In this document: in pieces, positions 1 to 64,000 of the stretch
Layout of the letters: every line of letters starts with the position of its first letter
Position numbering within the stretch: the first letter of the stretch is position 1
Made by a program: the position numbers and the translations under genes
DNA from: Escherichia coli
GTDB lineage: Bacteria > Pseudomonadota > Gammaproteobacteria > Enterobacterales > Enterobacteriaceae
Direction: 5' to 3' (one strand)
Assembly: GCF_050920415.1 (NCBI RefSeq)
Contig: NZ_CP169309.1
Length of the DNA stretch: 64,000 nucleotides
The notes under the pieces: generated by a model
What the model was told of the DNA's origin: nothing
Databases searched by the model: none
The model's input: the letters and a program-made list of their open reading frames with translations, nothing else

Positions 1-902
1 CCTATGTGGCGGTTTCGGCATTGAGCGCAGGAGTGATCACGCGTAATACGACGCTGTTTGACCCAGGCTGGTGGCAACTGCCAGGTTCGGAAAAACGTTA
101 CCGTGACTGGAAAAAATGGGGCCACGGGCGTCTGAATGTCACAAGATCGCTGGAAGAATCTGCGGATACCTTCTTCTATCAGGTGGCCTACGATATGGGA
201 ATCGATCGCCTCTCCGAATGGATGGGTAAATTCGGTTATGGTCATTACACCGGTATCGACCTGGCGGAAGAACGTTCCGGCAACATGCCTACCCGTGAAT
301 GGAAACAGAAACGCTTTAAAAAACCGTGGTATCAGGGTGACACCATTCCGGTTGGTATCGGTCAGGGTTACTGGACAGCGACCCCAATCCAGATGAGTAA
401 GGCACTGATGATCCTGATTAATGACGGTATCGTGAAAGTTCCACATTTGCTGATGAGCACCGCCGAAGACGGCAAACAGGTGCCATGGGTACAACCGCAT
501 GAACCGCCCGTCGGCGATATTCATTCCGGTTACTGGGAGCTGGCGAAAGACGGTATGTACGGTGTTGCTAACCGCCCTAACGGTACGGCGCATAAATACT
601 TTGCCAGCGCACCGTACAAAATTGCGGCGAAATCTGGTACCGCTCAGGTCTTCGGTCTGAAAGCGAACGAAACCTATAATGCGCACAAAATTGCCGAGCG
701 TTTACGTGACCACAAACTGATGACAGCCTTTGCGCCATACAACAATCCGCAAGTGGCTGTCGCCATGATTCTGGAGAACGGTGGCGCGGGTCCGGCGGTT
801 GGTACGCTGATGCGCCAGATCCTCGACCACATTATGCTGGGTGATAACAACACCGATCTGCCTGCGGAAAATCCAGCGGTTGCCGCAGCGGAGGACCATT
901 AA
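1..902 (+). CDS. mrdA: Peptidoglycan D,D-transpeptidase MrdA (PBP2), C-terminal ~300 aa; 5' end lies outside the window
   Basis: Open frame from window edge to stop at 900-902; translation matches PBP2 transpeptidase C-terminus; followed 2 nt later by rodA as in the mrdAB operon. Confidence 0.93.
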
Positions 903-904
903 TC

Positions 905-2017
905 ATGACGGATAATCCGAATAAAAAAACATTCTGGGATAAAGTCCATCTCGATCCCACAATGCTGCTGATCTTACTGGCATTGCTGGTTTACAGCGCC
1001 CTGGTTATCTGGAGCGCCAGCGGTCAGGATATTGGCATGATGGAGCGTAAAATCGGCCAAATCGCGATGGGTCTGGTCATCATGGTGGTGATGGCGCAAA
1101 TTCCTCCACGCGTTTATGAAGGCTGGGCCCCCTATCTCTATATCATCTGTATTATTTTGCTGGTGGCGGTAGATGCTTTCGGTGCCATCTCTAAAGGTGC
1201 TCAACGCTGGCTGGACCTCGGTATTGTTCGTTTTCAGCCGTCGGAAATTGCCAAAATAGCCGTACCACTGATGGTTGCGCGCTTTATCAACCGCGACGTT
1301 TGCCCGCCATCGTTGAAGAACACTGGCATCGCGCTGGTGCTGATATTTATGCCCACGCTGCTGGTGGCTGCACAGCCTGACCTGGGAACATCAATCCTCG
1401 TTGCGCTTTCTGGTCTGTTTGTACTGTTCCTCTCTGGCCTTAGCTGGCGTCTGATTGGCGTCGCAGTAGTGCTGGTAGCGGCGTTCATTCCGATTCTGTG
1501 GTTCTTCCTGATGCATGATTACCAGCGCCAGCGCGTAATGATGCTCCTGGACCCGGAATCAGACCCACTCGGCGCGGGCTATCACATTATTCAGTCTAAA
1601 ATTGCTATTGGCTCCGGCGGATTACGCGGCAAAGGCTGGCTGCATGGCACTCAGTCACAACTTGAATTTCTACCCGAACGCCATACCGACTTTATCTTCG
1701 CGGTACTGGCGGAAGAGCTGGGATTAGTGGGCATTTTGATTCTGCTCGCTCTCTACATTCTGCTGATCATGCGCGGGCTGTGGATAGCCGCCAGAGCGCA
1801 AACCACCTTTGGTCGCGTCATGGCTGGCGGCTTAATGCTGATATTATTCGTTTATGTCTTCGTAAATATTGGTATGGTAAGCGGTATTCTGCCGGTTGTA
1901 GGGGTTCCGCTCCCACTGGTCAGTTATGGAGGATCGGCGCTAATTGTGCTGATGGCTGGGTTCGGGATTGTAATGTCAATCCACACCCACAGGAAAATGT
2001 TGTCGAAAAGCGTGTAA
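905..2017 (+). CDS. mrdB: SEDS-family peptidoglycan glycosyltransferase RodA
   Basis: 370-aa polytopic membrane ORF; sequence and synteny (after mrdA, before rlpA) match RodA. Confidence 0.95.
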
Positions 2018-2027
2018 GAGGTGCGCA

Positions 2028-3116
2028 ATGCGTAAGCAGTGGCTCGGGATCTGCATCGCGGCAGGAATGCTCGCGGCATGTACAAGCGATGATGGTCAGC
2101 AACAGACGGTAAGTGTACCGCAGCCTGCGGTATGTAACGGCCCCATAGTTGAAATTAGCGGGGCGGACCCGCGTTTCGAACCACTGAACGCGACGGCAAA
2201 TCAGGATTACCAGCGCGATGGTAAAAGCTACAAAATCGTGCAGGATCCGTCTCGATTTAGCCAGGCGGGACTGGCGGCAATCTATGATGCCGAACCAGGC
2301 AGTAACCTGACGGCCTCTGGCGAAGCTTTCGATCCGACACAGCTGACGGCGGCCCATCCAACGCTTCCGATCCCCAGCTACGCCAGAATCACTAACCTGG
2401 CTAACGGGCGAATGATCGTGGTGCGCATTAATGATCGCGGTCCTTATGGCAACGACCGCGTTATTTCGCTTTCTCGCGCAGCAGCTGACCGTCTTAACAC
2501 GTCAAACAACACCAAAGTTCGTATCGATCCGATTATTGTCGCCCAGGATGGTTCGCTTTCTGGTCCTGGTATGGCTTGTACCACAGTCGCCAAACAGACT
2601 TACGCCCTGCCTGCACCTCCCGATTTAAGCGGCGGCGCAGGAACAAGTTCAGTGTCTGGCCCGCAGGGTGACATTCTTCCGGTCAGTAATTCGACGCTAA
2701 AAAGCGAAGATCCGACTGGCGCGCCGGTAACCAGCAGCGGTTTCCTCGGCGCACCAACGACCTTAGCGCCTGGTGTTCTGGAAGGCAGCGAACCAACGCC
2801 TGCACCACAGCCCGTTGTTACAGCTCCCTCGACAACGCCTGCAACCTCGCCTGCAATGGTGACACCGCAAGCCGCCTCGCAAAGCGCTAGCGGCAACTTT
2901 ATGGTGCAAGTTGGGGCAGTAAGCGATCAGGCGCGTGCGCAACAGTACCAACAGCAACTGGGACAGAAGTTCGGCGTCCCCGGTCGCGTAACTCAAAATG
3001 GCGCGGTCTGGCGGATCCAGCTTGGCCCATTCGCCAGCAAAGCCGAAGCCAGTACCTTGCAGCAACGTTTGCAAACCGAAGCCCAATTGCAGTCATTTAT
3101 TACCACCGCGCAGTAG
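2028..3116 (+). CDS. rlpA: Rare lipoprotein A (lytic transglycosylase, C-terminal SPOR domain)
   Basis: 362-aa ORF with lipoprotein signal (..LAACTSD), Pro/Thr/Ala-rich linker and SPOR-like C-terminus; synteny. Confidence 0.93.
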   Translation: MRKQWLGICIAAGMLAACTSDDGQQQTVSVPQPAVCNGPIVEISGADPRFEPLNATANQDYQRDGKSYKIVQDPSRFSQAGLAAIYDAEPGSNLTASGEAFDPTQLTAAHPTLPIPSYARITNLANGRMIVVRINDRGPYGNDRVISLSRAAADRLNTSNNTKVRIDPIIVAQDGSLSGPGMACTTVAKQTYALPAPPDLSGGAGTSSVSGPQGDILPVSNSTLKSEDPTGAPVTSSGFLGAPTTLAPGVLEGSEPTPAPQPVVTAPSTTPATSPAMVTPQAASQSASGNFMVQVGAVSDQARAQQYQQQLGQKFGVPGRVTQNGAVWRIQLGPFASKAEASTLQQRLQTEAQLQSFITTAQ

Positions 3117-3255
3117 CGTAAAGCAGGCATCTGATGTGTCAATTTCTGTAAATGACGTTAACAAAGTCACGCGGAAAGTCAGATGCCTGCCGGTAGTGCA
3201 TTTGCTATAGTAGGGCACTTTTTTTAATTCCATCACGGATGTCGTAGTTCAGACC

Positions 3256-4467
3256 ATGAATACCATTTTTTCCGCTCGTATCATGAAGCGCCTGGCGCTC
3301 ACCACGGCTCTTTGCACAGCCTTTATCTCTGCTGCACATGCCGATGACCTGAATATCAAAACTATGATCCCGGGTGTACCGCAGATCGATGCGGAGTCCT
3401 ACATCCTGATTGACTATAACTCGGGCAAAGTGCTCGCCGAACAGAACGCAGATGTCCGCCGCGATCCTGCCAGTCTGACCAAAATGATGACCAGTTACGT
3501 TATCGGCCAGGCAATGAAAGCCGGTAAATTTAAAGAAACTGATTTAGTCACCATCGGCAACGACGCATGGGCCACCGGTAACCCGGTATTTAAAGGTTCT
3601 TCGCTGATGTTCCTCAAACCGGGCATGCAGGTTCCGGTTTCTCAGCTGATCCGCGGTATTAACCTGCAATCGGGTAACGATGCTTGCGTCGCCATGGCCG
3701 ATTTTGCCGCTGGTAGCCAGGACGCTTTTGTTGGCTTGATGAACAGCTACGTTAACGCACTGGGCCTGAAAAACACTCACTTCCAGACCGTGCACGGTCT
3801 CGACGCTGACGGTCAGTACAGCTCCGCGCGAGATATGGCGCTGATCGGCCAGGCGTTGATCCGTGACGTACCGAATGAATACTCGATCTATAAAGAAAAA
3901 GAATTTACGTTTAACGGTATTCGCCAGCTGAACCGTAACGGCCTGTTATGGGATAACAGCCTGAATGTCGACGGCATCAAAACCGGACACACTGACAAAG
4001 CAGGTTACAACCTTGTTGCTTCTGCGACTGAAGGCCAGATGCGCTTGATCTCTGCGGTGATGGGCGGACGTACTTTTAAAGGCCGTGAAGCCGAAAGTAA
4101 AAAACTGCTAACCTGGGGCTTCCGTTTCTTCGAAACCGTTAACCCACTGAAAGTAGGTAAAGAGTTCGCCTCTGAACCGGTTTGGTTTGGTGATTCTGAT
4201 CGCGCTTCGTTAGGTGTTGATAAAGACGTGTACCTGACCATTCCGCGTGGCCGCATGAAAGATCTGAAAGCCAGCTATGTGCTGAACAGCAGTGAATTGC
4301 ATGCGCCGCTGCAAAAGAATCAGGTCGTCGGTACTATCAACTTCCAGCTTGATGGCAAAACGATCGAACAACGCCCGCTGGTTGTGCTGCAAGAAATCCC
4401 GGAAGGCAACTTCTTCGGCAAAATCATTGATTACATTAAGTTAATGTTCCATCACTGGTTTGGTTAA
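3256..4467 (+). CDS. dacA: D-alanyl-D-alanine carboxypeptidase DacA (PBP5)
   Basis: 403-aa ORF with signal peptide and SxxK active-site motif (ASLTK); synteny. Confidence 0.95.
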
Positions 4468-4576
4468 AAATCGAACACTTGAAAGTGTGATTTCCGCCCC
4501 CATATACTAAGCATCAGTAAAAAACTCCCGCCTTCTGGCGGGAGTTGCTATTTAATTACGTTACGCCGGAGCTGAC

Positions 4577-4840
4577 ATGAAAACCAAACTTAACGAACTG
4601 CTTGAATTCCCTACTCCTTTTACTTACAAAGTTATGGGGCAGGCGTTACCTGAGCTGGTTGATCAGGTGGTTGAAGTGGTACAGCGCCATGCGCCAGGTG
4701 ACTACACCCCAACGGTAAAACCAAGCAGCAAAGGCAACTACCACTCGGTATCTATCACTATCAACGCCACTCATATTGAGCAGGTTGAAACACTGTATGA
4801 AGAACTGGGCAAAATCGATATTGTCCGCATGGTTCTGTAA
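4577..4840 (+). CDS. ybeD: UPF0250 family protein YbeD
   Basis: 87-aa ORF between dacA and lipB; matches YbeD. Confidence 0.9.
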
Positions 4841-4940
4841 CTCGCGTATTCTTTACCCGGCCCCTGGTCGGGTAACTCCCCTCTCCTCGCTGTGATATAC
4901 TTTTCCCCCACTTTTACTCATTCTCCACGGAGATGCCGTT

Positions 4941-5582
4941 TTGTATCAGGATAAAATTCTTGTCCGCCAGCTCGGTCTTCAGCCTTACGAGCCAATCTCC
5001 CAGGCTATGCATGAATTCACCGATACCCGCGATGAAAGTACCCTTGATGAAATCTGGCTGGTCGAGCACTATCCGGTATTCACCCAAGGGCAGGCAGGAA
5101 AAGCGGAGCACATTTTAATGCCGGGCGATATTCCGGTGATCCAAAGCGATCGCGGTGGGCAGGTGACTTATCACGGGCCGGGGCAACAGGTGATGTATGT
5201 GTTGCTTAACCTGAAACGCCGTAAACTCGGTGTGCGTGAACTGGTGACCTTGCTCGAGCAAACAGTGGTGAATACCCTGGCTGAACTGGGTATAGAAGCA
5301 CATCCTCGGGCTGACGCGCCTGGTGTCTATGTCGGGGAAAAGAAAATTTGCTCACTGGGTTTACGTATTCGACGCGGTTGTTCATTCCACGGTCTGGCAT
5401 TAAACGTCAATATGGATCTTTCACCATTTTTACGTATTAATCCTTGTGGGTATGCCGGAATGGAAATGGCTAAAATATCACAATGGAGACCCGAAGCGAC
5501 GACTAATAATATTGCACCACGTTTACTGGAAAATATTTTAGCGCTACTAAACAATCCTGACTTCGAATATATTACCGCTTAA
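4941..5582 (+). CDS. lipB: Octanoyltransferase LipB (TTG start)
   Basis: 213-aa ORF starting at TTG 4941; sequence and synteny match LipB. Confidence 0.92.
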
Positions 5583-5841
5583 TTGCATACATCAATGGCC
5601 CAATTTACACTGGGTCATTACTCATAATACCTGCTAATGCTTTACATCTCCTTCGCGTTTGTATATTTTCTTTATCACTTGCAGAAATGCGATGCTACGC
5701 CTTGCTCCGTAACTCACCCCATTGATTAACTTATTGAAATAGTTGATTATGGTGAGCAAAAGCGTTCCGTTCCAATTAGACATAAGATTATTGTAATTTT
5801 TTTAAATATTATTTTTCCATGAATAAAATTGGAGTAAGTGC

Positions 5842-6795
5842 GTGGATAGTAATAATCAAATTGAAACCTGTTTAAGCAGAAAGTCGTCAGAAGGTAAACC
5901 ACAAATATTTACAACCTTACGAAATATTGATCTTAACCTTCTGACTATTTTTGAAGCTGTGTATGTGCATAAAGGGATCGTTAATGCAGCGAAAGTGCTT
6001 AATCTGACACCCTCAGCAATCAGTCAGTCTATTCAGAAACTGCGCGTTATATTCCCTGACCCATTGTTTATTCGCAAAGGCCAGGGCGTCACTCCTACTG
6101 CATTTGCAATGCATTTGCATGAGTATATCAGTCAGGGCCTTGAATCCATTCTCGGCGCGCTGGATATCGAAGGAACCTATGATAAGCAACGAACGATAAC
6201 TATCGCGACCACCCCCTCGGTCGGAGCCCTGGTCCTTCCAGTCATCTATCGGGCGATTAAAACTCATTATCCGCAGCTTTTACTGCGCAACCCCCCTATC
6301 AGCGACGCGGAAAGCCAACTCAGTCAGTTTCAAACCGATCTCATCATTGATAACATGTTCTGCACCAATCGTACGGTACAACATCATGTTCTGTTCACCG
6401 ACAATATGGTGTTAATTTGCCGCGAGGGAAATTCGCTACTCTCCTTAGAAGATGACAGAGAGACTATCGAAAACGCTGCACATGTACTCCTGTTACCGGA
6501 AGGGCAAAATTTCAGCGGTTTGCGGCAGAGAGTTCAAGAGATGTTTCCGGACCGACAAATCAGTTTTACCAGCTACAACATTCTCACAATCGCTGCACTG
6601 GTTGCCAACAGTGACATGTTAGCGATTATTCCCAGCCGTTTTTATAATCTGTTTAGCCGTTGCTGGCCGCTGGAAAAGCTGCCTTTTCCGTCCTTAAATG
6701 AGGAGCAAATTGATTTCTCTATCCACTACAACAAATTCAGCCTGCGCGATCCTATCCTGCATGGGGTTATAGATGTTATCCGTAATGCATTTTGA
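5842..6795 (+). CDS. ybeF: LysR-family transcriptional regulator YbeF
   Basis: 317-aa ORF (GTG start) with N-terminal LysR-type HTH; AT-rich coding sequence; synteny between lipB and lipA. Confidence 0.9.
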   Translation: MDSNNQIETCLSRKSSEGKPQIFTTLRNIDLNLLTIFEAVYVHKGIVNAAKVLNLTPSAISQSIQKLRVIFPDPLFIRKGQGVTPTAFAMHLHEYISQGLESILGALDIEGTYDKQRTITIATTPSVGALVLPVIYRAIKTHYPQLLLRNPPISDAESQLSQFQTDLIIDNMFCTNRTVQHHVLFTDNMVLICREGNSLLSLEDDRETIENAAHVLLLPEGQNFSGLRQRVQEMFPDRQISFTSYNILTIAALVANSDMLAIIPSRFYNLFSRCWPLEKLPFPSLNEEQIDFSIHYNKFSLRDPILHGVIDVIRNAF

Positions 6796-7003
6796 GAAAG
6801 CGTTGTTACAGCCAGTTCACAGCGCAGCACGATAAAATGGCACAATCCAACAACAATTTTACATTTTCGCGACCGCTTTGGCTGCTTTCAAGCGCGTTTC
6901 AATGATATACTGCCAGTCGTTAATTCAAAAATAGTTGATAATTACAACAATCTATTGAATTGAAACGCTTTCCTTCGTAATTCGCAACTGGAACACGCAC
7001 GCT

Positions 7004-7969
7004 ATGAGTAAACCCATTGTGATGGAACGCGGTGTTAAATACCGCGATGCCGATAAGATGGCCCTTATCCCGGTTAAAAACGTGGCAACAGAGCGCGAAG
7101 CCCTGCTGCGCAAGCCGGAATGGATGAAAATCAAGCTTCCAGCGGACTCTACACGTATCCAGGGCATCAAAGCCGCAATGCGCAAAAATGGCCTGCATTC
7201 TGTCTGCGAGGAAGCCTCCTGCCCTAACCTGGCGGAATGCTTCAACCATGGCACAGCAACGTTTATGATCCTCGGCGCTATTTGTACCCGCCGTTGTCCG
7301 TTCTGTGACGTTGCCCACGGTCGCCCGGTAGCTCCAGATGCCAATGAACCAGTGAAACTGGCGCAGACCATTGCCGATATGGCGCTGCGTTATGTGGTTA
7401 TCACCTCCGTTGACCGTGATGACCTGCGCGATGGCGGTGCCCAGCACTTTGCGGATTGCATTACTGCCATTCGGGAAAAAAGCCCGCAAATCAAAATTGA
7501 AACTCTGGTGCCGGATTTCCGCGGTCGTATGGATCGTGCTCTGGATATTCTGACCGCCACACCACCAGATGTGTTCAACCATAACCTGGAAAACGTACCG
7601 CGTATTTACCGTCAGGTACGGCCTGGTGCAGATTACAACTGGTCGCTGAAGCTGCTGGAACGCTTTAAAGAAGCGCATCCGGAAATCCCGACCAAGTCTG
7701 GTCTGATGGTGGGTCTGGGTGAAACCAATGAAGAAATTATTGAGGTAATGCGCGACCTGCGCCGTCATGGTGTGACGATGCTAACGCTGGGGCAATATTT
7801 GCAGCCAAGCCGCCATCACCTGCCGGTTCAACGTTACGTTAGCCCGGATGAGTTCGACGAAATGAAAGCCGAAGCGCTGGCGATGGGCTTTACCCATGCT
7901 GCATGCGGTCCGTTTGTCCGCTCGTCTTACCACGCCGATTTGCAGGCGAAAGGGATGGAAGTTAAGTAA
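7004..7969 (+). CDS. lipA: Lipoyl synthase LipA (radical SAM)
   Basis: 321-aa ORF with CxxxCxxC radical-SAM motif (CTRRCPFC) plus the N-terminal Cys cluster. Confidence 0.96.
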
Positions 7970-8000
7970 TCCTGTAATAATTACTTACATCTGTCTGATA

Positions 8001-8030
8001 AAAAACCCGCTGTTTGAAGCGGGTTTTTTG
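8001..8030. terminator. Bidirectional rho-independent terminator between convergent lipA and tatE
   Basis: GC stem aacccgc-tgtttga-agcgggtt flanked by A-run upstream and T-run downstream. Confidence 0.75.
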
Positions 8031-8069
8031 TATCGAACAAGATATTGAGGGAGCGTCCTGCTCGCCACG

Positions 8070-8273
8070 TCACTCTTTATGAGAGAGCTTTTCAGCCTGA
8101 AGATCAACGTCTGCGCCTTTTTTCGCCGCAGCATCGTCATCATTCATCGCCTTCTTGAACCCTTTAATGGCCGCTCCAAGGTCTCCGCCCAGCGTACGTA
8201 ACTTCTTAGTGCCAAACAGCAGAACGACCAGCGCCGCAACTACCAGCAGTTTGGTAATACTAATCTCACCCAT
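8070..8273 (-). CDS. tatE: Twin-arginine translocase subunit TatE
   Basis: 67-aa ORF with N-terminal TM helix ([26 protein letters not shown]), TatA/E family. Confidence 0.93.
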
Positions 8274-8401
8274 AGATACCTTCTTGACATATAACCGGCA
8301 ACAGAACGCGCCTTAAAAACCAGAGAATATTAACGGTCATTCGACGCGCGCACACAATAGCAATCTGTAACAAGGTGAATCAAGCACCGAGTAAAAAAAC
8401 A

Positions 8402-9196
8402 TCATAATAATTGTGGCGGCGCAAAACGACGGTTGTTTAATACTGGAAGTTGCGCGCGCACCTGACGCACTCGTTCAGGCGTCACTTCCGCCATAATAAG
8501 GGCAGGCATTTCTGCCGCCGCCGCAATGGTGACACCAAAGGGATCTATAATCCGACTTTGCCCGATATTTTTGTTCCCGCACTCCCCCGCCGCCACCATA
8601 TAACTGGTAGTATCCAGCGCACGAGCGGCAAGCAACGTTGACCAGTGATGCTCTTTGAGCGGTCCGCGAACCCAGGCCGCGGGAAGTACCAGGATTTCAG
8701 CTCCCTGTAATGCCTGTGCCAGCGCCAGCTCTGGAAAGCGTAAGTCATAACAGGTCATCAGACCAACCTTCATCCCTTCGACCTCCAGTAACGAAGCGAT
8801 TTCGTTACCTGCATCAACATGGCGTGACTCCTGAATGGCAAATGCATCATAGAGATGCAGTTTGGCATAACGGGCGACAATGTTTCCCGCTTGTATGGCC
8901 ACCAGCATATTCCATGCGCGCCCCGGCGTTGAAGGAACATGAATCGTCAGTATTGTCGTCATCATGTTACGTTTACTTTCTCGCCGTAAACGTCCGAGGA
9001 ATTCGCCTTCCAGCAGCTGTGCTGATTTAACCGATAGATCTGCATCATGATCATCACGCGCCAACAATGCTTCCGGCAGGACAAACAGCGAAACGTCGTT
9101 TTCCGCCGCCTGCGCCATCAACGAGGCACAAATCTCAGCGTTCTTTTCCCACACAGATGTAACAGCAAACTGTCCTGCGGCAACCAGCATTGCCAC
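8402..9196 (-). CDS. ybeM: Nitrilase-superfamily C-N hydrolase YbeM, intact reading frame
   Basis: 264-aa uninterrupted ORF; carbon-nitrogen hydrolase fold recognised by sequence; position between tatE and crcB. Confidence 0.85.
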
Positions 9197-9285
9197 CTCC
9201 TACTGTCAGAGTCGTAAAATTCGCCAACGGCGATTATTCGGCGTTACACTTATCACTCATACAAATCAAATAGCAGGATTTTGCA

Positions 9286-9669
9286 GTGTTACAACTTCTT
9301 TTAGCAGTTTTTATTGGCGGTGGTACGGGAAGCGTGGCGAGATGGCTGTTAAGTATGCGATTTAACCCGCTGCATCAGGCGATTCCGTTGGGGACGCTGG
9401 CTGCAAACCTGATTGGGGCATTCATCATAGGAATGGGATTCGCCTGGTTTAGCAGGATGACGAACATTGATCCAGTGTGGAAAGTATTAATCACCACCGG
9501 ATTTTGTGGCGGTCTAACAACCTTCTCAACATTTTCGGCAGAAGTGGTGTTTTTGTTACAAGAGGGCCGCTTTGGCTGGGCATTACTGAACGTTTTCGTC
9601 AACCTTCTGGGGTCTTTTGCCATGACCGCACTGGCTTTCTGGCTGTTTTCGGCCTCAACCGCAAACTAA
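9286..9669 (+). CDS. crcB: Fluoride ion channel CrcB/FluC (GTG start)
   Basis: 127-aa four-TM ORF; matches CrcB; synteny. Confidence 0.92.
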
Positions 9670-9673
9670 AGAC

Positions 9674-9704
9674 CAAAAAAAACCCGCTGATTAAGCGGGT
9701 TTTG
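9674..9704. terminator. Bidirectional rho-independent terminator between convergent crcB and cspE
   Basis: aaaaaaaacccgct-gatt-aagcgggtttt hairpin with flanking A/T runs. Confidence 0.75.
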
Positions 9705-9722
9705 AATTCTTGCTGACGTATC

Positions 9723-9932
9723 TTACAGAGCGATTACGTTTGCAGCAGAAGGGCCTTTGGCACCGTTAGTGATTTCGAACTCTACGCGCTGACCTTCAGC
9801 AAGAGTTTTAAAACCATTAGTCTGGATTGCAGAGAAGTGTACGAACACGTCTTTGCTGCCGTCTTCCGGAGTAATGAAACCGAATCCTTTGGACTCATTA
9901 AACCACTTAACGTTACCTTTAATCTTAGACAT
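9723..9932 (-). CDS. cspE: Cold-shock-like protein CspE
   Basis: 69-aa [25 protein letters not shown]..; ORF-track N-terminal extension trimmed to the cold-shock-domain start. Confidence 0.96.
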
Positions 9933-10106
9933 CAAAATTACCTTTACATGAAAAATAGACACAAATGCTGTGTCGGTTACCAGTACACCAATTGTGGTAC
10001 GCTTTGTCCAGTGCAACTTTACTAAAAAGTGATAAAAGTCGCGTTATTTTTGATGTTAATTATTTTACTCATTGATTTTAAAGAAGTTACTAAAATTTCA
10101 TTTGTC

Positions 10107-10667
10107 TCAAAACTGAAAGCGCATCCAGGCAAAGTACACATTGCCATTGTTATAGGTACCCGGAATGTAGGTCATCTGAAAAGTCACTGGACCATAACCC
10201 ACAGAGGCCAATGGCAGTAGAACCGGGAGAGGGATGTAATTCCAGTTATCGCGTGCCGTTACGCCAGCGGTGAATCCCAGTCCTAAATGAAAATTTTCAT
10301 CCGCCAGCGGTCGCCAGGTACTTTCCCATCCGTATCCGGCAATCGGTTCCCATTTGTTCCACGAGTCCTTAAATGCCATGGCATACAGGCCATGCCAGTT
10401 TCCTTTTTCATCCCAACGCGACTGACCAAAACCGCCACCCCACGGTCGCTCGTTATAGCGATCGGTTTTTTCTTTGTCGTAAGCGAAACGAGCATGCCAG
10501 GTGATGGCAGGAATATATAAATCATAATGTTCAGGCTGTTGCCAGGTTTGTGTAATATTTTCTCCAAACGTTGTCATCCACTCATCTGCGTTAGCTAAAA
10601 CTTTACCAACGCTGATTAACTGAATAAAAACAAAGGAAAATATAGAGACATATTTACTCACGTTCAT
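10107..10667 (-). CDS. pagP: Lipid A palmitoyltransferase PagP (outer-membrane beta-barrel)
   Basis: 186-aa ORF starting MNVSKYV.. with signal peptide; sequence matches PagP. Confidence 0.93.
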
Positions 10668-11255
10668 TTGTGACCATAAAACATTTATCAAAAATCTACT
10701 ATTAGCATAGCAAAACTACAATTAACATAACCTTAATAGACCCAACATGAAGAATAATCTGAATAGCTGTTCTATTTATTTCCGCTTGTTCAAGATAAAT
10801 ATTTCCGCGCATCTATTAAAGATGATGCGTCGTTTTCTGCGATGGGAATAGTCATAAAAGAAAAACCAAGTCTTTTTTGATGACAAAATACAATCAAGAA
10901 AAAATTACTTTATTTTTTAATAAGATACAAAAAACTTCTTAACGAAGAATATATTATATATCGTCAACCTATGCTCATGGTAGATTATTTTTTGAGCGCA
11001 CGCCCGCGGCTAACACCATTGCAATTAACAAATTTGCATCAATCCACCATCAATTTACACACATTATTATGTGATAATTGCCAACCGCTAAATATGCGTT
11101 TTGTTATCTATGTATAAAAACAGCAACTTCAATGTCTTAATGGCAGTTTTTCTTGATTTTAATCAGCATTCACCGCCAATTTATTGGGCATATTTTTTCC
11201 TTAAGTTTTAGGAATTTTTTATTATTTACTTTGGGGCCTGGAGACAGGAAAAATT

Positions 11256-12641
11256 ATGCTGACATTCATTGAACTCCTTATTGGGGTTGTGGTTATTGTG
11301 GGTGTAGCTCGCTACATCATTAAAGGGTATTCCGCCACTGGCGTGTTATTTGTCGGTGGCCTGTTATTGCTGATTATTAGTGCCATTATGGGGCACAAAG
11401 TGTTACCGTCCAGCCAGGCTTCAACAGGCTACAGCGCCACGGATATCGTTGAATACGTTAAAATATTGCTAATGAGCCGCGGCGGCGACCTCGGCATGAT
11501 GATTATGATGCTGTGTGGCTTTGCCGCTTACATGACCCATATCGGCGCGAATGATATGGTGGTCAAGCTGGCGTCAAAACCATTGCAGTATATTAACTCC
11601 CCTTACCTGTTGATGATTGCCGCCTATTTTGTCGCCTGTCTGATGTCTCTGGCCGTCTCTTCCGCAACCGGTCTGGGTGTTTTGCTGATGGCAACCCTGT
11701 TTCCGGTGATGGTGAACGTTGGTATCAGCCGTGGTGCAGCTGCTGCTATTTGTGCCTCCCCGGCGGCGATTATTCTCGCACCGACTTCAGGGGATGTGGT
11801 GCTGGCGGCGCAGGCTTCCGAAATGTCGCTGATTGATTTCGCCTTCAAAACGACGCTGCCTATCTCAATTGCTGCAATTATCGGCATGGCGATCGCCCAC
11901 TTCTTCTGGCAACGTTATCTGGATAAAAAAGAGCACATCTCTCATGAAATGTTAGATGTCAGCGAAATCACCACCACTGCTCCTGCGTTTTATGCCATTT
12001 TGCCGTTCACGCCGATCATCGGAGTGCTGATTTTTGACGGCAAATGGGGGCCGCAATTACACATCATCACTATTCTGGTGATTTGTATGCTGATTGCCTC
12101 CATTCTGGAGTTCATCCGCAGCTTTAATACCCAGAAAGTGTTCTCGGGCCTGGAAGTGGCTTATCGCGGGATGGCAGATGCGTTTGCTAACGTGGTGATG
12201 CTGCTGGTTGCCGCTGGGGTATTCGCTCAGGGGCTTAGCACCATCGGCTTTATTCAAAGTCTGATTTCTATCGCCACTTCGTTTGGTTCGGCGAGTATCA
12301 TCCTGATGCTGGTATTGGTGATCCTGACAATGCTGGCGGCAGTCACGACCGGTTCAGGCAATGCGCCGTTTTATGCGTTTGTTGAGATGATCCCGAAACT
12401 GGCGCACTCTTCCGGCATTAACCCGGCGTATTTGACTATCCCAATGCTGCAGGCGTCAAACCTCGGTCGTACCCTGTCACCCGTTTCTGGCGTAGTCGTT
12501 GCGGTTGCCGGGATGGCGAAAATCTCACCATTTGAAGTCGTAAAACGCACCTCGGTGCCGGTGCTTGTTGGGCTGGTGATTGTTATCGTTGCTACAGAGC
12601 TGATGGTGCCAGGAACGGCAGCCGCGGTCACAGGCAAGTAA
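11256..12641 (+). CDS. dcuC: Anaerobic C4-dicarboxylate transporter DcuC
   Basis: 461-aa polytopic membrane ORF; sequence and synteny next to dpiA. Confidence 0.93.
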   Translation: MLTFIELLIGVVVIVGVARYIIKGYSATGVLFVGGLLLLIISAIMGHKVLPSSQASTGYSATDIVEYVKILLMSRGGDLGMMIMMLCGFAAYMTHIGANDMVVKLASKPLQYINSPYLLMIAAYFVACLMSLAVSSATGLGVLLMATLFPVMVNVGISRGAAAAICASPAAIILAPTSGDVVLAAQASEMSLIDFAFKTTLPISIAAIIGMAIAHFFWQRYLDKKEHISHEMLDVSEITTTAPAFYAILPFTPIIGVLIFDGKWGPQLHIITILVICMLIASILEFIRSFNTQKVFSGLEVAYRGMADAFANVVMLLVAAGVFAQGLSTIGFIQSLISIATSFGSASIILMLVLVILTMLAAVTTGSGNAPFYAFVEMIPKLAHSSGINPAYLTIPMLQASNLGRTLSPVSGVVVAVAGMAKISPFEVVKRTSVPVLVGLVIVIVATELMVPGTAAAVTGK

Positions 12642-12648
12642 ATAGTCA

Positions 12649-12677
12649 TGCCGGAGGCAAGCTTCCTCCGGCTTTAT
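12649..12677. terminator. Hairpin terminator between convergent dcuC and dpiA
   Basis: ccggagg-caagctt-cctccgg stem followed by T-rich tract. Confidence 0.6.
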
Positions 12678-12681
12678 CATG

Positions 12682-13362
12682 TCACCCACTGTGGTATATG
12701 CGTTGCGGTCTGCCAACTTTGCCGTGAACAATTTCAGCAATAATCAGATGGCGGCTGGCGCAATATTCAAGATAACGTCTGGCAGTGGTGCGGCTGATAG
12801 TCAGTGCCTGCGCCACCGTTTCTGCCGTATGTTGCACACCAGGCTCTTTAAACAGTTTTCGCACCGCGTTTAGCGTCAAGGGGTCAATGCCGGTCGGCAG
12901 TTCGTCTTTGGGTTCACCGCGAGCATAGGCATTAAACATCTCATCGATTTGCTTCTGGCTGGCGCTATCAATACTTTCCAGCATATGTTTACGCTGGCGG
13001 AAACGGGTTAGCGTTTGCCCCAGCCGTTCATAGGCAATTGGCTTAATGAGATAATCAAATACACCACAACGTACGGCTTCAGACACCGTTTCCATATCAC
13101 TGGCTGCAGTGGTAAACACCACGTCGCCGGGATAATGCGCCTGCACCAGTTCATGCAGTAAATTAATCCCTCTACCGTCAGGAAGATAGTTATCGAGCAA
13201 GATTAGCCCCGGCTTAAAACGCTCGATCATCATTCGGGCCTGCGCCAGGTTTCCCGCCAGTAATATCTGACTGAATCCGGGAATGTGACGAATATATTCC
13301 GCATGCATCTCTGCCAGCGGCGTTTCGTCCTCAACGATCAATAGGGTTAATGGAGCTGTCAT
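12682..13362 (-). CDS. dpiA: Two-component response regulator DpiA (CitB)
   Basis: 226-aa ORF with receiver domain (LIVEDE) and C-terminal HTH; overlaps the dpiB stop. Confidence 0.93.
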   Translation of the reverse strand: MTAPLTLLIVEDETPLAEMHAEYIRHIPGFSQILLAGNLAQARMMIERFKPGLILLDNYLPDGRGINLLHELVQAHYPGDVVFTTAASDMETVSEAVRCGVFDYLIKPIAYERLGQTLTRFRQRKHMLESIDSASQKQIDEMFNAYARGEPKDELPTGIDPLTLNAVRKLFKEPGVQHTAETVAQALTISRTTARRYLEYCASRHLIIAEIVHGKVGRPQRIYHSG

Positions 13363-14989
13363 TAGGTTTCACTTTCGGAATATAGATTGAAAATAAGGTA
13401 CCGCAGGGATCATTATCTTCGAGAGTGATAACACCACCGCAGCGCGTTACGTAGCTGGCAATCAAGTACAACCCAATGCCATGTTCGCCGGGCTCGTCAG
13501 CACGCGTACTGACACCCTGCTCAAATATTTTGTCTCGTAGAGACTCTGGAACGCCGCAGCCCTGATCGGCGACTTCAATCACCACATCATCGCCTTCATC
13601 GCTGAGGAATAATTCAACGATCTTGTTTCCTTCATCGCTACGCAGGCTGGCTTCGAAGGCGTTATCAAGTAAATTGCCAACAATGGCTGCAAACTCGGTG
13701 CTGTCCAGTCCTGGCGGCAGTTGCGAAAGCTGACTTCCGGGGACGATGACCATTTTTAGCCCCAGTTCGCGGGCGCGCTGCACTTTACCAAAAAGCAGCC
13801 CCGCCACCTGGCGATCGGCAAACGCCTCGCGCAGGCTATCAATGAGCTGTTGCTGGGCCTGAGACTCCCCCTGCACCATCGCCAACACGCGATCATACTC
13901 TTTCATCTGCAACAGACCATTGAGCGTCGACATCCAATTGAGATGCTCGTGTCGCAATGTGCGCAGGCTCTCGACGTATTGTTTAATTTGCGTCAGTTGT
14001 GCATTGAGGGTGGATATTTCGTCTTTACTACGAAAGCTGATAATGGCCCCCAGCAAATCATCACCAGAACGAATAGCTTCCCGGTTGGCAATAACGCTCA
14101 GACCGTTAAAGTTCGCCACCACATCCTGACGTTTTTCATCAATCTGTTCGGTAAAGAAATCGGCGGGCCTGACCACTTCAGCAATGGGTTTACCCAACCA
14201 TTGCCGTCCGGGGGAACTCAGCCCCAGCATCTTTCTTGCGTTACGATTGATGGCGGTAATGTAACCGTGCGGATCCACCGCAATCAGCCCTTCATAAACC
14301 GAACTAAACAGCGCCTCTTGCTGACGGACCACGCGTGCGATTTGCTTTGGCTCCATGCCCATCATTTGCCGACGGATATGCGCGGCCAGGAACCACGACA
14401 GCAACATCAGAATCCCTAACAGCACGACAAACACGCCAGCCATCGGTAATAAAAACTCAGCCCGCCAGCTATCGATTTTACTCACCAGGTAGCCAATCGA
14501 CACCACGCCGATGACTTTTCCATCGTCATCAAAGATTGGCGTTTTGGCACGCATCGCCATGCCAATTGACCCTTTCCCGGTGATAAAGTAGCTCTCCCCT
14601 TTCTCCAGCGCGCCCGGTTTGGTGAATTGCATAGGATAACCAATTTTCTCCGGATTAGGATGGTAAAGACGAATCGAGTGCCGGTCACCAATCACGACAT
14701 AATCGAAATCAGTATCTCTTTGTAATTTGTTAGCGATGGTCGCCAGCCTCTTGTAGTCACGCGTTTTCACTGCGCTGATGATACTGTCATTAGAAGCAAT
14801 AATTTTTGCCTGATTCATTGCCATGTCGCGCACATGAAGCGTTAAATAGTCCTCAAAACTGGCCGTAAAATATTGCGCCAGGGCTGCAATGACAAATATT
14901 GAGAACACCAGAATCAGCAAAAAGATACGCAGCGGAAATGCCAGTCTTTGGAAAAATGCAAACTGTTTATTCTCGTTAAGCTGCAACAT
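13331..14989 (-). CDS. dpiB: Sensor histidine kinase DpiB (CitA), citrate sensor
   Basis: 552-aa ORF with two TM segments, periplasmic PAS-like domain and HATPase_c C-terminus; start trimmed to MLQLNENK. Confidence 0.92.
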   Translation of the reverse strand: MLQLNENKQFAFFQRLAFPLRIFLLILVFSIFVIAALAQYFTASFEDYLTLHVRDMAMNQAKIIASNDSIISAVKTRDYKRLATIANKLQRDTDFDYVVIGDRHSIRLYHPNPEKIGYPMQFTKPGALEKGESYFITGKGSIGMAMRAKTPIFDDDGKVIGVVSIGYLVSKIDSWRAEFLLPMAGVFVVLLGILMLLSWFLAAHIRRQMMGMEPKQIARVVRQQEALFSSVYEGLIAVDPHGYITAINRNARKMLGLSSPGRQWLGKPIAEVVRPADFFTEQIDEKRQDVVANFNGLSVIANREAIRSGDDLLGAIISFRSKDEISTLNAQLTQIKQYVESLRTLRHEHLNWMSTLNGLLQMKEYDRVLAMVQGESQAQQQLIDSLREAFADRQVAGLLFGKVQRARELGLKMVIVPGSQLSQLPPGLDSTEFAAIVGNLLDNAFEASLRSDEGNKIVELFLSDEGDDVVIEVADQGCGVPESLRDKIFEQGVSTRADEPGEHGIGLYLIASYVTRCGGVITLEDNDPCGTLFSIYIPKVKPNDSSINPIDR

Positions 14990-15368
14990 TGTTTTCCTTG
15001 CGGGTTGTCCCGAGCCTTTTTGACGGATGTAATTAAAATGTTGAATCAAAATACATAGATATTAAATATAATCGTGGCAAATTTTATTCATTAAATCAAT
15101 TAAATCACTTAAACCTGCGGGTCATTTCGTAATTACATTAATTAAAAAACTTAAAACCATTAAATAAATAAAAAACCACTAACTCTATGTGAAATAAATC
15201 AAAATTTCACGCTGCAATACTCCTTAGGATGTATAGCGAAAGGAGAAAAAGATATACCTCGATCGCCCCCCTTTCTCCCAAGTGAAAATAAAAGGTTATC
15301 AGTTTGCAACATCGAACAACATTCGTTGCAAATCGATAACAACATGCACCTTCAGGATACTATTTATT

Positions 15369-16427
15369 ATGTTCGGCAATGATATTTTCACCCGTGTAAA
15401 ACGTTCAGAAAATAAAAAAATGGCGGAAATCGTCCAATTCCTGCATGAAAATGATTTGAGCGTTGACACCACAGTCGAAGTATTTATTACCGTAACCCGC
15501 GATGAAAAGCTTATCGCGTGCGGTGGAATTGCCGGAAATATTATTAAATGCGTTGCTATCAGTGAATCCGTTCGCGGTGAAGGACTGGCGCTGACATTAG
15601 CCACTGAATTGATAAACCTCGCCTATGAGCGGCACAGCACGCATCTGTTTATTTATACCAAAACCGAATACGAGGCGCTGTTCCGCCAGTGCGGTTTTTC
15701 CACGCTGACCAGTGTACCCGGCGTGATGGTGCTGATGGAAAACAGCGCCACGCGACTGAAACGCTATGCCGAATCGCTGAAAAAATTTCGTCATCCAGGG
15801 AACAAGATTGGCTGCATTGTGATGAACGCCAATCCCTTTACGAATGGTCACCGTTATCTGATTCAACAGGCTGCAGCACAGTGCGACTGGTTGCATCTGT
15901 TTTTAGTTAAAGAAGATTCTTCACGCTTTCCCTATGAAGACCGGCTGGATCTGGTGTTAAAAGGCACCGCCGATATTCCACGCCTGACTGTGCATCGCGG
16001 CTCCGAATACATCATCTCCCGCGCTACGTTCCCTTGCTACTTCATTAAAGAACAGAGCGTCATTAACCATTGTTACACCGAAATTGATCTGAAGATTTTC
16101 CGTCAGTACCTCGCTCCCGCGCTGGGTGTAACTCACCGCTTTGTCGGTACTGAACCCTTTTGTCGCGTTACCGCCCAGTACAACCAGGATATGCGCTACT
16201 GGCTGGAAACGCCGACTATCTCCGCACCGCCCATCGAACTGGTTGAAATTGAGCGGCTGCGTTACCAGGAGATGCCGATATCCGCTTCCCGGGTACGTCA
16301 ACTGCTGGCGAAAAACGATCTCACGGCTATCGCGCCGCTGGTCCCTGCAGTCACGCTGCATTATTTGCAGAACCTGCTTGAGCACTCCCGCCAGGACGCG
16401 GCAGCTCGTCAAAAGACCCCCGCATGA
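15369..16427 (+). CDS. citC: [Citrate (pro-3S)-lyase] ligase CitC
   Basis: 352-aa ORF starting MFGNDIFTRV; first gene of the citCDEFXG operon. Confidence 0.92.
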   Translation: MFGNDIFTRVKRSENKKMAEIVQFLHENDLSVDTTVEVFITVTRDEKLIACGGIAGNIIKCVAISESVRGEGLALTLATELINLAYERHSTHLFIYTKTEYEALFRQCGFSTLTSVPGVMVLMENSATRLKRYAESLKKFRHPGNKIGCIVMNANPFTNGHRYLIQQAAAQCDWLHLFLVKEDSSRFPYEDRLDLVLKGTADIPRLTVHRGSEYIISRATFPCYFIKEQSVINHCYTEIDLKIFRQYLAPALGVTHRFVGTEPFCRVTAQYNQDMRYWLETPTISAPPIELVEIERLRYQEMPISASRVRQLLAKNDLTAIAPLVPAVTLHYLQNLLEHSRQDAAARQKTPA

Positions 16428-16441
16428 GAAACAGGTGAAAA

Positions 16442-16738
16442 ATGAAAATAAACCAGCCCGCCGTTGCAGGCACCCTTGAGTCTGGGGATGTGATGATACG
16501 CATCGCCCCACTCGATACGCAGGATATCGACCTGCAAATCAACAGCAGCGTTGAAAAACAGTTTGGTGATGCCATTCGCACCACCATTCTGGACGTTCTC
16601 GCCCGCTACAACGTGCGCGGCGTACAGCTGAATGTCGATGACAAAGGCGCACTGGACTGCATTTTACGTGCACGACTGGAAGCCCTGCTGGCACGCGCCA
16701 GCGGTATCCCGGCTCTGCCATGGGAGGATTGCCAATGA
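16442..16738 (+). CDS. citD: Citrate lyase acyl carrier protein (gamma subunit) CitD
   Basis: 98-aa ORF; operon position. Confidence 0.93.
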
Positions 16739-17643
16739 TTTCCGCTTCGCTGCAACAACGTAAAACTCGCACCCGCCGCAGCATGTTGTTTGTGCCTGGT
16801 GCCAATGCCGCGATGGTCAGCAACTCATTCATCTACCCGGCTGATGCCCTGATGTTTGACCTCGAAGACTCCGTAGCATTGCGTGAAAAAGACACCGCCC
16901 GCCGCATGGTTTACCACGCGCTGCAACATCCGCTGTATCGCGATATTGAAACCATTGTGCGTGTAAACGCGCTGGATTCCGAATGGGGTGTCAACGACCT
17001 GGAAGCCGTCGTTCGCGGTGGTGCGGACGTTGTGCGTCTGCCGAAAACCGATACCGCTCAGGATGTTCTGGATATCGAAAAAGAGATCCTGCGTATCGAA
17101 AAAGCCTGTGGTCGTGAACCCGGCAGTACCGGCTTGCTGGCGGCGATTGAATCTCCGCTGGGCATTACCCGCGCAGTGGAAATCGCTCACGCTTCCGAGC
17201 GTTTGATCGGTATCGCCCTCGGTGCAGAAGACTATGTGCGCAACCTGCGTACAGAACGCTCCCCGGAAGGAACTGAACTGCTGTTCGCTCGCTGCTCCAT
17301 TTTGCAGGCCGCGCGATCTGCGGGTATTCAGGCGTTCGATACCGTCTATTCTGACGCAAACAACGAAGCCGGATTCCTGCAAGAAGCCGCCCACATCAAA
17401 CAGCTGGGCTTTGACGGCAAATCGCTGATCAACCCGCGTCAGATTGATCTGCTGCACAACCTCTACGCACCGACCCAGAAAGAAGTGGATCACGCCCGCC
17501 GCGTCGTAGAAGCCGCTGAAGCCGCCGCTCGCGAAGGCCTCGGCGTGGTTTCCCTGAACGGCAAGATGGTGGACGGTCCGGTTATCGATCGCGCCCGTCT
17601 GGTGCTCTCCCGCGCAGAACTTTCCGGCATCCGCGAAGAATAA
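16735..17643 (+). CDS. citE: Citrate lyase beta subunit (citryl-ACP lyase) CitE
   Basis: 302-aa ORF starting [10 protein letters not shown]; 4-nt ATGA overlap with citD stop. Confidence 0.93.
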
Positions 17644-17653
17644 GGCAATCAAA

Positions 17654-19186
17654 ATGACGCAGAAAATTGAACAATCTCAACGACAAGAACGGGTAGCGGC
17701 CTGGAATCGTCGCGCTGAATGCGATCTTGCCGCTTTCCAGAACTCGCCAAAGCAAACCTACCAGGCTGAAAAAGCGCGCGATCGCAAACTGTGCGCCAAC
17801 CTGGAAGAAGCGATTCGTCGCTCTGGTTTACAGGACGGCATGACGGTTTCCTTCCATCACGCTTTCCGTGGCGGTGACCTGACCGTCAATATGGTGATGG
17901 ACGTCATCGCGAAGATGGGCTTTAAAAACCTGACTCTGGCCTCCAGCTCCCTGAGTGATTGCCATGCGCCGCTGGTAGAACACATTCGCCAGGGCGTGGT
18001 TACCCGCATTTATACCTCTGGCCTGCGCGGTCCACTGGCGGAAGAAATCTCCCGTGGTCTGCTGGCGGAACCGGTGCAAATCCACTCTCACGGCGGACGT
18101 GTGCATCTGGTACAGAGCGGCGAACTGAATATCGATGTGGCTTTCCTCGGCGTCCCGTCCTGTGATGAATTCGGTAATGCCAACGGCTACACCGGTAAAG
18201 CCTGCTGCGGCTCCCTCGGCTATGCAATGGTTGATGCCGACAACGCAAAACAGGTCGTGATGCTTACCGAAGAACTGCTGCCTTATCCGCATAATCCGGC
18301 AAGCATTGAGCAAGATCAGGTTGATCTGATCGTCAAAGTCGATCGCGTTGGCGATGCTGCAAAAATCGGCGCTGGTGCTACCCGTATGACCACTAACCCG
18401 CGCGAACTGCTTATTGCCCGTAGCGCTGCGGATGTGATTGTCAACTCAGGCTACTTTAAAGAAGGTTTCTCCATGCAGACCGGCACCGGCGGCGCATCGC
18501 TGGCGGTAACCCGTTTCCTGGAAGACAAAATGCGTAGCCGCGATATTCGCGCCGACTTCGCCCTTGGCGGTATTACCGCAACGATGGTTGATCTGCACGA
18601 AAAAGGTCTGATCCGCAAACTGCTGGATGTACAGAGCTTTGACAGCCACGCTGCACAATCGCTGGCCCGTAACCCCAATCACATCGAAATCAGCGCCAAC
18701 CAGTACGCTAACTGGGGTTCAAAAGGTGCATCGGTTGATCGTCTCGACGTGGTGGTACTGAGCGCGCTGGAAATTGACACCCAGTTCAACGTTAACGTGC
18801 TGACCGGCTCTGACGGCGTACTGCGTGGCGCTTCCGGTGGTCACTGCGATACCGCGATTGCCTCTGCACTTTCCATCATCGTCGCACCGCTGGTACGCGG
18901 TCGTATTCCGACTCTGGTGGATAACGTGCTGACCTGCATCACCCCGGGCTCCAGTGTCGATATTCTGGTCACAGACCACGGTATCGCAGTTAACCCGGCA
19001 CGTCCGGAACTGGCAGAACGTCTGCAGGAAGCGGGGATCAAAGTGGTTTCTATTGAGTGGCTGCGTGAACGTGCGCGTCTGCTGACCGGTGAACCACAGC
19101 CGATTGAATTCACCGACCGCGTCGTTGCCGTTGTGCGTTACCGCGATGGCTCGGTGATCGATGTTGTGCATCAGGTGAAGGAATAA
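17654..19186 (+). CDS. citF: Citrate lyase alpha subunit (citrate CoA-transferase) CitF
   Basis: 510-aa ORF; operon position. Confidence 0.94.
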   Translation: MTQKIEQSQRQERVAAWNRRAECDLAAFQNSPKQTYQAEKARDRKLCANLEEAIRRSGLQDGMTVSFHHAFRGGDLTVNMVMDVIAKMGFKNLTLASSSLSDCHAPLVEHIRQGVVTRIYTSGLRGPLAEEISRGLLAEPVQIHSHGGRVHLVQSGELNIDVAFLGVPSCDEFGNANGYTGKACCGSLGYAMVDADNAKQVVMLTEELLPYPHNPASIEQDQVDLIVKVDRVGDAAKIGAGATRMTTNPRELLIARSAADVIVNSGYFKEGFSMQTGTGGASLAVTRFLEDKMRSRDIRADFALGGITATMVDLHEKGLIRKLLDVQSFDSHAAQSLARNPNHIEISANQYANWGSKGASVDRLDVVVLSALEIDTQFNVNVLTGSDGVLRGASGGHCDTAIASALSIIVAPLVRGRIPTLVDNVLTCITPGSSVDILVTDHGIAVNPARPELAERLQEAGIKVVSIEWLRERARLLTGEPQPIEFTDRVVAVVRYRDGSVIDVVHQVKE

Positions 19187-19189
19187 GCC

Positions 19190-20594
<1,405 letters not shown>

Positions 20595-20644
20595 TTATTT
20601 AAGCACTTGATAAATTTGGAAATATTAATTTTCGGAGAACCCGT

Positions 20645-22108
20645 ATGTCTTTAGCAAAAGATAATATATGGAAACTATTGGCCCCACTGGTGGTGATGGG
20701 CGTCATGTTTCTTATCCCTGTCCCCGACGGTATGCCACCGCAGGCATGGCATTACTTCGCTGTGTTTGTGGCAATGATTGTCGGCATGATCCTCGAGCCA
20801 ATTCCGGCAACAGCGATCAGTTTTATTGCGGTTACTATTTGCGTTATTGGCAGTAATTACCTTCTCTTTGATGCCAAAGAATTAGCTGACCCAGCGTTTA
20901 ATGCGCAAAAACAGGCGCTGAAATGGGGTCTGGCTGGTTTTTCCAGCACCACGGTATGGCTGGTATTTGGCGCATTTATTTTTGCATTAGGGTATGAAGT
21001 TTCCGGGTTAGGTCGTCGCATTGCCCTTTTCCTGGTGAAATTCATGGGCAAACGCACGCTGACGTTAGGTTATGCGATAGTCATTATCGACATTCTGCTG
21101 GCACCGTTTACACCGTCCAACACCGCGCGTACCGGGGGTACGGTTTTTCCGGTCATTAAAAACCTGCCGCCGCTGTTTAAATCATTCCCGAACGATCCGT
21201 CCGCGCGTCGTATTGGCGGCTATTTGATGTGGATGATGGTCATTAGTACCAGTCTGAGTTCGTCCATGTTTGTCACCGGTGCGGCACCAAACGTGCTGGG
21301 TCTGGAGTTCGTCAGCAAAATTGCCGGCATCCAGATTAGCTGGTTGCAGTGGTTCCTCTGCTTCCTGCCGGTTGGCGTTATCTTACTTATCATTGCGCCG
21401 TGGCTTTCCTACGTGCTTTACAAACCGGAAATCACACACAGTGAAGAAGTAGCAACCTGGGCGGGTGATGAACTAAAAACCATGGGTGCGCTGACACGCA
21501 GAGAGTGGACGCTGATTGGCCTTGTATTGCTCAGCTTAGGTTTGTGGGTATTTGGCAGTGAAGTCATTAATGCTACTGCGGTAGGTCTGCTGGCAGTTTC
21601 GCTAATGCTGGCCCTGCACGTTGTGCCGTGGAAAGACATTACCCGCTATAACAGCGCATGGAACACGCTGGTCAACCTGGCAACTTTGGTTGTGATGGCT
21701 AATGGCCTGACTCGTTCTGGCTTTATTGACTGGTTCGCCGGTACCATGAGTACGCACCTGGAAGGATTCTCACCAAACGCAACGGTGATTGTACTGGTTC
21801 TGGTGTTCTACTTTGCGCACTACCTGTTTGCCAGCCTGTCTGCGCACACCGCAACCATGCTGCCGGTTATTCTGGCCGTCGGTAAAGGTATTCCGGGCGT
21901 ACCAATGGAACAACTGTGTATCCTGCTGGTGCTGTCTATCGGTATCATGGGCTGTCTGACGCCGTATGCAACCGGTCCTGGGGTGATTATTTACGGCTGC
22001 GGCTATGTGAAATCAAAAGATTACTGGCGACTTGGTGCAATCTTCGGGGTGATTTACATCTCTATGTTGCTGTTGGTTGGCTGGCCGATTCTCGCCATGT
22101 GGAACTAA
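20645..22108 (+). CDS. citT: Citrate:succinate antiporter CitT (DASS family)
   Basis: 487-aa polytopic membrane ORF downstream of citG. Confidence 0.93.
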   Translation: MSLAKDNIWKLLAPLVVMGVMFLIPVPDGMPPQAWHYFAVFVAMIVGMILEPIPATAISFIAVTICVIGSNYLLFDAKELADPAFNAQKQALKWGLAGFSSTTVWLVFGAFIFALGYEVSGLGRRIALFLVKFMGKRTLTLGYAIVIIDILLAPFTPSNTARTGGTVFPVIKNLPPLFKSFPNDPSARRIGGYLMWMMVISTSLSSSMFVTGAAPNVLGLEFVSKIAGIQISWLQWFLCFLPVGVILLIIAPWLSYVLYKPEITHSEEVATWAGDELKTMGALTRREWTLIGLVLLSLGLWVFGSEVINATAVGLLAVSLMLALHVVPWKDITRYNSAWNTLVNLATLVVMANGLTRSGFIDWFAGTMSTHLEGFSPNATVIVLVLVFYFAHYLFASLSAHTATMLPVILAVGKGIPGVPMEQLCILLVLSIGIMGCLTPYATGPGVIIYGCGYVKSKDYWRLGAIFGVIYISMLLLVGWPILAMWN

Positions 22109-22139
22109 TACGTTCGCCAAACGCTGAATAAATCATCAC

Positions 22140-22175
22140 GCCCGCCAGGTAAGCCCACCTGGCGGGCTTTTTTAT
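22140..22175 (+). terminator. Rho-independent terminator after citT
   Basis: gcccgccaggt-aagccc-acctggcgggc hairpin followed by TTTTTTAT. Confidence 0.75.
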
Positions 22176-22221
22176 GATTTAATAGATAGTATTCAGTGTA
22201 TGTATGAGTTCCACACCCATT

Positions 22222-23028
22222 ATGAAAGCATTCTGGCGTAACGCCGCGTTGCTCGCGGTTTCTCTGCTTCCCTTCTCTTCTGCCAACGCCGTGGCGTTGC
22301 AGGCAAAACAGTATGGCGATTTTGATCGCTATGTCCTGGCCCTCTCCTGGCAAACCGGATTTTGCCAGAGTCAACACGATCGAAATCGTAACGAACGAGA
22401 TGAATGTCGCCTGCAAACCGAAACGACCAACAAAGCTGATTTTCTGACCGTACATGGTCTATGGCCAGGATTGCCTAAATCGGTTGCTGCCCGTGGTGTT
22501 GATGAACGCCGCTGGATGCGCTTCGGTTGCGCTACTCGCCCAATCCCGAATCTGCCAGAAGCACGCGCCAGCCGGATGTGTTCATCGCCGGAAACTGGGT
22601 TATCGCTGGAAACGGCAGCTAAACTAAATGAAGTCATGCCGGGAGCTGGCGGTCGTTCCTGCCTGGAACGTTACGAATATGCCAAACACGGCGTCTGCTT
22701 TGGTTTTGATCCGGACGCTTACTTCGGCACGATGGTACGTCTGAATCAAGAAATTAAAGAGAGCGAAACCGGAAAATTTCTTGCGGATAACTATGGTAAA
22801 ACAGTGAACCGCCGTGATTTTGATGCCGCCTTTGCCAAAAGCTGGGGAAAAGAGAACGTGAAAGCCGTTAAGCTAACGTGCCAGGGTAACCCTGCGTATT
22901 TGACTGAAATTCAGATCTCGATCAAAGCTGACGCCATCAACGCTCCGCTTTCTGCAAACTCATTCTTGCCACAACCACACCCAGGCAACTGTGGCAAAAC
23001 CTTTGTGATTGATAAAGCAGGTTATTAA
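22222..23028 (+). CDS. rna: Periplasmic ribonuclease I (RNase T2 family)
   Basis: 268-aa ORF from MKAFWRNAALLAVSLL (signal peptide); the in-frame ATG at 22204 is an alternative start. Confidence 0.92.
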   Translation: MKAFWRNAALLAVSLLPFSSANAVALQAKQYGDFDRYVLALSWQTGFCQSQHDRNRNERDECRLQTETTNKADFLTVHGLWPGLPKSVAARGVDERRWMRFGCATRPIPNLPEARASRMCSSPETGLSLETAAKLNEVMPGAGGRSCLERYEYAKHGVCFGFDPDAYFGTMVRLNQEIKESETGKFLADNYGKTVNRRDFDAAFAKSWGKENVKAVKLTCQGNPAYLTEIQISIKADAINAPLSANSFLPQPHPGNCGKTFVIDKAGY

Positions 23029-23174
23029 TCCTCTGATTTACAAAAGACGCTAATTCGTCTTCCATAAACTATGACGATTAAGATTTATACATAATGCGCT
23101 GCATTGAGGAATTCCCTGAATGTGACGCAAATCACTTCAAAGAGTGAGCAACAGTCAGTATCATCATGTGAGTT

Positions 23175-23210
23175 AAACCCTCGCCGCCTGACGGTGAGGG
23201 TTTTCTTTTG
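23175..23210 (+). terminator. Putative terminator after rna
   Basis: aaccctcgccgcctgacggtgagggtt imperfect hairpin followed by TTCTTTT. Confidence 0.55.
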
Positions 23211-23257
23211 GGTATGTTTATCTGCGACACTCGCAGTACCGACGACATGGAGTAAAA

Positions 23258-23668
23258 ATGTCCAGACCAACTATCATCATTAACGACCTGGATGCCGAAC
23301 GCATCGATATTCTGCTGGAGCAACCTGCCTATTCTGGTTTGCCAATCGCCGACGCGTTAAACGCAGAGTTGGATCGCGCCCAAATGTGTTCGCCAGAAGA
23401 GATGCCACACGACGTGGTGACAATGAACAGCCGGGTTAAATTCCGCAATCTTAGCGATGGCGAAGTGCGTGTGCGCACGCTGGTGTATCCGGCAAAAATG
23501 ACCGATAGCAATACTCAGCTTTCCGTTATGGCTCCGGTAGGTGCCGCACTGCTGGGGCTGCGCGTTGGCGATTCCATTCACTGGGAACTTCCGGGCGGCG
23601 TTGCAACCCACCTTGAAGTGCTGGAACTCGAATACCAGCCAGAAGCTGCTGGCGACTACCTGCTTTAA
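23258..23668 (+). CDS. rnk: Regulator of nucleoside diphosphate kinase Rnk (GreA/GreB-like)
   Basis: 136-aa ORF; sequence and synteny. Confidence 0.92.
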
Positions 23669-23699
23669 TCCCATCTGCACAAGCGACAACTCGCTTTGC

Positions 23700-23727
23700 C
23701 CAGAGGATGCACTCGCATCCTCTTTCC
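23700..23727 (+). terminator. Putative terminator after rnk
   Basis: agaggatgc-actc-gcatcctct hairpin followed by TTCC. Confidence 0.5.
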
Positions 23728-23810
23728 GCTCAAATATCAACCAGATTTATCATTTTGCTCTTAAGCACAGCATTCTAATCTGAACTGGTTATTCATCTGC
23801 GGAACCCCAT

Positions 23811-23900
23811 ATGAGCGAAGCTCTCAGTATCACTGCGTTTTATATATTCATAGCAGCTATTATTGTTGCTGCAGTGCTATACCTTGAACAACGCTGGTAG
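23811..23900 (+). CDS. Hypothetical 29-aa hydrophobic peptide (MSEALSITAFYIFIAAIIVAAVLYLEQRW) in the rnk-uspG gap; unverified
   Basis: ATG-initiated 30-codon ORF with a single predicted TM helix; no convincing Shine-Dalgarno; lies where I expect ybdR in K-12. Confidence 0.2.
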   Translation: MSEALSITAFYIFIAAIIVAAVLYLEQRW

Positions 23901-24023
23901 TACCTGGTTTTATTTATTTTCCAGATCAATCGCAAATTCAGATCGAATCAGCCTCGCAAATCATAGATTCATAATCAATAATGTGCTGTTATGTATACAT
24001 GCAAAAACAAGGAGAGAATGCTT

Positions 24024-24452
24024 ATGTACAAAACAATCATTATGCCAGTGGATGTATTTGAAATGGAATTGAGCGACAAAGCTGTTCGCCACGCTGAATT
24101 CCTCGCCCAGGATGATGGAGTTATTCATCTACTTCACGTACTACCGGGGTCAGCCAGCCTGAGCCTGCACCGTTTTGCCGCTGATGTACGTCGTTTTGAA
24201 GAGCATCTGCAACATGAAGCAGAAGAACGTTTGCAAACGATGGTCAGCCACTTCACCATCGATCCTTCCCGCATTAAACAACATGTCCGTTTTGGTAGCG
24301 TGCGGGATGAAGTCAATGAGTTGGCAGAAGAACTGGGGGCTGATGTTGTCGTTATCGGTTCGCGCAACCCATCGATTTCGACCCATCTGTTAGGTTCTAA
24401 CGCCTCAAGCGTTATCCGCCACGCTAATCTGCCTGTACTGGTCGTTCGCTAA
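24024..24452 (+). CDS. uspG: Universal stress protein UspG
   Basis: 142-aa ORF starting [11 protein letters not shown]; GGAGA RBS 8 nt upstream; ORF-track extension trimmed. Confidence 0.93.
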
Positions 24453-24470
24453 CAGACAAAAATATTTATA

Positions 24471-24508
24471 CCGCCCTGCCCGGAGCCATCCCGGCGGGGC
24501 TTTTTATT
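24471..24508 (+). terminator. Putative uspG terminator
   Basis: GC-rich imperfect hairpin (ccgcc...ggcgggg) followed by CTTTTTATT. Confidence 0.5.
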
Positions 24509-24510
24509 GC

Positions 24511-24543
24511 AATAAAAAAGCCGCCAGGTTTGACCCCGGCGGC
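24511..24543 (-). terminator. Rho-independent terminator of ahpCF (minus strand)
   Basis: On minus strand gccgcc-ggggtcaaacct-ggcggc followed by TTTTTTATT. Confidence 0.7.
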
Positions 24544-24573
24544 TAAGCAATTGCAGGTGAATCTTACTTCTTC

Positions 24574-26139
24574 TTATGCTGTTTTGGTGCGAATCAGGTA
24601 GTCAAAAGCACTCAGAGAGGCTTTGGCACCTTCGCCAGTGGCGATGATGATCTGCTTGTACGGAACCGTCGTACAGTCACCCGCTGCGAACACGCCTTTG
24701 ACGTTGGTTTCGCATTTCGCATCAATGATAATCTCGCCCATGCGGTTACGTTCGACTGCGCCTTCGAGCCAGTTGGTGTTCGGCAGCAGACCAATCTGGA
24801 CAAAAATACCGGCCAGTTTGATGTTGTGAATATCGCCGCTGACACGATCGCGATATTCCAGACCAACAACTTTGCTGCCGTCGCCTTTCACTTCCGTGGT
24901 TTGCGCATTCAGAATAATGTCGACGTTTTTCAGGCTGCGCAGTTTGTCCTGCAGAACCTGGTCGGCTTTCATTTCTGGCGCAAATTCCAGCAGAGTTACG
25001 TGTTCAACGATACCCGCCAGGTCGATTGCCGCTTCCACGCCGGAGTTACCACCGCCGATAACCGCTACGCGTTTGCCTTTAAACAGCGGGCCGTCGCAGT
25101 GCGGGCAGTAGGTCACGCCTTTGGTACGATACTGATCTTCTCCCGGAACATTCATGTTGCGCCATTTTGCACCGGTCGCCACTATAATGCTGCGTGCTTT
25201 CAGTACCGCGCCAGAAGCTGTTTCAATCTGATGCAGGCCACCTTCAACCGCTGCCGGAATCAGTTTGCTGGCGCTCTGGCTGTCGATCACATCAACGTCG
25301 TATTCATCAACATGAACTTTCAGTGCACCTGCCAGTTTTTGGCCTTCGGTCTTCGGTACAGAAATGTAGTTTTCGATATCAACGGTATCGAGGATCTGAC
25401 CACCAAAACGTTCACCCATCAAACCGGTACGGATGCCTTTACGTGCGGAGTAAATTGCTGCCGCTGCACCCGCCGGGCCGGAACCAACGATTAATACGTC
25501 ATAAGCATCACGCTTGTTCAGCTCTTCTGCCGCACGTTTTTCCGCGCCAGTATCAATTTTGGCGACGATTTCGGAAATAGTCATGCGGCCCTGACCAAAC
25601 TCTTTCCCGTTTACGAACACTGCCGGAACGCCCATCACGTTGCGATCGGTGATTTCGTTCTGGAAGGTGCCGCCGTCAATTGCCGTATGCTTGATGCGCG
25701 GGTTCAGTACGCTCATCAGGTTCAGCGCCTGCACCACGTCCGGGCAGTTATGGCAAGAGAGCGAGTAATAGGTTTCGAATTCAAAATCACCGTCAATATG
25801 GCGAATCTGCTCCAGCAAAGACTGCGCTTCTTTTGACGGATGACCACCGGTCCACAACAACGCCAGTACCAGCGAGGTGAACTCGTGGCCCATCGGGGAA
25901 CCTGCAAAACGTGGCCCCTGGTTGGAACCTGGGTTAGTGATCAGGAAAGACGGCTTACGCACCGGCAAGCTGTTATCTTCTTTAAAGGTGACTTTGTCTG
26001 ACAGTTCTGCGATTTCAGCCAACAGTTCCTTGATTTCTGCCGATTTAGCGCTGTCATCCAGCGTGGCAATTAACTCAACAGGCTTGGTCAATTTCTCAAG
26101 GTAAGCCTTGAGTTGAGTTTTCATATTTGTGTCGAGCAT
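24574..26139 (-). CDS. ahpF: Alkyl hydroperoxide reductase subunit F (flavoprotein disulfide reductase)
   Basis: 521-aa ORF starting [11 protein letters not shown]; two CxxC redox motifs (CHNC, CPHCDG) and FAD/NAD Rossmann motifs. Confidence 0.95.
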
Positions 26140-26309
26140 GTTTATCTCCTGGGCTTTAAACATCATCATGCAAGCGGCCTCTGCGGCTACCTGGATGCAG
26201 CTTGCATCATGGTGCGGGGAAGAAAATCGGGTGCCGCAGCACCCGATTAATTAGGTGAATTTCCGAACTATTTCGCGCCGGAGTTGGTAGCGCGAAAGAC
26301 AAAGGAAAT

Positions 26310-26873
26310 TTAGATTTTACCAACCAGGTCCAGAGACGGAGCCAGAGTTGCTTCACCTTCTTTCCATTTAGCCGGGCAAACTTCACCTGGGTGAGAAGCT
26401 ACGTACTGTGCTGCTTTGATTTTACGCAGCAGGTCAGACGCGTCACGGCCAATGCCTTCAGCGGTAACTTCGATTGCCTGGATGATACCCTGCGGGTCAA
26501 CAACGAAGGTTGCACGGTCAGCCAGACCTTCATCTTCACGCATGTTGTCGAAGTTACGGGTCAGGGCGCCAGTCGGGTCGCCGATCATCGCATATTTGAT
26601 TTTAGCGATAGTTTCAGAGCTGCTGTGCCATGCTTTGTGGGTGAAGTGAGTATCGGTAGATACTGCGTATACATCTACGCCCAGTTTCTGCAGTTCTTCG
26701 TAGTGGTCAGCAACGTCACCCAGTTCGGTCGGGCATACGAAAGTAAAGTCAGCCGGGTAGAAGAAGAAGACGCTCCAGCGGCCTTCGGTATCTTTTTCGG
26801 TGATTTCGATGAATTCGCCGTTTTTGAATGCCTGGTTTTTAAAAGGTTTAATTTTGGTGTTAATCAAGGACAT
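26310..26873 (-). CDS. ahpC: Alkyl hydroperoxide reductase subunit C (2-Cys peroxiredoxin)
   Basis: 187-aa ORF with peroxidatic Cys motif FTFVCPTEL and resolving Cys (EVCP). Confidence 0.96.
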
Positions 26874-27245
26874 CTATACTTCCTCCGTGTTTTCGATGAG
26901 ATGTAAGGTAACCAATTTTTGCCGATTCGGCTAATGCGTTTCCATTATCAAATCGATAAGTTTTACCTTACAACCGTCGTAAGACAACTTTGTGAACTTT
27001 GCACCGCCAGTGGCGATAAAAAGTAAAATGGGCCCCCTTTCCAGGTGACCGTGTAATCTGAACTACCCTTTGGTATCTTCAGCGCCTGCCTGCAGGCTGT
27101 GGTGTTGCCCTTACAAATGCAACAACGACATGGATTACAACACCCTCATAAACAAAGGGCAATCACCTGATCTAAGCTCTTACCTATGACAGTGATAGGT
27201 TATGCCTTTTACTCCATTTTTGCACTGACTGAAAAGGACAAATTA

Positions 27246-27992
27246 ATGTTAAAAAAGATACTTTTACTGGCTCTGCTTCCTACAATCGCCTTTGCAGAGG
27301 AACTTCCTGCTCCGGTAAAAGCGATTGAAAAACAGGGCATTAAGATCATCAAAACGTTCGATGCCCCCGGCGGAATGAAAGGTTATCTCGGCAAGTATCA
27401 GGATATGGGCGTCACCATCTACCTGACTCCAGATGGTAAGCACGCTATCTCTGGTTACATGTACAACGAGAAAGGTGAAAACCTGAGTAACATGCTTATC
27501 GAAAAAGAAATTTATGCGCCAGCCGGACGCGAAATGTGGCAACGGATGGAACAATCGCACTGGCTCCTCGACGGTAAAAAAGACGCGCCAGTCATAGTCT
27601 ACGTTTTCGCCGATCCGTTCTGCCCATATTGTAAACAGTTCTGGCAGCAGGCGCGCCCGTGGGTTGATTCTGGCAAAGTACAGTTGAGAACATTGTTGGT
27701 TGGGGTTATCAAACCAGAAAGTCCGGCGACAGCCGCGGCAATTCTGGCCTCTAAAGATCCCGCAAAAACCTGGCAAGAATATGAAGCCTCTGGCGGCAAA
27801 CTTAAGCTAAATGTGCCTACAAACGTAAGTGCAGAGCAAATGAAAGTGTTAAGCGACAACGAGAAACTCATGGACGATCTGGGGGCAAATGTCACACCGG
27901 CTATCTATTACATGAGTAAGGAAAATACGCTGCAACAGGCCGTGGGGTTGCCCGATCAGAAAACGCTTAATATCATCATGAGAAATAAATAG
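27246..27992 (+). CDS. dsbG: Periplasmic thiol:disulfide interchange protein DsbG
   Basis: 248-aa ORF from [12 protein letters not shown] (signal peptide) with CPYC active site; divergent from ahpC. Confidence 0.93.
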
Positions 27993-28199
27993 AAGGTAAT
28001 TCATGGGTGGTTGAAATACATTCTTGCTTTTCAACCATTCTAAAAACGCATGAATTGCTTCTTCCCCTCCTGACAACTGTGTTACTTTAGAAAAACTTAA
28101 TCCAGAGTTAAGTAATAAAACATAACAAATATAAATAAAACAGTAGAATCATTGATTGCAAGAATGATTTATGGAAAAGATAATATAACGGAGTATGTT

Positions 28200-29102
28200 A
28201 TGGCTAATCTTTATGATTTAAAAAAATTCGACCTCAATTTACTGGTCATATTTGAGTGCATTTATCAACACCTCAGCATTAGCAAAGCAGCAGAATCATT
28301 ATATATAACGCCATCTGCCGTTAGTCAGTCGTTACAACGTTTACGCGTGCAATTTAATGACCCGTTATTCATCCGCTCAGGGAAAGGTATCGCGCCGACT
28401 ACAACAGGGTTAAATCTGCATCACCATCTTGAGAAAAATCTCCGAGGCCTTGAACAAACGATCAATATCGTTAATAAGTCTGAGCTGAAGAAAAATTTTA
28501 TTATCTACGGTCCTCAGCTTATTTCTTGTAGTAATAACAACATGCTAATCCGCTGTCTAAGACAAGATACTTCAATCGATATAGAATGCCATGACATACT
28601 GCTTTCAGCTGAAAACGCTGAAGAATTGTTAGTTCAACGCAAAGCTGACCTGGCAATTACACTGCAACCAGTAATTAGCCGCTCTGTCATCTGCATGCCG
28701 GTACATACTATTCGCAATTCTCTTATATGTAGCAACAAACATCCTCGTATTACCGATACCAGTAACTATGAACAAATTATCGCCGAAGAATTCACCTTGT
28801 TGATATCTAAATCAGCAGGGATTGACGAAATTCAAATGGACATAGATGAACGTTTTATGAACCGTAAAGTTTCATTTCGCAGTTCTTCTTTGTTGACGAT
28901 AATTAATAGTATTTCTGTTACTGACTTATTGGGCATTGTGCCCACCGAACTGTACGATTTACATCGTGATTTTTTGAAGTTACAAGAGATAAAACTGGAA
29001 CGACCACTTCCTACGGTTAAACTTTATATTTCCTATAACAAGGCTTCGTTGAACAACCTTGTCTTCTCACGATTCATAGATCGTTTAAATGATAGCTTCT
29101 GA
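28200..29102 (+). CDS. ybdO: LysR-family transcriptional regulator YbdO
   Basis: 300-aa AT-rich ORF starting MANLYDLKKFDLNLLVIFE with LysR HTH. Confidence 0.88.
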   Translation: MANLYDLKKFDLNLLVIFECIYQHLSISKAAESLYITPSAVSQSLQRLRVQFNDPLFIRSGKGIAPTTTGLNLHHHLEKNLRGLEQTINIVNKSELKKNFIIYGPQLISCSNNNMLIRCLRQDTSIDIECHDILLSAENAEELLVQRKADLAITLQPVISRSVICMPVHTIRNSLICSNKHPRITDTSNYEQIIAEEFTLLISKSAGIDEIQMDIDERFMNRKVSFRSSSLLTIINSISVTDLLGIVPTELYDLHRDFLKLQEIKLERPLPTVKLYISYNKASLNNLVFSRFIDRLNDSF

Positions 29103-29248
29103 TTTATTACCACGGATAAATGTTATATTACGCATCAATTGATTCATTGTGTGAATATAAAATAATGTGCTCTATCTTGCTTCGTTTACCCTATAATTAG
29201 CGGATTCATCTCACAAGTCACCCAGTAACGTTCAGAGAGCGTTTTCAG

Positions 29249-30469
29249 ATGTCTATTTATAAAATCCCTCTTCCGCTGAATATTTTAGAAGCTGCACAGG
29301 AACGTATTACCTGGACACTTAACACCTTGCCCCGTGTTTGCGTTTCTTTTTCGGGGGGTAAAGATTCCGGATTAATGCTGCATCTTACCGCCGAACTTGC
29401 CAGAAAATTGGGAAAAAAAATCTGCGTTTTGTTTATCGACTGGGAAGCACAGTTCTCTTGTACCATCGACTATGTACAGTCGTTACGCGAGTTGTATACC
29501 GACGTTATTGAAGAGTTTTACTGGGTAGCACTCCCACTCAAGACGCAAAATTCCCTTTCACAATACCAACCAGAATGGCAGTGCTGGGAATCTGATGTCG
29601 AATGGGTGCGTCAGCCCCCGCAAGAAGCGATAACCGATCCTGACTTTTTCTCCTTTTACCAGCCAGGCATGACCTTCGAACAATTTGTACGTGAGTTTGC
29701 CGAATGGTTTTCACAAAAACGTCCGGCGGCGATGATGATCGGCATCCGTGCGGATGAGTCCTACAACCGTTTTGTCGCCATCGCCAGTTTAAATAAACAA
29801 CGTTTTGCCGATGATAAGCCCTGGACCACAGCCGCACCAGGCGGTCACTGCTGGTACATTTACCCCATCTACGACTGGAAAGTAGCTGATATCTGGACCT
29901 GGTATGCTAATCATAAATCCCTATGTAACCCATTGTATAATATCATGTATCAGGCAGGCGTTCCCCTGCGTCATATGCGAATTTGCGAACCTTTTGGCCC
30001 GGAGCAACGGCAAGGATTATGGCTCTATCACGTTATCGAACCGGATCGCTGGGCTGCTATGTGCGCACGAGTTAGCGGGGTAAAAAGTGGCGGCATTTAC
30101 GCCGGACATGACAATCATTTTTATGGTCATCGGAAAATCCTCAAACCAGAGCATTTAGACTGGCAAGAGTATGCATTATTGCTGCTTGATAGCATGCCGG
30201 AGAAAACGGCTGAGCATTACCGCAACAAAATTGCCATTTACTTGCATTGGTATCAGAAAAAAGGTATCGAGGTGCCACAGACCCAGGACGGGGACATTGG
30301 CGCGAAAGATATCCCCTCCTGGCGGCGAATTTGCAAGGTGTTACTGAATAACGATTACTGGTGTCGGGCATTATCATTTAGCCCAACCAAAGCGAAGAAT
30401 TATCAGCGTTATAACGAACGGATAAAAGTAAAACGTCAGGAGTGGGGAATACTATGCAACAACAATTAA
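29249..30469 (+). CDS. ybdN: PAPS-reductase-like (ATP pyrophosphatase fold) protein YbdN, IbrA-like
   Basis: 406-aa ORF with SGGKDS P-loop-like motif near the N-terminus; AT-rich; synteny. Confidence 0.88.
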   Translation: MSIYKIPLPLNILEAAQERITWTLNTLPRVCVSFSGGKDSGLMLHLTAELARKLGKKICVLFIDWEAQFSCTIDYVQSLRELYTDVIEEFYWVALPLKTQNSLSQYQPEWQCWESDVEWVRQPPQEAITDPDFFSFYQPGMTFEQFVREFAEWFSQKRPAAMMIGIRADESYNRFVAIASLNKQRFADDKPWTTAAPGGHCWYIYPIYDWKVADIWTWYANHKSLCNPLYNIMYQAGVPLRHMRICEPFGPEQRQGLWLYHVIEPDRWAAMCARVSGVKSGGIYAGHDNHFYGHRKILKPEHLDWQEYALLLLDSMPEKTAEHYRNKIAIYLHWYQKKGIEVPQTQDGDIGAKDIPSWRRICKVLLNNDYWCRALSFSPTKAKNYQRYNERIKVKRQEWGILCNNN

Positions 30470-31071
30470 CGCAGGATTTAACCCAATTTCTCGCCAGCTT
30501 GCCGGAAGACGATCGCATCAAAGCGATTAACGAAATCCGCCTGGCGATCCATCAGGTTAGCCCCTTTCGTGAAGAGCCAGTAGATTGTGTTCTGTGGGTT
30601 AAAAACAGCCAACTTATGCCAAATGATTACAACCCAAACAATGTGGCACCGCCCGAGAAAAAACTGTTACAAAAATCCATTGAGATAGATGGTTTTACCC
30701 AACCTATTGTGGTCACGCACACAGATAAAAATGCTCTGGAAATCGTGGATGGCTTTCACCGTCATGAAATTGGTAAAGGCTCTAACACGTTAAAAATGCG
30801 ATTAAAAGGATATTTACCGGTCACCTGTCTGGAAGGAACACGTAACGAACGCATCGCCGCGACTATTCGTCATAACCGCGCTCGTGGACGCCACCAAATC
30901 ACAGCCATGTCAGAAATCGTTCGTGAACTCAGCCAGTTAGGATGGGACGACAATAAAATCGGCAAAGAGCTGGGTATGGACAGCGACGAAGTGTTGCGCC
31001 TGAAACAAATTAACGGCCTGCAAGAGTTATTTGCTGACCGTCAATATTCCCGCGCCTGGACAGTAAAATAA
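30442..31071 (+). CDS. ybdM: ParB/Srx-like nuclease-domain protein YbdM, IbrB-like
   Basis: 209-aa ORF overlapping ybdN by 28 nt; ParB-like motif region (IVDGFHR). Confidence 0.88.
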   Translation: MGNTMQQQLTQDLTQFLASLPEDDRIKAINEIRLAIHQVSPFREEPVDCVLWVKNSQLMPNDYNPNNVAPPEKKLLQKSIEIDGFTQPIVVTHTDKNALEIVDGFHRHEIGKGSNTLKMRLKGYLPVTCLEGTRNERIAATIRHNRARGRHQITAMSEIVRELSQLGWDDNKIGKELGMDSDEVLRLKQINGLQELFADRQYSRAWTVK

Positions 31072-32232
31072 TTACAGCTGGCGCAGGCGTTCAGCTGCCG
31101 CCAGCAACGTCGATTCCTTCTTGGCAAAACAGAGACGAATGAGCTTATGGGGGAAGGGATCGGCGCAAAATACCGACAGCGGGATCGCCGCCACGCCATG
31201 CTCCCGCGTCAGCCTCTGGCAAAACTCAACGTCATCCAGCGAAGAAACCGCGCTGTAATCCACCAGCAAAAAGTAAGTGCCTTCGCACGGTAAAATCTCC
31301 AGCCGACTCTCACTTAAGGCATTCACCAGAATATCGCGCTTCTGGCGATAAAAGTCCGGTAACGCAAGGTAGTGTTCAGGTTCTGCTCGCAGCATATCGG
31401 CAAGGGCCAGCTGCGCCGGGGTATTCACCGAAAAAGTCAGATACTGATGCACTTTGCGGATCTCGGCGCTGATGGGCGCAGGCGCAACGCAATAGCCCAC
31501 TTTCCAGCCGGTCATATGATAGGTCTTGCCAAACGATGACACCGCCACCGCCCGCTCACGCAGTTGCGGATGCGCCAGCACACTGGCATGGTCCTGCTGT
31601 GAAAAGTTGATATGCTCGTAAACTTCATCGCTAATGACAAAAATCTCGTGCCCGGCAATTGCCTGCCACAAAGCGGAAAAATCAGTCTGCTGCCAGACAG
31701 TAGCACTGGGGTTATGCGGGGTGTTAAGGATCACCAGTCGGGTGCGCTCGCTTAACAATGCGGCAAATTCCTGCCAGTCCACGCGAAAATGCGGTGGTTG
31801 CAGTGCAATACGTTTCACTATTCCACCCGCAAGCGTGATGGCGGGGGCGTAACTGTCATAGCTGGGATCAAAGCAAATCACTTCATCGCCATTGCGCACC
31901 AATGCAGTAATCGCTGCGTACAGCGCTTCCGTCGCCCCTGCTGTTACGGTGATATCGCTGTCGGCATCTGGTTGATAGCCATACAGCCGTTCCGTTTTCT
32001 GAGCAATCGCCTCGCGCAAGGCCTGCACGCCAGTCATAGGCGCGTATTGGTTTGCTCCCTGGGCAACGTGGTACGCCAGCCGTTCCTGCAAATAGCGCGG
32101 ACCATCAAAATCAGGAAAGCCTTGTGACAGGTTAATCGCCTGGTGTTGCTGCGCCAGTGCGCTCATCTGGGTGAAAATAGTGGTGCCAAGTTGTGGAAGT
32201 TTGCTTTGTGGAATCAGAGGGTTATTTGTCAT
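31072..32232 (-). CDS. ybdL: PLP-dependent aminotransferase YbdL (methionine aminotransferase)
   Basis: 386-aa ORF from MTNNPLIPQSK with class-I aminotransferase lysine motif (SSFGKTY). Confidence 0.92.
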   Translation of the reverse strand: MTNNPLIPQSKLPQLGTTIFTQMSALAQQHQAINLSQGFPDFDGPRYLQERLAYHVAQGANQYAPMTGVQALREAIAQKTERLYGYQPDADSDITVTAGATEALYAAITALVRNGDEVICFDPSYDSYAPAITLAGGIVKRIALQPPHFRVDWQEFAALLSERTRLVILNTPHNPSATVWQQTDFSALWQAIAGHEIFVISDEVYEHINFSQQDHASVLAHPQLRERAVAVSSFGKTYHMTGWKVGYCVAPAPISAEIRKVHQYLTFSVNTPAQLALADMLRAEPEHYLALPDFYRQKRDILVNALSESRLEILPCEGTYFLLVDYSAVSSLDDVEFCQRLTREHGVAAIPLSVFCADPFPHKLIRLCFAKKESTLLAAAERLRQL

Positions 32233-32340
32233 TTTTATTGTGCCTGACAAAGTTGCGTGTTGAAGCCACTATAACACGATGCTAGTATTTGGCAATCAAG
32301 ACGTTTAGATGTCTAAATAAAACAATAAGGACAACACAAC

Positions 32341-33429
32341 ATGCCTCACAATCCTATCCGCGTCGTCGTTGGCCCTGCTAACTACTTTTCTCATCCCGGC
32401 AGTCTCAATCACCTGCATGATTTTTTCACTGATGAACAACTTTCTCGCGCAGTGTGGATCTACGGTGAACGTGCACTTGCCGCGGCGCAAACCAAACTTC
32501 CATCGGCGTTTGAACTGCCAAGAGCAAAGCATATTTTGTTTCGCGGTCATTGCAGTGAAAGCAATGTGCAACAACTGGCGGCTGAGTCCGGTGACGATCG
32601 CAGCATGGTGATTGGCGTCGGTGGCGGCGCACTGCTCGACACCGCGAAAGCCCTCGCCCGCCGTCTCGGTCTGCCGTTTGTTGCCGTTCCAACGATTGCC
32701 GCTACCTGCGCTGCCTGGACACCACTCTCTGTCTGGTACAACGATGCCGGACAGGCGCTACATTATGAGATTTTTGACGACGCCAATTTTATGGTGCTGG
32801 TGGAACCGGAGATTATCCTCAATGCGCCGCAAGAATATCTGCTGGCGGGAATCGGTGACACGCTGGCGAAATGGTATGAAGCGGTGGTGCTGGCCCCACA
32901 ACCAGAAACGTTGCCACTAACCGTGCGGCTGGGAATCAATAATGCGCAGGTCATTCGCGACGTCTTGTTAAACAGTAGCGAACAGGCGCTTGCCGATCAG
33001 CAAAATCAGCAGTTAACGCAATCATTTTGCGATGTGGTCGATGCGATTATCGCCGGAGGCGGAATGGTCGGTGGTCTGGGCGATCGTTTTACGCGTGTGG
33101 CGGCGGCCCATGCCGTGCATAACGGTCTGACTGTACTGCCACAAACCGAGAAGTTTCTCCACGGCACCAAAGTCGCCTACGGAATTCTGGTGCAAAGCGC
33201 CTTGCTGGGTCAGGATGATGTGCTGGCGCAATTAACCGGGGCGTATCAGCGTTTTCATCTGCCGACTACGCTGGCGGAGCTGGAAGTGGATATCAATAAT
33301 CAGGTGGAGATTGACAAAATGATTGCCCACACCCTACGTCCGGTGGAATCCATTCATTATCTGCCAGTCACGCTGACACCAGATACTTTGCGTGCTGCGT
33401 TCGAAAAAGTGGAATCGTTTAAAGCCTGA
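32341..33429 (+). CDS. ybdH: Iron-containing alcohol dehydrogenase family protein YbdH (hydroxycarboxylate dehydrogenase HcxA)
   Basis: 362-aa ORF; GGGxxxD nucleotide-binding motif; synteny. Confidence 0.9.
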   Translation: MPHNPIRVVVGPANYFSHPGSLNHLHDFFTDEQLSRAVWIYGERALAAAQTKLPSAFELPRAKHILFRGHCSESNVQQLAAESGDDRSMVIGVGGGALLDTAKALARRLGLPFVAVPTIAATCAAWTPLSVWYNDAGQALHYEIFDDANFMVLVEPEIILNAPQEYLLAGIGDTLAKWYEAVVLAPQPETLPLTVRLGINNAQVIRDVLLNSSEQALADQQNQQLTQSFCDVVDAIIAGGGMVGGLGDRFTRVAAAHAVHNGLTVLPQTEKFLHGTKVAYGILVQSALLGQDDVLAQLTGAYQRFHLPTTLAELEVDINNQVEIDKMIAHTLRPVESIHYLPVTLTPDTLRAAFEKVESFKA

Positions 33430-33438
33430 CGTACAAAT

Positions 33439-33636
33439 TTAGCAGCAGCGCGCGCCGCCTTTTCCACCGTAGCGCGCGTCCTGCCGCTCACGGAAAAACT
33501 CCTCGTAGGTCATCGGCGTTTGATCGGGATGGTTAACCCGCATATGTTCGACATAGTTGTCGTAATCAGGCATACCAATCATCAGCTTCGCCGCCTGACC
33601 TAAATATTTTCCGGCTTTTGCCAGTGAATCAAACAT
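33439..33636 (-). CDS. ybdD: DUF466 small protein YbdD (CstA-associated)
   Basis: 65-aa [20 protein letters not shown].. downstream of cstA. Confidence 0.88.
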
Positions 33637-33699
33637 CAATACCTCCGGTAATCAGGTTGCTGAGAGAGTGCATTAATAGCTATCAACGCGCTCGGTCAG

Positions 33700-33772
33700 T
33701 CCCCTCGCCCCACCAGGGAGAGGGTTAGGGTGAGGGGGAACCCCAGGCACTACGCCAACATCCCCCTCACTC
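33700..33772. repeat. GC-rich palindromic intergenic element between cstA and ybdD
   Basis: cccctcgccccaccagggagagggttagggtgagggggaacccc...tccccctcac; gtgaggggg (33730-33738) pairs with ccccctcac (33762-33770). Confidence 0.45.
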
Positions 33773-33777
33773 TGACT

Positions 33778-35883
33778 TTAGTGCGCGCCTTTCGCCTGCG
33801 CCACGATCTCCTCGACATTTTCCGGCATTGGCTCATACGGCGTTTCTTTCGCCGTTGGCTTCGGCTCTTTCAATGCCGCCAGTGCCGTCTTAATCGAGAA
33901 CAGTGCCAGAACCACCACAACCACCATAAAGAAGATGGTTAATCCGGCATCCAGACGGTTGTTGAACACCAGTTGCGCCAGTTGTGACTCAGTATACTGC
34001 GACGGAATATTGCCGCTGTCGATCATTGCCTGGAACTTGTTAGCAATCGCCAGGAAACCGACTTTCGCATCCGGGCTAAACGCTTTCTGCCAGCCTGCGG
34101 TCAGGGTACAAATCAGCAGCCAGGCCGTTGGTACCAGCGCCACCCAGGCGTAACGTTGACGTTTCATCTTGAACAACACCACGGCACAGAGCATCAGCGC
34201 CATCCCTGCCAGCATCTGGTTGGCAATACCAAACAGCGGCCACAGAGTGTTAATACCGCCCAGCGGATCGACCACGCCCTGATGCAGAAAGTAACCCCAA
34301 GCCAGCACGCACAGCGCCGTTGCCAGCAGGTTAGCAGGCAGTGAATCGGTCCGTTTCAGGCCCGGAGAAACCACGCCCAGCAGATCCTGCAACATAAAGC
34401 GCGCAGCACGCGTACCCGCATCCACCGCCGTCAGAATAAACAGTGCTTCAAACAGAATGGCGAAGTGATACCAGAACGCCACATCCATCATGCCACCCAG
34501 CGCGCCGTGCAGAATGTAGGCCATCCCCACCGCCAGGGTCGGCGCACCGCCCGCACGGGAAATGATCGACTGTTCACCCACTTCGCTGGCAATCTGATTT
34601 AACGTATCTGGCGTAATGCTAAAGCCCCAGCTACTCACTACCTGCGCAGCAGATGCCACTACATCCGCCGTCCCCGCCGGAGCCAGCACCGCCATCGGAC
34701 TGTTCATCGCGAAGTACACGCCCGGATCGATGATACAGGCAGAAACCAGTGCCATAATCGCCACGAAGGATTCCATCAACATCCCACCGTAGCCGATAAA
34801 GCACGCCTGACCTTCGTTCGCCAGCATCTTCGGTGTGGTGCCGGAAGAGATCAGCGCATGGAAGCCAGACACCGCGCCACAGGCGATAGTAATAAACAGG
34901 AACGGGAACAGATTACCGGTCCATACCGGGCCAGTGCCATCTACAAACTTGGTCAGCGCAGGCATGGTCAGCGTCGGACGCATAATCAAAATGCCTACCG
35001 CCAGACCGACGATAGTCCCGATTTTCAGGAAGGTAGAGAGGTAGTCACGCGGAGCCAGCAGCAACCACACCGGCAGAACCGCCGCCACAAAACCGTAACC
35101 CACCAGCATCCAGGTCAGCTGCACGCCGGTAAAGTCAAAGTACGGTGCCCAAGTCGGGCTTTCTGCCACCCAGCCGCCAGAGATAATGGCGAAAATAAGG
35201 AATACCAGGCCAATCACCGACACTTCCCCAATGCGGCCTGGACGCAGATAGCGCAGGTAAATCCCCATGAACAGCGCCAGCGGAATGGTGAACGCAACGG
35301 TATACGTTCCCCACGGGCTATGAGTCAGGGCTTTCACCACGATCATCGCCAGTACTGCAAGGATAATGACCATGATCATAAAGCAGGCCACCAGCGCAAT
35401 CACCCCGGCGGTTGGCCCCATCTCTTCTTTAACCAGCTCGCCCAGCGAGCGACCGTCACGGCGCGTGGAAACAAACAGCACCATGAAATCCTGCACCGCA
35501 CCGGCGAGAACCACCCCGGCAAGTAGCCAGATCATCCCCGGTAGGTAGCCCATTTGCGCCGCCAGTACCGGCCCCACCAACGGGCCTGCTCCGGCAATGG
35601 CCGCAAAATGGTGACCGAACAGCACTTTCTTGTCCGTCGGCACATAGTCCAGCCCGTCGTTATGGCGCACCGCTGGCGTCATACGCGTCGGGTCAACCGC
35701 CAATACATTTTTGGCAATATAAAGACCATAAAAACGGTAAGCGATCAGATAGATACAGACCGACGCCACCACAATCCACAGCGCGTTGATCTGTTCCCCA
35801 CGATTTAAAGCAATGTATCCCAGAGCAAATGCTCCCATTACAGAGAGCACTGTCCAGACGAGGTATTTCCCTGATTTGTTCAT
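33778..35883 (-). CDS. cstA: Carbon starvation protein A (peptide/pyruvate transporter)
   Basis: 701-aa polytopic membrane ORF; CstA family. Confidence 0.95.
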   Translation of the reverse strand: MNKSGKYLVWTVLSVMGAFALGYIALNRGEQINALWIVVASVCIYLIAYRFYGLYIAKNVLAVDPTRMTPAVRHNDGLDYVPTDKKVLFGHHFAAIAGAGPLVGPVLAAQMGYLPGMIWLLAGVVLAGAVQDFMVLFVSTRRDGRSLGELVKEEMGPTAGVIALVACFMIMVIILAVLAMIVVKALTHSPWGTYTVAFTIPLALFMGIYLRYLRPGRIGEVSVIGLVFLIFAIISGGWVAESPTWAPYFDFTGVQLTWMLVGYGFVAAVLPVWLLLAPRDYLSTFLKIGTIVGLAVGILIMRPTLTMPALTKFVDGTGPVWTGNLFPFLFITIACGAVSGFHALISSGTTPKMLANEGQACFIGYGGMLMESFVAIMALVSACIIDPGVYFAMNSPMAVLAPAGTADVVASAAQVVSSWGFSITPDTLNQIASEVGEQSIISRAGGAPTLAVGMAYILHGALGGMMDVAFWYHFAILFEALFILTAVDAGTRAARFMLQDLLGVVSPGLKRTDSLPANLLATALCVLAWGYFLHQGVVDPLGGINTLWPLFGIANQMLAGMALMLCAVVLFKMKRQRYAWVALVPTAWLLICTLTAGWQKAFSPDAKVGFLAIANKFQAMIDSGNIPSQYTESQLAQLVFNNRLDAGLTIFFMVVVVVLALFSIKTALAALKEPKPTAKETPYEPMPENVEEIVAQAKGAH

Positions 35884-36194
35884 AGTTGTTATCCGTGTGC
35901 GTGTCCATAGAGATGTTACATTTTGTTTCTATATCAGCAGATTTTATTTAACAACCAAGAAACCAATGCGCACAACAAAAACACCTCATATTTACATCAC
36001 ATTGTTAACGAGATCACTTTAGTCGCGAAAAGACGTGTACAATTACGGACAATTGAGAGGGTTGACTCACCAGAGTAGTAACACTACTTATATGCGAAAA
36101 TGCATAGCCGAAATCTATAGTATTCCGCGTCAATGTTATGCAACGCAACTATACGATAGCATGGCTATTTCGTTATATGATAAGGAGTCCTCCC

Positions 36195-36617
36195 ATGAGC
36201 TATGACAAAGCGAAATACCATTTTGACTCGGTTATAGAAGAAGGTTTACCGCTCAGCCAGGCATACATCCATACTGGTTTTTATTTAGGTTGGTTGATTG
36301 ATAATAACTTGTTGGACGAGGAGTTTAAGGAAGATCTCGCTGAATCTCTTGCCCTCTTTACGCGCAGAGAAATAACAGCCCCTCAGCTTTTTGAAGAATT
36401 CGATGGTACTTTGACCGATGAAGAACTTTCGACCCAAGGAAACGCCTTTACTAAACATTATTTTGATTTTGATACAGGCGATTATCTCGAAGACTACTGC
36501 ACCCATCTTGTCAAAGATCTTCCCAGCGAATTCCATGTAAAAGACACATGGGAAAACTATAAAATCGCAGCGAGTTTCATATCCAGACGCTATCAGGAAT
36601 GGCTACAGAACCAATAG
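36195..36617 (+). CDS. Hypothetical 140-aa acidic cytoplasmic protein of unknown function (MSYDKAKYHFDSV..), in an AT-rich insertion
   Basis: Uninterrupted ORF; strong RBS (TAAGGAG, 7-nt spacer) before ATG 36195; an in-frame ATG at 36138 has no RBS; no TM or signal peptide; ~40% GC; I could not assign a family from sequence. Confidence 0.7.
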   Translation: MSYDKAKYHFDSVIEEGLPLSQAYIHTGFYLGWLIDNNLLDEEFKEDLAESLALFTRREITAPQLFEEFDGTLTDEELSTQGNAFTKHYFDFDTGDYLEDYCTHLVKDLPSEFHVKDTWENYKIAASFISRRYQEWLQNQ

Positions 36618-36683
36618 TCTCACCCTCTGCACATATTTTTCCGGGTAGCGCTTTCACTTACCAGGCCAACAAATTCTCGCGAA

Positions 36684-36716
36684 TCGTAGGCCTGATAAGC
36701 GAAGCGCATCAGGCAT
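36684..36716. repeat. REP (repetitive extragenic palindrome) element
   Basis: gtaggcctgataagcgaagcgcatcaggca, the typical E. coli REP palindrome, between the hypothetical ORF and the entH 3' end. Confidence 0.75.
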
Positions 36717-36727
36717 ATTAATCCAAT

Positions 36728-37889
<1,162 letters not shown>

Positions 37890-37890
<1 letters not shown>

Positions 37891-38747
37891 CATTTCACCT
37901 CGCGGGAGAGTAGCTTCCACCAGGCATCGATGGTCGGATTTTTCGCCAGCATGACAAAATCGATATCGCCATGCACTTTGCGCCAGCGCGCCGCCAGCGC
38001 CATCATGCGCACCGAATCCAGACCGTAATCAATTAGGTTGTCGTCATCGAACGGCTCATCGGACTCGTCCAGCAACGGCAGGATCACCTCTCGCAGCGCC
38101 GCTTTGGTTGAAGGGATCGGTGCAGGCAATAGTTCTTCGGTCATCACCACCCGGCCAGAACGCCCGGCTACATATTTCAGCGACATCAAATGCTCGTCAC
38201 GACTGAAATCGGCCAGCGCATCCGCCACCATAAACGGTTTAATATCGCGCATAAATGCGTCGGTTGCGGTGGTCATACAGCCAATGTGGGCGTACACCCC
38301 GGTAATAATCAGCTGGTTACGTCCACTCTCTTTGAGCATTTGTTCCAGCGGAGAACGATGAAACGCGCTGTAGCGCCACTTCACCAGCACCGTGTCGTCG
38401 GCATCTGGCGTCAGGCGATCCACCACCTTTTGCTGTTCCGGTGAACGGGTCAGGCCCGGCCCCCACATATCATTCAACAGCGCCCGATCTTCATCGCTCT
38501 GCTCTTTCGGCTGGGCGGTGTAATAAACCGGAATATTGTGCTGTTTGCAGTAGTCGCGTAGTGCCGCAATATTCGCGATCACCTGCTCCATCATCGGGCA
38601 GTTCTCGCCCCAGAAGCTAACAAAATAGTCCTGCATATCATGGATTAACAACGCGGCACGTTGCGGCTCAAAGGCCCAGTTGACTTTATTGTGCGGAATA
38701 TCGTGAGACTCCGGCAGTGCGTAAGCCTGTAATTTTGGAATAGCCAT
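37890..38747 (-). CDS. entB: Isochorismatase / aryl carrier protein EntB
   Basis: 285-aa ORF with isochorismatase domain and C-terminal carrier domain (DSV phosphopantetheine site). Confidence 0.95.
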
Positions 38748-38760
38748 CGTGTTCTCTCCT

Positions 38761-40371
38761 TCAGGCTGATGCGCGTGACGCCAGCCACTGACGTAATTGT
38801 TTTTTATCGACTTTCCCGACCGCCGTCAGCGGAAGTGAATCTACACACTCCACGCGATCCGGTAATTTAAATTCGGCAATACCCTGTTCACGCAGGAAAC
38901 GACGCACCTGCACCGCACGCAGTGGTTCTTTTACCACCAGATAAGCACAGCTTTTTTCGCCCATCAGCTCATCTTCCATACTCACCAGTGCGGCGTAGAT
39001 CACCGCCGGATGGCGCAGTAACAGGTTTTCGATCTCTTCGGCAGCGATCTTCTCGCCGCCACGGTTGATCTGATCTTTCTCGCGCCCCTGCACGGTGATG
39101 TACCCCTCTGGATCAATAGAGATCAGATCGCCGGAACAGTAAAAACCGTTGGCATCAAAGGCGCTGGCATTGTGCTGTGGACTTTTGTAATAGCCGCGGA
39201 AGGTGTACGGCCCGCGCGTCATCAGGCGTCCAACCTCCCCTTGCGGCAGTGGATTTCCGTCAGCATCGGCAACCCACACTTCATCATCCGGACACATTGG
39301 ATAGCCCTGGGTATGGATAATTTTTTCCGCGCTATCATCAAGACGGGTGTAGTTCACCAGCCCTTCCGCCATGCCGAATACCTGCTGTAACTGGCAGCCA
39401 ATCTCTGCGGGAATACGCGCCGCAAGCGTGGCAGAAAGACGTGCGCCACCGACCTGTAACAGTTTCAGCGAGGCAAGCTGCGCCCGGCTTTCACCTTCGG
39501 TCAGCGCCTGTAACCACAGGCTGACTGCTGGTGGCACCAGCGCGGTGACGTTCACCTGATGTTTTGCAATCAATGGGAAGCAGAGCGTGGCGCTGGGGTC
39601 GGCAGCCAGAGCGACCGTGCCGCCAGCGAGAAAGACGCCCAGCGATCCTGGCGAACTCATGGCGTAGTTGTGGGCCGCAGGAATCGCGCACAGGTAGCGT
39701 GTCTGTTGCGTGAACTGACAAATCTCGACGCTACGACGTACGCTGTAGTAATAGTCATTGTGAGTGCGTGGGATCAGTTTCGGTGTGCCGGTGGTACCGC
39801 CGGAGAGCTGAAAATAGGCCACTTCATCGGCAGGTGACGGTGTGGCAGTAAAATCCTCTGCAGGATGGTTAATCGCATCCTGCAAGTTATGCTCACCGCT
39901 GTCGTTCAGCAGCTGCACCACGCGAATGGAAGAATGCTCTGCAACAAATGTGTTGAGGAAATCATCCCCGCTAAATAGCGCATGTTGGCGATCGGCAATC
40001 AGTAACGCCGGTTCAATCTGGCTGGCATAGGCGTTCAGTTCACTACGCTGATGGCTGAACAGCGCGAGCACCGGCGCAACGCCCAATTTTAGCAGTGCGA
40101 AAAAGGTAATATACAATTCAGCGACGTTACCCAGTTGTACCAGTGCGGTTTCACCGGGTTTAATGCCCTGACGACGCAAGCTACAGGCGAGATTATCCGC
40201 CGCCTGATTCAGTTTCCGGTAACTCAACTGACGCTCGCCGTCGATGACCGCGATGCTGTCGCTTGCGGCATGACGGGTCAGAATGTCGGTCAGCGGCAAA
40301 TCCTGCCAGTAGCCTTTTTCCCGATAGCGACGGGCAAACTCTTCCGGCCAGCGGGTGAATGAAATGCTCAT
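38761..40371 (-). CDS. entE: 2,3-dihydroxybenzoate-AMP ligase EntE
   Basis: 536-aa adenylate-forming enzyme ORF. Confidence 0.95.
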
Positions 40372-40380
40372 CCTCGCTCC

Positions 40381-41556
<1,176 letters not shown>

Positions 41557-41579
41557 ATCATCCTCCACAAAATGATAAA

Positions 41580-41610
41580 GGCTTTAATAATGATTATCAT
41601 TTATATTTTC
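41580..41610. promoter_or_regulatory. Fur box in entC/fepB divergent promoter region
   Basis: taataatgattatcatttatat matches the GATAATGATAATCATTATC Fur consensus. Confidence 0.65.
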
Positions 41611-41744
41611 GGTCGCTAACCTAAAAGCAAACGAGCACTATGTCAACTCTTGAGGTAACGCAATCTGCAAGTCGGGGTTGCATCTGCTTGTGGTTACAAT
41701 GAAAATGAGAAGCATTAACTTCATTAATAACAGGAAGCTGATTT

Positions 41745-42701
41745 GTGAGACTCGCCCCGCTCTACCGCAACGCCCTTCTTTTAACCGGAATTTTGCTTTC
41801 AGGAATATCCGCAGTTCAGGCTGCCGACTGGCCGCGTCAGATTACTGACAGTCGTGGTACTCATACCCTGGAAAGCCAGCCGCAGCGTATTGTTTCCACC
41901 AGCGTCACCCTGACCGGCTCACTGCTGGCGATTGATGCACCAGTGATCGCCAGCGGCGCGACCACGCCGAATAACCGCGTAGCGGATGACCAGGGTTTTT
42001 TACGCCAGTGGAGCAAGGTAGCGAAAGAACGCAAACTGCAACGTCTCTATATCGGCGAACCGAACGCCGAAGCAGTAGCCGCACAAATGCCGGATCTGAT
42101 TTTAATTAGCGCGACTGGCGGCGATTCAGCGCTGGCGCTATACGATCAGCTTTCCACTATCGCACCAACGTTAATCATCAATTACGACGATAAAAGCTGG
42201 CAGTCGCTGTTAACGCAACTTGGCGAAATTACCGGGCATGAGAAACAAGCGGCAGAGCGGATTGCGCAGTTTGATAAGCAACTGACGGCGGCGAAAGAGC
42301 AAATCAAATTACCGCCGCAGCCGATCACTGCCATTGTCTATACCGCCGCCGCGCACAGTGCCAATCTCTGGACAGCTGAATCAGCACAAGGACAGATGCT
42401 GGAACAACTCGGCTTTACGCTGGCCAGGTTGCCCGCAGGCTTAAACGCCAGCCAAAGCCAGGGCAAACGCCATGACATCATTCAGCTTGGTGGGGAAAAT
42501 CTGGCGGCAGGGTTAAATGGCGAGTCGCTATTCCTGTTCGCCGGTGATCAGAAAGACGCCGATGCGATTTATGCCAATCCACTGCTCGCGCACCTGCCTG
42601 CAGTACAAAACAAGCAGGTTTATGCGCTGGGAACCGAGACGTTCCGACTGGATTACTACAGCGCCATGCAAGTGCTGGATCGGCTTAAGGCGCTGTTCTA
42701 A
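41745..42701 (+). CDS. fepB: Periplasmic ferric-enterobactin binding protein FepB (GTG start)
   Basis: 318-aa ORF with signal peptide; divergent from entC. Confidence 0.93.
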
Positions 42702-42704
42702 GCA

Positions 42705-43955
42705 TTAACTGTCAGACGCTGTCACCTGCGGCGGCGTCTGGCGAAAACGACGCAACTCTACCAGTACCAGCAACAACAACACGCCGATAATCAACAAACC
42801 AAAACCACTCGCGCTTGCGGAGGCCACCGGCGTCATCATCGCGCCCAGACCGCCCAACAGCGCTGCGCCTATAGCATCGCCCGTCACGTTTTGTGCCGTC
42901 CACAAACCGTTAATCCGTCCTAACATCGCTTCCGGGGTTTGCGTTTGCAGCATTGTGTATTGCAGCAACGAACTAACCGCGCTCAACCAGCCGAACAGCG
43001 CCAGACAAACCACGCCTAAAATCCACATCGGCATCAGGCCAAACAAACCAATGGCGAGGAACGATCCCAGCGTGGAGAGCAGCATCAATAACCCTGGTCG
43101 CGCGCTATGTGCCAGCTTCCCGCTGGTTAACGCGCCAATAGCTGCACCGAGCGGGATCGCCGCATAGAGAAAACCAATCTGTGCCGCCGACATCTGCCAG
43201 TTGTCAGCCAGCGCCGGATACAGTACCCGTACCGCGCTCGCCATCGTCAATAAACCACCCAGCAGCGCAATCCCTCCCACCAGCGGGCTGGCAAGCAGAA
43301 AACGAAATCCTGCCAGTAATGATTTCAACGGATGCTCACGCGGTTGCGGTGGCGGAGGTAGCGCCGGAAGGCTTAACAACGGTAGCAAGGTAATAAACGT
43401 GCCCGCCGCCGCCAGCCCGTAGTTCCAGGCCACACCGCCAGTCGCCAGCAATAAACCGCCAATCATAGGCGAAATCACCGACCCCAGACGCACGGTCAAC
43501 ATGGTGATAGCCCCGGCCTGCATTAAGTTTTCACGCCCTACCAGTGCAGGTGTCGCCGCCAGTAGCGCCGTAACGCCAAGCGATGCGAAAAAACCATCCC
43601 ATAATCCGAGTAAATAGATTGCCAGCAAAGACGGCTCCGGCAGTAACGCGTTCAGGCACAGACCAATGAAGCCAATGCCACAGGTGCCACGCGCCAGCAA
43701 AATCACTTTTTTGCGCTCATAGCGATCCGCCAGCACACCGCCGACCATCAAGCCGACAAACATCGCCCCGCCGGTCAGCGTCACCGAAAGCCCCACCTGC
43801 CAGGTAGAATGCGTCATCATCTGGATCTGCACCGGCACCGCGACGCCGAGCAAACCCAGAGAAACAATAGAGATAAAACGAGCGAGGAATACTGCGCGAA
43901 ACGCCGGGTGCGTTTTCAACAGGCTGAGGTTAAGCAGCCAGGATTGTTTATTCAT
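42705..43955 (-). CDS. entS: Enterobactin exporter EntS (MFS)
   Basis: 416-aa 12-TM MFS ORF. Confidence 0.93.
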
Positions 43956-44024
43956 TACAATGCCTTGCCATCAAATATTTTAAATACCTATTCTTAGGCT
44001 GCACATGCTAACATATCCAAATAA

Positions 44025-44055
44025 GATCGATAACGATAATTAATTTCATTATCAT
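44025..44055. promoter_or_regulatory. Fur box in entS/fepD divergent promoter region
   Basis: gataacgataattaatttcattatc, AT-rich Fur-box-like dyad. Confidence 0.6.
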
Positions 44056-44065
44056 GGAAGTTCGT

Positions 44066-45070
44066 ATGTCTGGTTCTGTTGCCGTGACACGCGCCATTGC
44101 CGTGCCCGGATTGCTGTTATTACTGATTATCGCGACGGCATTAAGCCTGCTCATTGGAGCAAAATCACTCCCCGCTTCCGTAGTGCTGGAGGCCCTCTCC
44201 GGCACCTGCCAGAGCGCCGACTGCACCATCGTGCTCGACGCGCGACTGCCGCGTACCCTTGCCGGTTTACTGGCAGGCGGCGCGCTTGGCCTTGCCGGGG
44301 CGTTAATGCAAACCCTCACCCGAAACCCACTTGCCGACCCCGGCTTGCTTGGCGTGAACGCCGGAGCCAGCTTTGCCATTGTGCTGGGCGCGGTGCTGTT
44401 TGGTTACTCATCCGCGCAGGAACAACTGGCGATGGCCTTCGCCGGTGCGCTGGTGGCCTCGTTGATTGTTGCCTTTACTGGCAGCCAGGGCGGTGGGCAG
44501 TTAAGTCCGGTGCGTTTAACTCTGGCGGGCGTGGCGCTGGCGGCAGTGCTGGAAGGGCTGACCAGCGGAATCGCCCTGCTTAATCCCGACGTCTACGATC
44601 AACTGCGTTTCTGGCAAGCCGGTTCGCTGGATATTCGTAATTTACACACCTTAAAAGTGGTGCTGATCCCTGTGGTGATCGCCGGAGCAACTGCGCTATT
44701 ACTGAGCCGCGCACTGAACAGTTTAAGCCTCGGCAGTGACACCGCGACGGCGCTGGGCAGTCGCGTAGCACGCACGCAGTTGATTGGCCTACTGGCGATT
44801 ACCGTGCTTTGTGGTAGTGCGACGGCGGTAGTTGGCCCGATTGCTTTTATTGGCCTGATGATGCCGCACATGGCACGTTGGTTGGTTGGAGCCGATCATC
44901 GCTGGTCGCTGCCCGTCACGCTGCTCGCCACACCTGCCCTGCTGCTGTTTGCCGATATTATCGGGCGGGTGATTGTTCCCGGCGAACTGCGCGTTTCTGT
45001 AGTCAGTGCCTTTATTGGCGCACCAGTGCTGATCTTCCTTGTACGACGTAAAACGCGAGGTGGCGCATGA
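44066..45070 (+). CDS. fepD: Ferric enterobactin ABC transporter permease FepD
   Basis: 334-aa ORF from MSGSVAVTRA; FecCD-family permease. Confidence 0.93.
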   Translation: MSGSVAVTRAIAVPGLLLLLIIATALSLLIGAKSLPASVVLEALSGTCQSADCTIVLDARLPRTLAGLLAGGALGLAGALMQTLTRNPLADPGLLGVNAGASFAIVLGAVLFGYSSAQEQLAMAFAGALVASLIVAFTGSQGGGQLSPVRLTLAGVALAAVLEGLTSGIALLNPDVYDQLRFWQAGSLDIRNLHTLKVVLIPVVIAGATALLLSRALNSLSLGSDTATALGSRVARTQLIGLLAITVLCGSATAVVGPIAFIGLMMPHMARWLVGADHRWSLPVTLLATPALLLFADIIGRVIVPGELRVSVVSAFIGAPVLIFLVRRKTRGGA

Positions 45071-46059
45071 TTTACGTCTCTCGTCGATTAATTATCACCT
45101 GTCTGCTGTTGCTAATAGCTTGTGTGATGGCAAGCGTGTGGGGATTACGCAGCGGTGCCGTCACGCTGGAAACCTCTCAGGTATTTGCCGCGCTGATGGG
45201 TGACGCACCGCGCAGTATGACAATGGTGGTCACCGAATGGCGTTTACCGCGGGTACTAATGGCGCTGTTGATTGGTGCGGCACTGGGCGTCAGCGGCGCG
45301 ATTTTTCAGTCGTTGATGCGTAACCCACTCGGCAGCCCTGACGTAATGGGCTTTAACACCGGAGCGTGGAGCGGCGTGCTGGTGGCGATGGTGCTGTTTG
45401 GTCAGGACCTGACGGCTATCGCGCTGGCAGCAATGGCGGGCGGCATTATCACTTCGCTGCTGGTCTGGCTGCTTGCCTGGCGTAACGGTATCGACACCTT
45501 TCGGTTGATTATTATCGGCATCGGCGTTCGCGCCATGCTGGTGGCCTTTAATACCTGGCTGTTGCTGAAAGCGTCTTTAGAAACGGCGTTAACAGCGGGT
45601 TTGTGGAATGCAGGATCGCTCAATGGCCTGACGTGGGCAAAAACCTCGCCTTCCGCGCCCATCATCATATTGATGCTAATTGCCGCCGCCTTGCTGGTAA
45701 GGCGGATGCGCTTGCTGGAGATGGGCGATGACACCGCGTGTGCGTTAGGCGTCAGCGTCGAACGTTCGCGGCTATTAATGATGCTGGTGGCAGTAGTGCT
45801 TACCGCTGCGGCAACGGCGCTTGCCGGGCCGATTTCCTTTATTGCTTTAGTCGCGCCACACATTGCCCGCCGCATCAGCGGCACCGCTCGCTGGGGTCTA
45901 ACCCAGGCAGCGCTGTGCGGTGCGCTGTTACTGCTGGCAGCCGATCTCTGTGCTCAACAACTGTTTATGCCGTATCAACTTCCGGTTGGCGTCGTTACCG
46001 TCAGCCTCGGCGGTATTTACCTTATCGTCTTGTTAATTCAGGAGTCTCGCAAAAAATGA
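45067..46059 (+). CDS. fepG: Ferric enterobactin ABC transporter permease FepG
   Basis: 330-aa ORF; 4-nt overlap with fepD stop. Confidence 0.93.
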   Translation: MIYVSRRLIITCLLLLIACVMASVWGLRSGAVTLETSQVFAALMGDAPRSMTMVVTEWRLPRVLMALLIGAALGVSGAIFQSLMRNPLGSPDVMGFNTGAWSGVLVAMVLFGQDLTAIALAAMAGGIITSLLVWLLAWRNGIDTFRLIIIGIGVRAMLVAFNTWLLLKASLETALTAGLWNAGSLNGLTWAKTSPSAPIIILMLIAAALLVRRMRLLEMGDDTACALGVSVERSRLLMMLVAVVLTAAATALAGPISFIALVAPHIARRISGTARWGLTQAALCGALLLLAADLCAQQLFMPYQLPVGVVTVSLGGIYLIVLLIQESRKK

Positions 46060-46871
46060 CCGAATCAGTAGCCCGTTTGCGCGGCGAACAGTTAACCCTC
46101 GGATATGGCAAATATACCGTTGCGGAAAATCTGACTGTAGAAATTCCTGATGGTCACTTCACAGCGATTATCGGGCCAAATGGCTGCGGTAAATCCACGT
46201 TACTGCGTACCTTAAGCCGCCTGATGACGCCTGCTCACGGGCATGTCTGGCTGGATGGCGAGCACATTCAACATTACGCCAGTAAAGAGGTCGCACGCCG
46301 GATTGGTTTACTGGCGCAAAACGCCACCACGCCGGGAGATATCACCGTGCAGGAGTTAGTAGCGCGCGGGCGTTACCCGCATCAACCGCTGTTTACCCGC
46401 TGGCGTAAAGAAGATGAAGAAGCGGTAACGAAAGCGATGCAGGCCACAGGAATAACTCATCTGGCAAATCAAAGCGTTGATACCCTCTCCGGTGGGCAAC
46501 GTCAGCGAGCGTGGATCGCGATGGTGCTGGCCCAGGAAACGGCAATTATGCTACTCGACGAACCCACCACCTGGCTGGATATCAGTCATCAGATTGATTT
46601 GCTGGAATTGTTAAGCGAACTGAACCGCGAGAAAGGCTATACCCTGGCGGCGGTACTGCACGATCTTAATCAGGCCTGTCGGTACGCTAGCCATTTGATT
46701 GCATTACGTGAAGGGAAAATTGTCGCTCAAGGAGCACCAAAAGAGATAGTCACTGCTGAACTGATTGAGCGTATTTATGGTTTGCGTTGCATGATCATTG
46801 ACGATCCGGTAGCCGGAACTCCGCTTGTGGTGCCGCTCGGACGAGCGGCACCTTCAACCGCGAAGATTTAA
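46056..46871 (+). CDS. fepC: Ferric enterobactin ABC transporter ATPase FepC
   Basis: 271-aa ORF from MTESVARLRGEQ with Walker A (GPNGCGKST) and ABC signature (LSGGQRQR); 4-nt overlap with fepG. Confidence 0.95.
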   Translation: MTESVARLRGEQLTLGYGKYTVAENLTVEIPDGHFTAIIGPNGCGKSTLLRTLSRLMTPAHGHVWLDGEHIQHYASKEVARRIGLLAQNATTPGDITVQELVARGRYPHQPLFTRWRKEDEEAVTKAMQATGITHLANQSVDTLSGGQRQRAWIAMVLAQETAIMLLDEPTTWLDISHQIDLLELLSELNREKGYTLAAVLHDLNQACRYASHLIALREGKIVAQGAPKEIVTAELIERIYGLRCMIIDDPVAGTPLVVPLGRAAPSTAKI

Positions 46872-48001
46872 ACTAAGTGGTCTGCCATGATGGCATCCTG
46901 TTTTCTGGATGCCATGGCATGGCGCAACAGCACGCTACCACAAGCCACCATACCGCCGATCAACGCAGAAAGGATCACGATAATCGCCTTACCCGGACCG
47001 TCTTTTTTTACCGGTAATGACGGACGCAACTGATATTTAAACGGCGTAAAATTCACATCGTTGACATTTGTTTTTGTTAATTGCTCGACTAGATACTGAC
47101 GATTACGTAATTCACCATTCAGCTCCGCAACGTCAGTGACCGCTTTTTCAATTTCCAGTTTACGTTCAATACCGTCTGCGCCGAGAGAAATAGAAAAGTC
47201 GGGGTCATCTTTAACTGCCTGACCATTGCTATAAATGGGCTTTTTAATTCCTGCCGCGTTGGCAATGTCGAGTGAATAATTGAGGCGCTGAATGTTTGCA
47301 TCAAGTTGGTTTTTCGTTTTAATGCGATCCTGAGCCAGTTTTTCTTTTTCAAACTGGGTTTTGATTTCCAGTTTATTACGGACGTTTTCTAGCGACTCTT
47401 TCACCACCAACGCAGAGATATAATCGATATACCCGCTCAAAACGGTCTGCGCCTCTTCACTGGTTGGCGCGGTGAAACTTAGCGTCCAGGAGGCATACAG
47501 TGACGGTTCATCTTTTTTCTTACTGGCATTGTCATCAACCGCTTTCATTTTTTCGCTCAATGCGACGATAGCGCGATGCAAATCCAGTTCGTCGATTTTC
47601 GCCTCTTTTAATTGGTCCATCACATAAGGTGATGAGCGCAGGTACTCTTCCAGTAAGCTAACCGACTGAAACTTCTTGATAAACAGGTTAAATGCTTCTG
47701 TACGATCAATTTTGATATCCAGATCCAGCACACGAAGCTTAGTGAATGTTTTCTCAAGCGCCTGCCACTGAACAGGTTCTGGAGGCGTGACAACCGCCGC
47801 GCTGGTCCATTTTTGCGGCAGGATGAAAGAGATCAGTAAACCTGCGCAGGCAAACGCAAAAACGACCGCCATGACCGTTTTTTTGGCCCGCCATAAAACT
47901 TCAATTAGATTAAGTAAATCAATTTCATTATTACTGGGCGACGCCAGAGGATACTCGGGAAAATGAGCGTCACTTCCCTGTTTAATATTCAGTGATGACA
48001 T
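46868..48001 (-). CDS. fepE: Polysaccharide co-polymerase (Wzz-like O-antigen chain length regulator) FepE
   Basis: 377-aa ORF from MSSLNIKQGSD with N- and C-terminal TM segments flanking a coiled-coil periplasmic domain. Confidence 0.9.
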   Translation of the reverse strand: MSSLNIKQGSDAHFPEYPLASPSNNEIDLLNLIEVLWRAKKTVMAVVFAFACAGLLISFILPQKWTSAAVVTPPEPVQWQALEKTFTKLRVLDLDIKIDRTEAFNLFIKKFQSVSLLEEYLRSSPYVMDQLKEAKIDELDLHRAIVALSEKMKAVDDNASKKKDEPSLYASWTLSFTAPTSEEAQTVLSGYIDYISALVVKESLENVRNKLEIKTQFEKEKLAQDRIKTKNQLDANIQRLNYSLDIANAAGIKKPIYSNGQAVKDDPDFSISLGADGIERKLEIEKAVTDVAELNGELRNRQYLVEQLTKTNVNDVNFTPFKYQLRPSLPVKKDGPGKAIIVILSALIGGMVACGSVLLRHAMASRKQDAIMADHLV

Positions 48002-48215
48002 GCGGTATAACCTGAAATGGGTCCAATAAGAGTAAATCTCCACGGCCCCCACTTTACCAGTTGGTGAGATTTATCCGAAGCTGAAGTTTGTAAATTCCTC
48101 TCACTGAATGCAACATTCACTCTATTTCAGAGAAATATCCGTTAAATTGATAAATTAAATAAATAATAAACCCATAATCATTTATTGTAATTATGGGTTT
48201 ATAGATAATATAAAT

Positions 48216-51200
48216 TTACTTATTTAGCGCCGCACGAATAATTGGCCCTATTTTTTCAAACGCCATCGGCGAGATAATATCCACATGTGCGCAATCCTGA
48301 CGATAGATATCCAGCTCCGCAATCCATGGTGCCCAGGCCCGTTCGGGAGTCATCCCCTCCTGAAGCGTGCGTTCGGCAACAAACAGCGTCGCTTTTCCAT
48401 CAAACGGAACACTATGGGCAGTGGTCAACAAGCGCACTGCATCAGCGTAGTTGCCTTCAATGGTGGTAAACAGCTCCGTTGAAGTATTTCCCTGCTGTGC
48501 CGCCAGGAAGGCCTCGCGCTCGCGGTTAATCTCCGCCAGCACTTCCGGGTCCAGACCATTAGCCTCTTTTTCCTGCCAGTTTTGCGTTTCTGGCGGCCAG
48601 GTATCCAGCAAGCCAAGAAATGCCACCTGTTCGCCACGGGCACGCAGCCGTGCCGCAATCCCCTGCGCCAGCGTACCGCCCAGCGAATACCCCAGCAGGT
48701 AATAAGGGCCGTGCGGTTGTTGTTCAAGTAACGTTGCCAGATGCGCTTCGCAGACTTCATCCAGGTTTGCCGCGGTCTGCATGGGGCCATGAGGGCGCGG
48801 AGACTGGATGCCAATAATCGACCATTGAGGATCGAGATAACGCGAGAGCACGCTAAACTGCCAGGCAAAACCAGATGCTGGATGGAAACAAAACAGCGTC
48901 GGGCCATTACCTTCACGCAACGGCAGGATGGTTTCAAATCCCATGCGCTGGGTGCTGTCTTCTTCACCATCAATAACCGTTGCCAGTTTGGCGACGGTTG
49001 ACGCGACCATCACCTGCCCCGGCGTCACCTGACGGGCAAACTGTCGACTAAGTTGTGCTGCCAGTTTCATTGCCAGTAGCGAATGACCGCCAAGCGCGAA
49101 GAAATCAGCGTCAGCATCCTGCACGTCACAACCCAGCAACGACGAGAATGCCGCGGCGATAATCGTTTCACTGCCCACTTTCGGCGCACGCCCCGGCACT
49201 TGTGCCTTCAGTTCCGGCAACGGTAAGGCTTTGCGATCCAGCTTACCGTTGGCGCTAAGTGGTAACTGTGGCAGTTGCAGTAGAACCACGGGCACCATAT
49301 GCGGAGGCAATTTTTCGCGAAGCTGCGCCTGCAATGCGCTGGTATCCAGCGGCAGGCCCGATTGCGATACAAAATAGCCCACCAGTTGACGCGCATCCCC
49401 CCCGGTGGCTGCCGCCTGATTAATCACACAAGCGTGGGTAACTGCTTGCTCGACATCCGGCAGCGCCTGCATCACACGATCGATTTCGCCCAGTTCAATC
49501 CGCTGACCACGAATTTTTAGCTGATCATCACTACGCCCGAGATACTCCACCGCGCCGTTATCCAGCCAGCGGGCAACATCTCCGGTACGGTACATCCGTT
49601 CACCTGGCGCGAAAGGATCGGCAATAAAGCGGCTGGCTGTCAGATCGGGTCGTCCAAGATACCCCTGCGCCAGTTGAATACCGGTCAGATAGAGATCGCC
49701 TGCCACACCCGGCGGCACCGGATGCATCATCGCATCGAGAATGCGCAGGCCCGTGTTCCACACCGGGTAGCCAATCGGCACACTGCTGCCGCGTACCGCT
49801 GCAAGTTCAGCACCAAAGGCTGGATACCAGCTCACATCCACCGCTGCTTCCGTCGGGCCATAAAGATTATGTAACGGCGCGCCGGTTAACTGCTGCCATT
49901 CGCGACATAAATCGGCTGGTAAGGCTTCTCCGCTACAGAAAACCTGTTTCAACGTCGCGCAACTCTGGCGAGCGGTTTCCGGCGTCAACGAAGCAACAAA
50001 CGCCGCCAGCATCGACGGTACAAAATGCGTGGTCGTTACGCCATATTCAGCAAAGAATTGCTGCATAGCGAGCGGATCGCGGTGCGCTTCCGGTTCAGCC
50101 ATCACCAGTTTCGCCCCGGCAATAAACGGCCAGAAAAACTCCCACACCGAGACATCAAAACTGCACGGCGTTTTTTGGGCAACAACATCTTCGCCTGTGA
50201 GCGGGTAGTGGTTTTGCATCCATAACAGGCGGTTAACGATAGCCGTCTGCCCGACCATCACCCCTTTCGGCCTGCCGGTGGAACCGGAGGTAAAGATGAT
50301 ATAAGCCGTGTGGTGCGGTTGCGAAAGTTGCAGCGGCGCACTGCCCTGCGGTGTAAGCGGGGCGTTATAGCAAAGACTGGTTAAATTGGGGATATCGCTA
50401 AAGCGCGGCAGTTGATCATCGGTGGTGATTAACAGTGACGGACGCGCATCTTCCAGCATCATTTTCAGGCGATCGTCCGGATAGCCCGTATCCAGCGGTA
50501 GCCAGGCCGCACCTGCTTCAACTATCGCATGTAGCGCCATAGTCAAAAAGACCGAGCGCGGTAGTGCCACCGCTACGCTGTCGCCAGGTTTAACGCCGCG
50601 CTCACGCAGCAGATTCGCCAGCGCCACCACCTGCTCGCGCATTTCCCGATAACTGAACTGGTAACGCACATCTGCCAGTGCCGGAGCATCCGGCGTTTTT
50701 GCCGCCTGTTCTGCCACCAGCGCGCTCAGTGTGGTTTCTGGAATCTCAACCTGAGTGGCGTTGATCTGCGCCAGCTGTGCATACTCTTCTGGCAGCATAA
50801 TATCGACATCGCCGCACAACCGCGCCGGATCCGCGGCAAACTGCACCGTCAGCATTTTCAGCCGTTCAGCATGCTGGATTAGCGTTGGCTCATCGTAACG
50901 CTGTTTATTGGCGAGGATCTCAATACTCAAATCACCGTTTTCATCCGGGAAAAGGGCCAGTTCAAGGTCATTAACCGGACCGGTTGCCAGGGTATGGGTT
51001 TGCGCCTGTACCCCCGGAATATCTAACTGATAATCAAATACTTTAATATTGAGCACCGGACCGAACAGCGGTTCCTCTCCCGCCGCGCGCCCGCTGTCAC
51101 GGACAATTTGTTCGGCATCGTAACGTTGATGACGACGCATTTTTTTCAGTTGTGCCGCTAGTCGGGCTGCCAGTTGCGGCAATGTTTCTTGTGCCTCAAT

Positions 51201-52097
51201 GTGAATACCCAACGGCAACACGTTGAGCACGGGTCCGGTAGCCGTCAGCGCCGCTGAGCCCAGTCGACGCATAAAGATAAATCCGGCGGCGTAGTCCATG
51301 CGGTTGCACAATCGCCCCAGCCACAAAGCCGCCAGCGCAAGGGCTATATCGGTACGCTGCACACCTGAAAGTTGCGTAGCCAACTGGCGGAATTCCCCGC
51401 CGTTAAATTCCAGTTTCAGACGCAAAATATCTGCCGAGGCGCTGCGCCCCGGTAAAGGGGCTGGAGAAAGTGACGCGGGCGGTGGTAGTTGACGACGCTG
51501 TTCCGCCCAGAATGCCGCATCACGCTGCCAGGCTTCGCTTTCGCGGTACTGCTGGTACTCTTCCACTACCTCAGCGAAAGGCGTAAACGGCGAAGCCGGT
51601 GTTGGTTCGCCACACCCCCATGCACAGTAAATGTTGGCGATCTGGCGGGTAATGACCGGGAAACTGAAGCCATCGACCAGCAAATGGTGGTAACGCTGAT
51701 ACCAGTACCAGCGGTTATCTGCCACCTGTATCAGTTGATGAAAAACCAGAGGTTTACCGCTATCGACGCGCAGATCTTGTTGCAAATCCGCCTGCATTAA
51801 TGCCTGCGCAGTACCGTGCGGATCAATGTTGGTTCGCAGGTCGATAATTTCTGGCAGTTCGAACGTCAGCGCATCATCGACCCATTGCCAGACTTCGCCG
51901 TTATCTTCCGTAAAACGCATCCGCAGCGTATCTGCTTGCGCTAATCCGGCAACCACCGCGCGAGCCAGTAATGGCGCATCAACATCTCCGGTTAACTCAA
52001 CGTAATGCGCCACGCTCCAGGCGGAGGGTAAATCCGACAGTTTTTCTGCCATCCAGATGCCGGGCTGTGCGGCAACTAAAGGTAAATGCTGGCTCAT
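48216..52097 (-). CDS. entF: Enterobactin non-ribosomal peptide synthetase EntF (C-A-PCP-TE)
   Basis: 1293-aa ORF from MSQHLPLVAAQPGIWMAEK; HHxxxDG condensation motif, adenylation motifs, GGHSL carrier motif, GYSLGG thioesterase motif. Confidence 0.96.
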   Translation of the reverse strand: MSQHLPLVAAQPGIWMAEKLSDLPSAWSVAHYVELTGDVDAPLLARAVVAGLAQADTLRMRFTEDNGEVWQWVDDALTFELPEIIDLRTNIDPHGTAQALMQADLQQDLRVDSGKPLVFHQLIQVADNRWYWYQRYHHLLVDGFSFPVITRQIANIYCAWGCGEPTPASPFTPFAEVVEEYQQYRESEAWQRDAAFWAEQRRQLPPPASLSPAPLPGRSASADILRLKLEFNGGEFRQLATQLSGVQRTDIALALAALWLGRLCNRMDYAAGFIFMRRLGSAALTATGPVLNVLPLGIHIEAQETLPQLAARLAAQLKKMRRHQRYDAEQIVRDSGRAAGEEPLFGPVLNIKVFDYQLDIPGVQAQTHTLATGPVNDLELALFPDENGDLSIEILANKQRYDEPTLIQHAERLKMLTVQFAADPARLCGDVDIMLPEEYAQLAQINATQVEIPETTLSALVAEQAAKTPDAPALADVRYQFSYREMREQVVALANLLRERGVKPGDSVAVALPRSVFLTMALHAIVEAGAAWLPLDTGYPDDRLKMMLEDARPSLLITTDDQLPRFSDIPNLTSLCYNAPLTPQGSAPLQLSQPHHTAYIIFTSGSTGRPKGVMVGQTAIVNRLLWMQNHYPLTGEDVVAQKTPCSFDVSVWEFFWPFIAGAKLVMAEPEAHRDPLAMQQFFAEYGVTTTHFVPSMLAAFVASLTPETARQSCATLKQVFCSGEALPADLCREWQQLTGAPLHNLYGPTEAAVDVSWYPAFGAELAAVRGSSVPIGYPVWNTGLRILDAMMHPVPPGVAGDLYLTGIQLAQGYLGRPDLTASRFIADPFAPGERMYRTGDVARWLDNGAVEYLGRSDDQLKIRGQRIELGEIDRVMQALPDVEQAVTHACVINQAAATGGDARQLVGYFVSQSGLPLDTSALQAQLREKLPPHMVPVVLLQLPQLPLSANGKLDRKALPLPELKAQVPGRAPKVGSETIIAAAFSSLLGCDVQDADADFFALGGHSLLAMKLAAQLSRQFARQVTPGQVMVASTVAKLATVIDGEEDSTQRMGFETILPLREGNGPTLFCFHPASGFAWQFSVLSRYLDPQWSIIGIQSPRPHGPMQTAANLDEVCEAHLATLLEQQPHGPYYLLGYSLGGTLAQGIAARLRARGEQVAFLGLLDTWPPETQNWQEKEANGLDPEVLAEINREREAFLAAQQGNTSTELFTTIEGNYADAVRLLTTAHSVPFDGKATLFVAERTLQEGMTPERAWAPWIAELDIYRQDCAHVDIISPMAFEKIGPIIRAALNK

Positions 52098-52312
52098 TGC
52101 GCCTCCTGCTGCTGGATGAAATTCGCCGGTGTCAGAGTACGCCAGTGGGCGTCCAGCCACTGCTGGCAGGACGCCTGTGACTGCGGCTGACACACAACAT
52201 CCCAGCCTGCCGGTAAGGCGCACTGTTGCGGCCACAGACTGAATTGCCCCTGCGCATTGCGTAAAATGTAAAACACGCCCTGCGGATCATCGAAGGGATT
52301 ACTGAATGCCAT
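52094..52312 (-). CDS. ybdZ: MbtH-like protein YbdZ
   Basis: 72-aa ORF MAFSNPFDDPQG..SLWP.. ; 3' end overlaps the entF start by 4 nt. Confidence 0.92.
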   Translation of the reverse strand: MAFSNPFDDPQGVFYILRNAQGQFSLWPQQCALPAGWDVVCQPQSQASCQQWLDAHWRTLTPANFIQQQEAQ

Positions 52313-52314
52313 AT

Positions 52315-53517
52315 TCAACTCCTGTCATGGAAAAGTGGTTGCCAGAGGTCGATTAGCCCCTGCATCAAGCCACCGCGCCAACAAAGCGCATCATGTCCGC
52401 CGTCAACCTGACGCCAGAAAATGGATTCTTTTAGGGGGGCTAATTGCGCATACAGCGCCTGATTGGCCCGCATAATCATCGGCTCGCGAATACCTGCTTC
52501 CAGCACAATGCGCAGACCTTCGGCGCTAACTTCACCAGCTTTGAGCTGTTCAAGTAACACGCCCTCTTGCTGCCCGCCCCGATGCGGCCACCAGTACGAT
52601 CCCGACTGGCTTAATACACAGCCAAAGCGTTCAGGCCAGCGCAGTCCGGCATACAGCGCGGAAAGTCCACCAAAACTCTGCCCTGCGACCACGGTGCGAT
52701 CGGCGCAATCGCTAAAGGGGGCGATAGCTTTCACCTGGGGTAATAACTCTTGCTGTACTGCCAGCCAGAAATCCGCATTACACGGCAGTTCGTGGGCGCG
52801 GTGCGTGGTGTCGATAGCGTCGATCAACACGTACACGGCGGGAGGAAGTTGCTGACGATGGGTCAACGAAGTCAGCGCAGGCCAGACGGGCATACTCTGC
52901 GCCCAAAATTCGCCATCAAGTAAAACTGCCAGCGGGCGTTCTTCTGCTGTTGCATCGCCGGTGGTAAAAATCCATACACGGCGTGAATTTTTCAACCTTT
53001 CACTTTTCCAGATAATTTCTTTGGCAGGCGTTTCTGGCGCTTGCGGACAATCCCATCCCGGTTGCAGGGGCGCTTGCGGCATTTCGAGTGCAGAAACAGC
53101 GTGCCCTCGCCCGCCTTTCCAGCTTTGTGGATTCAGCGGATCGGCTATCGCCTGGGGTAATAGTTTTCGCCAGCCTTCGCGCAATTCGAGGCGATCAGGG
53201 GATGGTGCAGAAAAAATGTCATCACGTTCGGTAGGAATAAAACAGTAGCTGCCGCGCCAGTTGGCATTGAGTTGTGTCGTCCACTGCCAGACATCGGTCC
53301 CTGCAATTCGCTGCATCGACTGGGGCTGGCTGTTCTGATGGTGATCGGTCACGCCAGTGATATAGACCCATACGCGCTTTATCGTCGAGTGGTCTTCAGA
53401 GCCTTGTGGATCACGCCACCAGAAAGTGACCTGATACATTTCGTCATTCAGACGCTGACATTCCGGGCCATGTTTCGACTGCCACCAGCTCTCACTTCCT
53501 ACTTTTAACGCTGTCAC
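52315..53517 (-). CDS. fes: Enterochelin (ferric enterobactin) esterase Fes
   Basis: 400-codon frame (GTG start at 53517) with GQSFGG esterase motif; true start may be internal. Confidence 0.9.
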   Translation of the reverse strand: MTALKVGSESWWQSKHGPECQRLNDEMYQVTFWWRDPQGSEDHSTIKRVWVYITGVTDHHQNSQPQSMQRIAGTDVWQWTTQLNANWRGSYCFIPTERDDIFSAPSPDRLELREGWRKLLPQAIADPLNPQSWKGGRGHAVSALEMPQAPLQPGWDCPQAPETPAKEIIWKSERLKNSRRVWIFTTGDATAEERPLAVLLDGEFWAQSMPVWPALTSLTHRQQLPPAVYVLIDAIDTTHRAHELPCNADFWLAVQQELLPQVKAIAPFSDCADRTVVAGQSFGGLSALYAGLRWPERFGCVLSQSGSYWWPHRGGQQEGVLLEQLKAGEVSAEGLRIVLEAGIREPMIMRANQALYAQLAPLKESIFWRQVDGGHDALCWRGGLMQGLIDLWQPLFHDRS

Positions 53518-53559
53518 ACCATAACCCCATGTTTAATGTGCATTTTTTCATTGATTGCA

Positions 53560-53600
53560 GAAATATATTGATAATATTATTGATAACTATTTGCATTTGC
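53560..53600. promoter_or_regulatory. Overlapping Fur boxes in fes/fepA divergent promoter region
   Basis: attgataatattattgataactatttgc contains tandem GATAAT hexamers typical of Fur sites. Confidence 0.7.
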
Positions 53601-53759
53601 AATAGCGTAATGACGCGCCGTGGGAAGCGCGGACATTAATTAACCAACTGCACTGCGTGTCTTTCAGGATCAAAGGTTTTCGCGGTAGCGGGATGCGTCG
53701 TGTTGATGACGACCATGCCCGACAGTTGCAATTCGTGGCAAAAATGCAGGAATAAAACA

Positions 53760-56000
53760 ATGAACAAGAAGATTCATTCCCTGGCCTTGTTGGTCAATCT
53801 GGGGATTTATGGGGTAGCACAGGCACAAGAGCCAACCGATACTCCTGTTTCACATGACGATACCATCGTGGTCACCGCCGCCGAGCAGAACTTGCAGGCG
53901 CCTGGCGTTTCGACCATCACCGCAGATGAAATCCGCAAAAACCCGGTTGCCCGCGATGTGTCGGAGATCATCCGTACCATGCCAGGCGTTAACCTGACTG
54001 GTAACTCCACCAGTGGTCAGCGTGGTAATAACCGCCAGATTGATATTCGCGGCATGGGTCCGGAAAACACGCTGATTTTGATTGACGGTAAGCCTGTCAG
54101 CAGCCGTAACTCGGTGCGTCAGGGCTGGCGTGGCGAGCGTGATACCCGTGGTGATACCTCCTGGGTGCCGCCTGAAATGATTGAACGTATTGAAGTTCTG
54201 CGTGGTCCGGCAGCTGCGCGTTATGGCAACGGCGCGGCGGGCGGCGTGGTTAACATCATTACCAAAAAAGGCAGCGGCGAGTGGCACGGCTCATGGGATG
54301 CTTATTTCAATGCGCCAGAGCATAAAGAGGAAGGTGCCACCAAACGCACCAACTTCAGCTTGACCGGTCCGCTGGGCGACCAATTCAGCTTCCGTTTATA
54401 TGGCAACCTCGACAAAACTCAGGCTGATGCGTGGGATATTAACCAGGGCCATCAGTCAGCGCGTGCCGGAACGTATGCCACGACGTTACCAGCCGGGCGC
54501 GAAGGGGTGATCAACAAAGATATCAATGGCGTGGTGCGTTGGGACTTCGCCCCTATGCAGTCACTCGAACTTGAAGCGGGCTACAGCCGCCAGGGTAACC
54601 TGTATGCGGGTGACACCCAGAACACCAACTCTGACGCTTACACTCGCTCTAAATATGGCGATGAAACCAACCGCCTGTATCGCCAGAACTACTCGCTGAC
54701 CTGGAACGGTGGCTGGGATAACGGCGTGACCACCAGCAACTGGGTGCAGTACGAACACACCCGTAACTCGCGTATTCCGGAAGGCCTGGCGGGCGGCACC
54801 GAAGGGAAATTTAACGAAAAAGCGACACAAGATTTCGTCGATATCGATCTTGATGACGTGATGTTGCACAGCGAAGTTAACCTGCCGATTGATTTCCTCG
54901 TTAACCAGACGCTGACGCTGGGGACCGAGTGGAATCAGCAGCGGATGAAGGACTTAAGTTCCAACACCCAGGCGCTGACCGGAACGAATACCGGCGGTGC
55001 TATTGATGGTGTAAGTGCCACTGACCGTAGCCCATATTCAAAGGCAGAAATTTTCTCGCTATTTGCCGAAAACAACATGGAGCTGACTGACAGCACCATC
55101 GTAACGCCGGGGCTGCGTTTCGATCATCACAGCATTGTTGGCAATAACTGGAGTCCGGCGCTGAATATATCGCAAGGTTTAGGCGATGACTTCACGCTGA
55201 AAATGGGCATCGCCCGTGCTTATAAAGCGCCGAGCCTGTACCAGACTAACCCGAACTACATTCTCTACAGTAAAGGTCAGGGCTGCTATGCCAGCGCGGG
55301 CGGCTGCTATTTGCAAGGTAATGATGACCTGAAAGCAGAAACCAGCATCAACAAAGAGATTGGTCTGGAGTTCAAACGCGACGGCTGGCTGGCGGGTGTC
55401 ACCTGGTTCCGTAACGATTATCGCAATAAGATTGAAGCGGGCTATGTGGCTGTAGGGCAAAACGCAGTCGGCACCGATCTCTATCAGTGGGATAACGTGC
55501 CGAAAGCGGTGGTTGAAGGTCTGGAAGGATCGTTAAACGTACCGGTTAGCGAAACGGTGATGTGGACCAACAACATCACTTATATGCTGAAGAGTGAAAA
55601 CAAAACCACGGGCGACCGTTTGTCGATCATCCCGGAGTATACGTTGAACTCAACGCTGAGCTGGCAGGCACGGGAAGATTTGTCGATGCAAACGACCTTC
55701 ACCTGGTACGGCAAGCAGCAGCCGAAGAAGTACAACTATAAAGGCCAGCCAGCGGTTGGACCGGAAACCAAAGAAATCAGTCCGTACAGCATTGTGGGCC
55801 TGAGCGCGACCTGGGATGTGACGAAGAATGTCAGTCTGACCGGCGGCGTGGACAACCTGTTCGACAAGCGTTTGTGGCGTGCGGGTAATGCCCAGACCAC
55901 GGGCGATCTGGCAGGAGCCAACTATATCGCCGGTGCCGGGGCGTATACCTATAACGAGCCGGGACGTACATGGTATATGAGCATTAATACGCACTTCTGA
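53760..56000 (+). CDS. fepA: TonB-dependent ferric enterobactin outer-membrane receptor FepA
   Basis: 746-aa ORF from MNKKIHSLALLVNLG (signal peptide), TonB box DTIVVTA, terminal aromatic residue. Confidence 0.96.
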   Translation: MNKKIHSLALLVNLGIYGVAQAQEPTDTPVSHDDTIVVTAAEQNLQAPGVSTITADEIRKNPVARDVSEIIRTMPGVNLTGNSTSGQRGNNRQIDIRGMGPENTLILIDGKPVSSRNSVRQGWRGERDTRGDTSWVPPEMIERIEVLRGPAAARYGNGAAGGVVNIITKKGSGEWHGSWDAYFNAPEHKEEGATKRTNFSLTGPLGDQFSFRLYGNLDKTQADAWDINQGHQSARAGTYATTLPAGREGVINKDINGVVRWDFAPMQSLELEAGYSRQGNLYAGDTQNTNSDAYTRSKYGDETNRLYRQNYSLTWNGGWDNGVTTSNWVQYEHTRNSRIPEGLAGGTEGKFNEKATQDFVDIDLDDVMLHSEVNLPIDFLVNQTLTLGTEWNQQRMKDLSSNTQALTGTNTGGAIDGVSATDRSPYSKAEIFSLFAENNMELTDSTIVTPGLRFDHHSIVGNNWSPALNISQGLGDDFTLKMGIARAYKAPSLYQTNPNYILYSKGQGCYASAGGCYLQGNDDLKAETSINKEIGLEFKRDGWLAGVTWFRNDYRNKIEAGYVAVGQNAVGTDLYQWDNVPKAVVEGLEGSLNVPVSETVMWTNNITYMLKSENKTTGDRLSIIPEYTLNSTLSWQAREDLSMQTTFTWYGKQQPKKYNYKGQPAVGPETKEISPYSIVGLSATWDVTKNVSLTGGVDNLFDKRLWRAGNAQTTGDLAGANYIAGAGAYTYNEPGRTWYMSINTHF

Positions 56001-56037
56001 TGCTAACGTCAGATTGTTGACAAAGTGCGCGTCGTTC

Positions 56038-56140
56038 ATGCCGGATGCGGCGTGAACGCCTTATCCGGCCTACAAAAATCTTGCCAATTCAATATATTGC
56101 AGGATAGTGTAGGCCTGATAAGCGTAGCGCATCAGGCAGT
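56038..56140. repeat. BIME (two REP palindromes) between fepA and entD
   Basis: tgccggatgcggcgtgaacgccttatccggcctac and gtaggcctgataagcgtagcgcatcaggca in opposite orientation. Confidence 0.75.
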
Positions 56141-56165
56141 TTTGCGTTTGTCATCAGTCTCTAAT

Positions 56166-56795
56166 ATGGTCGACATGAAAACTACGCATACCTCCCTCCC
56201 CTTTGCCGGACATACGCTGCATTTTGTTGAGTTCGATCCAGTAAGTTTTCGCGAGCAGGATTTACTCTGGCTGCCACACTACGCACAACTGCAACACGCT
56301 GGACGTAAACGTAAAACAGAGCATTTAGCCGGACGGATCGCTGCTGTTTACGCCTTGCGGGAATATGGCTATAAATGTGTGCCCGCAATCGGCGAGCTAC
56401 GCCAACCTGTGTGGCCTGCGGAGGTATACGGCAGTATTAGCCACTGCGAGACTACGGCATTAGCCGTGGCATCTCGTCAACCGATTGGCATTGATATCGA
56501 AGAGATTTTCTCTGTACAAACCGCAAGAGAATTGACAGACAACATTATTACACCAGCAGAACACGAGCGACTCGCAGAATGCGGTTTAGCCTTTTCTCTG
56601 GCGCTGACACTGGCATTTTCCGCCAAAGAGAGCGCATTTAAGGCAAGTGAGATCCAAACTGATGCAGGTTTTCTGGACTATCAGATAATTAGCTGGAATA
56701 AACAGCAGATCATCATTCGACTAGAGGATGAGCAGTTTGCTGTGCACTGGCAGATAAAAGAAAAAATAGTCATAACGCTGTGCCAACACGATTAA
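56166..56795 (+). CDS. entD: Enterobactin synthase 4'-phosphopantetheinyl transferase EntD
   Basis: 209-aa ORF from MVDMKTTHTSLPF; PPTase family; the ORF-track start upstream lies inside the BIME. Confidence 0.92.
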   Translation: MVDMKTTHTSLPFAGHTLHFVEFDPVSFREQDLLWLPHYAQLQHAGRKRKTEHLAGRIAAVYALREYGYKCVPAIGELRQPVWPAEVYGSISHCETTALAVASRQPIGIDIEEIFSVQTARELTDNIITPAEHERLAECGLAFSLALTLAFSAKESAFKASEIQTDAGFLDYQIISWNKQQIIIRLEDEQFAVHWQIKEKIVITLCQHD

Positions 56796-56916
56796 TTGAC
56801 AACATCTGGTACGATTCGCCCGCAGCCATCACTGACCACGGGCGAAAGTGTAAAGCAGGTGCCTTACCATCCTGACCTGACAACCGGATATGCGGGGATT
56901 ACTCCCCGCACAACGG

Positions 56917-57069
56917 CTACTTCTTCGGTTCGTAAGCGAGAACAGCCCTGAACTCAATATTACGTTCCTTTACGGTGAACTCACACAGCGAGTCGCCGAC
57001 CAGAAGCGTAAATCCCAGCACTGTCAAACACAGCACTATGACCGCCACAAGGGCATATTTCGTCAGCAT
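56917..57069 (-). CDS. hokE: Hok-family toxin, copy 1 ([50 protein letters not shown])
   Basis: 50-aa single-TM peptide; in this copy the upstream mok-like frame is fused in-frame (ORF 56917-57213) through a 1-nt length difference. Confidence 0.85.
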
Positions 57070-57418
57070 GTTTATATTGCCTCCATGCGAAGAAGGGACT
57101 ACCATCCAAATTGTCTGGTTTGGAGTGGCGGCCCCAGGGTTGATAGAAATATCTCCTGGGGCTTCATCTTTCCAGACCTCAGAGTTAACCTGAAACCGGA
57201 AAGCTTCAGGCACCCGCCGTTATCTTACCCTTCCTTAGCAAAATGGCTGTTTATTTATACAGTAAATCCTGTTCCGGACTTTTCATTAGTATTATCGCCC
57301 ATGCCAGTTAAACGACATCGCCCGCAGCCATCACTGACCACGGGCGAAAATGTAAAGCAGGTGCCTTACCACCCTGAACTGACAACCGGATATGCGGGGA
57401 TTACTCCCCGCACAACGG

Positions 57419-57571
57419 CTACTTCTTCGGTTCGTAAGCGAGAACAGCCCTGAACTCAATATTATGTTCCTTTACGGTGAACTCACACAGCGAGTCGCCG
57501 ACCAGAAGCGTAAATCCCAGCACTGTCAAACACAGCACTATGACCGCCACAAGGGCATATTTCGTCAGCAT
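57419..57571 (-). CDS. hokE: Hok-family toxin, copy 2 (..[18 protein letters not shown])
   Basis: 50-aa Hok ORF; one substitution (R35H) relative to copy 1. Confidence 0.85.
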
Positions 57572-57716
57572 GTTTATATTGCCTCCATGCGAAGAAGGGA
57601 CTACCATCCGAGTTGTTGAGGTTCGGAGTGGCAGCCCCAGGGTTGATAGAAATATCTCCTGGGGCTTCATCTTTCCAGACCTCAGAGTAAACCTGAAACC
57701 GGAAAGCTTCAGGCAC
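57483..57716 (-). CDS. mok-like overlapping reading frame, copy 2
   Basis: 77-codon [12 protein letters not shown].. starting 145 nt upstream of hok and ending inside it in a different frame; mok-like arrangement. Confidence 0.45.
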
Positions 57717-57921
57717 CCGCCGTTATCTTACCCTTCCTTAGCAAAATGGCTGTTTATTTATACAGTGAGTCCTGTTTCGGACTTCTGTTGGCAAAACTGA
57801 TCATTGCTCTTAAAACGACATCGCCCGCAGCCATCACTGACCGCGGGCGAAAGTGTAAAGCAGGTGCCTTACCATCCTGACCTGACAACCGGATATGCGG
57901 GGATTACTCCCCGCACAACGG

Positions 57922-58074
57922 CTACTTCTTCGGTTCGTAAGCGAGAACAGCCTTAAACTCAATATTACGTTCCTTCACCGTAAACTCACACAGCGAGTCT
58001 CCGACCAGAACCGTAAATCCCAGCACCGTCAAACACAGCACTATGACTGCCACAAGGGCATATTTCGTCAGCAT
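57922..58074 (-). CDS. hokE: Hok-family toxin, copy 3 (..[32 protein letters not shown]), adjacent to ybdK
   Basis: 50-aa Hok ORF closest to ybdK. Confidence 0.88.
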
Positions 58075-58219
58075 GTTTATATTGCCTCCATGCGAAGAAG
58101 GGACTACCATCCAAATTGTTTGGGTTTGGAGTGGCAGCCCCAGGGTTGATAGAAATATCTCCTGGGGCTTCATCTTTCCAGACCTCAGAGTAAACCTGAA
58201 ACCGGAAAGCTTCAGGCAC
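57986..58219 (-). CDS. mok-like overlapping reading frame, copy 3
   Basis: 77-codon ORF paralogous to 57483-57716. Confidence 0.45.
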
Positions 58220-58515
58220 CCGCCGTTATCTTACCCTTCCTCAACAAAATAGCTGTTTATTTATACAGTTAGTCTTATTTCGGACTTCTCACTACGCATC
58301 AGATCAACCGAAACTAAACCAATTTTTCCTTCGCCCCTCAATCGTCAAAATTCTCCGCCGCCAGCCAGCTCTGCCATAACTTGGCACATTGCAAAAGTAG
58401 CCAAATTGCTTCAGTAGCAATCAGTTCACCATCACCAAAAAAAGAAACATTCCAGAACTTCCGCATCTCTCCCGGCCGCTCCCACTTCTATACTCAAATG
58501 AAAACGCCAACATAA

Positions 58516-59643
<1,128 letters not shown>

Positions 59644-59708
59644 GTCGGGAATTGCCTTACAGAAGAATATCCCTGACAATGGTGTTTTAACTTACATTTA
59701 ACAATGTT

Positions 59709-59957
59709 ATGAAACACCCTTTAGAAACTTTGACCACCGCAGCAGGCATTTTGCTGATGGCTTTCCTCTCTTGCCTGCTGCTGCCCGCCCCCGCACTGGG
59801 GCTGACGCTGGCACAAAAACTGGTGAGCACGTTCCATCTGATGGATCTTAGCCAGCTTTACACTTTATTGTTTTGCCTGTGGTTTTTAGTGCTGGGCGCA
59901 ATTGAGTATTTTGTTCTGCGCTTTATCTGGCAACGCTGGTTCTCACTGGCGGATTAA
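59709..59957 (+). CDS. ybdJ: Small inner-membrane protein YbdJ
   Basis: 82-aa ORF with two predicted TM helices. Confidence 0.85.
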
Positions 59958-60021
59958 ACGTCGATTATCGCCGTACTTCACGGCATACTTTGCTTATTCT
60001 CCTTCGCCTAAAGGAACGTTT

Positions 60022-60390
60022 ATGGATAAGCAATCACTGCACGAAACGGCGAAACGCCTGGCCCTTGAGTTACCCTTTGTCGAGCTTTGCTGGCCTTTTG
60101 GCCCGGAGTTCGATGTCTTTAAAATTGGCGGCAAGATTTTTATGCTGTCGTCGGAGCTGCGCGGCGTCCCCTTTATCAATTTGAAGTCCGATCCACAAAA
60201 ATCCCTGTTAAATCAGCAGATATACCCGAGCATTAAGCCAGGGTATCACATGAATAAGAAGCACTGGATTTCAGTGTATCCAGGCGATGAGATCTCCGAA
60301 GCGTTACTGCGCGATCTTATCGATGATTCATGGAATTTAGTGGTTGATGGCTTATCTAAACGCGATCAAAAAAGAGTGCGCCCAGACTAA
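60022..60390 (+). CDS. ybdF: Uncharacterised protein YbdF (YjbR/MmcQ-like)
   Basis: 122-aa ORF from [15 protein letters not shown]; ORF-track upstream extension overlaps ybdJ and was trimmed. Confidence 0.88.
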
Positions 60391-60484
60391 AAGCGAAAAT
60401 CTATAGCGCATTTTTCTCGCTTACCATTTCTCGTTGAACCTTGTAATCTGCTGGCACGCAAAATTACTTACACATGGAGTCTTT

Positions 60485-61138
60485 ATGGATATCATTTCTG
60501 TCGCCTTAAAGCGTCATTCCACTAAGGCATTTGATGCCAGCAAAAAACTTACCCCGGAACAGGCCGAGCAGATCAAAACGCTGCTGCAATACAGCCCATC
60601 CAGCACCAACTCCCAGCCGTGGCATTTTATTGTTGCCAGCACGGAAGAAGGCAAAGCGCGTGTTGCCAAATCCGCTGCCGGTAATTACGTGTTCAACGAG
60701 CGCAAAATGCTTGATGCCTCGCACGTCGTGGTGTTCTGTGCAAAAACCGCGATGGACGATGCCTGGCTGAAACAGGTTGTTGACCAGGAAGATGCCGATG
60801 GCCGCTTTGCCACGCCGGAAGCGAAAGCTGCGAACGATAAAGGTCGCAAATTCTTCGCCGATATGCACCGTAAAGATCTGCATGATGATGCGCAGTGGAT
60901 GGCAAAACAGGTTTACCTCAACGTCGGTAACTTCCTGCTGGGCGTTGCGGCGCTGGGTCTGGACGCGGTACCCATCGAAGGTTTTGACGCCGCAATCCTC
61001 GATGAAGAATTTGGTCTGAAAGAGAAAGGCTACACCAGCCTGGTGGTGGTTCCAGTGGGCCATCATAGCGTAGAGGATTTTAACGCGACTCTGCCGAAAT
61101 CTCGTCTGCCGCAAAGTATCACCTTAACCGAAGTGTAA
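60485..61138 (+). CDS. nfsB: Oxygen-insensitive NAD(P)H nitroreductase NfsB
   Basis: 217-aa ORF from [17 protein letters not shown]; nitroreductase family. Confidence 0.95.
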
Positions 61139-61197
61139 TTCTCCCTTGCCGGGCATCTGCCCGGCTATTTCCCCTCAGATTATCCTGATTTGCATAA

Positions 61198-62493
<1,296 letters not shown>

Positions 62494-62495
62494 TT

Positions 62496-62532
62496 AAAAA
62501 ACCGCTCTCATCGAATGGATGAGAGCGGTTTA
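62496..62532. terminator. Bidirectional terminator between convergent ybdG and pheP
   Basis: aaaaaa-accgctctcatc-gaatg-gatgagagcggt-tt perfect 12-bp stem. Confidence 0.75.
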
Positions 62533-62551
62533 GGATGGTCGACATCGTTTT

Positions 62552-62632
62552 GTCGGATGTAGCGTGAACACCTTATCCGACTTACAGAATCGTTACAAAT
62601 TGTAGGCCCGATAAGCTTGCGCATCGGGCAAA
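62552..62632. repeat. BIME (two REP palindromes) downstream of pheP
   Basis: gtcggatgtagcgtgaacaccttatccgacttac and gtaggcccgataagcttgcgcatcgggca. Confidence 0.7.
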
Positions 62633-62648
62633 TCAGCCTCACATCAGC

Positions 62649-64000
62649 TTAATTCGCTTTTCTACGCAATGTTTTAAACGCCACAAACAGGAATACAATC
62701 CACACCGGCAGCAAAATTGCCGACAAGCGCATATCATCCATCGTGCACATCAGCAGCAAAATCATGCCGAGGAAGGCAATGCAAAGATAATTGCCGAATG
62801 GATAAAGCAGCGCTTTAAACTGTGTTTCACGCCCCTGACGTCGCATCGCCGCGCGAAAACGCAGATGCGCCAGACAGATCATAATCCAGTTCAACAGCAA
62901 CGTTGCCACCACCAGCGCCATCAGCAGACCAAATGCTTTTTGCGGCAGCAGATAGTTGATCAGCACCACCAGAGAAGTGATCGCCCCGGAAAGCATCAGC
63001 GAGTTGATCGGCACACCGCGATGGCTAACGCGGGTAAGAAACTTCGGTGCATTACCCTGCACAGAAAGACCAAACAGCATCCGGCTGTTGGAGTAAACCC
63101 CGCTGTTGTATACCGATAATGATGCTACCAGAATGACGAAGTTCAGCGCAGAAGCCACCACATTGCTGTCAAGATTATGAAAAATCATCACAAACGGACT
63201 ACTGTTAGATTTCACTTCCACCCACGGGTAGAGTGCCAGTAATACCACCAGCGAACCGATATAAAACAGCAGAATGCGATACACCACCTGATTTACCGCT
63301 TTTGGAATGCTTTTTTCCGGCTCGCGCGCTTCAGCAGCAGTAATCCCAATCAGTTCCAGCCCGCCGAAGGAGAACATAATCACCGCCAGCGACAAAATCA
63401 GCCCATTCCAGCCAGTGGCAAAGAAACCACCGTAGCGCCAGAGGTTGTCGATACTGGCTTTCTCACCGCCGTGACCAGAAAACAGCAGCCACAGGCCAAA
63501 GCCAATCATGCCGATAATTGCCAGCACTTTAATCAGCGCAAACCAGAACTCAGTTTCGCCATATAAGCGCACGTTCACCAGGTTAACGGCGTTGATGATA
63601 ATAAAGAAGGCGGCAGCCCAGATCCAGGTGGGAACATCCGGGAACCAGTACTGCATATAGATGCCCGCAGCGGTGAGTTCAGCCATCCCCACCAGTACGA
63701 ACATCACCCAGTAGTTCCAGCCTGAGAGGAAGCCCGCAAACGGTCCCCAGTATTTATAGGCAAAGTGGGCAAACGAACCGGATACCGGCTCCTCAACCAC
63801 CATCTCGCCAAGCTGGCGCATGATCAGGAAAGCAATGATCCCGGCGACGCCGTAGCCCAACAATACAGCCGGACCTGCCATCTGAATCGCCGGGCCAATG
63901 CCAAGAAACAGACCAGTACCAATAGCGCCACCCAGCGCAATCAGTTGAATATGACGGTTATGTAATCCGCGATGAAGCGTCGGCTCTTTATTCGACGCAG
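62649..64000 (-). CDS. pheP: Phenylalanine-specific permease PheP (APC family); C-terminal ~450 aa, N-terminus beyond window end
   Basis: Minus-strand frame open to the window edge, stop at 62649-62651; amino-acid permease sequence matching PheP; synteny next to ybdG. Confidence 0.9.
   Translation of the reverse strand, partial: ASNKEPTLHRGLHNRHIQLIALGGAIGTGLFLGIGPAIQMAGPAVLLGYGVAGIIAFLIMRQLGEMVVEEPVSGSFAHFAYKYWGPFAGFLSGWNYWVMFVLVGMAELTAAGIYMQYWFPDVPTWIWAAAFFIIINAVNLVNVRLYGETEFWFALIKVLAIIGMIGFGLWLLFSGHGGEKASIDNLWRYGGFFATGWNGLILSLAVIMFSFGGLELIGITAAEAREPEKSIPKAVNQVVYRILLFYIGSLVVLLALYPWVEVKSNSSPFVMIFHNLDSNVVASALNFVILVASLSVYNSGVYSNSRMLFGLSVQGNAPKFLTRVSHRGVPINSLMLSGAITSLVVLINYLLPQKAFGLLMALVVATLLLNWIMICLAHLRFRAAMRRQGRETQFKALLYPFGNYLCIAFLGMILLLMCTMDDMRLSAILLPVWIVFLFVAFKTLRRKAN

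Follow-up and report, generated by a model that had tools for sequence, protein, structure and literature searches.

The fepE locus

The window that we analysed is a stretch of 64,000 nucleotides from Escherichia coli that contains a complete ent/fep cluster. Within this cluster, fepE, also named wzz(fepE), occupies positions 46868–48001 on the minus strand, flanked by fepC (46056–46871, plus strand) on one side and entF (48216–52097, minus strand) on the other. The initial annotation had put fepE at this place in the enterobactin cluster without giving its strand, and the open reading frame bears the placement out. The frame is uninterrupted over 1134 nt (377 codons and a TAA stop), running from an ATG at 48001–47999 to a TAA that is the complement of 46868–46870. 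Its extent agrees with the translation, the NCBIfam model NF007699, the structure 9SKI and the RefSeq annotation. Read from the sequence, the stop codons of the convergent genes fepC and fepE share a strandless TTAA palindrome (46868–46871), a 4-bp overlap that is also present in K-12.

A mechanical list of open reading frames offered a longer frame of 394 amino acids that starts at a GTG at 48052. We rejected it in favor of the ATG at 48001, the start from which the N-terminus is conserved and on which profile and annotation agree. Among 33 orthologues, the N-terminal pattern MSSLN or MS..(I/M) is kept from residue 1; position 1 of the NCBIfam profile pairs with residue 1 of FepE; and a conserved CAGG lies 9 nt 5' of the ATG. 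The RefSeq annotation of the nearly identical strain MFDS1022581 (6 mismatches in 60.4 kb) gives the same start coordinates, and K-12 fepE (b0587) has the same extent.

The encoded protein differs from K-12 FepE (377 amino acids, encoded at the same locus; PDB 9SKI–9SKL, 3B8M, 3B8N and 4E2L) by 13 conservative substitutions, leaving 96.6% amino acid identity. All of them fall in variable alignment columns (K-12 residue first: D16E, S34E, E81A, S85T, T170A, T197A, V256I, A311T, H312N, S326R, G356S, Y361H and M371I). We infer that, in its own strain, the allele acts as the published FepE does.

Family assignment

The initial annotation had proposed that FepE is a Wzz-type polysaccharide co-polymerase rather than a transport component, and the searches of Pfam, NCBIfam and the PDB agree with this proposal, as they matched co-polymerases only. 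The Pfam Wzz family (PF02706) aligns with E = 5.8e-19 and 68.6 bits (cut-off 25.5), pairing FepE residues 25–122 with profile positions 1–89 of 91, a region that spans the first transmembrane helix and reaches into the periplasmic domain. The Wzz(fepE) equivalog NF007699 reaches 622.7 bits (cut-off 300; E = 1.8e-187) over the full profile, positions 1–368. The models for WzzB and WzzE score 125.5 and 89.9 bits, under their respective cut-offs of 267 and 332. In the PDB, the cryo-EM structure of E. coli FepE (9SKI) matches residues 1–377 at ~97% identity (E = 2.3e-238), followed by 3B8M, 3B8N and 4E2L; the solved structures matched overall are those of FepE, WzzB and WzzE. A total of 3160 homologues were found at E ≤ 1e-5, and among the 120 of these that were listed, every source-given name denotes an O-antigen length regulator. 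RefSeq names the gene wzz(fepE) in MFDS1022581, and the current K-12 annotation reads ‘polysaccharide co-polymerase family protein FepE’.

No transport family in Pfam or NCBIfam, ABC-transport accessory families included, matched FepE at E ≤ 1, and no transporter was found among its PDB sequence matches. FepE has no cytoplasmic tyrosine-kinase domain, a lack that sets PCP-1 apart from PCP-2a (Wzc): the kinase model aligns only with residues 18–60, at 18.2 bits (cut-off 1248), and the C-terminus consists of the 18 residues past the second transmembrane helix.

Architecture of FepE

Hydropathy (Kyte-Doolittle, 19-residue window) reveals two hydrophobic segments in FepE and no others. The first, V43–L61 (47819–47875, minus strand; maximum 2.73), lies inside the Pfam Wzz match and corresponds to an AlphaFold2 helix at residues 40–60. 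The second, A339–L359 (46925–46987, minus strand; maximum 2.48), contains the pair G349-G350, and here AlphaFold2 begins a helix at residue 336; a weak Pfam GNVR match covers residues 335–362 in the same region. The ~275 residues in between form the periplasmic domain (residues 64–338; 46988–47812, minus strand), which AlphaFold2 models as a four-stranded alpha/beta base (strands 65–72, 152–156, 172–178 and 322–330), a 70-residue helix (181–250) and two return helices (271–287 and 296–310). The long central helix (47252–47461, minus strand), modeled with a block pLDDT of mostly 83–93, is alpha-6 of the PCP-1 fold.

A Foldseek search with this model placed the periplasmic-domain crystal structures 3B8M, 3B8N and 4E2L at the top, with E values of ~1e-32 (1.2e-32 for 3B8M) and a target TM score of 0.78. 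Immediately before the second transmembrane helix, a regular expression located a proline-rich motif, P327-S-L-P-V-K-K-D-G-P-G-K338 (46988–47023, minus strand), which runs into this helix. Across 33 orthologues of 48–96% identity, S328, P330, G335 and G349 are invariant, and P327, K332, K333 and P336 are conserved in at least 90%. A proline-rich motif before the second transmembrane helix and a glycine pair within it belong to the consensus of PCP-1 proteins. In the cryo-EM analysis of FepE, alpha-6 is long and the periplasmic domain stands ~100 Å high, and Q80 and E212 are named as an inter-subunit pair (PMC13161533); both residues are present in the protein encoded here.

Two terminal transmembrane helices enclosing a periplasmic domain had been anticipated by the initial annotation, and hydropathy and AlphaFold2 support this part of the description. 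Its further term ‘coiled-coil’ is loose, as the domain between the helices combines an alpha/beta base with a long helical hairpin that packs on neighboring protomers.

A probable separate unit between entF and fepC

The GC content of fepE is 44.9%, as compared to 53–60% in its neighbors. Just past the entF stop, a terminator scan detected an intrinsic-terminator-like hairpin (48166–48202, minus strand) with a 15-bp stem, a U-rich tail and a folding energy of −15.9 kcal/mol. Hairpin and tail are retained, with compensatory changes in the stem, in most of 20 syntenic loci from at least four genera. Farther along the gap, alignment across genera alone uncovered a predicted promoter-like element, TTCGGA-17 nt-TGgTAAAGT with an extended −10 (48051–48079, minus strand), that ends 49 nt before the ATG and would put the start of transcription ~40 nt 5' of this codon. 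Its position and sequence are kept in the gaps of Escherichia, Citrobacter and Salmonella (a Salmonella example reads TGTTAGAAT), and the Shine-Dalgarno sequence of fepE is kept across genera as well. The region 5' of fepE has a GC content of 32%, and the −35 element is weak. A simple sigma-70 consensus scan returned no more sites than it did in shuffled sequences and missed the conserved element.

We also searched for Fur boxes. In the whole window, the 19-bp consensus with at most three mismatches occurs only at the fepD/entS site. The three known ent control regions contain best matches with 3–6 mismatches; the best match in the entF-fepE gap has 8 mismatches in 19 positions. We dropped direct Fur control of the fepE promoter because this is the commonest value among shuffled sequences.

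The position of fepE next to enterobactin genes is lineage-specific. Among 71 species loci, the orthologue adjoins entF or fepC in 26 and has neither an ent nor a fep neighbor in 45. It is sited outside the ent cluster in Enterobacter, Buttiauxella, Kosakonia and others, and the fepE-fepC synteny is absent from most genera. In E. hormaechei, for example, the equivalog (552 bits) adjoins a sugar ABC transporter and ygeA-lysR-lysA. An independent pangenome study also found part of the enterobactin clusters to be without fepE. In Salmonella enterica, the Wzz(fepE) protein is 74–75% identical, and its gene likewise lies between entF and fepC with the same layout of terminator and promoter-like element; there, ~80 bp separate fepE from fepC, in contrast to the overlapping stops seen here. 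Taken together, these features indicate that fepE is probably a separate unit of lower GC content lodged between the ends of entF and fepC, with its own promoter past the entF terminator. The earlier view that the function of fepE is unrelated to its neighbors thus gains support from composition, from the terminator and promoter-like element, from a gap devoid of a Fur box and from synteny that is not conserved.

Proposed mechanism in O-antigen synthesis

We conclude with high confidence that FepE is Wzz(fepE), a polysaccharide co-polymerase of class 1b that works in Wzx/Wzy-dependent O-antigen synthesis and has no direct part in ferric-enterobactin import. Each protomer is held in the inner membrane by its N- and C-terminal helices, and its periplasmic portion comprises the alpha/beta base and a helical hairpin of roughly 100 Å. 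In the published structures of E. coli FepE, which is about 97% identical, nine protomers form a closed barrel (PMC13161533). Wzy, the polymerase, is proposed to occupy the membrane chamber of this barrel, from where the undecaprenyl-linked O-antigen would extend into the periplasmic lumen. The large volume of the lumen would lead to a very long modal length of >80 repeat units, following the published model that combines the nonamer with lumen volume (PMC13161533). The ring would then open, and the chain would be passed to the WaaL ligase. Ferric enterobactin is imported by FepA, FepB and FepCDG.

Related systems share much of this design. WzzB (cld/rol; PCP-1a; PDB 6RBG) resembles FepE in fold, topology and its Wzy-dependent pathway, with remote sequence similarity, but forms an octamer whose lumen is ~3.6 times smaller, and yields 16–25 repeat units as opposed to >80 for FepE (PMC13161533). 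In MFDS1022581, wzzB adjoins the O-antigen cluster, whereas fepE resides in the ent cluster. WzzE, the chain-length regulator of the enterobacterial common antigen (ECA; PDB 8BHW and 4WL1), has the same PCP-1 architecture and acts on ECA together with WzyE, whereas FepE acts on O-antigen; deletion of fepE in a wzzE mutant left ECA chain regulation without detectable change. Wzz(pHS-2) of Shigella flexneri is plasmid-borne and, by its literature class, a PCP-1b protein with a very long modal length, as is Wzz(fepE) (PMC12004945). The role of Wzz(fepE) in very long O-antigen was first shown in Salmonella (Murray, Attridge and Morona 2003, as cited in later work), and Salmonella fepE gave the longest chains among the fepE variants tested in a later study (PMC9022517). 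In Salmonella, LPS of the very long mode affects resistance to bile and complement as well as the interaction with macrophages.

Contribution of fepE to LPS

The nearly identical strain MFDS1022581 carries wzx and wzy of the O2/O50 family, that is, a Wzx/Wzy-dependent O2/O50-type O-antigen cluster, and wzzB. FepE therefore has a pathway to act on. In this cluster, an acyltransferase gene is fragmented and an ISAs1 remnant is present. Judged from gene content, an intact fepE alongside wzzB and a Wzy-dependent O2/O50-type cluster should give this strain a capacity for bimodal LPS that includes a very long mode.

How far this capacity is used bears on the statement in the initial annotation that the intactness of fepE matters for the LPS phenotype. 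The gene is indeed intact; the effect holds conditionally. The literature describes the native LPS of E. coli as short-chain, and O25b LPS was lengthened by plasmid-borne E. coli fepE in a wzzB mutant (PMC9022517). Yet 5417 of 5426 complete E. coli genomes carry fepE, mostly at full length, so the chromosomal gene may contribute little under laboratory conditions and is perhaps weakly expressed. One could go further and suppose that Wzz(fepE) is genuine and intact but nearly silent in this strain, owing to low expression or to WzzB out-competing it for Wzy. Besides the need for a plasmid and a wzzB mutant, this idea draws on an E. coli fepE reporter fusion that was down-regulated about 7- to 8-fold in an sdiA-dependent manner, on the low-GC upstream region with its weak −35 element, and on the scarcity of the very long mode relative to the long mode in wild-type Salmonella. 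The dN/dS of fepE relative to K-12 is 0.125, which is 2–20 times that of most neighboring transport genes and counts for this idea, yet this value still indicates purifying selection. With the near-universal presence of the gene and a promoter-like element and Shine-Dalgarno sequence kept across genera on the other side of the balance, we regard near-silence as possible but rather unlikely.

Is fepE tied to iron?

Very long chains in Salmonella are reported to rise under low iron, so a regulatory tie between fepE and its neighbors is conceivable. In its stronger form, this thought would hold that fepE is functionally coupled to iron starvation, and that its lodging in the ent cluster of the Escherichia-Citrobacter-Salmonella branch is no accident. 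Coupling could arise if transcription from the Fur-controlled fes promoter ran in part through the entF terminator, or from an interplay of convergent transcription with fepC via the common TTAA stops. It could also arise if FepE influenced enterobactin uptake through the envelope, independently of O-antigen. If true, it would explain the phenotype of a K-12 fepE insertion mutant from 1987 that, as cited in PMC6329577, was defective in the use of enterobactin. We consider such coupling improbable.

The same mutant supports the original reading of FepE as a component that transports ferric enterobactin across the inner membrane together with FepCDG. A purely O-antigen-related role leaves the phenotype unexplained because K-12 lacks O-antigen. 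The location of fepE within the enterobactin cluster, with a stop codon overlapping that of fepC, speaks for the same reading, as does a genetic-interaction screen that clusters fepE with fepBCDG, and several recent papers still class fepE as an uptake gene. Against it, all family matches of FepE are to co-polymerases and none is to a transport family, most species loci place the orthologue apart from ent genes, and some enterobactin clusters lack fepE altogether. The gene differs from its neighbors in GC content, is set off by a terminator and lacks a Fur box, and K-12 FepE itself is now annotated as a co-polymerase. We therefore hold a transport function to be very improbable. The 1987 phenotype could be indirect, for instance if the transposon drove antisense transcription into fepC, which is convergent and overlaps with fepE. 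Our literature search found no paper that re-tests this phenotype, nor one stating that fepE is dispensable for transport.

FepCDG is a binding-protein-dependent importer and not a polysaccharide exporter. The notion that FepE is a KpsE-like (PCP-3) adaptor joining FepCDG to the periplasm, which appeals to the inclusion of KpsE, the partner of the KpsMT ABC transporter, in the co-polymerase superfamily, to the ABC transporter operon next to fepE and to a weak Foldseek match of the FepE model with KpsE in 8TSH (E = 2.7e-5), was rejected as scarcely credible because the fold match is weak (TM 0.24–0.30, as compared to 0.78 at E = 1e-32 for FepE/Wzz structures), FepE exceeds the Wzz(fepE) equivalog cut-off, the neighborhood with fepC is missing in most genera and FepCDG does not export polysaccharide. 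KpsE and Wzc (PCP-2a) are distant superfamily kin of FepE by fold search, with TM scores of about 0.2–0.3; KpsE pairs with an ABC exporter and Wzc has a cytoplasmic tyrosine kinase, a domain that FepE lacks.

The assignment of FepE as an O-antigen length regulator, to which we return, dates from 2003 and has entered the RefSeq annotation, and the current understanding of the protein is unchanged. In practice the finding has modest value. The old name continues to mislead, with fepE counted among the enterobactin uptake genes in papers from 2016 and 2022 and assigned to the siderophore cluster by genome-mining tools. What our analysis adds is the separate composition of fepE, its conserved terminator and promoter-like element, a gap without a Fur box and its lineage-specific synteny.

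Divergence of the surrounding region

The allele studied here is part of an unusually divergent segment of ~36 kb around fepE. The piece from fepC to entF is 90–95% identical to 5398 of the 5417 E. coli records. Separately, we observed repeat copies with a period of ~503 bp in the hokE region.

FepE is a Wzz-type O-antigen length regulator

The fepE reading frame occupies 46868-48001 on the minus strand, between fepC (46056-46871, plus) and entF (48216-52097, minus), in agreement with the initial annotation, which had placed it inside the enterobactin cluster and named no strand. It runs without interruption for 1134 nt (377 codons) from an ATG at 48001 to a TAA (complement of 46868-46870), and its stop codon and that of fepC share the palindrome TTAA at 46868-46871. 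The flanking genes follow the annotation of the near-identical strain MFDS1022581 (6 base differences in 60.4 kb), in which the ent/fep cluster around fepE is complete. A longer frame from GTG 48052, proposed by an automatic ORF list, was rejected in favor of ATG 48001 on four results: the N-terminus is kept from residue 1 across 33 orthologues, position 1 of the NCBIfam profile aligns with residue 1, RefSeq and K-12 annotation use the same start, and the CAGG found 9 nt upstream is conserved across genera.

Domain searches assign the protein to a single family. Pfam returned the Wzz chain-length-determinant domain (E 5.8e-19) and no other domain above threshold; GNVR gave a sub-threshold match across the second membrane helix. 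The curated NCBIfam equivalog 'LPS O-antigen length regulator Wzz(fepE)' scored 622.7 bits (cut-off 300), and the WzzB and WzzE models matched well under their own cut-offs. Among solved structures, the top match was full-length E. coli FepE (9SKI; E 2.3e-238, residues 1-377), followed by the FepE periplasmic-domain crystals 3B8M, 3B8N and 4E2L, and then WzzB and WzzE. Homologues at E ≤ 1e-5 number 3160; the 120 listed all come from Escherichia, Citrobacter and Salmonella, and all source-given names among them are O-antigen length regulator. The initial annotation had called FepE a Wzz-type co-polymerase, to be refuted by placement in an ABC-transport accessory family; since no transport family matched in the Pfam, NCBIfam or solved-structure searches, that check came out negative and its reading is supported. 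The role has long been established (Murray et al. 2003; Tocilj et al. 2008), and current names (RefSeq gene name wzz(fepE), K-12 product name) already carry it.

Hydropathy picks out V43-L61 and A339-L359 as the only hydrophobic segments. An AlphaFold2 model (33 orthologue sequences at 48-96% identity; mean pLDDT 75) places one membrane helix at residues 40-60 and another starting at 336, which flank an alpha/beta base of four strands, an unbroken 70-residue helix (181-250), a loop (251-270) and two return helices. In Foldseek, this model retrieved the FepE crystals first (E ~1e-32, TM 0.78 on target), WzzE and WzzB next, and Wzc and KpsE weakly. Across the family, the proline-rich residues P327-K338 and the paired glycines G349-G350 of the second membrane helix are conserved. 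The N- and C-terminal membrane helices of the earlier description stand. Its periplasmic domain is an alpha/beta base with a long helical hairpin packing on neighboring protomers, for which 'coiled-coil' is a loose yet acceptable term.

FepE belongs to the PCP-1b co-polymerases of the Wzx/Wzy pathway (PMC12004945). By cryo-EM, E. coli FepE forms a closed nonamer, and the volume of its periplasmic barrel is ~3.6 times that of the WzzB octamer; the authors propose that O-antigen grows in the lumen until full, at >80 repeat units, whereupon the ring opens and releases the chain (PMC13161533). Plasmid-borne E. coli fepE in a wzzB mutant lengthens O25b LPS (PMC9022517), and the very long O-antigen mode is lost from fepE mutants of Salmonella.

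The gene is intact. All 13 substitutions relative to K-12 fall at orthologue-variable columns, and at T85 and N312 the window residue is that of all nine sequences in one alignment, K-12 being the odd one out. The dN/dS of 0.125 against K-12, compared with 0.005 to 0.065 for the adjoining transport genes, indicates purifying selection, though looser than on those genes.

O-antigen substrate and expression

In MFDS1022581, the galF-gnd interval (NZ_CP169399.1 1940196-1955765, outside the window) encodes rfbBDAC, a wzx and a wzy of the O2/O50 family, and glycosyltransferases; wzzB adjoins ugd. Judged from its genes, this strain has the Wzy-dependent pathway that FepE needs. Though intact, the gene might be silent: the LPS that E. 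coli makes natively is described as having short chains, the long ones having come from plasmid-borne fepE in a wzzB mutant (PMC9022517), and an E. coli fepE reporter fusion in the literature showed ~7- to 8-fold sdiA-dependent negative regulation. On these grounds fepE may contribute little under ordinary conditions, a reading that we consider less likely than not.

In the same O-antigen cluster an acyltransferase gene is broken into two pieces, both pseudogenes. The cluster also carries a transposase pseudogene of ISAs1 and, before gnd, a pair of neighboring sulfatase-like genes. The strain may have lost O-acetylation or some other side modification.

fepE is largely separate from its ent/fep neighbors

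The further claim that the function of FepE is unrelated to its neighbors was largely borne out by four independent results. Firstly, fepE has a GC content of 44.9% and the gap upstream 32%; every flanking ent/fep gene lies at 53-60%. Secondly, a terminator-like hairpin (48202..48166, minus; 15-bp stem, U-rich tail, -15.9 kcal/mol) directly follows the entF stop. Hairpin and tail recur there in most of 20 syntenic loci from Escherichia, Citrobacter, Salmonella and Intestinirhabdus, with compensatory stem changes (for example CCCATAAT/ATTATGGG, GCCATAAT/ATTATGGC, TCCATAAT/ATTATGGA and CCCTTAATAA/TTATTAAGGG), so that structure is conserved and sequence is not. A conserved promoter-like element (TTCGGA-17 nt-TGnTA.A.T) lies downstream of the hairpin and ends 49 nt before the fepE ATG. 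The conserved hairpin structure argues that entF and fepE are probably separate transcription units, although database operon models join the two. Thirdly, the entF-fepE gap contains no Fur box, its best match having 8/19 mismatches, which is also the commonest value among shuffled sequences; best matches in the three bidirectional control regions of the ent genes have 3-6.

Fourthly, among 71 fepE loci (one genome per species), entF and/or fepC adjoin fepE in 26, from Escherichia, Citrobacter, Salmonella, Intestinirhabdus, Pseudocitrobacter and one Enterobacter sp. Neither is adjacent in the other 45 (Enterobacter, Lelliottia, Trabulsiella, Buttiauxella, Kosakonia, Cedecea and others), 38 of which are flanked on each side by 3 kb of sequence or more. 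The E. hormaechei fepE, at 552 bits, is still above the Wzz(fepE) equivalog cut-off but has a sugar ABC transporter on one side and ygeA-lysR-lysA-galR on the other. Independently, a pangenome paper reports some enterobactin clusters without fepE.

In Pseudocitrobacter vendiensis the entF-fepE gap (L069 6417-8000) measures 1583 bp, versus about 220-350 bp in other syntenic loci, which points to an insertion between the two genes. In Citrobacter koseri NCTC10786, fes-entF-fepE-fepC (L072 2395-12010) gives fragmentary protein matches throughout (FepE 96 aa, EntF 564 aa, Fes 286 aa, FepC 172 aa), which suggests a decayed enterobactin cluster.

The 1987 phenotype and iron

According to the passage citing it in PMC6329577, the name fepE stems from a 1987 insertion mutant of K-12, an O-antigen-less strain, that was unable to use enterobactin; a literature search for a re-test of this phenotype found none. 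fepE and fepC are convergent, overlapping genes, and the fepE 3' end holds a short GC-rich hairpin with a T-run behind it (46883-46895, plus), oriented as a terminator of the fepDGC transcript would be; from this we infer that the insertion could plausibly have acted indirectly on fepC. The hairpin may be a chance occurrence; terminator-like sites in the region are no more numerous than in shuffles. Salmonella very long chains are reported to increase under low iron, so a regulatory link between fepE and its iron neighbors is still conceivable.

Sequence divergence around fepE

Measured per kb, identity to K-12 is 96-99% over 1-27000, 80-86% at 28001-30000 (citR/ybdN) and 91-97% from there to the window end (64000). 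The fepC-fepE-entF piece is 90-95% identical to 5398 of 5417 E. coli records (only 18 at ≥95%), and the mrdA-rlpA piece at least 95% to all. This pattern suggests that a segment of 36 kb or more, comprising the whole ent cluster with its flanks, was imported from a divergent Escherichia lineage.

Within Escherichia, fepE is far more variable than its neighbors. The E. coli SCPM-O-B-8794 allele (L009:192-1328) has 74-78% DNA and 76% protein identity, beside fepC/G/D at ~91% and 97-100%; in E. albertii, FepE is 87% identical versus 99% for FepC. This looks like allelic replacement, typical of surface-polysaccharide genes.

At 56808-58294, a ~503-bp unit stands in three tandem copies (93-96% mutual identity), each with a hokE toxin gene in the MFDS1022581 annotation, whereas K-12 has one hokE/sokE beside IS186 at this site.

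Follow-up and report, generated by a model that had tools for sequence, protein, structure and literature searches.

The closest described relative of the array analyzed here is the single hokE/sokE module of Escherichia coli K-12 (b4415/b4835), which shares with it the chromosomal slot between ybdK and entD, the LexA box, the Sok promoter, the tac/fbi pair, and a 50-amino-acid toxin. K-12 differs in having one copy and an IS186B that begins 18 nt past the hokE stop codon, inside the 3' stem-loop, leaving fbi and the terminator detached. A preliminary description of the present DNA described K-12 as carrying a single hokE disrupted by IS186; the copy number and the IS186 are right, but the insertion spares the ORF. 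Two-copy arrays, found in O157:H7, ST131, and ~40% of E. coli, consist of the same unit, with a distinct Sok tail in each unit and a 1-nt deletion in one unit per array. Their spacer equals that between units 2 and 3 of our window (the whole 64-kb stretch of E. coli DNA that was analyzed), whereas the window array includes one further unit on the entD side, attached through another, unrelated 34-nt spacer.

The hok/sok (parB) system of plasmid R1 is a more distant relative, with sequence similarity to hokE too low for blastn. In both, a tac/fbi clamp is combined with an anti-SD element (ucb) and a GC-rich 3' stop hairpin; the sok promoter overlaps the region of the hok SD, and the 5' tail of Sok is single stranded. 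Compared to R1, hokE has a leader that is shorter by 26 nt (with the hok AUG at nt 148 versus nt 174), has no mok AUG at the R1 position, and is preceded by a LexA box, and a plasmid-stabilizing role is not expected for this chromosomal locus. Local tandem duplication of a whole toxin and antisense module in one intergenic region is likewise known from ldr/rdl, ibs/sib, zorO-orzO/zorP-orzP, and hok "islets," and has been recognized for type I modules since at least 2010. A recent survey places 10% of Hok genes in islets of 2 to 6 copies, arising by local duplication, and 13.5% of Escherichia chromosomal hok genes in islets; Faridani 2006 does not mention hokE. The window array is the same in kind, one islet of size three.

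The entD-ybdK gap of the window holds three head-to-tail hokE/sokE units of 502, 503, and 503 bp, flanked by fepA and entD upstream and by ybdK, ybdJ, and ybdF downstream. TRF was silent on the array because the period exceeds its 500-nt limit, and a separate repeat search was used instead, which placed the copy starts at 56808, 57310, and 57813 with the register kept, spacings of 502 and 503 nt, and identities of 93 to 96%. The units and spacers are as follows.

56808..57309, minus strand: unit 1, entD proximal, 502 nt, complete hokE/sokE module; its Sok-tail region has 1 nt fewer than that of units 2 and 3 (deletion at alignment column 195)
57310..57812, minus strand: unit 2, 503 nt, complete hokE/sokE module with a type-B Sok tail
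57813..58315, minus strand: unit 3, ybdK proximal, 503 nt, complete hokE/sokE module
57284..57317, no strand: spacer between units 1 and 2, 34 nt, unrelated in sequence to the spacer between units 2 and 3
57787..57820, no strand: spacer between units 2 and 3, 34 nt, equal to the junction of the common two-copy arrays

Pairwise differences among the three units number 16 to 25 over 470 core columns, and unit 3 is the one nearest to the single K-12 hokE unit (8 differences over ~465 positions). The preliminary description reported three ~502-bp hok/sok-type units between entD and ybdK, and the repeat search, ORFs, and flanks bear this out; its view that the strain has no IS and a triplicated locus also holds, all three copies being IS free. 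The alignment of the units to K-12 hokE/sokE that it proposed is collinear with the annotated K-12 sokE.

All three hokE ORFs are intact and encode Hok/Gef peptides.

56917-57069, minus strand: hokE copy 1 CDS, 50 aa, WP_000956467.1
57419-57571, minus strand: hokE copy 2 CDS, 50 aa, R36H, WP_000956464.1
57922-58074, minus strand: hokE copy 3 CDS, 50 aa, L22V and K41, WP_001354838.1

Counting Met as residue 1, the substitutions are R36H in copy 2 and L22V plus R41K in copy 3; L22V agrees with the preliminary description, and the changes given there as R35H and R40K were each numbered one residue too low. The peptide matches Pfam PF01848 (HOK_GEF) over model positions 1 to 42 of 42 (E = 2.5e-7), placing it in this family, and gives NCBIfam HokA and Hok-family matches with E values of 1e-10 to 1e-13, which fail to reach the curated cutoffs of a model set without a HokE-specific model. 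By exact-peptide lookup, more than 100 collection blocks contain the R36H variant, and more than 100 contain the L22V/K41 variant.

Is the triplication real, and how old is it? Tandem repeats of ~500 bp can be misassembled from short reads, and an overexpanded repeat produced by assembly or scaffolding could in principle mimic such an array. This explanation is scarcely credible, however. Between the window units, 16 to 25 positions differ, and the two junction spacers bear no relation to each other. Identity to E. coli MFDS1022581, in which RefSeq has three hokE annotations, is 100% across the window; the complete genome NZ_CP169399.1 contains the 1,523-nt array at 100% identity, as do GCA_000194575.2, GCA_000194175.2, and GCA_040837325.1, which makes one complete genome and at least three further assemblies produced years apart. 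Three more assemblies carry arrays 97.8 to 99.3% identical to that of the window. The claim of the preliminary description that the array is no assembly artifact is thus upheld by its recurrence in independent assemblies. Moreover, in an alignment of 24 units, those of the three-copy arrays from six complete genomes cluster by position, and positional orthologues differ by 0 to 15 nt versus 15 to 25 nt for paralogues inside the window array. Units sorting by position, with orthologues closer than paralogues, argue that the triplication is an old inherited allele, neither a recent event nor an artifact. An independent recent duplication in each strain was considered and rejected on the same positional orthology across the six genomes.

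The allele is nevertheless rare. Copy number was taken from annotated feature counts, record spans, and junction-specific queries, as whole-array BLAST coverage is unusable for this purpose because single-copy loci tile onto all three query units. Of the 5,426 complete E. coli genomes, exactly 6 (~0.1%) have three copies in a single collinear piece, ~55% have one copy (often with IS186, as in K-12), and ~40% have two. Sampling 40 records at even spacing gave 22 with one copy, 16 with two, 1 with three, and 1 with no hokE under the match, and about half of the single-copy records had an adjoining IS186/IS421 transposase, as in K-12. The spacer between units 2 and 3, which is the two-copy junction, is present in at least 724 genomes, and that between units 1 and 2 in only 3 of the 5,426 complete genomes. 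The novelty implied by the preliminary description was therefore overstated, given that RefSeq already annotates hokE three times at the locus, that two copies are common in E. coli, and that tandem hok islets of 2 to 6 have been published. The array is a rare but already annotated copy-number variant of a known locus and no new kind of element. Its main value as an annotated, literature-consistent hokE/sokE array lies in a clean negative for a new system, together with an element map (LexA box, tac/fbi, Sok, and sok promoter) of three natural IS-free hokE modules, a map which K-12 cannot supply because IS186 severs its 3' end.

The elements of the hok mRNA follow the same minus-strand order in every unit: LexA box, -10 element TAAGAT, +1, tac, 5' hairpin, anti-SD/SD-like pair, hok SD, CDS, 3' hairpin, fbi, and terminator. 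Their positions, with the span of each full-length hok mRNA, are listed below.

56815..57215, minus strand: hok mRNA of unit 1, +1 at 57215 by R1/Rfam homology
57222-57227, minus strand: -10 element TAAGAT of unit 1
57208-57215, minus strand: tac of unit 1
57155-57163, minus strand: anti-SD of unit 1
57130-57138, minus strand: SD-like element of unit 1
57080-57084, minus strand: hok SD of unit 1
56892-56909, minus strand: 3' stop hairpin of unit 1
56857-56864, minus strand: fbi of unit 1
56817-56844, minus strand: terminator hairpin of unit 1, with no U-tract after it
57310..57718, minus strand: hok mRNA of unit 2, +1 at 57718
57711-57718, minus strand: tac of unit 2
57658-57666, minus strand: anti-SD of unit 2
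57633-57641, minus strand: SD-like element of unit 2
57582-57586, minus strand: hok SD of unit 2
57394-57411, minus strand: 3' hairpin of unit 2
57359-57366, minus strand: fbi of unit 2
57319-57346, minus strand: terminator of unit 2, followed by UGUCGUUU
57813..58221, minus strand: hok mRNA of unit 3, +1 at 58221
58214-58221, minus strand: tac of unit 3
58161-58169, minus strand: anti-SD of unit 3
58136-58144, minus strand: SD-like element of unit 3
58085-58089, minus strand: hok SD of unit 3
57897-57914, minus strand: 3' hairpin of unit 3
57862-57869, minus strand: fbi of unit 3
57822-57849, minus strand: terminator of unit 3, followed by UGUCGUUU

The tac sequence is GGGUGCCU, fbi is AGGCACCU, the GC-rich 3' hairpin is GCGGGGAGUAAUCCCCGC, and the hok SD is GGAGG; these four elements and the sok -35/-10 are identical among the three units. 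The anti-SD AGCCCCAGG pairs with the SD-like CCUGGGGCU, which reads CCUGGGGCC in copy 1. The preliminary description expected the fold-back element on the plus strand, but fbi belongs to the 3' end of the minus-strand hok mRNA. Minimum free energy (MFE) folds of the full-length mRNAs (408 to 409 nt) predict in all three the 5'-3' tac/fbi pairing typical of hok/sok systems, as an 8-bp clamp of nt 1 to 8 with nt ~353 to 360, along with a 9-bp anti-SD hairpin, the 3' hairpin, and the terminator. A control fold of an R1-type mRNA gave the homologous long-range clamp from a differing sequence (GGCGCUU/AAGCGCC), so that tac/fbi pairing has been kept by compensatory changes between families. MFE folds of 3'-truncated mRNAs gave no open form for hokE and equally none for the R1-type control; for the truncated R1 mRNA, an open form is experimentally established, which makes these folds uninformative. 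The GC-rich 3' hairpin, the predicted stop for 3' trimming, is present in all units. Terminator-like sites were found by scan for copies 2 and 3 only, and the entD-side 3' flank of copy 1, which has no U-tract, is common to every single-copy locus.

The Sok coordinates were carried over, through the unit alignment, from the annotated MG1655 sokE (b4835), which is 60 nt long, lies on the other strand from hokE, and covers the stretch 44 to 103 nt ahead of the hok AUG.

57113..57171, plus strand: SokE-1, 59 nt, 5' tail GUCUGGUUUG, by homology to the annotated K-12 sokE
57615..57674, plus strand: SokE-2, 60 nt, 5' tail GUUGAGGUUC, by the same homology
58118..58177, plus strand: SokE-3, 60 nt, 5' tail GUUUGGGUUUG, by the same homology
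57077..57105, plus strand: putative sok promoter of unit 1 by homology, -35 TTGCCT at 57077-57082, 17-nt spacer, -10 TACCAT at 57100-57105
57579-57607, plus strand: putative sok promoter of unit 2, identical to that of unit 1
58082-58110, plus strand: putative sok promoter of unit 3, identical to that of unit 1

Each predicted Sok fold consists of a single-stranded 5' tail of 10 to 11 nt, a long hairpin, and a U-rich 3' end, and the predicted sok +1 lies seven nt downstream of the -10. The sok -35 overlaps the complement of the hok SD, a placement that matches the R1-type plasmid sok promoter. Each unit thus appears to encode a cis-antisense Sok with its own promoter, as in hok/sok type I systems generally, and the plus-strand position foreseen for Sok in the preliminary description agrees with homology to K-12 sokE, antisense to each leader. 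A sigma-70 consensus scan at a threshold of 9 of 12 consensus positions found no promoter sites, which is uninformative because sok promoters score under this threshold: by hand count, the hokE sok promoter has 8 of 12 and the R1-type sok promoter ~7 of 12.

A feature overlooked in the preliminary description, the LexA box, is the defining regulatory feature of hokE. Every unit contains CTGTATAAATAAACAG, a perfect CTGT-N8-ACAG site, at -50 to -31 versus the homology-based +1.

57246..57265, minus strand: LexA box of unit 1, TTACTGTATAAATAAACAGC, 31 to 50 nt upstream of the hok mRNA +1
57749..57768, minus strand: LexA box of unit 2, TCACTGTATAAATAAACAGC
58252..58271, minus strand: LexA box of unit 3, TAACTGTATAAATAAACAGC

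The 64-kb window holds three CTGT-N8-ACAG sites, all inside the units, compared to 0.62 expected by chance. In the literature, hokE is listed among the SOS-induced type I toxins whose promoters bear a LexA box, and its box ranks with the better operators, at a heterology index of 4.9. Published work also reports that K-12 hokE is not induced by AZT and that ciprofloxacin upregulates hokE in the IS-free O157:H7 strain EDL933; the removal of fbi and the terminator from the K-12 transcript by IS186B plausibly explains the lack of induction in K-12. With the operators present, and by extension from the K-12 and EHEC literature on repression, the hokE copies in this strain may be under LexA/SOS control.

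Which leader frame could serve as mok? In R1, the mok AUG lies at nt 116 to 118, 8 nt past a GAGG SD, and mok translation must reach the hok SD; a recent survey holds that Mok frames cannot be assigned reliably. The three leaders have no start codon at the R1- or hokC-equivalent mok position, and the MG1655 annotation has no mokE. The overlapping mok-like frame reported for every unit in the preliminary description is present as a 77-codon ORF in copies 2 and 3 but absent as such in copy 1, where the 1-nt deletion joins its upstream part to the hok frame. A listing of all AUG, GUG, and UUG codons in the leaders gave no usable start for this frame: the only possible starts are a GUG at nt 3, too near the 5' end for an SD to fit, and a UUG missing in copy 2. 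No family match was found for it. The 77-codon frame was rejected as mok on these four grounds: no start with room for an SD, loss of the UUG in copy 2, a broken frame in copy 1, and no family match. AUG49, the single candidate start with an SD-like motif (GAGG 9 nt upstream) that also lies under Sok, appears to be the better mok candidate. In K-12, as in copies 2 and 3, its ORF shares the hok frame and would give an 83-aa product; in copy 1 it has 22 codons and stops 15 nt before the hok SD because of the 1-nt deletion. The annotated MokC of K-12 is likewise in frame with HokC. The SD of AUG49 sits in a stable predicted hairpin. Among the loci examined, all eight multicopy arrays have the copy 1 deletion in one unit and one unit only, and neither of the single-copy loci has it.

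Taken together, these features make it very probable that the array comprises three paralogous, individually complete hokE/sokE type I modules, a rare three-copy allele of a copy-variable locus, for which the following SOS/Sok mechanism is proposed. LexA bound to the box over the -35 region, the box being visible in the sequence and repression being taken from K-12/EHEC studies, would keep hok transcription low, and DNA damage would release a full-length hok mRNA of roughly 405 nt. This mRNA would be inert, with tac clamped to fbi, an anti-SD/SD-like hairpin, and the hok SD buried, structures that are predicted in all three copies. By analogy to plasmid R1, slow 3' trimming to the GC-rich hairpin would remove fbi and allow a translatable refold. 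A constitutive but unstable plus-strand Sok of 59 to 60 nt, whose sequence and predicted fold are evident here, would pair with the leader through its 5' tail and direct the mRNA to decay. When hok mRNA outruns Sok, the 50-aa HokE would enter the inner membrane and depolarize the cell, and TadA A-to-I editing of the Tyr46 UAC codon to Cys probably raises its toxicity. Three copies would triple the SOS-inducible toxin templates, and since the Sok 5' tails differ by copy, each Sok would best match its own mRNA. Some features sit uneasily with this mechanism. The perfect 9-bp SD-like/anti-SD pairing resembles the "locked" A106G mutant of R1, so activation may be inefficient; there is no R1-equivalent mok start, copy 1 is without a terminator U-tract, and its AUG49 ORF ends before the hok SD.

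Such features raise the question of whether the modules are conserved-looking but silent relics, unable to reach the translatable state, with three copies reflecting neutral drift through unequal recombination. In earlier work, the wild-type chromosomal loci tested, hokA, hokB, and hokC but not hokE, are reported to mediate no postsegregational killing and no rifampicin activation, and this agrees with relic status, as do the R1 A106G-like stem, the want of a canonical mok, and the free segregation of copy numbers 1, 2, and 3 in the species. Across 24 units, however, hok has a pairwise pN/pS of 0.089, and there is little or no variation in tac, fbi, the two SDs, the two promoters, or the LexA core, which fits purifying selection on a working module. 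Overexpressed HokE is toxic according to published work, ciprofloxacin induces hokE in EDL933, and an IS has struck the K-12 locus, as one would predict were the intact form costly. Silent relics are an unlikely explanation.

Partial disablement of copy 1, leaving only copies 2 and 3 fully functional, is somewhat improbable. It would account for the 22-codon AUG49 ORF of copy 1, compared to 83 codons in frame with hok in its neighbors, in view of the R1 rule that leader translation must reach the hok SD, and for the presence of terminator-like sites only in copies 2 and 3. Against this, AUG49 is only a candidate, with its SD in a stable hairpin, and no decay is visible in the Hok ORF of copy 1. 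Both peculiar states of copy 1 are also long-lived, because the deletion recurs in every multicopy array examined and the entD-side flank without a U-tract in every single-copy locus. Three individually complete modules remain the preferred reading.

The units diverge unevenly. Of the 31 variable columns of the window units, 6 are concentrated in a patch of 16 columns (Fisher p = 2.5e-4; scan-statistic permutation p = 0.035) that comprises nt 1 to 11 of Sok and the 5 nt directly upstream of the Sok start. The divergent patch lies at 57108-57125 in unit 1, 57610-57628 in unit 2, and 58113-58131 in unit 3. Most of the effect is due to the unit 2 tail, which is of type B: between copies 1 and 2, 6 of 16 patch positions differ but only 1 of 153 CDS positions (scan p = 0.0004), with a like pattern in the O157 pair (p = 0.0008), and copies 1 and 3 differ at only two patch positions. 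For the first 20 nt of Sok, predicted duplex energies are about -40 to -44 kcal/mol for cognate and -25 to -33 kcal/mol for noncognate pairs, and full 60-nt Sok duplexes are predicted to stay very stable. Each unit has a distinct Sok tail in the eight multicopy arrays examined, which amount to only about three independent lineages, and all six three-copy arrays are ordered A-B-C. Does the divergence of Sok 5' tails between neighboring copies limit cross-protection? One speculative and rather unlikely scenario is that tails and targets are kept different between neighbors while gene conversion homogenizes the toxin ORF, yielding partly orthogonal antitoxins, with array size tuning the threshold and strength of HokE arrest after DNA damage. 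A gene conversion tract homogenizing the CDS, or relaxed constraint on an inherently self-complementary segment, would explain the patch just as well as selection for orthogonality.

One minor observation concerns annotation. The Rfam model RF01794 ("sok") matches each unit once, at 82 to 85 bits against a gathering score of 59, on the minus strand. This model spans the R1 hok mRNA from +1 to the hok AUG and in effect describes the hok leader; therefore, its strand must not be read as the Sok strand, and a "sok" model that reports the hok-sense strand could mislead automated strand assignment.

Each hokE unit, where the hok mRNA is encoded on the minus strand and the Sok antisense RNA on the plus strand, is matched by a covariance model whose name and orientation are at odds, and each carries one LexA box:

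57061-57215, 57563-57718 and 58066-58221, minus: matches of units 1, 2 and 3 to the Rfam model RF01794 ("sok antitoxin")
57246-57265, 57749-57768 and 58252-58271: perfect CTGT-N8-ACAG LexA boxes, one per unit

In all three units the strand matched by RF01794 is the hok sense strand, and in K-12 the annotated sokE lies on the strand opposite to the match. Since the consensus of RF01794 runs from the hok mRNA +1 to the hok AUG, the model represents the hok leader, and automated pipelines using it could mis-assign the Sok strand. The LexA boxes are the only three CTGT-N8-ACAG sites in the 64-kb window; SOS control of the hokE units was absent from the preliminary description.

Three further elements recur within, or distinguish, the units:

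about 57116 (alignment column 195): 1-nt deletion in the Sok-tail/target region of copy 1
56892-56909, 57394-57411 and 57897-57914, minus: 3' stop hairpin GCGGGGAGTAATCCCCGC of units 1, 2 and 3
56932-56934, 57434-57436 and 57937-57939, minus: Tyr46 codons of hok copies 1, 2 and 3
56929-56941, 57431-57443 and 57934-57946, minus: GCUUACGAACCGA context of the Tyr46 codon

Eight multi-copy arrays and two single-copy loci were examined for the column-195 deletion, which shifts the reading frame of the candidate leader ORF starting at AUG49: each array has it in exactly one unit, and both single-copy loci lack it. The stop hairpin has the form GGGG-N6-CCCC, and in K-12 IS186B is placed exactly within it, with flanks overlapping by ~12 nt. 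This insertion point fits the target preference of IS186, and therefore every hokE unit would be an IS186 hotspot.

Tyr46 is encoded by UAC followed by G, inside GCUUACGAACCGA, in all three hok ORFs, and this context resembles the anticodon arm of tRNA-Arg2. According to a recent preprint, TadA performs A-to-I editing of hokE mRNA at the Tyr46 codon (Y46C), and the same preprint states that this editing creates the partner of Cys29.

The edges and junctions of the array vary among strains. Two SDR-family oxidoreductase genes replace entD left of the array in ST131-type genomes (L010, 1-1193; L018), and thus the locus itself differs from lineage to lineage on its entD side. Across the six three-copy arrays, the unit 1/2 spacer is not uniform: judged from BLAST alignment extents, R32_14_1F (L007) and 2020CK-00188 (L008) appear to have a unit 2/3-like spacer at both junctions, and the spacer of EC42405, a third three-copy strain, differs from the window's own unit 1/2 spacer (57284-57317). 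As only three complete genomes carry the window's unit 1/2 spacer, this distribution suggests either that junctions were remodelled later or that three-copy arrays arose by more than one route.

Several neighbouring features were also recorded:

56010-56116: REP-like palindrome and ES036 match, fepA-entD intergenic region
about 57038-57311 and about 58043-58272, plus: pseudogenes called by RefSeq/PGAP as frameshifted "hypothetical protein" genes, antisense to hok copies 1 and 3
58338-58466, minus: hypothetical protein of 42 aa (RefSeq/PGAP, WP_001225242.1), flanked by unit 3 and ybdK

The antisense pseudogenes and WP_001225242.1 resemble false ORF predictions across the leader of hok, the Sok region and the promoter. 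In the fepA-entD intergenic region, the palindrome scores 38 bits against naRNA4, short of that model's gathering score (59.5). The ES036 (CssrF) sRNA model matches there over 42 nt with 44 bits, which exceeds its gathering threshold of 37.6.

Follow-up and report, generated by a model that had tools for sequence, protein, structure and literature searches.

The closest described relatives of the locus studied here are the hok/mok/sok system of plasmid R1 and the hok loci of the Escherichia coli K-12 chromosome. In R1, the hok mRNA is held by a lock between its tac and fbi elements (PMC9841398; PMC1635323), and the antisense RNA, Sok, recognises the loop of the refolded mRNA with an 11-nt tail (PMC1635323). 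The R1 mok reading frame, which is out of frame with hok, begins 7 nt after a GAGG Shine-Dalgarno (SD) sequence and is overlapped by the 5' end of Sok, an arrangement that hokE does not share. On the K-12 chromosome, the leader open reading frame (ORF) of mokC/hokC (hokC is also called gef) is in frame with hokC and uses the same stop codon, while mokB is out of frame with hokB; the frame relation between leader and toxin thus does not define the family. The starts of both mokC and mokB are overlapped by the 5' ends of their Sok RNAs (by 9–11 nt). The K-12 annotation lists mokB and mokC in these two frame relations and has no mokE.

A recent survey of Hok genes described the identification of Mok as "not trivial" and placed 10% of Hok genes in islets of 2–6 homologues that lie less than 2 kb apart and arose via local duplication (bioRxiv 10.1101/2025.08.07.668861). 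For hokE in particular, the same preprint reports TadA editing and toxicity of the over-expressed coding sequence, and hokE/sokE has been counted among the SOS-induced type I systems (PMC11951105). A literature search on mokE, on hokE in connection with IS186 and hokC, and on ribosome profiling of hokE returned nothing usable.

The window analysed here, a 64,000-nt stretch of an E. coli genome (contig NZ_CP169309.1), carries a hokE/sokE array between entD and ybdK, the site that hokE/sokE (b4415/b4835) also occupies in K-12. The leader, the SokE promoter and terminator, and the LexA box are the same as in K-12, and the Hok proteins differ from K-12 HokE by 2–4 residues. K-12, however, has a single copy in which IS186 lies 18 nt after the hokE stop codon, with loss of the 3' UTR and fbi, whereas the window has three intact units. 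These form one of the islets described in the preprint cited above, which contains no analysis of mok or Sok. The first of these copies (copy 1) differs by one nucleotide in length from the other two within its leader, and it is the meaning of this difference that we address.

Methods

Units were delimited by alignment. Tandem Repeats Finder, applied to positions 56000–59500, returned no repeat because the ∼503-bp period of the array exceeds the 500 limit of the program. For cross-genus comparison, 53 HokE-like loci (70–100% protein identity, at least 12 genera) were fetched and 49 leaders were aligned; the RNAalifold set (n = 44) consisted of 41 of these 49 leaders and the three copies in the window. 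Promoters were located by homology, conservation, and published SELEX data. Allele frequencies are exact-allele counts in a set of 5426 genomes, together with one spread sample of 40 rows.

Results

According to the RefSeq annotation, the order of genes at the locus is entD, three minus-strand hokE genes, and ybdK. The region matches the chromosome of E. coli strain MFDS1022581 with 100% identity. Each hokE gene, together with its antisense gene, makes up a type I toxin–antitoxin unit (hokE/sokE), and the three units follow one another in tandem at a spacing of ∼503 bp, with a column-wise identity of 94% in the alignment. The copy 1 toxin gene (56917–57069, minus strand; RefSeq hokE, WP_000956467.1) is intact and encodes 50 amino acids, with a PF01848 (Hok/Gef) score of 31 bits (cut-off, 22); all three products are small hydrophobic proteins of the Hok/Gef toxin family, scoring between 29.9 and 32.3 bits against that cut-off. 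Copy 2 (57419–57718, minus strand) comprises hok at 57419–57571, a predicted mRNA start at 57718, and a predicted SokE on the plus strand at 57615–57674; the corresponding positions for copy 3 (57922–58221, minus strand) are 57922–58074, 58221, and 58118–58177. The Tyr46 codon of copy 1 (UAC, 56934–56932, minus strand) lies in a UACG context, and TadA editing has been reported for hokE (bioRxiv 10.1101/2025.08.07.668861). Upstream of copy 1 is a LexA (SOS) box, CTGTATAAATAAACAG (57247–57262, minus strand), and identical boxes are found at 57750–57765 and 58253–58268. All three leaders have the structure described by the Rfam model RF01794 (81.8–85.4 bits, gathering score 59). Despite its name, "sok", this model matches the hok-sense leader and not the antisense RNA.

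We compared the upstream regions of the homologous loci. Across ∼50 loci, which represent at least 12 genera, a TAnnAT hexamer lies exactly 6 nt 5' of an invariant GGGTGC, and the sequence further 5' of the hexamer has diverged across genera. Among 39 Escherichia units, diversity was zero in both the −10 hexamer and the first 12 transcribed nucleotides, as compared with 0.104 in the 6 nt between them. The same geometry is seen in hokC, and the RF01794 model begins at the same point. On this pattern of conservation, we placed the start of the copy 1 hok mRNA at G57215, with the −10 element TAAGAT at 57227–57222; the segment 57209–57227 (minus strand) would accordingly comprise the −10 element, a 6-nt discriminator, and the predicted mRNA start GGGUGCC, which is the 5' tac element. 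We infer this start from the conservation, from homology to the geometry of R1 and hokC, and from the complementarity between the mRNA 5' and 3' ends. A scan for consensus sigma-70 promoters found no site at a threshold of 9 of 12 matches; the SokE promoter described below scores 8 of 12. We also considered the motif TGTATAAAT as the hok −10, in combination with a 5'–3' pairing of CAGCCAU with AUGGCUG. This candidate was rejected because the motif is the LexA box, because the cross-genus alignment sets the −10 element 6 nt 5' of GGGTGC, and because AUGGCUG sits within the terminal hairpin. The TGTATAAAT motif could nevertheless act as an alternative −10 some 45 nt further upstream.

Folding of the full-length copy 1 mRNA (57215 to 56812) predicted a closing helix in which the 5' end, GGGUGCCU, pairs with AGGCACC(U) of the 3' UTR. 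This helix appears in the minimum-free-energy structure and in the centroid structure alike (copy 1, z = −7.45; copy 3, z = −5.94). The 3' partner is the fbi-like element AGGCACCUGC (56855–56864, minus strand), and the predicted closed mRNA thus has the tac/fbi closing helix of R1. Two further features are held in common with R1: a ucb-like pairing of the 5' end with GCCCC, which was invariant (5' GGG.GC; RNAalifold, n = 44), and a hairpin formed by the SD homologue and dcb, which is the Sok target. In the same RNAalifold analysis, hairpin 1 of the leader showed double compensatory changes at two pairs in 12–14 sequences. Most genera have GAGGC:GUCUC as the outer stem of hairpin 3, where Escherichia has GGGGC:GUCCC; this stem showed A-U to G-C double changes in 11 sequences, and the inner stem of the hairpin showed 19 and 7 double changes. 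Within the array, copy 2 differs from copies 1 and 3 by a compensatory change of A:U to G:C in the inner stem. The LexA box, −10 element, tac, fbi, SokE promoter and terminator, and hok SD are identical across the three copies.

The K-12 sokE annotation corresponds to the complement of AAAGAUGAAGCCCC...CCCGAAC. It maps to a homologous 60 nt, which in copy 1 gives a predicted SokE of 59 nt on the plus strand (57113–57171). The predicted fold, like that of R1 Sok, has a single-stranded 5' tail (here 10 nt), a long hairpin, and a U-rich tail, and in both systems the antisense promoter overlaps the hok translation start region. In copy 1, this promoter, TTGCCT-17-TACCAT (57077–57105, plus strand), overlaps the hok SD of the other strand; the same motif occurs at 57579–57607 and 58082–58110. 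An RpoD holoenzyme SELEX table lists the motif at the ybdK/sokE spacer and assigns it to ybdK (PMC3946193). Since sokE lies on the same strand as ybdK, we read the listed motif as the likely sokE promoter. Every difference among the three SokE RNAs falls within nt 1–19, the indel being at nt 3–5.

Reading the three units directly and in alignment bore out the length difference that the sequence-only reading had reported. Between the plus-strand anchors ACCATCC and CCAGGGTTGATAG, copy 1 has 26 nt (aaattgtctggtttggagtggcggcc, 57108–57133), whereas copies 2 and 3 have 27 (57610–57636 and 58113–58139), the three anchors lying at 57134, 57637, and 58140. On the minus strand, the copy 1 segment makes up the 5' strand of hairpin 3 together with its apical loop, and the 5' tail of SokE is complementary to it. 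It is in this loop, between the covarying pairs of the inner stem, that the indel column is found, such that the loop has 8 nt in copy 1 (mRNA nt 98–105, 57118–57111) versus 9 nt in copy 3.

That the missing nucleotide might be a sequencing error in a repeat had been raised at the outset, and its position within a tandem repeat and next to a short C run gives some reason for suspicion. However, 14 complete E. coli genomes contain the exact copy 1 69-mer, and direct reading of six independent assemblies, which come from the USA, China, France, and Thailand, showed the same allele. A sister 26-nt allele differing by one base is found exactly in 660 records, O157:H7 among them, and E. whittamii also has a 26-nt allele. 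A sequencing or assembly error is thus refuted as an explanation, and we give it practically no weight. That hok loci of other genomes share the 26-nt form goes part of the way to the refutation that the sequence-only reading had set for itself. Taken together, exact 26-nt alleles (14 + 660) occur in ∼12% of complete genomes. The K-12 27-nt allele, which differs from that of copy 3 by one base, has exact matches in 2113 records, and another 27-nt allele, which contains an in-frame TGA, is exact in 44 genomes; K-12 itself does not have the 26-nt allele carried by copy 1.

The segment holding the indel is the most variable transcribed part of the hokE unit. Its diversity among the 39 Escherichia units was 0.151 per site versus 0.013–0.037 in neighbouring parts (0.013 in the SokE promoter and hok translation start region, 0.022–0.036 in hairpins 1 and 2, and 0.037 in the hok coding sequence). 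Among genera as well, the length of the segment and loop shifts by 1–2 nt. The indel thus appears, from these comparisons, to fall in the single part of the unit where change is tolerated or favoured.

An alternative is that copy 1 is a decaying, non-functional duplicate in which the indel is one degenerative lesion. Its terminal hairpin lacks the T-run that follows those of copies 2 and 3, and the chromosomal hok loci tested so far have shown no post-segregational killing (bioRxiv 10.1101/2025.08.07.668861). We nonetheless regard decay as very improbable, since the Hok ORF is intact, its product (WP_000956467.1) is common to hokE in several other assemblies, none of the shared elements listed above, from the LexA box to the hok SD, departs from the other copies, and hundreds of genomes, that of O157:H7 among them, carry the 26-nt form at one hokE copy.

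The principal claim of the sequence-only reading concerned the coding consequence of the indel, namely that a mok-like frame opening with GTG runs into hok in copy 1 and could yield an N-terminally extended toxin. Its description of the frames is accurate. The GTG ORF of copy 1 (56917–57213, minus strand; GTG at 57213–57211), which comes from a mechanical ORF listing, is 98 aa long and in frame with hok, and its counterparts in copies 2 and 3 (57483–57716 and 57986–58219, minus strand) are 77 aa long and end inside hok in another frame. Such a shift needs no statistics, because any 1-nt indel 5' of an open frame brings one of the upstream frames into register. In fact, all three frame relations are present among the 39 Escherichia units, and Hok is intact throughout.

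The biological interpretation fared less well. With the mRNA starting at G57215, the GTG constitutes mRNA nt 3–5. It has no SD, even under the alternative upstream −10 at TGTATAAAT, and it belongs to the invariant tac element, predicted to be paired in both the closed and open conformations. Across genera, the ORF that it opens is merely 5–9 codons long in 29 of 49 loci. The copy 1 ORF shares the hok stop codon as mokC does with hokC, but the GTG is separated from the annotated SokE footprint by more than 40 nt and lacks the overlap with the Sok 5' end that characterises the mokC and mokB starts. The label "mok-like" is thus not supported, and the GTG ORF is probably not mok.

As for the extended toxin, the 98-aa ORF exists and contains the whole Hok domain (residues 53–94), and gene callers have deposited such proteins: public databases contain a cluster of 59 of these sequences under the name "Hok/Gef family protein", and one member occurs on 208 contigs. 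The RefSeq annotation at copy 1, on the other hand, is the 50-aa hokE only. A start codon at the extreme 5' end of the mRNA, sequestered in tac and opening an ORF that is not conserved, most likely does not direct translation of the 98-aa ORF, and we consider a fused, N-terminally extended toxin extremely unlikely. In all likelihood, the "Mok–Hok fusion" is a by-product of frame counting.

If the GTG ORF is not mok, the question arises whether another leader ORF takes that role. In R1, hokB, and hokC, the GAGG SD that precedes the mok start lies at the foot of hairpin 3. At this canonical mok position, E. coli hokE has GGGG for the GAGG of R1, with the partner changed in compensation from UCUC to UCCC, and there is no ATG, GTG, or TTG; hokE of E. 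coli therefore has no mok start at the place where R1 has one. A canonical AUG at this position was found in 8 of 49 loci, from Klebsiella, Kluyvera, and Enterobacter, and these 8 loci include both in-frame (67 aa) and out-of-frame forms (18 aa, with a stop overlapping the hok AUG).

Two other AUG codons in the leader were considered. The first, AUG(A), at mRNA nt 49–51, is the sole AUG of the leader that is preceded by an SD (GAGG, 57180–57177, 9 nt upstream). In copy 1, its ORF (57099–57167, minus strand) has 22 codons and ends at a TAG (57101–57099) 14 nt before the hok SD (57084–57080), whereas in copy 2 (57670), copy 3 (58173), and K-12, AUG(A) is in frame through hok, giving 83 aa. AUG(A) is overlapped by the 3' end of annotated K-12 SokE; like the GTG, it lacks the mokC/mokB geometry, in which it is the Sok 5' end that overlaps. 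The second, AUG(B) (GGAUGGUAG), is in frame and 12 codons 5' of hok. We rejected it as a coupler because it has no SD and is AUA in seven loci; it is also the complement of TACCAT, the SokE −10 box, and we judge its conservation to be explained by the SokE promoter.

Relative to the AUG(A) ORF, the picture first drawn for the three copies is inverted: it is in copy 1 that the leader frame is truncated, and in copies 2 and 3 that it is in frame with hok. The suggestion that the indel alters translational coupling would then, if there is any such effect, apply via the AUG(A) ORF and in the direction opposite to that proposed. Because AUG(A) has an SD and is invariant in Escherichia hokE, the indel could still have a coding consequence, and the strongest competitor to a neutral reading is that it acts as a toggle on a real leader ORF, specific to Escherichia and standing in for the canonical mok that has been lost. 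In 27-nt alleles, ribosomes from AUG(A) would read through the hok SD and AUG, resulting in coupling or in an 83-aa extended Hok; in 26-nt alleles, they would stop at the UAG, and copy 1 would be poorly coupled, silent, or coupled by termination and re-initiation. Premature mok stops 5' of the hok start abolish toxicity in R1 (PMC9841398), so if the AUG(A) ORF is the coupler, weaker Hok translation would be expected from copy 1.

Several observations are consistent with such a toggle. AUG(A) has the only canonical SD of the leader, at a 9-nt spacing, and this is invariant in 39 Escherichia units; the 3' end of annotated K-12 SokE overlaps it; mokC/hokC of K-12 is a precedent for an in-frame mok; and both the SD and the AUG of the canonical mok are gone from E. 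coli hokE. However, neither the frame nor the length of the ORF is kept in the Escherichia loci sampled (83, 22, 17 [with an in-frame TGA], and 62 aa), the encoded peptide varies freely between copies, and the 26-nt alleles that would truncate it are as frequent as reported above. AUG(A) and its SD also lie inside hairpin 1, a very stable and covariation-supported structure, in every predicted conformation, and since both are embedded there, their conservation can be explained by structure alone. Outside Escherichia, the position is mostly GACG or GACA, and where AUGs do occur at it, they open ORFs that end ∼43 nt before hok. We thus consider the toggle unlikely, though the most probable of the alternatives.

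Discussion

Our analysis suggests that copy 1 is probably a complete, ordinary hokE/sokE unit, that its 1-nt difference is a common natural indel in a hypervariable segment, and that the 98-aa fusion is no real product. The anatomy of such a unit is laid out at this locus, and its operation may be reconstructed from that of R1 hok/sok. The promoter adjoining the LexA box would give rise to a ∼400-nt hok mRNA starting with GGGUGCC, and pairing of its 5' end with fbi in the 3' UTR would hold the full-length mRNA closed. Trimming at the 3' end would allow the 5' end to re-pair with GCCCC, freeing the GGGGC...GUCCC hairpin (hairpin 3). SokE, ∼60 nt long and expressed from the TTGCCT-17-TACCAT promoter, would recognise the loop of hairpin 3 through its single-stranded 5' tail, and the resulting SokE/hok duplex would block translation and lead to cleavage.

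On this model, the indel changes the loop of hairpin 3 and the SokE tail at once: because SokE is encoded in cis, every copy is still perfectly matched to its own target. Duplexes between non-cognate tails and targets are predicted to be ∼6–21 kcal/mol weaker, which would suit a role for the variable tails in conferring specificity and insulating the copies from one another. Since the predicted cross-pairing energies of cognate and non-cognate SokE/target pairs nevertheless show only modest differences, we can do no more than infer such a role. The only effect of the indel that the model predicts would be small differences in the cross-pairing of the three SokE RNAs with each other's targets.

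A more speculative scheme would join this insulation to the leader ORF. Having no canonical mok (GAGG to GGGG), hokE may rely on the Escherichia-specific AUG under the 3' end of SokE, with loop indels switching it between the 83-aa in-frame and 22-codon states; tandem copies would then differ heritably in coupling, with their diverged SokE tails partly insulating them. We regard this scheme as doubtful, and somewhat more so than the toggle of AUG(A) by itself.

The 1-nt difference is a common natural variant of the known E. coli hokE/sokE system, and as such is already known. Its biological weight is small, in that the system is known, the tandem array is of a described kind, and the allele is common. 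Two lessons for annotation may be of wider use. Mechanical ORFs over hok leaders (98, 83, 77, and 62 aa) are present in databases as "Hok/Gef family protein" and should not be taken for Mok–Hok fusions, and the Rfam family "sok" should be read as matching the hok-sense leader. For specialists, the point of possible interest is that, in this clade of Hok, most loci lack a canonical mok start.

Results and Discussion

A perfect LexA box (CTGTATAAATAAACAG) was found at all three hokE copies (57247-57262, 57750-57765 and 58253-58268), lying in each case ∼32–47 nt upstream of where the hokE mRNA is predicted to begin. Because every copy carries such a box and hokE/sokE is listed among the SOS-induced type I systems (PMC11951105), all three copies are probably under SOS regulation. 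Alignment of the copies showed that the Tyr46 codon UAC, in its UACG context, is also kept in 3 of 3 (minus strand; 56932-56934, 57434-57436 and 57937-57939 for copies 1 to 3). A-to-I editing by TadA, which changes this Tyr to Cys46, has been reported for hokE mRNA as it has for hokB (bioRxiv 10.1101/2025.08.07.668861).

At its 3′ end each unit has a strong terminal hairpin (UCGCCCG.GGUCAGUGAUGGCUGCGGGCGA; 56816-56845 in copy 1, 57318-57347 in copy 2 and 57821-57850 in copy 3). A T-rich run follows this hairpin in copies 2 and 3; copy 1, whose hairpin adjoins the 3′ end of entD, lacks such a run, and it is conceivable that transcription reads through from copy 1 antisense to entD. Separately, a match to the ES036 (CssrF) sRNA (Rfam, 44.4 bits; gathering score, 37.6) was located on the plus strand at 56075-56116, in either the fepA-entD intergenic region or the 5′ region of entD.

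The hokE locus is a repeated target of insertion sequences, as seen in K-12 and Ec-U4. In K-12, IS186 lies 18 nt past the hokE stop codon (2508-3852 of that locus), and E. coli Ec-U4 has IS150 within the hokE leader, where it replaces hairpins 1 and 2, together with an IS421-family element just downstream (106-2913 of that locus). In E. coli Ecol_AZ159, an SDR-family oxidoreductase gene (1854-3069 of that locus) adjoins the hokE array in place of entD; the flank of the array therefore varies across E. coli.

Across genera, most non-Escherichia relatives among the HokE-like loci compared (L023-L069) have a 12-codon ORF that opens at the AUG of GGAUGUUAG, at about nt 108-114 of the leader, and closes at a UGA overlapping the hok start (AUGCUGA). 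The Escherichia leaders have 4 additional nt, which bring this AUG into the hok frame and give the 62-aa forms found in databases. Since these bases are at the same time complementary to the SokE -10 box, the meaning of the AUG is ambiguous.

RefSeq places pseudo "hypothetical protein" CDSs antisense to the hok leaders on the plus strand, at about 57038-57311 and 58043-58272 (639-912 and 1644-1873 in the coordinates of locus L001), flagged as "frameshifted" or "internal stop"; some strains have an intact form of about 89 aa in their annotation (WP_135528161.1, WP_071550428.1). These CDSs look like spurious ORFs, and their "frameshifts" probably stem from the same indels of the hok leader. The Rfam family RF01794, named "sok antitoxin (CssrC)", matches the minus strand at 57061-57215, 57563-57718 and 58066-58221, and covers nt 1-155 of the hok leader mRNA, to the hok start codon, on the hok-sense strand; in the hokE units it gave no match to the ∼60-nt antisense SokE on the plus strand. 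The name of this family is a potential source of wrong annotation.
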